A DNA stretch of 28,751 nucleotides from an uncultured Desulfatibacillum sp. Lineage in GTDB: Bacteria > Desulfobacterota > Desulfobacteria > Desulfobacterales > SpSt-501. Location: positions 1-28,751 of the forward strand of contig CAZEKN010000002.1 of the NCBI GenBank assembly GCA_964512755.1, in the 5' to 3' direction. Shown here piece after piece: positions 1 through 28,751 of the stretch (position 1 is its first letter; each line of letters begins with the position of its first letter). The position numbers were made by a program, and so were the translations under genes. The notes below the pieces were generated by a model, which saw only the letters and a list, made by a program, of their open reading frames with translations, was not told the DNA's origin and searched no databases.

Positions 1-1834
1 TCACGTTGCCGAGGGATTTGGACATCTTGCGGCCCTCGGCGTCCACCACGAAGCCGTGCGTCAGGACGGCATCGTAAGGCGCGCGGCCGCGATTGCCGAC
101 CGCAGTCAGCAGCGAGCTGTGGAACCAGCCGCGGTGCTGGTCGCTGCCCTCGAGATAAAGGTCGGCCGGCCAGCGCAGGTCTTTGCGCACATCGAGCACC
201 GCCGCATGGCTCACTCCGGAGTCGAACCAGACGTCCAGGATGTCGGTTTCCTTGACAAAGCCGTCGTGCCCGCATTGAGGGCAGCGCGCGCCGGGCGGCA
301 GGATCTGGGCGATATCGCGTTCGAACCAGACATCCGCTCCGTGCTCGCTGAACATCCGCACCACGCGGTCGATGGTCTCCTGGTTCAGGAGCAGCGTCTC
401 GCATTTGGCGCAGTAGCAGACCGTGATGGGCACCCCCCAGGCGCGTTGGCGGGAGACGCACCAGTCCGGCCGGTTTTCGATCATGCCGTAGATACGCTCA
501 CGGCCCCAGGCGGGGATCCACTGCACGCGGTCGATTTCCGCGAGCGATTTGCGCCGCAGCCCGGTCTTGTCCATGGAGATGAACCACTGCGGCGTTGCTC
601 GGAAGATGACGGGTTGCTTGCAGCGCCAGCAGTGCGGATAGGCGTGCGCAAGCGTGCCGGCCTGGACCAGCGCGCCCGTTTCGCTGAGTTTGGCGCGGAT
701 CTGCGGGTTGGCATCGAAGACAAACTGTCCGCCGAAAAACTTGACCTCGGGGGTGAACCGGCCGCGGTCGTCCACCGGCGAATAGGCCTCGAGCCCGTAT
801 TCCAGACCGACGTCATGGTCCTCGCGGCCGTGGCCCGGAGCCGTATGCACGCAGCCGGTGCCGGCATCGAGCGTTACGTGCCGGCCGAGCACGATGATTG
901 ATTCGCGGTCGTAAAAGGGATGGCGGCAGGTCTTGCGCTCGAGCCGCCGCGGATCGATGCGGGCGAGGATGGAATAGGCCGGCCGGCCGAACGTTGCCAT
1001 ACAGGGCTCCACCAGATCCCGGGCGAGTACGAAGACTTCGTCCCGGCCTGCGTCCACGGCGACATACTCGAAATCGGGATGCAGCGCGACGGCCAGATTG
1101 GCCGGCAGGGTCCAGGGGGTGGTCGTCCAGATGACGACGTAGGCCGCCTTGCCCGCCAGCGCGGGGTAATCCGTTCCCAGATCATCCGTCAGGGCGAATT
1201 TGACGAAGATCGAATCGGTGGATTCGTCCTGATATTCGATTTCGGCTTCGGCCAATGCGGTCTGACAGGTAAAGCACCAATGGATGGGCTTCTTGCTGCG
1301 GGTCAGGTCGCCGGACAGACCGAACTTCATGCACTCGCGGGCGATGATCGCCTCGTACTCGTAGTTCATGGTGAGATAGGGGTTGGCCCAGTCTCCCATG
1401 ACCCCCAGGCGCTTGAATTCGTTGCGCTGGATGTCGATGAAGCGCTCGGCGTAGGCGCGGCAGAGCTTGCGGACCTGGGAGCGGGTTAGACTCTTTTTCT
1501 TCTCGCCCAGTTCCTTGTCGACGTTATGCTCGATCGGCAGGCCGTGGCAATCCCATCCCGGCACATAAACCGCATCGAATCCCGACATCTGCTTGGAGCG
1601 CACGATGATGTCCTTGAGGATCTTGTTCAGGGCGGTTCCGATATGGATGTGGCCGTTGGCGTAAGGCGGTCCGTCGTGCAGGATAAACGGCGTGCGGCCG
1701 GCCGAAGCGCTGCGGATCGCCTCGTAGAGCCGGTGGTCCTCCCATTGCTTCAGCTGCTCCGGCTCGCGCCGCGCCAGGTTGGCCTTCATGGCAAATTCGG
1801 TTGTCGGCAGATTGAGCGTTTGCTTGTAATCCAT
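1..1834 (-). CDS. ileS: Isoleucyl-tRNA synthetase (type 1), 3' end runs off the left edge
   Basis: Not in the ORF track because there is no stop in the window. ATG at 1834 with GGAGG upstream gives [14 protein letters not shown]. Motifs [20 protein letters not shown] (HIGH-type), [27 protein letters not shown] and KMSKS (14-28). Confidence 0.97.
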
Positions 1835-1871
1835 TCCATCCTCCCCGGGTCGGCTGCTTGTCGACCCGGCA

Positions 1872-1900
1872 TTTCTAACTGCAACCGAATGCGGTGTCAA
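1872..1900 (-). promoter_or_regulatory. sigma70-type promoter for ileS
   Basis: Minus strand TTGACA (1900-1895), 17-nt spacer, TAGAAA (1877-1872), 37 nt before the ileS ATG. Confidence 0.6.
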
Positions 1901-1919
1901 GGAGACCGTCGGTTTGACT

Positions 1920-2015
1920 TCAGAAGAGAAAAAACATGCGGTAGAGGGCCAACCCCAGAAGAATCAGGGCCAGTCCGAGGATCCAGATGAGCTGTTCGGG
2001 CGTGAAACGGGGCAT
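1920..2015 (-). CDS. 31-aa single-transmembrane small protein [31 protein letters not shown]
   Basis: ATG 2015 to TGA 1920. 23 of the 30 codons after ATG end in G/C. One long hydrophobic stretch. It fills the lysC-ileS gap without overlapping the ileS promoter. No clear SD. Confidence 0.5.
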
Positions 2016-2080
2016 GGGATGGGTTGCGTTACGTGTTCCATCGCCGCGGAAGCGCTTCTACTCCCTTACCGGAAGACCCA

Positions 2081-3298
2081 TCACGGCGCATCCAGTCCAA
2101 ACTCCGCGTGCAGCGCCTGAACCGCCAGCTCGGCGTACTTTTGCTCGATCAGGCAGGAAATTCGGATTTCGGAGGTGCTAATCATCATGATGTTGATCCC
2201 CTCCCGGGCGAGGGTGTTGAACATCCGCGCCGCCACACCGGGGTGACTGCGCATGCCCACGCCGGTGACCGATACTTTGGCGATGTTCTCGTCGCCGAAC
2301 ACGTCTTCGGCCGCGATGTCTTGGGCCACCGTTTTTTCGATCGCCAGAGCAGCCTTGAAATCGGCTTTGGGAACGGTGAAGGTCAGGTCCGTCTTGCCGC
2401 TGGCCCGGGTGTTCTGGATGATCATGTCGACGGAGATGCCGGCCGCGGCGATCGGGCTGAAGATCTTGGCGGCGATTCCGGGCATGTCGGGCACTTTGCG
2501 CAGCGTGATGCGTGCGTCGTTCTTGTTCATGGTCACCGCAGAGACCACCACCCGTTCCATGCCGTTGTCCTCATTGACGACCATGGTTCCTTCCTCCTCC
2601 GCAAAAGACGATCGGACGTGCACCGGCACGTTGTACTTCATGGCAAACTCGACCGAACGGATCTGCAGCACCTTGGCGCCGATGCTGGCCATCTCCAGCA
2701 TCTCCTCGTAGGAGATCCGATCGAGCTTGCGGGCCTTGGGCACCACGTTCGGATCGGCTGTGAAGACGCCGGTTACGTCCGTATAGATTTCGCAGCAATC
2801 CGCCTGCAGCGCGGCCGCAATGGCGACGGCCGATGTATCCGAGCCGCCGCGGCCCAAGGTCGTGATGTTGCCATCCGGGTCACAGCCCTGGAAACCGGCT
2901 ACGACCACGATGGTGCGCTCGGCGAGCAGGCTGCGCACGCGATCGGCCCGAATGTCCTGGATGCGGGCGTTGCCGTAACAGAAATCGGTGCGGACCTCCA
3001 CCTGAAATCCCATCAGGGAAAGGGCCGGGAACCCCATGGTCCGTAGCATCATGGCCAGCAGCGCGGCGGTGGTCTGCTCGCCGGTCGCCAGCAGCGCGTC
3101 CAGCTCGCGCTTGTCCGGGGTTTCGTTGACCTGCTTGGCCAGGTTGATGAGCCCATCGGTGACGCCGGCCATGGCCGAGACGATGACCACGACGTCGTTG
3201 CCCTGCTGATGGGTGCGGATCACTCGATTGGCCACGTTCTGGATGCGCTCCAGGTTGGCCACCGACGTGCCGCCGTATTTTTGAACGATCAATCCCAT
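2081..3298 (-). CDS. lysC: Aspartate kinase (two ACT domains)
   Basis: [13 protein letters not shown] start at 3298 with GGAGG SD; [33 protein letters not shown]. The upstream extension in the ORF track is rejected. Confidence 0.97.
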
Positions 3299-3375
3299 TG
3301 GTTCCCTCCGAGCCACGGGCTCGCAATAGGCGACATCCAGCATCGCTGCGGTTGCACCGGTCCTGCCCGTCAGCG

Positions 3376-3894
3376 CTAAACCGGATTCGCCGGTGATGAG
3401 CCTGTAAAGCGATTCAACGCCTTTAGCAGACTCGCTGCCGCTTGTCCATATGCCAGCAACTGCAACGTGCGATGGTCGCCCTCGCCGATCTCGAATCGGA
3501 CTTCCAGCCGGTCCGCCTCCGCCTGCGGCTGCAGCCGGTCGGCCCATTCCACCGCCGCGACGCCGTCGCCATGCAGAATCTCGTTCAAGCCGAGGTCATC
3601 CGGGTCGAAACCGGCATTCAGGCGGTAAAGATCGATGTGGGCCAGCGGCAGCCGCGCCGGGTATTCGTTGATGAGAGTGTAGCTCGGACTGGTGACGTAA
3701 TGTTCGGGAGAGACGCCGAGCCCGCGCGCCAAACCCTGGACGAACATCGTCTTGCCGCTGCCGAGCTCACCCAGCAGAAAGATGGCCAGGGGGGTCGCGA
3801 GCAGCTGCCCGCAGCGCCGGCCCAGCGCCCGGGTTTCTTCGGCGTCGGCGGTCGTGATCGTCAGCGCTGCCATCGGGGAAAGCGCTTGCGTCAT
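3376..3894 (-). CDS. tsaE: tRNA t6A biosynthesis ATPase TsaE (YjeE)
   Basis: GELGSGKT P-loop, [21 protein letters not shown]. Start directly abuts the nnr stop. Confidence 0.93.
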
Positions 3895-5451
3895 TCAGGC
3901 CTCCGCGAACAGGGTCATGAGCTGTCCGGGCAGGGCGGCCATGACCTCGCCGGCCAGATAGCCCCATGGCCCGACGCTGCGTGCCAGGTGGTCGGCCGCC
4001 GCTCCGTGGAGATAGACCGCTGCCCGGGCGGCCAGATCCGACCGGATGCCCTGCGCGATCAATCCCGCCAGGGCGCCGGTCAGCACATCGCCCATGCCGC
4101 CGGAGGCCATGCCGGAGTTGCCGGTGGGGTTGATGTAGACGGTCCCGTCCGGGTGGGCAATCAGGGTGCGGGCGCCCTTGAGAACCACATGCAGGTTCAG
4201 GGCGGTTGCGAGGTCGCGGGCGCAGGCGATGCGGTCGCGCTGCACGGCAGCGGCCGTCGTTCCGAGCAGGCGCGCCATCTCGCCCGGATGCGGGGTGAGA
4301 ACCGTATCAGCCGGCCGGTTTTTGAACACCTCCGATGCCCCGGCCAGATGGTTCAAACCGTCGGCGTCAATCACCGTCGGGATCGGGCTCGATCGGGCCA
4401 GCTCGCGGACCAACTCACCGGTTTCCGGGGCCGGGCCCAGACCAGGGCCCAGGGCCAGGCAGGATTTGGCCTGCGCCAGCCCAAGGATGGCATCCTGTGC
4501 GCTGGGGCCCAGCGTTCCGGCGCCGGTTTCGGGCAACGGCACAGTCATGGCCTCGAGCGTCAGCGTTTCCATGATCGCATGCAGGCTGGCGGGCGTTGCA
4601 AGGGTTACCAGCCCGGCCCCGATTCTCAGCGCGGCGGCTGCAGTCATGGCGGCTGCGCCGGTCTTGCCGGGGGAGCCGGCGATGACGAGCAGATGCCCGG
4701 TGCGCCCCTTGTGGGTATCGGCCGGCCGCGGGGCCACATAACCCCGGACGGTATCAGCGGACAGCAGGAAATGGCGCGGCCGGATGCAGTCGACCAGGGC
4801 GGGCGGAATCCCGATGTCGACCACTTCCAGCCGGCCGGTGTAATCCACACCGGGGAAGACCACCTGGCCGATCTTGGGGTGGGCGAAGGTGACGGTGAGG
4901 CGGGCACGAATGCAGGCGCCGCCAGGCTGACCGGTATCCGCGCTGAGACCGGAAGGAATATCGACCGCCAGCACCGGGCGGTTCAACTGGTTGATGAATT
5001 CGATCGCATTGCGGAAAAGACCGCGGACCTCCGAGCGCAGGCCGGTGCCGAAGATGGCGTCCACCCAGACCGCCTCGGCACGCATGTCCTGCTGGCAGCG
5101 GCTGAAGGACGCTTCATCCGCCGCTTGGATCACCGGAACGCCGGCAGCGGGTAGGAGCTTGAGGTTGGCGGCGGCATCGCCCTGGATTTGGTCGGGGGGC
5201 GACAACAGGTAAACGCGGACGGGATAGCCTTTCTGGGCCAGGCAACGGGCGATGACGTATCCGTCGCCGCCGTTGTTGCCGCGTCCGGCGATGACGCCTA
5301 CTCCCTGGCGGGCCGCGTCGCCGAAGTGGGAGAGGAAGACGCGCACGGCCTCTCGGCCGGCGTTTTCCATCAGCAGCCGGCCCGGAAGCCCGAATTGCTC
5401 GATGGTCAGGCGGTCCAGCGTCTGCATCTCCGTGGATGTCAGCACAACCAT
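3895..5451 (-). CDS. nnr: Bifunctional NAD(P)HX epimerase/dehydratase (YjeF)
   Basis: LMENAG, GRGNNGGDG, AVDIPSG, HKGRTGHLLVIAGS, IDADGL, TPHPGEM, GGMGDVLTG. GGAGG SD. Confidence 0.95.
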   Translation of the reverse strand: MVVLTSTEMQTLDRLTIEQFGLPGRLLMENAGREAVRVFLSHFGDAARQGVGVIAGRGNNGGDGYVIARCLAQKGYPVRVYLLSPPDQIQGDAAANLKLLPAAGVPVIQAADEASFSRCQQDMRAEAVWVDAIFGTGLRSEVRGLFRNAIEFINQLNRPVLAVDIPSGLSADTGQPGGACIRARLTVTFAHPKIGQVVFPGVDYTGRLEVVDIGIPPALVDCIRPRHFLLSADTVRGYVAPRPADTHKGRTGHLLVIAGSPGKTGAAAMTAAAALRIGAGLVTLATPASLHAIMETLTLEAMTVPLPETGAGTLGPSAQDAILGLAQAKSCLALGPGLGPAPETGELVRELARSSPIPTVIDADGLNHLAGASEVFKNRPADTVLTPHPGEMARLLGTTAAAVQRDRIACARDLATALNLHVVLKGARTLIAHPDGTVYINPTGNSGMASGGMGDVLTGALAGLIAQGIRSDLAARAAVYLHGAAADHLARSVGPWGYLAGEVMAALPGQLMTLFAEA

Positions 5452-5523
5452 GCCGTCACCTCCCCGGTTGCGACGGTCGCCGCGTCCCGCGCAACCAAAA
5501 CCTCCGCCCGGCGGCTTGGATCG

Positions 5524-6018
5524 TCAACGTGTCCGATGCCCGCGTATCCCAGCCGCCGCCTGGCCCGGTTCGGACCGGCGGCCTGCTTTCAAGGCTTGCA
5601 GCAGCTGCCGGCTCTTGGCGGCCATACGGCGGGCATCCGCCGCATGCTGCTCGTGGTCATACCCGCAGAGGTGCAGCAGCCCGTGCACGACCAGCTGGTT
5701 GATCCGCTCTTCCAGATCCAGACCGGCCGCTTGGGCCTCCCGCCAGGCGGTATCCATCGAAATCACCACATCCCCCAGGAGATGAGGGCTGAGGTGGGCG
5801 AACCGCCCTTCCTGCATCGGAAAGGCGATGACGTTGGTGGGGCCCTCCCGGCTCAGATACGCCCGGTTCATCGCGGCGATCTGGGGATCGTCTACCAGCA
5901 GGATGGACAGCTCGGCTTCAGGATGCCCTAAGGACTTTAGGAGGATCCGGGAATTCCGTCGCATCCGGCTCAACGAGATCCGGTGGCGTCTTTGGCGGTT
6001 GGCGATCTGGATGTCCAT
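5524..6018 (-). CDS. ybeY: rRNA maturation endoribonuclease YbeY
   Basis: GPTNVIAF, LGDVVIS and the HGLLHLCGYDH zinc-binding H3xH5xH motif. Confidence 0.93.
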   Translation of the reverse strand: MDIQIANRQRRHRISLSRMRRNSRILLKSLGHPEAELSILLVDDPQIAAMNRAYLSREGPTNVIAFPMQEGRFAHLSPHLLGDVVISMDTAWREAQAAGLDLEERINQLVVHGLLHLCGYDHEQHAADARRMAAKSRQLLQALKAGRRSEPGQAAAGIRGHRTR

Positions 6019-8305
6019 TTTTGAGTCTGCTCTTGCCGTTCTCGGCGGCGAAAGAACGCTGGTCGTAGTATTCGATGCGGTGATGGTGGATCCCGTTCAG
6101 AATGGTGTTGAAGCAGCCGGCGATTTTGTTAAGGTCTTTCAGGGTCAGATCGCATTCCTCGAGCTGGCCGTCGGAGAGAATGCGGTTGAACAGGCTCTGG
6201 ACCATGCCCTTGATGCGTGCCGGGGTCGGGTTCTCCAGCGTTCGTGACGCCGCCTCGACCACGTCGGCCAGCATCACCAACGCCGCTTCACGGGTCTGCG
6301 GCTTGGGGCCGGGATAGCGAAAATCGGCTTCCTTGACTTGATCGTCGCCCTTCAGCTGCCGGGCCTTTTCATAAAAATAACGGATGAGGCTGGTGCCGTG
6401 GTGCTGCCGGATGCCGTCGATGATGACCGGGCACAGCCTGTGCTCGCGGGCGATTTCCACCCCTTCCTTTATGTGCGAGATGAGGATCAGGCTGGACATG
6501 GACGGCGCCAGCCGATCATGCTTGTTCTTGCCGTTGCGCTGGTTTTCGATGTAGTATTGCGCTTTCTTGATTTTGCCGATGTCGTGATAATAGCCGGTCA
6601 CCTTGGCCATCAGCGGATTGGCGCCGATCTCCGCGGCGGCGGCTTCTACCATGGAGCCCAGGATGACCGAGTGGTGGTAGCTGCCCGGCGCCTCGATCAT
6701 GAGCTGTCGCAGGATCGGCCGGTCCAGATTGGCGAGTTCCAGCAGGCTGATATCCGTGGTGTAGCCGAAAGCGATCTCCGCGAGCGGAACCACTCCGGCG
6801 GCAACCACCCCGGCGCCCATGCCGCCCAAAAACGCGAAGGCGCTGCTCCAGGCCCAACCGGTCCAGGACGGGTGCCCGTTGAAGACATCGACCGCCACGG
6901 CCAATGCGGCGCCGAGCAGGCCGGTCTTGGCGCCCGCCGTGACGAAGACCTTGCGCTCCCGGCAGGTGCGGATCCAAAAGGCTCCCATGCATCCGGTGAT
7001 CATGAAAAAGATGCACATGGCCAGGTTGTTTTCAAACAGGATCGCCGTTCCGACCGCCGTCACGACCGCAAAGGCCACGGCCGCCGGCAGCTTCAGAAAA
7101 ACGCAAATGATCATCGGTGCGGCCGCCAGCGGTACGAGGAAAAGGACGGAGGTTCCCGGAATGGCATAATGCGAGGCGCGGATCGCCCCGGCCAACAAGG
7201 TTGTCATGATCTGGGCTGCGAGCTGAAGAAAGATGAAGACGCACGCCATCAAAACGGCCGCTCGTGTGGGGTATTCGTTCATGGCCAGGCTGCGCCTGAA
7301 AAAAAGGATATGGCTCGCCGCGATCAGGCCGCCGATCAGGGCGGCTGTTCCCAAAAGGGTCAAGAAGAAGGACTCGGGTCTACCTTCGGATTCGAGGGCC
7401 TGAAGTTTGAGCAGGTGTAGTTCGCTCACCCGTTCGCCCTCGCGCAGGAGCATCTCTCCCTGCTTGATCTTGTAAAGGACGGGTTTGACTTCGGCGGCCG
7501 CCCGCATTTTGCGCTGCTCGGTTTCGCTGCGGTTGAGGGTGATGTTGGGTTGGATCAGGCGTTGACAGAAGTCGACCACCAAGTTGGCGATGGCGTAATC
7601 CAGATCCCGAAGCATGGGCTGGCCCTGGCTACGGACCAGCGAGCGGGCTTGGTCCAGGCTGTAGAACTGCTTAAAGTCATGGACGACCCTCTCTTCATGG
7701 GTGCGAACATCCCTTAGCAGGACGCCTCTTTCCAAGTCTTTGAGCAGGTTTTCCTTGGTGGAAACGACCCCGTTGTCGATGATTTTCTGGATGATCTCTG
7801 CGATTCCGCCCGCGATCCGCTTGGAGAACCCCTCCGCTTCGAGGGCGGCAAACGCGCCGTTGCTGACGCGGATGGCGATTTTGTCCTCAAAGGCTTTGCG
7901 GGCCTCCTCGGGCGGCGTTGGCGCGTCCGCCGCTGCGTGCGGCCCGGGGGCACTGTTTTCAAATGCGGCCCGGCGCATGGCCCGCAAGTCGGCAAAGGCC
8001 TCTTCCACCATTCGGGCGAGCCGAGCGGACAGCTCATTGTCCTGGTCATAGACCGTGAGCACTTCCTGAACCGCCTGCTGGCGTTTGATCTCGGTCGCCG
8101 CCTGATCCTTTACGAGCAATTCCCGCGGGGCCTTGACGTCCTTTTCGGCCACATCGCCGACCGTGTACTGCAGCCGGGGCACCATGATGCGAGGGTAAAG
8201 GATCAGGGAAAAGGCGATCGAGACAGCGGCCAGCAGCAGCAGCCGAAGGCCGAACGGCCATTCGTGCAGTAGGGTCGGCAGCGAAAAACGTTTGTCGAAG
8301 GTCAT
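5918..8305 (-). CDS. 7TM-HD family phosphohydrolase (PgpH/YqfF-like, candidate cyclic di-AMP phosphodiesterase)
   Basis: N-terminal TM, large extracytoplasmic domain, about 7 hydrophobic segments, then an HD domain ([37 protein letters not shown]). Located between phoH and ybeY. ATGA overlap with phoH. Confidence 0.9.
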
Positions 8306-9318
8306 GTCCGTTCCCTCCGAACGCCGTCCGGATGGAGATCGGGTTGCGTTCCCCGTTTGCGGGCGTCCAGCTCCTCGTACGCCCGGATGATCTCCTGTAC
8401 CAAGCGGTGCCGCACCACATCCTGTTTGGAGAAGAATACGAATTTGATGCCCTCGATGCCCTGCAGAATGTTCTTGGTTTCGATCAACCCCGAGGTGCGC
8501 TCCCGCGGCAGGTCGATCTGGGTGATATCGCCCGTGATCACCGCCTTGGAATTGAACCCGATGCGAGTCAGAAACATCTTCATCTGTTCGGAGGTGGTGT
8601 TCTGGGCTTCGTCCAGGATGATAAACGAGTCGTTCAGGGTCCGGCCGCGCATGAAGGCGATCGGCGCGACCTCGATCACCCCTTTCTCCATCAGCGTCGA
8701 ATATTTTTCGAAGCGCATCATGTCGTGCAGGGCATCATAGAGCGGCCGCAGATACGGGTCCACCTTTTCGGCCAGATCCCCCGGCAGGAACCCCAGGGTC
8801 TCGCCGGCTTCCACCGCCGGGCGGGTCAGGATGATCCGGCTGACCTGGGCTTTGGTGAAGGCCGCCACGGCCATGGCCATGGCCAGATAAGTCTTGCCGG
8901 TCCCGGCCGGGCCGATGCCGAAGACAATGTCATGGCTGCGGATCGCGTCGATGTAAGCCTTTTGGGCCGGGCTCTTCGGCGTAATCACGCTTTTCTTGGC
9001 CGTGACATAGACCGTGTCCAGAAAGACGTCTTTCAGGTTGAGGCGGTCGTTGCCGCTCAACATGCGCACCGCGTACTCGATGTCGTTCGGGTGCAGCGGG
9101 TAGCCTGCTTTCAGCAGTCCGTAAAGCTGGTTCAGAAGATTCTCCGCCAGTTCCGCCAGCACCCGCTCGCCTTCGATGAAGACCGCCGCGCCGCGGGTGG
9201 TGATGCGCACATCGAGCAGTTCCGCCAGCCGCTGCAAATGAGCATTGTGCTCCCCGAAGAGCTGGCGGGCGAACTCATTGTCCGCAAAGGAAACAGTGAC
9301 GGTATGCGGGTGGCTCAT
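8302..9318 (-). CDS. phoH: PhoH-like ATPase
   Basis: [50 protein letters not shown] at 9318 preferred over TTG at 9333. Confidence 0.93.
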
Positions 9319-9512
9319 ATGGCTGACGTCCAAGAACCGGCAAGAGCTGTGCTCCGGATTTTTAAGCTTGATTAATTACCACACCTGGCTTCAGAAATGC
9401 AAATCGTCAATTTTACCTTGACGGACCCGGGACGGCTTTGTTAGGTCATCGGATGCTCCGGAAAGCGAATGTGCCGGGGGCGTGGTGAAAACCGCTCACC
9501 GTCGAGTGCCGC

Positions 9513-10040
9513 ATGAACGCGTTTGACATCATTGTTGGCGTTATCTTGATCTACGGCCTGGTGCGGGGGCTTTTCCGCGGCCTGGTCAAAGAGGTGTCAT
9601 CGATCATCGGGGTGTTGGGCGGTTTCCTGGCCGCCTATTCGTTTTATGGAACGGTCGGCGGCTATTTGTCCGGACTGGTGTCGAGCCCGGCCTACCGCAA
9701 TCTCCTGGCGTTTCTGATTATCTTCAGCGCGGTGGTCATATTGGTGAACGTGCTGGCCATGGTCATCAAGTACCTGTTGAAGATCGTTTTCTTGGGATGG
9801 CTGGATCGGCTGGGCGGGGTGGCCTTCGGTTTTGTCAAGGGGGCGCTGATCGCCTCGGTCCTTTTTTGGGCGCTGACGGCTTTTCTCCCGAAGGGTACGC
9901 CGTTGATCAAGGAATCCATGGCCGCACCCTATGTGGCCATCGTATCCGAGAAGCTGGCCGGCATCGTTTCCAGCGACATCAAGCGTGAATTCGCCGCCAA
10001 ACTAGATGAACTGAAAAAGGCGTGGAACTCATTGAAATGA
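9513..10040 (+). CDS. cvpA: CvpA (colicin V production) family membrane protein
   Basis: N-terminal DIIVGVILIYGLVRGLFRGLVKE, about 4 TM segments, LDRLGGVAFG motif. Confidence 0.88.
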   Translation: MNAFDIIVGVILIYGLVRGLFRGLVKEVSSIIGVLGGFLAAYSFYGTVGGYLSGLVSSPAYRNLLAFLIIFSAVVILVNVLAMVIKYLLKIVFLGWLDRLGGVAFGFVKGALIASVLFWALTAFLPKGTPLIKESMAAPYVAIVSEKLAGIVSSDIKREFAAKLDELKKAWNSLK

Positions 10041-10834
10041 GCCAGGCAACGGCGGCGATGGATGAATTGATCCGCATCATCGAGCGGTTGAGGGGGCCGG
10101 ACGGGTGCCCGTGGGACCGCGAGCAGTCCGCGCGCTCCATGGTGCGCTTTCTGATCGAAGAAGCCTATGAGCTGGCAGACGCGATTGCATCCGATCATGC
10201 CGAGCACATTCGCGAAGAACTTGGAGACGTTCTGTTCCATATCCTCTTTATCACCCAGATGCATTCCGAAGAGGGTCGGTTTGATCTGGAACAGGTCTGC
10301 CGGGAGATCAGCGCGAAGATGAAGCGCCGCCATCCGCACGTGTTCGGCTCGGTGCGCGTGACGGACAGCGCAGAGGTCGTGCGGAATTGGCAGGAAATCA
10401 AGCGCGGTGAAAAGCACGCCGGTCGGCGGGCATCGGCATTGGATGCCGTGCCGGCCGGACTGCCCGGCCTGATGCGGGCTTACGCGGTTTCGGAGCGAGC
10501 GGCGCGGGTTCGGTTCGACTGGGATGAGCTGCCGGGCGTGCTCGCCAAGCTTCAGGAGGAGTTGGCGGAATTCACCGCCGCGGCGGAATGCAACGATATG
10601 GCCCAGGCGGCGCTGGAATTCGGCGATATTCTTTTTACAATGGTGAACCTGGCCCGATTTGGCGGAGTGCATCCGGAAACGGCGTTGACTGCGGCCGTCC
10701 AGAAGTTCGAGCGTCGCTTCCGGCGGATGGAGGCCATCGTTGCAGACAGCGGCCGGGATCTGGAGTCCATGCCGCAGACCGAAAAAGACCGGATCTGGGA
10801 AGCCGTGAAATCAGAAGAACGCCAGGCGCATTAA
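10037..10834 (+). CDS. mazG: Nucleoside triphosphate pyrophosphohydrolase MazG (tandem domain)
   Basis: LRGPDGCPWDREQ, EEAYE, EELGD, RRHPHVFG, KFERRF. ATG at 10037 overlaps the cvpA TGA (ATGA). Confidence 0.93.
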   Translation: MSQATAAMDELIRIIERLRGPDGCPWDREQSARSMVRFLIEEAYELADAIASDHAEHIREELGDVLFHILFITQMHSEEGRFDLEQVCREISAKMKRRHPHVFGSVRVTDSAEVVRNWQEIKRGEKHAGRRASALDAVPAGLPGLMRAYAVSERAARVRFDWDELPGVLAKLQEELAEFTAAAECNDMAQAALEFGDILFTMVNLARFGGVHPETALTAAVQKFERRFRRMEAIVADSGRDLESMPQTEKDRIWEAVKSEERQAH

Positions 10835-10910
10835 ACCTTTTAGCGGATCGATTCGAACCTGTTTCGTCGCCGGCGGCCCAGCGCCGCATCCCGGCGGGGC
10901 TTTACATCCT

Positions 10911-11549
10911 ATGATTGCGATCATCGACTACAAGGCCGGTAATCTCACCAGCGTTGCCCGCGCCGTGAGCCATTTGGGATTCCCGTGTGCCGTCACTCAC
11001 GACATCACCGCAATCCGTCGGGCGCAGCGCATTATTTTCCCCGGCGTTGGCGCCGCCGGCGCCGCCATGAGCAGCCTGAAGCAGCTCGGCCTCGACGAGG
11101 TCCTGACGGAGCAGGCGGCGGCGGGCAAGCCCATCCTCGGAATTTGCATCGGCTGCCAGGTGATCATGAATCACAGCGAAGAGAACGATACCCTCTGCCT
11201 CGGCCTGGTCCCAGGACGGACGGCGGCGTTCCCGGCCGGGCTTGCGGATGAAGACGGTCGATCCCTCAAGATTCCCCACATGGGGTGGAACCGCATCCGC
11301 ATCCGCTCGGAACACCCTTTTCTGGCCGGGGTCGGTCCGGAGGATGAATTCTACTTCGTGCACAGTTTTTATCCGGTGCCCGACGATCCGCGAACGGTCC
11401 TGGCCACCTCCGATTACGGTTTGAGCTTCGCCTCGGTGATCGGCCGGGGGCATCTGGTGGCCACCCAGTTTCATCTTGAAAAAAGCGGCCGCCCCGGCCT
11501 CCGGATGCTGGGCAACTTCTGCGCCTGGAATCCTTCCGATTCGGAATAG
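10911..11549 (+). CDS. hisH: Imidazole glycerol phosphate synthase, glutamine amidotransferase subunit
   Basis: [22 protein letters not shown] (catalytic Cys), PHMGWN, YFVHS, QFHLEKS. Confidence 0.95.
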
Positions 11550-11551
11550 CC

Positions 11552-12331
11552 ATGTTGAGCAAACGCATCATCCCTTGCCTGGATGTCCGCGACGGGCGCA
11601 CCACCAAAGGGATTCGGTTCAAAGACAATGTGGATATCGGCGACCCCGTGGCGATGGCCCGGTTCTACTACGAGGCGGGGGCCGACGAGATCGTCTTTTA
11701 CGACATCACCGCGTCGCATGAGCGGCGCGGTATCATGATCGATGTCGTCCGGCGGGTGGCCGAGACCATCTTTATCCCATTTTCGGTCGGCGGCGGCGTG
11801 CGGACGCTGGAGGACATGCGCGAGGTGCTGCTGGCGGGGGCCGAGAAAGTCAGCGTCAATTCGGCGGCGGTGCGCAACCCGGATATCATTGCGCGGGGCG
11901 CCGAGGCCTTCGGCAGTCAGTGTATCGTGCTGGGTATGGACGTCAAGCACGTGAACCGGAGCCCCGCCATTCCCAGCGGCTACGAAGTCGTGATCAACGG
12001 CGGCCGGACGACCACGGGGATCGACGCGCTCCAATGGGCGCAGCGCGCTGAGAAACTAGGGGCCGGGGAGATTTGCCTGAATTCCATCGATGCCGATGGA
12101 ACCCAGGAGGGGTATGAATTGAACCTGACCTCACGGGTCTCCAGCCAGGCAGGGATCCCGGTGATCGCCTCGGGGGGCGCCGGTCGGCCGGAGCATCTTC
12201 GGGATGTCCTCACCGTTGGCCGGGCGGATGCCGCTCTGATCGCTTCGATGGTCCACTACGGCAGCCACACCATCGCCGACATTAAATCCTACTTGAAACA
12301 GTGCGGCATAGCCGTGCGACCCTGCAGCTGA
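11552..12331 (+). CDS. hisF: Imidazole glycerol phosphate synthase cyclase subunit
   Basis: [56 protein letters not shown]. Confidence 0.96.
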
Positions 12332-12340
12332 AAGCCGCGT

Positions 12341-12634
12341 TCAGGCGATTTCGCCAAACGGCAGAAACCCCGGCGGCGTCCGCCGCACCAAGCGTCCGTC
12401 CTCATCGTATTTTTCGACGATGATCTTGCCTTCTTCCAGTCGGTTGCGAGTCGTGGTGCTTTCCTGCGTGTCAGCTTCCGAATGCGATGTTTCGCTTTCG
12501 TTGGATTTTTCAACCGACCGTACTTCCCTTAGGGCTTCGGCTTTTTGGACACTGGCGTCCTTTTCCGCTACGCTGGCGGGCAGGCCTATCCGAGGCATCT
12601 GCTGAACAACGGTTTCTCCGATGATGTCAAACAT
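12341..12634 (-). CDS. 97-aa hypothetical protein with a FlaG-like C-terminus
   Basis: ATG at 12634 with TAAGGAGG SD fused to the upstream stop. C-terminal KIIVEKYDEDGRLVRRTPP resembles the FlaG V-x-V-x-D-x-x-T-G-E-V-I-R-Q-I-P-P motif (by eye). Confidence 0.65.
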   Translation of the reverse strand: MFDIIGETVVQQMPRIGLPASVAEKDASVQKAEALREVRSVEKSNESETSHSEADTQESTTTRNRLEEGKIIVEKYDEDGRLVRRTPPGFLPFGEIA

Positions 12635-12644
12635 GGCGTCCTCC

Positions 12645-13010
12645 TTATTCTTCGGGGTCACCCAGGGCTGAAGGGATGTTGCTTTTGACGTTGATGGAAT
12701 CCGCCGCGCGGTAGGTGAATTCCATCGGGAGCGTCTCCCCCGCACTTTCGGAACCGGCGTCGGTCTCATTCATGGGGTACCGACCGGTTTTGCCGGCGCT
12801 CGAAAGCGCCACCACATCCATGACTTTATCCAGAACTTGCCGCGAAATCTTGTTCATGGCGGCGACGCGGCTGGTATCTGACGAAAGGGTCAATTCATCC
12901 ACAGATTTCTTCGAAAACTCGCCGGCAATGGTTTCTCTTTCGCGGGCGCGGCTCAACTTCTTGCTGTAGCACTCAAGCACGTTATGCATTTGATAACGGG
13001 TGACCTGCAT
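12645..13010 (-). CDS. DVU0524-family (FlgM-associated)-like protein, 121 aa
   Basis: N-terminal YQMHNVLECYSKKL followed by DELTLSS, recalled as the DVU0524-family pattern. AGGAGG SD and a sigma28 promoter lie immediately upstream. Confidence 0.7.
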   Translation of the reverse strand: MQVTRYQMHNVLECYSKKLSRARERETIAGEFSKKSVDELTLSSDTSRVAAMNKISRQVLDKVMDVVALSSAGKTGRYPMNETDAGSESAGETLPMEFTYRAADSINVKSNIPSALGDPEE

Positions 13011-13031
13011 GATAGAGCCCTCCTGTGGGCT

Positions 13032-13059
13032 TTATCGGCCGGGCGATCCCCATACTTTA
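13032..13059 (-). promoter_or_regulatory. sigma28 (FliA) promoter
   Basis: TAAAGTAT (13059-13052), N12, GCCGATAA (13039-13032). Enteric consensus is TAAAGTTT-N11-GCCGATAA. The -10 is a perfect match, 21 nt before the ATG. Confidence 0.7.
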
Positions 13060-13106
13060 GCAAAAAATGCGGATCCGGAGGGGTGCGATGAAACGCAAGG
13101 GAAGGT

Positions 13107-13154
13107 CGGGCGACCTGAAAGGCCGGTTTTCCCGGAGCCAAGCAAGGTCGCCCG
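13107..13154. terminator. 10-bp inverted repeat downstream of fba, possible terminator
   Basis: CGGGCGACCT (13107-13116) pairs with AGGTCGCCCG (13145-13154). No clear U-tract. Confidence 0.35.
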
Positions 13155-13189
13155 GCGGTGGATTGGATCGGCGGCGGAGCCACCCCGCG

Positions 13190-14485
13190 TCAGTCGTCGA
13201 AGTTCCCCAGGGGTCCCTGGTTCGGCTGCAGCGCGGCCGCCCGTTCCTTGATTTTTTCCGGCGTCCAATCGGCGGCCTTTTCGATGCGCCGAGCCTTCGG
13301 GCCCGGAGTATAAGTGTCGGCTTTCAGAATCGCCTCGATGGCCAGCGGCGCGGTGTCCCGGGCGTTGAAGACGTCGACCATCATGTGATAGGCGAAATCC
13401 TCCACCGCCGCGACCATCCGCTGCCGCACTTCGCGCGGCTGGCCGAGCATCTTGTTTTCAAAGGGGAGGTTGAGCTTCTTGTAGTCCCCCCCCTTGATGC
13501 TGCGCGCCTGGGCGAAGGCCACCATTTCAGCCCACAACGCGTCGGTGACGCCGCAGTCCGGCCGTTTGACGAATTGTCCCTGGGCGTCAAGAAAGGCATT
13601 GCCGTAGTCGTTCACCTCCAAACCCCATGAGATCATCTGCAGCGCGGTGGCAACGTTGGCCTTGGTCGTGCGGGTTCTGGCCGCAATTTCCCTCAGCCGC
13701 TCAGAGCTGTTGCCGGAGGTGCCGTGCTGCGCCCCGGAAACCTTGTATTTGGCGATCGTACCGTGGATCCGTCGGGTGAGGTCCACCTGGATCCCGGAGT
13801 CGCTGGCTTCAATACCGTGCGTCGTGCCGTTGTTGAGGGCAATCCAGTCCGGAAAGATGCCGTGGGCGTTCAGTCCCTGGATCAGAAAGGCCGCCTCTTC
13901 CGGCGTGGATAAGCCCTCTTTGCCCTTGATCTCGCCGACCTCCGTTTCCAGGCCGGCCCATTTCGGCACGTAGGGACCCAGCTCGATGCTCGCCAGAAGG
14001 TTCTGGTCATCCGGGAGGTGGGAGGCATCGATTGCGATGGAGGTGATGCCGGCGTCGAACATGGAAGGAATCTCGGTCTTGGCAGCCTCGATGTCCTTGG
14101 CGCCCTTTATGCCGTAATGGTCAGCATGAACGGCAACCGGAACGGTAATGCCCATTTCGTTGCATAAGGCGTCGACCGACTGCGCCATGTTCCAGAAATT
14201 CACCGCGCAGTAAGCGTTGGAGCCGCCTTCGGACTTGGCGATTTCGATGATGAGCGCCGCATTGGCCTTTTGAGCCGCGCGCAGCGCGCCCCGGATGACG
14301 AACGCGTTGCGGCCGTTGGCGGCGATGGCGACGGCCTGGCCCTTCATAAGCATGGCGCGGTCAATGTATTTACCGCTGACGATGAGGGCTTGAGAATGGG
14401 GGAACAATTTGGTGATGTTCGGCGGCCGGCCGACGGCCAGCGCCTTCTTGAAACCCTTCGGGACCTGTGTCTTGGTAGCAGGCAT
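13190..14485 (-). CDS. fba: Class II fructose-bisphosphate aldolase (long type)
   Basis: IAANGRN, VHADHYG, AIDASH, ETEVGEI, NNGTTHG, AQHGTSG, KANVATALQ. AAGGAGG SD. Confidence 0.9.
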   Translation of the reverse strand: MPATKTQVPKGFKKALAVGRPPNITKLFPHSQALIVSGKYIDRAMLMKGQAVAIAANGRNAFVIRGALRAAQKANAALIIEIAKSEGGSNAYCAVNFWNMAQSVDALCNEMGITVPVAVHADHYGIKGAKDIEAAKTEIPSMFDAGITSIAIDASHLPDDQNLLASIELGPYVPKWAGLETEVGEIKGKEGLSTPEEAAFLIQGLNAHGIFPDWIALNNGTTHGIEASDSGIQVDLTRRIHGTIAKYKVSGAQHGTSGNSSERLREIAARTRTTKANVATALQMISWGLEVNDYGNAFLDAQGQFVKRPDCGVTDALWAEMVAFAQARSIKGGDYKKLNLPFENKMLGQPREVRQRMVAAVEDFAYHMMVDVFNARDTAPLAIEAILKADTYTPGPKARRIEKAADWTPEKIKERAAALQPNQGPLGNFDD

Positions 14486-14621
14486 GAGGGGACCTCCTTT
14501 TGACCATATTTATGGTTGGGGATAATTGCCAGTGCGATCGCCGGATCGTTGAACCAGCAATACGTTCGAAAGGCCTGCCATCTGGCGGCATGCCTCAGAG
14601 ACGGCTTCGGGAGACGGGGCT

Positions 14622-14651
14622 AACTTAGCGAGGATTACACAAAAATGTCAA
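14622..14651 (-). promoter_or_regulatory. Possible sigma70 promoter for fba
   Basis: TTGACA (14651-14646), N18, TAAGTT (14627-14622). Confidence 0.4.
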
Positions 14652-14928
14652 CTATCTGCCCGGTGGCGCCAGCCGCAGAGGTCTCAAGGGTCCGCCTCAG
14701 CGAATAGATTGGATGCGGCCGGCTTTGCCGGAGGGAGCCTGCGGCCATGTAAACGGAAGCGGTGTTTTCATGAGGATTTGACGGCCTGGAGGCAAGACCC
14801 GGCGCCGGCCGCATGCATCCCTCCACCCGGTGGTTTAACAAGCCCTGACGGGGATCATAGCGAACCAAGCTGTATTCTTCACGGATCGGCATTCGGTACC
14901 GCGTAATCAGAAAGTCATCCCGGTGCAC
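14635..14928 (-). CDS. Hypothetical small protein (start 14928 GTG or 14892 ATG) ending TGQIVDIFV
   Basis: Only ORF that fills the DUF4124-fba gap in the locus orientation. A sigma70-like promoter lies just upstream and the C-terminus has a G-x-x-V-D-I-x-V tail. No SD. Confidence 0.4.
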   Translation of the reverse strand: MHRDDFLITRYRMPIREEYSLVRYDPRQGLLNHRVEGCMRPAPGLASRPSNPHENTASVYMAAGSLRQSRPHPIYSLRRTLETSAAGATGQIVDIFV

Positions 14929-14948
14929 ATCAATCTATCATCTTAATT

Positions 14949-14977
14949 ATTTTATACGGTTTCAGCGGCAAATTCAA
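14949..14977 (-). promoter_or_regulatory. sigma70-type promoter
   Basis: TTGAAT (14977-14972), N17, TAAAAT (14954-14949), in an AT-rich patch. Confidence 0.5.
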
Positions 14978-15017
14978 GATAACGTCTGATCGAGAAAGGG
15001 TCTTTGGCTGGGTCATT

Positions 15018-15046
15018 CCGGGCGGAGCGGGAGGTGCCCCGCCCGG
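15018..15046. terminator. GC-rich hairpin after the DUF4124 gene
   Basis: CCGGGCGG/CCGCCCGG 8-bp arms, 13 nt past the stop. No U-tract. Confidence 0.35.
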
Positions 15047-15059
15047 TGCACGTGGCGGG

Positions 15060-15623
15060 CTATTTCTTGGCCGATTGGGCCAATTTGGCGTTTTCTTCGG
15101 TCACTCGCGCATTATAGGCTTCAACCTGTTTACGCAAATCGTTGCTGCGCGCCTCATAGTCGCCGGCCCTTTGATTGAACGCTTCCACCCGTTTATTGTA
15201 GTCGGCGACTTGTTCCCGAGTCTTGGGCACCTCTTTTTCTTTGCCCAATGCCTCCTTCTCGCTGGCGAGCGCCTGGTAATCGGCATCGATCTGCTTTTTC
15301 ATCGCTTCCAGGCGAGCCCGGGTGCTATCGAGCGGATCTTCCGCTACGGAGGTTGCCAGCGCGGCCTCGGCAGGGGCCTCGTTGGCGGCATTGCCTCCGG
15401 CCGCCTCTTTTTCGACGCCGCCCGCGGACACGGTGGCATCCGCAGCGTCGGACGATGCGGCCGCGTAACTGCGGATGTGGTTCCTCTGATTCTCCGGGAC
15501 TTGGTTGATATCGTCCGTAAATCGGACGTTGCCTTGTTTATCCAAATACTTGTAAAACTCTGCCGATGCCGGCGTCGCAACCGCTAAGCCTATCAGCAGA
15601 ACCATGAAAACTGTCCATTTCAT
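15060..15623 (-). CDS. Secreted DUF4124-domain protein with a C-terminal coiled coil
   Basis: Signal peptide ending PASA, then FYKYLDKQGNVRFTDD (DUF4124 pattern), an Ala-rich linker and heptad-like helices. GGGAGGAG SD. Confidence 0.85.
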   Translation of the reverse strand: MKWTVFMVLLIGLAVATPASAEFYKYLDKQGNVRFTDDINQVPENQRNHIRSYAAASSDAADATVSAGGVEKEAAGGNAANEAPAEAALATSVAEDPLDSTRARLEAMKKQIDADYQALASEKEALGKEKEVPKTREQVADYNKRVEAFNQRAGDYEARSNDLRKQVEAYNARVTEENAKLAQSAKK

Positions 15624-15665
15624 GCTCGTCTCCTCCCATTTTTTCGGGGATACGCTCCTACTACC

Positions 15666-15692
15666 CTATCCGCCGTTTGAAAGAAAACTTTA
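15666..15692 (-). promoter_or_regulatory. sigma28 (FliA) promoter for the DUF4124 gene
   Basis: TAAAGTTT (15692-15685, perfect -35), N11, GCGGATAG (15673-15666, 6/8 match to GCCGATAA), 42 nt before the ATG. Confidence 0.6.
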
Positions 15693-15747
15693 GCGTTTCT
15701 ATTCGGAGGATCGGATTCAGAATTCTTCCCGCACTTACCGGAATATT

Positions 15748-15775
15748 TTGACAAACACGGATACTCGTGTAAATT
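15748..15775 (+). promoter_or_regulatory. Possible sigma70 promoter for the LpoA-like gene
   Basis: TTGACA (15748-15753), N16, TAAATT (15770-15775). Confidence 0.4.
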
Positions 15776-15841
15776 GCCGGGTGCAGCAACGGCCGTTGCA
15801 GTTGCCTGTGGTCGAACTCGAAATGTTGAAATGAGGGGTGT

Positions 15842-17776
15842 ATGAACAACCGGCTATGCCGTTATCTGTTGGCCAGCCTGATGGTGGCCGTGCTCTGCTC
15901 AGCCTGTGTTTCGCGGCCCAAACCGGGCCTGGCGCCGATTCCCAAGACCCGAGCGGTGGCGGATCAGCTTTTTCAGCAGGCTGAACAGAAATACCAGGCG
16001 AGCGCATTTCCCGAGGCGTTGGCCCTGTATTCAGATTATCTGTCCCGCTACCCGGATGAACCGCTGGCAGCGGCGGCACTCATGCGAATCGGCGGCATCC
16101 ATGGCCAACAGGGGAACGTGGCTCAGGCGCGCAAGGCCTATTCCCAGTTAGTTTCCGATTATCCGTCCAGCCCTCAACATCCGGAGGCCGTGCTGGAGCT
16201 TCTCAGCATGTTGCTGCGCGAGGGGAAATACTCCGATGTCGTTTCCCAGAGCGCCGAAGCCCTGAAAATCGTCGGCGCGGCATCCCAACAAACACGGGCG
16301 TTCACGCTGGCCGGCGACGCTCATGCCGCCCTTGGCGCACATCTGAAATCGGTTGAGGCTTATGTCCGGGCGCTGCGGCTGGCGGCGCCGAGCGAACAGG
16401 ACTTGATCGTGCCGAAGCTGCGGGCGGCCATCTTGCGGTTGAATGTCCAGGATGTAACCACCCTGGCGGGAAGGGCCGAGGACGATATTCCGATGGACTA
16501 CCTCCTGTTTCAGGCCGGCATGGTCATGGGCCGGGAGGGTCGGGGGGCCGAGGCGGCGATTCTACTGCGATCCTTTCTTCAGCGCTATCCGGAGCATGAA
16601 CATACCGGGCGAGCGCAGAAAGCTATCGGCGAAATGGCCAAGGCCCCCCATCTGGAGCGCCGGGTGCTGGGGTGCCTGTTGCCTTTGAGCGGTTCTTACC
16701 AGGCTATCGGCCAACGCGCGTTACGCGGAATCGAACTGGCCGTCAGCATACACAATTCGGCGAACGCAGAGACGCCGGTGCAAGTCATCGTCAAGGATAC
16801 GGCCTCGGAGGCTGACGCCACGCTTCTGGCGCTGCGGGAATTGGCGCATGAAGGAGTGTCCGCCGTCATCGGTCCCATGGTGCATGCGGAAGCGGTCGTT
16901 CACGAGGCCCAGGCCATCGGGATGCCCATCATCGCCATCACGCAGAAGGAGGGCGTGACCGGAGCGGGCGACCATGTCTTCCGCAATTTCATCACGCCGG
17001 CGGCCCAGGTGCGTTCCCTGGTCGCCTACGCCATGACCCGGCTGGGAGCCAGCCAGGCGGTCATTCTCTATCCGGATGAACCTTATGGCCGGACGTTCAT
17101 GGGGCTCTTCCGCGATGAATTCCAGGCGCGCGGTGGGGAGGTTCTCACCGCCGTGGCCTACAGTCCGTCGGCGACCGATTTTTCAGCGCCCATCAAAAAA
17201 TTGCTTCGGTTTTCGCAGAAAATTCCCAGGGAATCGCGTCCCGACCGGGATTCGCGGACCGCTGCCCGGCGCAGCCGGATCGAAGAAAAAGACTATGATC
17301 TGGCCTTCGATTTCCAGGCGGTCTTCATACCGGATGAACCCGGCAAGGCCGGCATGCTCGTCCCGCAGCTGGCTTACCACGATGTCAAAGGCGTCCACCT
17401 GCTGGGCACCAACCTCTGGCACTCGGAGGCGTTGATCCAGCATGCCGGGCCCTATGTCCAGGGGGCCATCATGCCGGATGCCTTTCTGGCCGACAGCACC
17501 GAGCCGACGGTCGGCCGATTCGTGAGTGCCTTCGAGCAGACTTACCAGGGCAAGCCGGGGTCCATCGAGGCCATGGCCTATGATACGGCCAGGATCCTCT
17601 CGGACGTGGTCAGCCGGCCCGGGGTGCGGTTTCGTAGTGATGTGGCCGCTGCGCTGCACGCCTCAGAAGGTTTTTCCGGGGCTACCGGGTATACCCGCTT
17701 CCTGCCGAACGGCGATTGCGATAAAGAGCTGCGCATTCTGGAGGTAAGAGGCAAGCGGTTCGTCGAGCTAAGGTAG
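15842..17776 (+). CDS. Penicillin-binding protein activator (LpoA/LppC-like) lipoprotein with TPR repeats
   Basis: Lipobox-like LCSAC, TPR-like helices (EALALYSDYLSRYP, YSQLVSDYPSS), C-terminal periplasmic-binding-protein-like fold (GCLLPLSGSY, VIGP, AMAYDTA). Confidence 0.85.
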   Translation: MNNRLCRYLLASLMVAVLCSACVSRPKPGLAPIPKTRAVADQLFQQAEQKYQASAFPEALALYSDYLSRYPDEPLAAAALMRIGGIHGQQGNVAQARKAYSQLVSDYPSSPQHPEAVLELLSMLLREGKYSDVVSQSAEALKIVGAASQQTRAFTLAGDAHAALGAHLKSVEAYVRALRLAAPSEQDLIVPKLRAAILRLNVQDVTTLAGRAEDDIPMDYLLFQAGMVMGREGRGAEAAILLRSFLQRYPEHEHTGRAQKAIGEMAKAPHLERRVLGCLLPLSGSYQAIGQRALRGIELAVSIHNSANAETPVQVIVKDTASEADATLLALRELAHEGVSAVIGPMVHAEAVVHEAQAIGMPIIAITQKEGVTGAGDHVFRNFITPAAQVRSLVAYAMTRLGASQAVILYPDEPYGRTFMGLFRDEFQARGGEVLTAVAYSPSATDFSAPIKKLLRFSQKIPRESRPDRDSRTAARRSRIEEKDYDLAFDFQAVFIPDEPGKAGMLVPQLAYHDVKGVHLLGTNLWHSEALIQHAGPYVQGAIMPDAFLADSTEPTVGRFVSAFEQTYQGKPGSIEAMAYDTARILSDVVSRPGVRFRSDVAAALHASEGFSGATGYTRFLPNGDCDKELRILEVRGKRFVELR

Positions 17777-17907
17777 TCGGAACGAGTCAGCCCTGTCGTC
17801 GGAGACCGGCTGCCGGCGCGGCCTCGTGTTATGGGAATCGTCGAGTTCGGCGCGGAGGAGTGCGCGGCGCATTCCAGGGATGTCTCTTACCGTGCGCGTG
17901 CCGTCGG

Positions 17908-19239
17908 CTACCTCGTTTCGTTTATCAAGGAGCCCTGGCCGGTGGCTTCCAAGGCGCTGCGCCAGAGCATACCGCGGGGATCGACATGCTTGCGCTTTCC
18001 GGCCAGAAGTTTCATGGGAACGTGCACGAAGTGGTTGTTCCAATTTCCGATCAGAAGGTCCGTCTTTCCGGCCATGCCGGCATGCACGGCGTTGCGGCCT
18101 AAGAAATTGCAAAAAACCCGGTCGTTGGCATTGGCCGGCAGGCTGCGGATCATGTAACTCGGATCAATATACTTGATCGAAATCTGAACCTGGCGTTCCT
18201 CAAAATAGGACAGGATTTTTTGTTTGAGGAACATCCCGATGTCCTTCAGTTTGATGTTGCCCGAAAGATCCCGTTCTTTTTCCTCGTGTTCGAAGAATTT
18301 CTGACCGGCCCCTTCCGCCACGACGATGACGGCGTGCCCTCTTTCAGCCAATCGCTTTTCCAAGGTGCCGAGAAGGCCGTTGGTACCGTCCAGATCGAAA
18401 TCCACCTCGGGGATCAGGACATAGTTGACATCTTGCTGAGCCAGGGTGGCAGTAGCGGCAATGAACCCCGAGTGGCGGCCCATCAGCTTGATGAGGCCGA
18501 TGCCGTTGGGGTAGCCATCGGCTTCATTGCTGGCGCTGACGATGGCCCGGGTCGAGACGTCTACGGCGGTGTCGAAACCGAAAGACCGAGAGACCAGGTA
18601 GATGTCATTGTCGATGGTTTTGGGCAGGCCGACCACGCTGATTTTCAAGCCGCGTTTCAGCACCACATCGGCAATGGAGGTGGCCGCTTGCAGGGTTCCG
18701 TCGCCGCCGATCATGAACAGAATTCCGATGCTCATGCGTTCCAGGGTGTCGACGATTTCGTCGATATCCTGCGGGCCGCGGCTGGAGCCGATGACCGTAC
18801 CGCCGCGTTCATGGATGTTGAGCACGGCATTCGGCGTGAGTTCCATGAAATCGTAGCCATAACGCGGGATAAAGCCGCGCAGTCCGTACCGCACACCGAA
18901 TATGTTGCGGACGCCATATCCGTAATGAAGCTCCAAGACGATGGAACGGATCAGATCGTTCAATCCCGGACAAAGCCCGCCGCACATCACCAGGGCGCAC
19001 TTGAGTTTGCTCGGATCAAAAAAGATCTGCTTGCGGGGCCCGGCCAACTCGTAGGAAGGCGGCGTTGGCCCTTCAGCCAGTTGCTGGCACGCGCGGTTGA
19101 CGTTGACTTCAATCAGGATGCGGTCTTCGTCGGATACATAACTGATGCTGTGAGTACCCTGCCCGCGCTTGCTGACCGGGCTGGGGATGCGGCAGTCACC
19201 GAGGGTGGTGATGAGGGTGTTGGGTGATTCGAGGTGCAT
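17908..19239 (-). CDS. pfkA: 6-phosphofructokinase (PfkA family, group X-like, probably ATP-dependent)
   Basis: CGGLCPGLN, GSSRG, IGGDGT, PKTIDND, MGRHSG, VAEGAGQ, YIDPSYMIRS. ATG at 19239 with an AGGA SD. Confidence 0.93.
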   Translation of the reverse strand: MHLESPNTLITTLGDCRIPSPVSKRGQGTHSISYVSDEDRILIEVNVNRACQQLAEGPTPPSYELAGPRKQIFFDPSKLKCALVMCGGLCPGLNDLIRSIVLELHYGYGVRNIFGVRYGLRGFIPRYGYDFMELTPNAVLNIHERGGTVIGSSRGPQDIDEIVDTLERMSIGILFMIGGDGTLQAATSIADVVLKRGLKISVVGLPKTIDNDIYLVSRSFGFDTAVDVSTRAIVSASNEADGYPNGIGLIKLMGRHSGFIAATATLAQQDVNYVLIPEVDFDLDGTNGLLGTLEKRLAERGHAVIVVAEGAGQKFFEHEEKERDLSGNIKLKDIGMFLKQKILSYFEERQVQISIKYIDPSYMIRSLPANANDRVFCNFLGRNAVHAGMAGKTDLLIGNWNNHFVHVPMKLLAGKRKHVDPRGMLWRSALEATGQGSLINETR

Positions 19240-19291
19240 GGGAAATCCTATATCGTTTGGTTCAGCCAAGTATTGATGGCGCAAAAAAATA

Positions 19292-19320
19292 TTGACAAAT
19301 CAAATTTTGTTGATTAGATT
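19292..19320 (+). promoter_or_regulatory. Strong sigma70-type promoter for the PxxKW gene
   Basis: TTGACA (19292-19297), N17, TAGATT (19315-19320), with an upstream A-tract. Confidence 0.65.
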
Positions 19321-19435
19321 GATAGTTTAAAATTTTTAAATTTGACCGGATGGCAGTGAGTCCGGCTTTTTTTTGATTCGATGTGATCCACATGCTTTTT
19401 AAATCAATCATTATTCACGAAAGGGGATGATTTCC

Positions 19436-19723
19436 ATGCGATGCACCAGCGTTAAACCGGGAGTCGAATGCGCCTTTATGACGGCCAAGGGATGCGGCTA
19501 CAAAGGCGGAATCTGCCAACAAATCGTTGAACAATGCAGCGGCTGCGGCCGCCAGGGCCAATACAGTTCTGGCTGGTATTGCACCGCCTGCCCCGAACCG
19601 TCTTCCAAGTGGCGCAACGGCATCTGCAACCTGGCCACCCATGTTTCGGCTACGGTATCGACATCCGATACCAAACAGAAGATCAACCCGCTCAAGGCCT
19701 CCAAGCGTTCGGCCGGCAAATAA
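19436..19723 (+). CDS. PxxKW family cysteine-rich protein
   Basis: 9 Cys including two CxxC motifs, PEPSSKW, CNLATH, basic tail KINPLKASKR. AAGGGGA SD 8 nt before the ATG at 19436. Confidence 0.85.
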   Translation: MRCTSVKPGVECAFMTAKGCGYKGGICQQIVEQCSGCGRQGQYSSGWYCTACPEPSSKWRNGICNLATHVSATVSTSDTKQKINPLKASKRSAGK

Positions 19724-19743
19724 CATTCGATCATCCGTGCACC

Positions 19744-19775
19744 AGCCCCGCCAGGTTTCAGACGGGGCTTTTTTT
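19744..19775 (+). terminator. Intrinsic terminator after the PxxKW gene
   Basis: AGCCCCG/CGGGGCT stem followed by a T run that overlaps the stop codon of the convergent gene. Confidence 0.75.
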
Positions 19776-21048
19776 ATGGCTGTTTTTCCAGGAAGGCCAG
19801 CTCCAGGCTGATCGCCAGCACATCCATCGCCTTTCGAATGTCCGTCACGGATGGGAAAGACGGCGCGATGCGAATGTTGCGATCGCAGGGGTCTTTTTGG
19901 TACGGATAGGTGGAACCCGCCGGAGTGAGCTTGACGCCGGCCTCGGCTGCCAGCTGCACGACGCGGCGCGCGCACCCGTTGCGGGTATTGATGCTGATGA
20001 AATAGCCGCCAGCGGGGCGCGTCCATTCGACGATTCCACGGCCCCCCAGCTCCCGTTCCAGCACGTCCTGAACCGTGTCGAATTTCGGTTTAAGAATCGC
20101 CGCGTGATGCTGCATGTGGCTCTCGATGCCGGCCATGTTCTTGAAAAAGAGCAGATGCCTCAACTGGTTGAGTTTGTCCGGGCCGATGGTCTGAAACGCG
20201 AGGTGTTGCTTGACCCAAGCCATGTTGGCCGGGCTGCCCGCCATGAAAGCCAGTCCGCTGCCGGCAAAGGAAATTTTGGACGTGGACCCAAAAAGCAGCA
20301 CTCGATCTGGGTTCCCGGCCTTCCGGCAGGCCTGCAGTATGTCGGCCAGCCGTGCCGGTCCACTCCCCAAGTGGTGGTAGGCGTAGGCGTTGTCCCAGAA
20401 AATTCGAAAATCCGTGGCCTGGGTGGGCATGCGCGCCAGGCGCTCAACGACGTCGTCCGAATAGACCTCGCCGGTGGGATTGCTGTATTTGGGGACGCAC
20501 CAGATGCCCTTGATTCCGGCATCCGCCGCTGCGAGGGTTTCAACGACATCCATGTCCGGTCCGTTTCCGCGGAAGTCGACCGGGATCATTTCGATGCCCA
20601 GGTGTTCGCAGATGGCGAAGTGGCGGTCGTATCCGGGGCTGGGGCATAAGAACTTGGCGGGAGCCTGGCGGGACCAGGGCGCGGACCCCGGAGCGGCTCC
20701 GAACACCCACGCCCAAGTCATGGCGTCATGCATCAGACTGAGACTGGAGTTGCCGCCGATCAGGATCTCGTCGGGTTGCACCCCCATGTATTCGGCAAAA
20801 AGCGCCTTCACTTCCGGGATGCCGTCGAGCCCACCGTAATTGCGGCAATCGGAGCCGTCTGTGGCCTTGAAATCCCTGCGGCTTAAACATTCCAGCAAGC
20901 CTCCGGATAGTTCCAGCTGGTCCGGGCAGGGCTTGCCGCGGGTCATATCCAGCGTGATTTTCTGCTGTTGGAATTCTCGGTAGCGTTCGAGGAGCTCCTC
21001 CCGGCGTCGCGCCATCTGACAAGGATCGATTCGGGTCGAGGCATTCAT
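19774..21048 (-). CDS. PLP-dependent class I/II aminotransferase, type Ic aspartate aminotransferase-like
   Basis: LDMTRGKP, NYGGLDGI, CPSPGYDRHF, CVPKYSNPTG, FWDNAY, STSK (PLP lysine), NIRIAPS. Confidence 0.88.
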   Translation of the reverse strand: MNASTRIDPCQMARRREELLERYREFQQQKITLDMTRGKPCPDQLELSGGLLECLSRRDFKATDGSDCRNYGGLDGIPEVKALFAEYMGVQPDEILIGGNSSLSLMHDAMTWAWVFGAAPGSAPWSRQAPAKFLCPSPGYDRHFAICEHLGIEMIPVDFRGNGPDMDVVETLAAADAGIKGIWCVPKYSNPTGEVYSDDVVERLARMPTQATDFRIFWDNAYAYHHLGSGPARLADILQACRKAGNPDRVLLFGSTSKISFAGSGLAFMAGSPANMAWVKQHLAFQTIGPDKLNQLRHLLFFKNMAGIESHMQHHAAILKPKFDTVQDVLERELGGRGIVEWTRPAGGYFISINTRNGCARRVVQLAAEAGVKLTPAGSTYPYQKDPCDRNIRIAPSFPSVTDIRKAMDVLAISLELAFLEKQP

Positions 21049-21090
21049 GGTATCGCCGTCCTTTCAAGCATCCTTAAATATTGCTGCCAG

Positions 21091-21119
21091 CCTATAGCAT
21101 CGGTCATCGCGATCTTCAA
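21091..21119 (-). promoter_or_regulatory. sigma70 promoter (extended -10) for the aminotransferase
   Basis: TTGAAG (21119-21114), N17, TATAGG (21096-21091), preceded by TGn. Confidence 0.55.
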
Positions 21120-21162
21120 GCGGCAATTTTTTGCCAGGATCCGCATCCGGCTTCCGGTCGGG

Positions 21163-21903
21163 CTAGTATTTCACCTCGACCAGGAAAAGGCCTCGGGCCG
21201 GAGCCGTGACACCGGCACGGCGGCGGTCCCGGCTGGCCAAGATCGTTTCGATTGCTGGCGGGTCGAGCTTGCCCAGCCCCACCGCCACAAGCGTGCCGAC
21301 GATATTGCGCACCATGCCGCGCAGGAACCCGTCCGCCTCGATCCGGAAAGTGAGGCGGCGGTCCTCCGGCTCCTCAACCCAGACCGCTTGCATGACGTGC
21401 CGCCGGGTATGCGCCCGCGGGCTGCCGGCGCTTTCGAACGCTTTGAAATCCTGCAGACCGATGAGGCGTTCGGCGGCCTGCCCCATGGCCGTTAGGTCCA
21501 GCGGCCGGTGGATGAACCAGGCATAGTCACGGCCGACCGCCGCACGCGCCGTGCGGTTTAGGATGCGGTAATGATAGCGCTTGCTTTTGGCCGAAAAGCG
21601 GGCATGAAAGTCATCCGGCATCCGACAACAGTCGCGGATGGCGATGTCGCGAGGCAGCAGGCTGTTCAGCCCCTTGAGGATTTCTTCGGGAGAGAGACGG
21701 GTTTCACAACGGAAGTTGGCCACTTGGCCGAGGGCGTGGACGCCCGCGTCGGTTCGTCCGGCGCCGATCAAGGTGACGGTCGAGTGGGTCATGTTTCCGA
21801 GGGCGCGCTCGATCTCTGCCTGGACGGTAGGCGCCTCGGACTGCCGCTGCCAGCCGTGATAGGCCGATCCGTCGTATTCGATGGTCAGTTTGAAGTTTTT
21901 CAT
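21163..21903 (-). CDS. truA: tRNA pseudouridine(38-40) synthase
   Basis: EYDGSAYHGWQRQ, AGRTDAGVHA (catalytic Asp), FHARFSA, GFLRGMVRNIVG, TAPARGL. Confidence 0.96.
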   Translation of the reverse strand: MKNFKLTIEYDGSAYHGWQRQSEAPTVQAEIERALGNMTHSTVTLIGAGRTDAGVHALGQVANFRCETRLSPEEILKGLNSLLPRDIAIRDCCRMPDDFHARFSAKSKRYHYRILNRTARAAVGRDYAWFIHRPLDLTAMGQAAERLIGLQDFKAFESAGSPRAHTRRHVMQAVWVEEPEDRRLTFRIEADGFLRGMVRNIVGTLVAVGLGKLDPPAIETILASRDRRRAGVTAPARGLFLVEVKY

Positions 21904-21930
21904 GCGACGGGTTGTCGGTGACCATGGCCA

Positions 21931-22170
21931 TCACAGGCGGTCGCAGCGGATGTCGGCCAATTCCTCCTCGAGGATGTCGTCCAGCCGGTCGCGGTATTCC
22001 GCTAGACGATAATGGGCGCCGCAATGCCTGCAGCGCAGCTGCACGGCCGTTCAGGTGCGCCGAAGCTCGAGCCGGCCGTTGCATTGGTGGCAGTTCAGTC
22101 GCGGGTCCGATGAACGTTTAATGTCGATTCTCCGATCCGGGTTGTCAATTTCAAACGGAGGCACCACCAT
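21931..22170 (-). CDS. Dual-CXXC motif small selenoprotein (in-frame TGA at 22053-22051 read as Sec)
   Basis: Hand translation: MVVPPFEIDNPDRRIDIKRSSDPRLNCHQCNGRLELRRT-U-TAVQLRCRHCGAHYRLAEYRDRLDDILEEELADIRCDRL*. The two CxxC motifs lie on either side of the TGA and a hairpin follows it. The start codon is uncertain. Confidence 0.8.
22016..22036 (-). promoter_or_regulatory. Candidate bacterial SECIS element
   Basis: GCGCUGCA-GGCAU-UGCGGCGC: 8-bp stem (one G-U pair). The loop starts with G, 22 nt after the UGA. Confidence 0.55.
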
Positions 22171-22195
22171 AGCTGAGAGGCGGGGCGAGTGTCAA
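22166..22195 (-). promoter_or_regulatory. Possible sigma70 promoter for the selenoprotein-truA unit
   Basis: TTGACA (22195-22190), N18, TATGGT (22171-22166). The -10 overlaps the first ATG. Confidence 0.4.
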
Positions 22196-22410
22196 ACGCC
22201 TCCAGCCGGGTTCCTGCGGCCGGGAGCATGGCGGAGCGCGGGTGTTGAGACCGGGCATGGGGCAAACGAGCAAAGATCCAGCCGGTACCGCGGTCGGTAG
22301 AGATGGATTGATTGACAAGCGCAGGCGATTCTGTCAAATCAGCTGCAACCACATAAATATAGGACTGCGGCGGGAGGTACGGCCGGAGCCACATCGACAG
22401 GAGATCCAGC

Positions 22411-23595
22411 ATGTCCATCATCCCGTGTCCCGGATTCAGGGCTGCCGGCGGGGTCGGCGGTATCAAGAAGAACGGCCGCAAGGACCTCGGCCTGATCGCC
22501 TGCGATGGCCCGGCCAGCGTGGCGGGTGTCTTTACCCGCAACCGGGTTCAGGCTGCGCCGGTGCTGCTGGATCGTGAGCGCGTCGGCAGTGGGGTTTGCC
22601 GGGCGGTAATCGCCAACAGCGGCAACGCCAATTGCTGCACCGGGAGCGCTGGTTACCGCGACGCCGTGCGTATGGCGCGCGTCGCCGCCACCGGATTGGG
22701 CGTTCCCGAAGAACAGGTGCTGGTGGCGTCCACGGGGGTAATCGGCGAACCGCTGCCGGTCGAGCGGATTGAGCGGGCCTTTCCGTCCCTGCTTGAGACG
22801 CTGTCTCCGGAAGGGGTGGGGGATTTCGCCGAAGCCATCATGACCACCGACCGGGTTCCGAAGGTCGTCTCCCGGCTGATTGAAATTGACGGCCGCTCGG
22901 TCACCCTCACCGGCGTGGCGAAGGGCGCCGGCATGATCCGGCCGGACGTGGCTACCATGCTCTGTTTCCTCATGACCGATGCCCGGGCATCGGCGGGGCT
23001 GTTGAAGGATATGCTATCCGCCGGGGCCGAGCGTTCCTTCAACCGGATCACCGTGGACGGCGACACGAGCACGAACGACACAGTCCTGATGTTGGCCAGC
23101 GGGCGCTCGAATGCCGGCCTGGAACCAGCGGGTGCCCGCGAGGCGTTTCAAGCGATGCTGGACGACGTGATGCTTGCCCTGGCCAAATGGGTGGTGAAGG
23201 ACGCCGAGGGCTCGAACAAGCTGGTGGAAATTCGGATCGTCGGTGCGGCGACCGATGGCGAGGCGCGCGCCATGGCCGATACGATCGCGCACTCGCCGCT
23301 GGTCAAGACCGCCCTGTTCGGCGAAGATGCCAACTGGGGTCGGATACTGGCCGCGGCCGGCCGCTCCGGAGCCGCACTCGATCCGAGCCGGGTGGATATC
23401 TTCATCGGGCCGGTTCAGATGGTTTCCAATGGGATCGGATGCGGCAAAGCAGCCGAGGGCGCAGCCACCCGTGTGCTGAAAACTGATGAATTCAGCATCA
23501 CCGTGGATCTGCATCTCGGACTGGGCCGGGCTGAAGTTTACACCTGTGATCTGTCGATCGACTACGTGAAGATTAACGCCGATTACCGCAGCTAA
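22411..23595 (+). CDS. argJ: Bifunctional ornithine acetyltransferase/N-acetylglutamate synthase
   Basis: GVFTRN, NSGNAN, STGVIG, IMTTD, KGAGMIRPDVATML (autocleavage Thr), DGDTSTND, DAEG, YVKINADYRS. AGGAG SD. Confidence 0.96.
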   Translation: MSIIPCPGFRAAGGVGGIKKNGRKDLGLIACDGPASVAGVFTRNRVQAAPVLLDRERVGSGVCRAVIANSGNANCCTGSAGYRDAVRMARVAATGLGVPEEQVLVASTGVIGEPLPVERIERAFPSLLETLSPEGVGDFAEAIMTTDRVPKVVSRLIEIDGRSVTLTGVAKGAGMIRPDVATMLCFLMTDARASAGLLKDMLSAGAERSFNRITVDGDTSTNDTVLMLASGRSNAGLEPAGAREAFQAMLDDVMLALAKWVVKDAEGSNKLVEIRIVGAATDGEARAMADTIAHSPLVKTALFGEDANWGRILAAAGRSGAALDPSRVDIFIGPVQMVSNGIGCGKAAEGAATRVLKTDEFSITVDLHLGLGRAEVYTCDLSIDYVKINADYRS

Positions 23596-23657
23596 CCCCT
23601 GGTCCTTGCGCGCTCCGACCGAACCGGTTGCCTCCGCACTACGTTTCGGTAAGTTCC

Positions 23658-24353
23658 ATGACCCTCATGCGTCTCCAAAAATTTCTGTCCGCAGCGGGCG
23701 TGTGTTCACGCCGCAAGGCCGAGGACCTCATCCGTGCGGGACGTGTTCGGGTCAACGGCCAGGTGGTGGTTGCGCTGGGCGCCAAAACCGATCCTCAAAC
23801 CGACCGGGTTTCGGTGGACGGACAAGCCGTCCGTCCGGCTGAGCGGATGATTTACATCGCCCTGAACAAACCCCGGGGGTATGTCTGCAGTTGCCGGCAT
23901 GCCGGAAAAAAAATTGTGCTCGACTTGGTGGATGTGTCCGAGCGGGTCTATCCGGTGGGGAGGCTGGACAAAGAGTCCACCGGCCTCCTATTGTTGACCA
24001 ACGATGGACGGTTGCACTTGAAGCTCTCGCACCCTTCCTTCGACCATGAAAAGGAATACGAGGTCGTCGTCGAGCGCCCGATTTCAGACGGCGCCCTGCG
24101 GCGCATGGCGGAAGGGATGCCGATTCTGAACACCCGCACCCGGCCGGCGGTGGTGCACAGAATCGGCGAGCGGCACTTCCGGATCGTGCTCAAAGAGGGC
24201 CGCAACCGCCAGATTCGGCGCATGGTGAGCCGGCTCGGCAACGAGGTGGTGGAGCTTAGGCGCATTCGAGTGGCCCATATCCGGCTGGATCGCCTGCCGG
24301 AAGGCAAGTGGCGCCATTTGACCGATCCGGAAGTGCGAGCGCTTCTATCCTAA
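23658..24353 (+). CDS. rRNA pseudouridine synthase (RsuA/RluB/E/F family)
   Basis: S4 domain RLQKFLSAAGVCSRRKAE, LNKPRG, VGRLDKESTGLLLLTNDG, EGRNRQIRRM. Start is 23658 or 23667. Confidence 0.92.
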   Translation: MTLMRLQKFLSAAGVCSRRKAEDLIRAGRVRVNGQVVVALGAKTDPQTDRVSVDGQAVRPAERMIYIALNKPRGYVCSCRHAGKKIVLDLVDVSERVYPVGRLDKESTGLLLLTNDGRLHLKLSHPSFDHEKEYEVVVERPISDGALRRMAEGMPILNTRTRPAVVHRIGERHFRIVLKEGRNRQIRRMVSRLGNEVVELRRIRVAHIRLDRLPEGKWRHLTDPEVRALLS

Positions 24354-24911
24354 ACGATGGGGCAAGCAGCGACTCAAAACGAATTCGACCCGCTCGGGGA
24401 CCGGCATGACGGGAACCCGGATGATGTCGTAGCCCAGGCCGCTGTACGCCGTTTCGATCAAACCTTCAATTCGATCCGCCGATTGCGCATTTTCCGAGCG
24501 GACCGGATCCTTCATAAATTCAAGCCGTTCAAAGAGAAATACCCGCCGGTATCGAACCCGAAGGCTTTGCCGCAGTGGTTCCGACGGGTCCAGACCTTCC
24601 AGAATGTAGTAGGCGATGCTGTCCGGCAGGGCGCGATCGAGAAACAGGGCGTCGCCGGCCGGCAGGCGGGCTTCCATCCTGAGTTTCGCTCGGAAAATCC
24701 GGCCTTCGAAGCAGTGGGGGTCGGCCTTGATCTCCCTCAGAAGCCGTCCTTTTTTCAATTCGTCGTCGATGTAGGCGCGCGCCGCCTCGGGAACCACCCG
24801 AAGTCCCCGCAGTGAGAGTTCCGTGATCACGGACGTTTTTCCGGAACATGGCGCCCCGGTGATCACGCGCCAGCGTGTTCGGCGAATGGCAGGTCGGTTC
24901 GCTGCGGCCAT
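24345..24911 (-). CDS. AAA_28-type P-loop ATPase/kinase
   Basis: VITGAPCSGKTSVI, VPEAAR, FLDRALPDSIAY. ATG at 24911. 9-bp convergent overlap with the pseudouridine synthase. Confidence 0.8.
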   Translation of the reverse strand: MAAANRPAIRRTRWRVITGAPCSGKTSVITELSLRGLRVVPEAARAYIDDELKKGRLLREIKADPHCFEGRIFRAKLRMEARLPAGDALFLDRALPDSIAYYILEGLDPSEPLRQSLRVRYRRVFLFERLEFMKDPVRSENAQSADRIEGLIETAYSGLGYDIIRVPVMPVPERVEFVLSRCLPHRLG

Positions 24912-25066
24912 GCGTTGGAATGGATTTTTCGAGAGTTTTTGTGATATATTTAAATCTTGTGCCGTATTCGCTGCGGAAGGTCTGACAGCTTTATAGACGA
25001 TTTTCCATGGGTTAACAATGACTCGGCCTTGAGATTGTCCTGTTGTTGAAAGGGGCTGAGAGGCCG

Positions 25067-26404
25067 ATGAATGAAGAATTTGAAGGTCTGAGTATGACTC
25101 GGTTCGAGGCGTTGTTGGAGAGACAGGAAAAAGTTGCGGTGGTGGGCCTGGGATATGTGGGGCTCCCGCTGCTGGTCCGGTTGGCGGAGCACTTCGATGT
25201 GGTCGGTTATGACCAAAAACGGGTGCGCATCGACGAGCTGAAAGCGGGAGTCGACCGCACGCTTGAGGTTTCCGGTGATACCCTGCGGGCCGCACGAGTT
25301 CATTTCAGCGACAACCCTCGCGACCTCTCGGACTGTCGGGTGATCATTGTGGCCGTGCCCACTCCCATCGACGCCTACCGTATCCCGGACCTGACGCCGG
25401 TGGAAAGCGCGTCGGTTACGGTTGGCCAACATATGCCCGTGGGCAGTTGCGTTGTGTTTGAGTCCACGGTTTACCCCGGTGTTACGGAAGAGGTGTGCGT
25501 CCCCCTCCTGGAGCGTGAATCCGGATTCCGTTTTGGAAAGGACTTCACGGTGGGCTATTCGCCCGAACGCATCAATCCCGGCGACAAGGTCCACACCCTG
25601 GATCGGGTGGTGAAAGTGGTGTCCGGCTCGGATGCCGAAACGTGCGACCTGCTGGCTCAACTTTACGGCAAGGTCGTGTCGGCCGGCATCCATCGGGCCT
25701 CTTCGATCAAGGTGGCCGAGGCCGCCAAGGTGATCGAAAACACCCAGCGGGATCTCAACATCGCGCTGATGAACGAGCTGTCCATGATATTCGAGCGCCT
25801 CGGCATCGACACGTTCGAGGTCCTTCAGGCCGCCGGGACGAAATGGAACTTCCTGCCGTTTCGGCCGGGGCTGGTGGGAGGGCACTGCATCGGGGTGGAC
25901 CCTTATTATCTTACCGCAAAGGCCGAGTCTCTGGGGTACCACCCGGAAATCATTCTGGCCGGGCGGCGCATCAATGACGGCATGGGGAAATACGTGGCCG
26001 AGCGAACCATTAAAATGATGATCGCGGCGGGAAAACCGGTGCTCGGCGCGCGAATCGCCATATTGGGAATCACATTTAAAGAAGACGTGCCGGACCTGCG
26101 CAACACCAAGGTGGTGGACATCGTCCGGGAGTTGAAGGATTTCGGGACCGAGGTGCTGGTGAGCGATGCGCTGGCGGACCCGGAAGAGGCGAGGGCCCAT
26201 TACGGAATCGAGCTGAGGCCTCTGGAAGCCGCATCCGGGGTAGATGCGGTCATTCTTGCGGTTCAGCACAACGCCTATTTGCAGCTGGGGCTCCCCAAAC
26301 TGGCCGGACTTTGCCGTTCTGCACCGGCGTTGTTTTTCGACGTCAAAGGCTGCTTTCAGCCGGAGGAGGCCAAGCGGCTCAACATCGTCTACCGCAGGCT
26401 TTAG
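25067..26404 (+). CDS. Nucleotide-sugar dehydrogenase (WbpO/TviB-like UDP-HexNAc 6-dehydrogenase)
   Basis: VVGLGYVGLP, VPTP, ESTVYPG, SPERINPG, AKVIENTQRDLNIA, GGHCIGVDPYYL, GITFKEDVPDLRN. Start is 25067 or 25094. Confidence 0.93.
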   Translation: MNEEFEGLSMTRFEALLERQEKVAVVGLGYVGLPLLVRLAEHFDVVGYDQKRVRIDELKAGVDRTLEVSGDTLRAARVHFSDNPRDLSDCRVIIVAVPTPIDAYRIPDLTPVESASVTVGQHMPVGSCVVFESTVYPGVTEEVCVPLLERESGFRFGKDFTVGYSPERINPGDKVHTLDRVVKVVSGSDAETCDLLAQLYGKVVSAGIHRASSIKVAEAAKVIENTQRDLNIALMNELSMIFERLGIDTFEVLQAAGTKWNFLPFRPGLVGGHCIGVDPYYLTAKAESLGYHPEIILAGRRINDGMGKYVAERTIKMMIAAGKPVLGARIAILGITFKEDVPDLRNTKVVDIVRELKDFGTEVLVSDALADPEEARAHYGIELRPLEAASGVDAVILAVQHNAYLQLGLPKLAGLCRSAPALFFDVKGCFQPEEAKRLNIVYRRL

Positions 26405-28326
26405 TTCTCGACGATGAGTTTCTGGCCGGGCTGCAGCTTGGCCTGGGCGTTCAGCCGGTTGAGGGCCAGCAGCCGCTCCAGAGCCATGCGATGCCGCTTG
26501 GCGATCGAGTTCAGCGTATCGCCGTTGCGTACCACATAAACCGGCGGTTTGGCCTTCGGCGGTTCGCTTCTGGCGGAAGCGGCCGAAGGTATGATCTTGA
26601 GGGTTTGCCCGATGGCCAGGCTGGAGGCGGTTACTCGGTTTAGGCGCTGGATTTCCTCGGTGGAGGTGCCATAACGCTTGGCCAGATTGTAAAGCGAGTC
26701 TCCGGAACGGACCACATGCTCGATCGTTTCATTACGGGCGGGCGGAACCTTCGGCTCCGGTTGCGCCGGTGATCGCTCCGGCGCGCATTCGGCGGGGATC
26801 CGCAGCGTCGTTCCGACCTTCAGCGTCCGTGGATGGCGGAGATTGTTCGCCAGCAGGATGCTGGCCGCATCGGTGCCGTATTTCCTGGAAATGGATTGAA
26901 GCGTTTCGTCCTTGCGTACCTTGTGGCGGACCACGACCGCGCGCTTCTCTTTGCGGGGCTGGTAGGAGGGGATGTCGTCCAGCTTGGCCAGGACCAGGCT
27001 TTTCTCGCCGGCGGGCACGCGCAGGTCATAACCGTCCTCCGGAAGCACCCCCTGCCGCAGCTCCGCATTGAGCAGGCGCAGCATTTCCTCGTCGATCCCG
27101 GTGGTTCGGGCAATGACGGAAAGGGATGCCTGCCGTGGGATGGTGACGATTTCACTCTCCCGCGGCGGGTCGACGACCACATCCTGAAGGCCGTACGTCT
27201 GGGGTGACCGGACGATATGCAGCGTGGCCAGGAACCGAGGTACGTAACGCGCCGTTTCTCGCGGCAGACGCTCGTACAAATCCCAAAAGTTGTCGAGGTA
27301 GTTAATGTTCTGACTCTGAATGGTCCGCAGCACCCTGTTTTCGCCGCAATTGTATGCCGCCAGCACCGTTGTCCAGTCGCCGAACATGCCGTGCAGCTCC
27401 TTCAAATATTCGATGGCGCCGCGGGTGGCTTTATCCGGATCTAGCCGCTCGTCGATGTAAGTGTCGCGGTTTAGTCCATAACGGTAGCCGGTGGAGGGAA
27501 TGAACTGCCACAGTCCCAAAGCTCGTGCGGGGGAAAGCGCGGTCACCTTGAATCCGCTTTCGATGAGCGGCAGCCATGCCAACTCAGCCGGCAGGCCGGC
27601 CTCAACCAGTTCCGCTTCAATTTTGGCCCGGTAGCGCCCCGATCGGCGGTAGGCCTCCAGAAAAAAATCCCTCTCGCGGCCGGTTGTGAAGGAGTCGATT
27701 TCGTCCTGCACGTGCCGGTTGATGGTGACCGGGATTTCGTTGCGCTTCCCGTTGACCAGCACATGGCGGGATGAATAGATTTCAATAATCCGTCTGGAAA
27801 TGGTGATCCGCAGATCCTCCATCTCCTGCAACAGCTCTGGGTCGTTCCCGGGATCCACGCTCAGAACCAAGCCATAGGCCTGATCCAGGGTGTCGATGGC
27901 CAGGTCAATCTCGCCGCGCTTCCAATTGTTTTGAGCGGCCCGGCAGAAGGCCAACGCGCGGTTGATGGACATCGCTTTTCCCTGAGGCGGCTGCCCTAGC
28001 GTTTCATCCTCCTCATCTTCGATGATGCATTCATCGCCGTTTTCGTTCGAAGGAACGCTTGCGGTCGGGCTCGATGCTGTTGCGGGCGATGCGATCTTTT
28101 GGGGCGGGGCCGGTTTGGGTGGAACGGCGCCGGCCTCCGGTTTGGCTGTGAGGGTGCCCATTGCCGGTGCCGGTGGTTGACCCGGACTCGCCGGCGCGGC
28201 CTTGGCTCCTTCGGCCAATGCGGGGGGCGCGGTAGTCGCCGAGGATGAGCGATTGGTCGGCGGGGTGGAGCACGCAGCGAGTACGGCCAGGCCAACTGCC
28301 AGACAAAAACTTAAACGGAATATCAT
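26401..28326 (-). CDS. mltD: MltD-like lytic transglycosylase lipoprotein with LysM repeats
   Basis: Lipobox LAAC after ATG 28326, SLT motifs IESGF, GLWQFIPSTG and AAYNCG, three clear C-terminal LysM domains (HKVRKDETL, HVVRSGDSL, YVVRNGDTL). 4-bp convergent stop overlap. Confidence 0.92.
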   Translation of the reverse strand: MIFRLSFCLAVGLAVLAACSTPPTNRSSSATTAPPALAEGAKAAPASPGQPPAPAMGTLTAKPEAGAVPPKPAPPQKIASPATASSPTASVPSNENGDECIIEDEEDETLGQPPQGKAMSINRALAFCRAAQNNWKRGEIDLAIDTLDQAYGLVLSVDPGNDPELLQEMEDLRITISRRIIEIYSSRHVLVNGKRNEIPVTINRHVQDEIDSFTTGRERDFFLEAYRRSGRYRAKIEAELVEAGLPAELAWLPLIESGFKVTALSPARALGLWQFIPSTGYRYGLNRDTYIDERLDPDKATRGAIEYLKELHGMFGDWTTVLAAYNCGENRVLRTIQSQNINYLDNFWDLYERLPRETARYVPRFLATLHIVRSPQTYGLQDVVVDPPRESEIVTIPRQASLSVIARTTGIDEEMLRLLNAELRQGVLPEDGYDLRVPAGEKSLVLAKLDDIPSYQPRKEKRAVVVRHKVRKDETLQSISRKYGTDAASILLANNLRHPRTLKVGTTLRIPAECAPERSPAQPEPKVPPARNETIEHVVRSGDSLYNLAKRYGTSTEEIQRLNRVTASSLAIGQTLKIIPSAASARSEPPKAKPPVYVVRNGDTLNSIAKRHRMALERLLALNRLNAQAKLQPGQKLIVEN

Positions 28327-28580
28327 GCGGTTCTTCCCGGACGAGCAAGGCGTATGCCTTGCGGCGTTTGTGGTTTTAAGCCGGCTCGCAGCGGGAAACA
28401 TTCCGCGTCGATTTGCGCAACGCGCAAACGACGCACCTCCCGTCGCCGGTTTGAAAAAAGTTGATCTCATAAAACAGAGACGCTATGGTTTGTCAAGACC
28501 TGGTGTCCGAAAGGGTAGAGACTTCCATAGGCCGACCGGTGGCATATCGGGCGAAAATCGAGCCGGTTGAAAAAAAATTC

Positions 28581-28608
28581 TTGCTTTTTTCATGCCAAGC
28601 TTTATAAT
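28581..28608 (+). promoter_or_regulatory. Stable-RNA-type promoter upstream of the tRNA
   Basis: A-tract, TTGCTT (28581-28586), N16, TATAAT (28603-28608), then CCCG. A second TTGACA lies at 28625-28630. Confidence 0.7.
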
Positions 28609-28699
28609 CCCGATGTTTTTTAACTTGACACGCACCCTAAAAAGCCCTAATAAAGCTCTTTTTAAAAGAGCAGATAGGGATTTTTTTGCGTTTTTAGCC

Positions 28700-28751
28700 G
28701 CCAGCGTAGCTCAGCTGGTAGAGCTACTGATTTGTAATCAGTGGGTCGGGG
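28700..28751 (+). tRNA. tRNA-Thr(UGU), truncated by the window edge
   Basis: GCCAGCG acceptor arm, D-stem GCTC/GAGC, anticodon stem ACTGA/TCAGT with loop TTTGTAA (anticodon TGT at 28733-28735). Confidence 0.95.

What the first reader, a model, noticed from the sequence alone, without database searches (positions are those of the whole stretch)
21931..22170. Hidden UGA-recoded selenoprotein (CxxC-x9-U-x6-CxxC) missed by the ORF track
Seen: the minus-strand frame 22170-21931 is open except for one TGA (22053-22051). That TGA lies between CHQC and CRHC, and the sequence after it stays protein-like (acidic helix LDDILEEELAD, terminal CDRL). Both halves are under 60 aa, so the ORF track drops them. 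Knowledge: I recall this pattern as the Desulfobacterota dual-CXXC motif small (seleno)protein family, function unknown, with Cys or Sec at this position. Inference: a zinc-ribbon scaffold presenting a single redox-active Sec on the loop between the metal ligands.
Basis: partly seen in the sequence, partly recalled or inferred. Interest (0 to 1): 0.8.

Follow-up and report, generated by a model that had tools for sequence, protein, structure and literature searches.

The report
Small UGA-recoded zinc-ribbon selenoprotein gene
This is a real but already catalogued kind of gene: a tiny selenocysteine-containing zinc-ribbon protein of sulfate-reducer relatives, whose in-frame TGA hides it from ordinary gene finders and whose function is still unknown.

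Summary
The minus-strand frame 22170-21931 is open except for the TGA at 22053-22051, which lies between CHQC and CRHC.

The gene belongs to NCBIfam NF041197, "dual CXXC motif small (seleno)protein", first described as OS_HP3 by Zhang & Gladyshev in 2007. It scores 69 bits against a cutoff of 40.

Four results support selenocysteine recoding:
- All 40 TGA-bearing relatives examined keep TGA at this column, never TAA or TAG.
- 35 of 37 full-length homologues aligned carry Cys there.
- Both halves show more synonymous than non-synonymous change (pN/pS about 0.45).
- A conserved 8-bp hairpin with a G-rich loop starts 15 nt after the UGA. It shows compensatory changes and is absent from syntenic Cys-form orthologues.

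I correct one point. The ATG at 22170 lies in a predicted -10 promoter box and is followed by an in-frame stop in three relatives. The likely start is an AUU at 22122, 6 nt after GGAGA, giving a 63-aa protein.

I could not check Sec machinery for this organism. Function remains inferred: a four-Cys metal ribbon with Sec at the tip of its β-hairpin. This is a new member of a known family, of low to moderate interest.

The parts
22190..22195 (-). Predicted sigma-70 -35 hexamer, TTGACA
   Evidence: The promoter scan finds TTGACA-18 nt-TATGGT with 10 of 12 matches. GTTTGACAC is invariant across the window and three MAG relatives. This is a prediction only.
22166..22171 (-).
   Evidence: TATGGTG is invariant even in L005, where the ATG is followed by an in-frame stop after 9 codons.
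22129..22133 (-). Shine-Dalgarno-like GGAGA, 6 nt upstream of the AUU
   Evidence: GGAGA is invariant in alignment A1. The same 6-nt spacing to ATT or ATC holds across the clade.
22120..22122 (-). Probable non-canonical start codon AUU (Ile17 of the 79-codon frame)
   Evidence: It aligns with the ATG start of sister loci L017-L020. L005, L010 and L011 have no ATG, GTG or TTG between an in-frame stop and the first Cys. Substitutions are third-position biased only downstream of this codon. This is an inference.
21931..22122 (-). Proposed coding sequence: 63 codons plus a TGA stop. With the AUU as residue 1, the key residues are Cys11, Cys14, Sec24, Cys31, Cys34 and Cys60.
22081..22092 (-). First CxxC knuckle (CHQC)
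   Evidence: Both Cys are invariant in the family alignment.
22051..22053 (-). In-frame TGA, the predicted selenocysteine codon
   Evidence: TGA is present in all 38 related loci while terminal stops vary. It is also present in 2 further independent loci. 35 of 37 full-length homologues have Cys at this column.
22016..22036 (-). SECIS-like hairpin GCGCUGCA-GGCAU-UGCGGCGC. The 8-bp stem starts 15 nt after the UGA, and the loop begins with GG.
   Evidence: 96.7% of cells are paired, against 16-54% in the slid controls, with compensatory changes at 3 pairs. RNAalifold finds the same helix. Syntenic Cys forms lack it and Sec forms have it. The hairpin alone has a free energy of -13.8 kcal/mol.
22021..22032 (-). 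Second CxxC knuckle (CRHC). Its codons lie inside the SECIS hairpin.
21952..21984 (-). Acidic segment LDDILEEELAD, predicted to be helical
   Evidence: The equivalent segment is a helix at residues 52-59 in the model of the Cys form P0022.
21943..21945 (-). C-terminal Cys of the CDRL end, conserved in this clade but not across the family
   Evidence: The Desulfovibrio clade has Met here, and some Sec forms have Leu or Ile.
21904..21932 (-). Remnant of the start of an AEC-type transporter gene (MAMVTDN...) that overlaps the stop as TGATG. The gene is intact in relatives and deleted here, so truA follows directly.
   Evidence: Alignment A1, the neighbour tables and the PF03547 match of the intact gene.

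Best explanation
This is a genuine small selenoprotein gene of the NF041197 / OS_HP3 family, from an uncultured Desulfobacterales-like bacterium.

Shown here:
- The UGA at 22053-22051 sits at a column that is TGA or Cys in almost every relative.
- It is followed by a conserved hairpin at 22036-22016. The stem starts 15 nt after the UGA and the loop begins with GG. The hairpin has the position and apical sequence of a bacterial SECIS, the element that SelB-GTP-Sec-tRNA(Sec) binds to decode UGA as selenocysteine.
- The hairpin is built from the codons of the second CxxC knuckle (L-R-C-R-x-C-G-A). The RNA element and the metal-binding motif therefore constrain each other.

Inferred:
- Transcription starts from a TTGACA-18-TATGGT promoter. 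Translation starts at an AUU (22122) 6 nt after GGAGA. The product is 63 aa.
- The four Cys of the two knuckles bind one metal ion, most likely Zn, in a zinc-ribbon fold. Sec24 lies in the turn of the central β-hairpin, after a nearly invariant Arg (the RxU motif).
- The exposed selenol is the reactive group. It most likely acts as a nucleophile in thiol/selenol redox exchange or chalcogen transfer with a partner protein. The basic N-terminus and the acidic C-terminal helix would provide the docking surfaces.

My confidence of 0.85 refers to the gene's identity as a Sec-encoding family member. I put the redox-finger mechanism at about 0.4.
For: Family:
- NF041197 scores 69 bits against a cutoff of 40, covering model positions 1-53 of 53.
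- NCBI gives relatives the family name.
- The family is listed as OS_HP3 / NF041197 in PMC13188914. It was first reported, with a predicted SECIS, in PMC1976440.

Recoding:
- All 38 loci have TGA at the internal position. Their terminal stops are a mix of TGA, TAG and TAA.
- Two more Sec forms were found independently of the search motif.
- Cys occupies that column in 35 of the 37 full-length homologues aligned.
- pN/pS is 0.46 upstream and 0.45 downstream of the TGA.
- TGA is an ordinary stop in 6 of 15 window genes, so the genetic code is standard.

SECIS:
- 96.7% of cells are paired, against 16-54% in slid controls. Changes on both sides occur at 3 pairs.
- RNAalifold predicts the same helix.
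- Syntenic Pseudodesulfovibrio-type Cys forms keep only 3/8 and 4/8 pairs. Sec forms in the same OEP-X-SLT_2 context keep 8/8.
- The apical UUGCAGGUC-UGCA of distant members resembles the E. coli fdhF SECIS, whose sequence I verified.

Start:
-.

Fold:
- The AlphaFold2 model of the Cys form P0022 has strands at 20-25 and 30-34, with Cys27 in the turn between them. Block-mean pLDDT is 74-81 over residues 11-40.
- Only zinc-ribbon Pfam families match, all below their thresholds.
Against: - No selA, selB, selD or tRNA-Sec lies in the window or in the loci I scanned for tRNAs. The rest of the genome is not available.
- There is no experimental evidence for Sec insertion in any family member.
- In the window sequence alone the SECIS hairpin (-13.8 kcal/mol) competes with an overlapping alternative hairpin (-14.1). 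Its pair probability is only about 0.39.
- The structure model is of moderate quality: mean pLDDT 69, pTM 0.47. The fold search gave no significant hit; the best E-value was 0.26.
- Gene neighbourhoods differ between clades, so no partner can be named.
- The C-terminal Cys is not conserved across the family. A fixed intramolecular resolving Cys is therefore unlikely.
- The AUU start rests on comparative inference from a few closely related sequences.
Confidence: 0.85

Rival explanations
1. Sec is inserted, but it serves as a soft-metal ligand rather than a redox nucleophile. The protein would be a small metallochaperone or metal sensor, for example for Ni, Cu(I) or Hg. It would be distantly akin to the zinc domain of the hydrogenase maturation factor HypA.
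For: The second knuckle plus the acidic tail matches Thermococcus kodakarensis HypA (3a43, residues 68-101) at E = 9.6e-5 with the family profile. The window protein alone matches NCBIfam PRK03824 HypA at E = 0.0045. Five Cys/Sec residues in 63 aa fit metal handling.
Against: - Both HypA matches are far below the family cutoff (16.9 bits against 125).
- They cover one knuckle and a helix only.
- The protein has no N-terminal MHE nickel motif and is half the length of HypA.
- No hyp or metal-resistance genes are neighbours in any clade.
Confidence: 0.2
2. The gene is as described, but translation starts at the ATG at 22170. This would give the 79-aa product the first reader proposed.
For: It is the only canonical start codon in frame upstream of the first Cys. 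The frame is open from it in the window, L003, L004, L008 and L009.
Against: - In L005, L010 and L011 the same ATG is followed by an in-frame stop.
- The ATG lies inside a conserved TATGGT, 18 nt after TTGACA.
- The 15 codons after it change mainly at second positions, [0, 38, 20], unlike the coding part, [12, 15, 36].
- The family model and all other clades start 7-15 codons before the first Cys.
Confidence: 0.12
3. This is not a selenoprotein. The TGA is a true stop arising from a pseudogene, a sequencing error or two unrelated short ORFs. Alternatively, it is read through by a near-cognate tRNA without Sec.
For: The window holds 104 other open frames split by a single TGA, so the bare pattern is common. 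No Sec machinery is visible in the window.
Against: - Independent assemblies from many samples all keep TGA at one column, never TAA or TAG.
- Homologues have Cys there.
- The two sides show the same excess of synonymous over non-synonymous change.
- A covarying hairpin tracks the TGA forms and is lost in old Cys forms.
Confidence: 0.03

Closest known systems
NCBIfam NF041197 CxxC_Se_CxxC, 'dual CXXC motif small (seleno)protein' (= OS_HP3 of Zhang & Gladyshev 2007, NAR 35:4952; also listed as 'hypothetical protein DW' in PMC13188914)
   Same: It matches the full model above the cutoff. The CxxC-x9-U/C-x6-CxxC spacing, the RxU motif, the acidic tail ending in DR[LIV], the small size and the Thermodesulfobacteriota source all agree.
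   Different: Nothing about the family's definition differs. This clade differs in three details. It appears to use an AUU or AUC start where other clades use ATG. It has a 10-residue basic N-terminal lead. In this contig it has lost the downstream AEC transporter gene that most Desulfobacterales relatives keep.
E. coli fdhF SECIS (the bacterial selenocysteine insertion sequence bound by SelB)
   Same: It is a hairpin just 3' of the UGA, inside the coding sequence, with guanosines opening the apical loop. Distant family members carry UUGCAGGUC-UGCA, nearly the fdhF apical sequence UUGCAGGUCUGCA.
   Different: The loop G lies 4 nt farther from the UGA than in fdhF. No bulged U is evident in the 8-bp stem. 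SelB binding has not been tested.
Zinc-ribbon domains with a functional β-hairpin tip (the TFIIS C-terminal domain, Rpb9, RPA12 and RPC10)
   Same: Two CxxC knuckles flank a β-hairpin whose tip carries the functional residues. There are weak profile matches to Zn_ribbon_RPB9, RPA12 and RPC10 and to generic zinc-ribbon structures.
   Different: No match reaches a family threshold. The hairpin is much shorter (16 residues between the knuckles). The tip carries Arg-x-Sec rather than acidic residues. Nothing links it to RNA polymerase. This is an analogy of design, not membership.
HypA zinc domain (T. kodakarensis HypA, PDB 3a43)
   Same: A CxxC knuckle is followed by a short strand, an acidic helix and a hydrophobic-x-Pro end. 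The match covers 34 positions at E = 9.6e-5.
   Different: The protein has no N-terminal Ni site and is half the size. The match uses HypA's first knuckle but this family's second. No hyp genes are nearby.

Membership tests
NF041197 dual CXXC motif small (seleno)protein / OS_HP3 | The HMM score exceeds the curated cutoff over the full model | tested here: met
   The score is 69 bits against a cutoff of 40, with residues 27-79 covering model positions 1-53 of 53. The TGA was entered as Cys for this search.
NF041197 dual CXXC motif small (seleno)protein / OS_HP3 | Two CxxC motifs with a Sec or Cys between them, in a protein of about 55-68 aa | tested here: met
   The spacing is CHQC-x9-TGA-x6-CRHC. 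The product is 63 aa from the AUU. All 40 TGA-form loci and the 37 full-length homologues aligned in A5 share this spacing.
Bacterial selenoprotein gene | The in-frame UGA aligns with Cys (or UGA) in homologues | tested here: met
   TGA is present in 40 of 40 Sec-form loci. Cys is nearly invariant in alignment A5. The two exceptions are P0007 (Arg) and P0015 (Trp).
Bacterial selenoprotein gene | A SECIS stem-loop lies immediately downstream of the UGA, with G in the apical loop | tested here: met
   The hairpin lies at 22036-22016. It is supported by covariation and slid controls, by RNAalifold and by the comparison of Sec and Cys orthologues. Actual SelB binding cannot be tested here.
Bacterial selenoprotein gene | The genome encodes selA, selB, selC (tRNA-Sec) and selD | not testable with these tools
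   None is found in the 28.7-kb window. No tRNA-Sec is found in 35 related loci. The phylum is known to be rich in selenoproteins (PMC13188914).
Bacterial selenoprotein gene | Selenium is actually incorporated into the product | not testable with these tools
   This needs 75Se labelling or mass spectrometry.
Zinc ribbon (structural class) | Two CxxC knuckles flank a β-hairpin and bind one metal ion | tested here: inconclusive
   The model shows the expected strand-knuckle pattern but has a mean pLDDT of 69. Only sub-threshold zinc-ribbon Pfam hits were found. The best Foldseek E-value is 0.26. The metal content is untested.
HypA (Ni metallochaperone) | An N-terminal MHE nickel site, a length of about 113-139 aa, and a score above the family cutoff | tested here: not met
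   The score is 16.9 bits against a cutoff of 125. There is no MHE motif and the protein is 63 aa. Only one knuckle plus a helix aligns.
Thioredoxin-fold selenoproteins (CxxU / UxxC) | Sec lies within a CxxU or UxxC redox motif on a Trx fold | tested here: not met
   Sec lies 9 and 6 residues from the nearest CxxC motifs. No Trx-like family is hit.

The most novel reading that the evidence does not exclude
In this clade the gene may be gated twice at the level of translation. The first gate would be an IF3-sensitive AUU/AUC start codon. The second would be a Sec-UGA whose SECIS is written into the codons of the protein's own second metal knuckle. The product would be a 'selenium finger': a zinc ribbon that inserts an Arg-x-Sec hairpin tip into a partner enzyme, much as TFIIS-type ribbons insert their acidic tip. 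The scattered RNA-linked neighbours (truA here, Archease-RtcB and a CCA-adding enzyme in Cys-form clades) would then hint at an RNA- or tRNA-directed partner.
Probability: 0.1. Interest if true: 0.6.

Novelty: new member of a known kind. Interest (0 to 1): 0.3.

Why it matters
The result mainly matters for annotation. Gene callers split this gene into nothing, or into a 37-aa "hypothetical protein". JGI did exactly that on the matching contig. Selenoproteomes of uncultured sulfate-reducer relatives are therefore undercounted.

The family has been listed since 2007 with no function. The comparative set assembled here gives a concrete basis for the first experiments. It comprises 40 Sec forms, 37 Cys forms, Sec and Cys orthologues in the same gene context, and a defined SECIS. 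Cultivable Pseudodesulfovibrio strains carry the Cys form and could be used for them.

The overlap of a SECIS with a CxxC knuckle is a neat case of an RNA element constraining protein sequence. Pro, the commonest residue after the first Cys of the second knuckle in Cys forms, never occurs there in Sec forms.

Tried and rejected
- **Word-indexed protein search.** Searching with the full read-through sequence found nothing. The exhaustive search and a profile search were needed instead.
- I used the C-terminal half.
- **Metagenome scan.** The 16-sequence alignment was too diverse for the scan. A 5-sequence alignment worked. Its search pattern required ...CD at the C-terminus, so those 35 loci are biased toward forms with a C-terminal Cys.
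- **Single-sequence folding.** The 67 nt after the UGA gave a non-significant z-score and a different hairpin. Only the family alignment revealed the conserved one.
- **Rfam.** No RNA family matched at the locus.
- **Sec machinery.** I found none in the window and no tRNA-Sec in the related loci. Two attempts to find a longer contig through the window's end genes failed.
- **Structure.** The PDB fold search returned only generic zinc ribbons, none significant. A literature search for the top hit, ZifS, returned only noise.
- **Conserved functional partner.** I rejected this idea. Four clades have four different gene contexts.
- **C-terminal Cys as an obligatory resolving residue.** I rejected this because it is Met, Leu or Ile in many members.
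- **Rubredoxin and HypA membership.** I rejected both.

Full report
**1. The observation**

Translating window 22170-21931 on the minus strand gives MVVPPFEIDNPDRRIDIKRSSDPRLNCHQCNGRLELRRT*TAVQLRCRHCGAHYRLAEYRDRLDDILEEELADIRCDRL*. The single internal stop is TGA at 22053-22051, and the spacing is CxxC-x9-TGA-x6-CxxC.

The mechanical ORF list shows the two halves as 39 aa and 37 aa, so both fall under a 60-aa filter. The description is accurate.

The bare pattern is not significant. The window has 61% G+C and holds 104 pairs of open segments of at least 37 codons separated by one TGA. The motif CxxC..stop..CxxC, in contrast, occurs only once in all six frames.

**2. Family**

I entered the TGA as Cys and scanned the product against NCBIfam. 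It matches NF041197, "dual CXXC motif small (seleno)protein", at 69 bits against a curated cutoff of 40. Residues 27-79 cover model positions 1-53 of 53. The C-terminal half alone scores 49.8 bits.

Pfam gives only sub-threshold zinc-ribbon hits.

[quoted passage not shown] It lists it a second time as "hypothetical protein DW" (PMC13188914). The review credits Zhang & Gladyshev 2007 (PMC1976440). That paper reported two TGA-containing copies in Olavius symbionts, each with a predicted SECIS and no known function.

**3. Source**

The truA gene next door is found on JGI metagenome contig Ga0105093_10000497. There the gene caller called only the 37-aa C-terminal half. The closest genomic relatives are three Desulfobacterales or "delta proteobacterium" MAGs, at 67-86% identity.

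**4. Is the TGA a selenocysteine codon?**

- I collected 38 related loci, 3 from genomes and 35 from metagenomes, some of them duplicates. Every one continues in the same frame without indels and has TGA at that column. Their terminal stops are a mix of TGA, TAG and TAA.
- Two further Sec forms have a different C-terminus (VPLDRL), so they are independent of my search motif. They also have TGA there.
- An exhaustive protein search and a profile search returned many 32-37-aa C-terminal fragments, the signature of split genes. They also returned full-length homologues of 55-68 aa. Of the 37 aligned, 35 have Cys at the column. The exceptions are one Arg and one Trp, each a single base away from TGA.
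- pN/pS is 0.46 for the 13 codons before the TGA and 0.45 for the 39 codons after it.
- TGA ends 6 of 15 confident genes in the window, so the code is standard.

**5. SECIS**

Folding the window sequence alone was uninformative. I therefore aligned 34 distinct Sec-form sequences. Both a structure I named and RNAalifold's own prediction give one helix, at alignment columns 21/22-28 paired with 34-40/41. In the window this is 22036-22016, GCGCUGCA-GGCAU-UGCGGCGC.

- 96.7% of cells are paired, against 16-54% when the 3' arm is slid by 1-3 columns.
- Three pairs show changes on both sides: CG to UA, GC to AU, and CG to UA.
- The second loop base is an invariant G, and the first is G in most sequences.
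- The stem starts 15 nt after the UGA.

Distant members read UUGCAGGUCGUGCAA. This is close to the apical part of the E. coli fdhF SECIS, UUGCAGGUCUGCA. I checked that sequence against 5,419 E. coli genomes.

The best control is the comparison of orthologues. In the Desulfovibrionales-type context (OEP-X-SLT_2), the two Sec forms keep 8 of 8 pairs. The two Cys forms keep 3 of 8 and 4 of 8.

One Cys form has TGC at the column and still has 8 of 8 pairs (P0022, L042). It looks like a recent Sec-to-Cys conversion with a fossil SECIS.

The hairpin is built from the codons of L-R-C-R-x-C-G-A, which include the second metal knuckle.

In the window the hairpin (-13.8 kcal/mol) competes with an overlapping, non-conserved hairpin (-14.1) that begins 4 nt after the UGA. 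By inference, a ribosome paused on the UGA would cover the 5' arm of that competitor and leave the SECIS free to form.

**6. The start codon**

The ATG at 22170 is unlikely to be the start, for five reasons:
- It lies inside TATGGT, 18 nt downstream of TTGACA. This scores 10 of 12 as a promoter, and both hexamers are invariant in four sequences.
- In L005, L010 and L011 it is followed by an in-frame stop. No ATG, GTG or TTG then precedes the first Cys.
- All members of this clade have GGAGA, then 6 nt, then ATT (ATC in L012 and L015). The ATT occupies the very column of the ATG start in sister loci L017-L020.
- Other clades start with ATG 7-15 codons before the first Cys.
- Substitutions upstream of the ATT fall on codon positions [0, 38, 20]. 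Downstream they fall on [12, 15, 36].

I therefore propose an AUU start at 22122-22120 and a 63-aa product. This is inference from a few related sequences. I put it at about 0.8.

**7. Structure and mechanism**

I ran AlphaFold2 on the nearest full-length Cys form, P0022, using a 37-sequence alignment. It gives four short strands and two helices. Cys27, the Sec-equivalent residue, lies in the turn between strands 20-25 and 30-34. Mean pLDDT is 69 overall, and the block means over residues 11-40 are 74-81.

A Foldseek search of the PDB finds only generic zinc ribbons. These include a small Thermus zinc-finger protein, the ATCase regulatory chain, topoisomerase I and RNA polymerase subunits. None is significant.

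A profile search of PDB sequences gives one weak, more specific hit: T. kodakarensis HypA residues 68-101, at E = 9.6e-5. The protein fails every defining HypA feature.

My best reading is a four-Cys metal ribbon that displays Arg-x-Sec at its hairpin tip. The selenol would act as a nucleophile on a partner protein. The C-terminal Cys cannot be a universal resolving residue, because it is Met, Leu or Ile in many members. The function remains inferred.

**8. Gene context**

In most Desulfobacterales Sec-form loci the order is argJ (divergent), then the small gene, then an AEC-family permease whose start overlaps the small gene's stop as TGATG, then truA. The permease matches PF03547.

In the window the permease is deleted, leaving the remnant MAMVTDN at 21932-21904, so truA follows directly. 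L005, L009 and L013 also have truA directly downstream with no intact permease gene.

Other clades have other neighbours: OEP and SLT_2; HDOD, 4HBT and a CCA-adding enzyme; and Archease with RtcB. No single partner emerges.

**9. What is missing**

I could not find selA, selB, selC or selD for this organism. No experiment exists for any family member.

**10. Verdict**

The finding is a correct identification of a hidden selenoprotein gene. It belongs to a family that has been catalogued since 2007 and already has an NCBI model. The new details are:
- the probable AUU start;
- the SECIS definition, with Sec/Cys orthologue controls;
- the overlap of the SECIS with the second knuckle;
- the local loss of the permease gene.

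I rate it as a new member of a known kind, with interest 0.3.

Noticed in passing
The clade instead has GGAGA, then 6 nt, then ATT (ATC in L012 and L015), at the column where sister loci have ATG. This suggests a rare AUU/AUC initiation codon.
   Followed up: yes
window 21904-21932 (-); L003 6237-7157: The stop of the small gene overlaps (as TGATG) the first seven codons of an AEC-family permease gene (PF03547). That gene is intact in L003 and most relatives but deleted in the window, so truA follows directly.
   Followed up: yes
L042 6001-6201 (protein P0022): This Cys-form homologue has TGC at the Sec column yet keeps a perfect 8/8 SECIS hairpin (GCGCTGCG-GGTCC-TGCGGCGC). It looks like a recent Sec-to-Cys conversion with a fossil SECIS.
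   Followed up: partly
proteins P0007 and P0015: Two full-length homologues have Arg or Trp at the Sec/Cys column. Each residue's codons include one that is a single base from TGA. They may be real losses of the reactive residue or sequencing errors. I did not inspect the DNA.
   Followed up: no
L046, L047 (Sec forms) and L041, L048 (Cys forms): In Desulfovibrionales-type genomes the gene sits between an outer-membrane efflux protein gene (OEP) and an SLT_2 lytic transglycosylase gene. Both Sec and Cys orthologues occur in this same context.
   Followed up: partly
window 22028-22047 (-): A non-conserved alternative hairpin (GCC-GUGCAGC-UGC-GCUGCAGGC, -14.1 kcal/mol) overlaps the 5' arm of the SECIS hairpin. 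It is nearly isoenergetic with the SECIS hairpin in this clade.
   Followed up: partly
second CxxC knuckle, alignments A4 and A5: The residue after the first Cys of the second knuckle is usually Arg, Lys or Met, from AGG, AAG or AUG. Together with CGG (Arg) and GGG (Gly) these are the only codons seen in the 38 Sec forms. Pro (CCN) occurs there in none of them but in most Desulfovibrio-type Cys forms (CPxC). This fits the A-U closing pair of the SECIS constraining the protein sequence.
   Followed up: partly
window 28700-28751 (+): The 5' part of a tRNA gene is cut off by the window end (Rfam RF00005, 35 bits). ARAGORN did not call it.
   Followed up: no
family profile A5 against PDB 3a43 (T. 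kodakarensis HypA residues 68-101): There is a weak but extended similarity (E = 9.6e-5) between the second knuckle plus acidic tail and the zinc domain of an archaeal-type HypA. No hyp genes are nearby, and I cannot tell whether the match is meaningful.
   Followed up: partly
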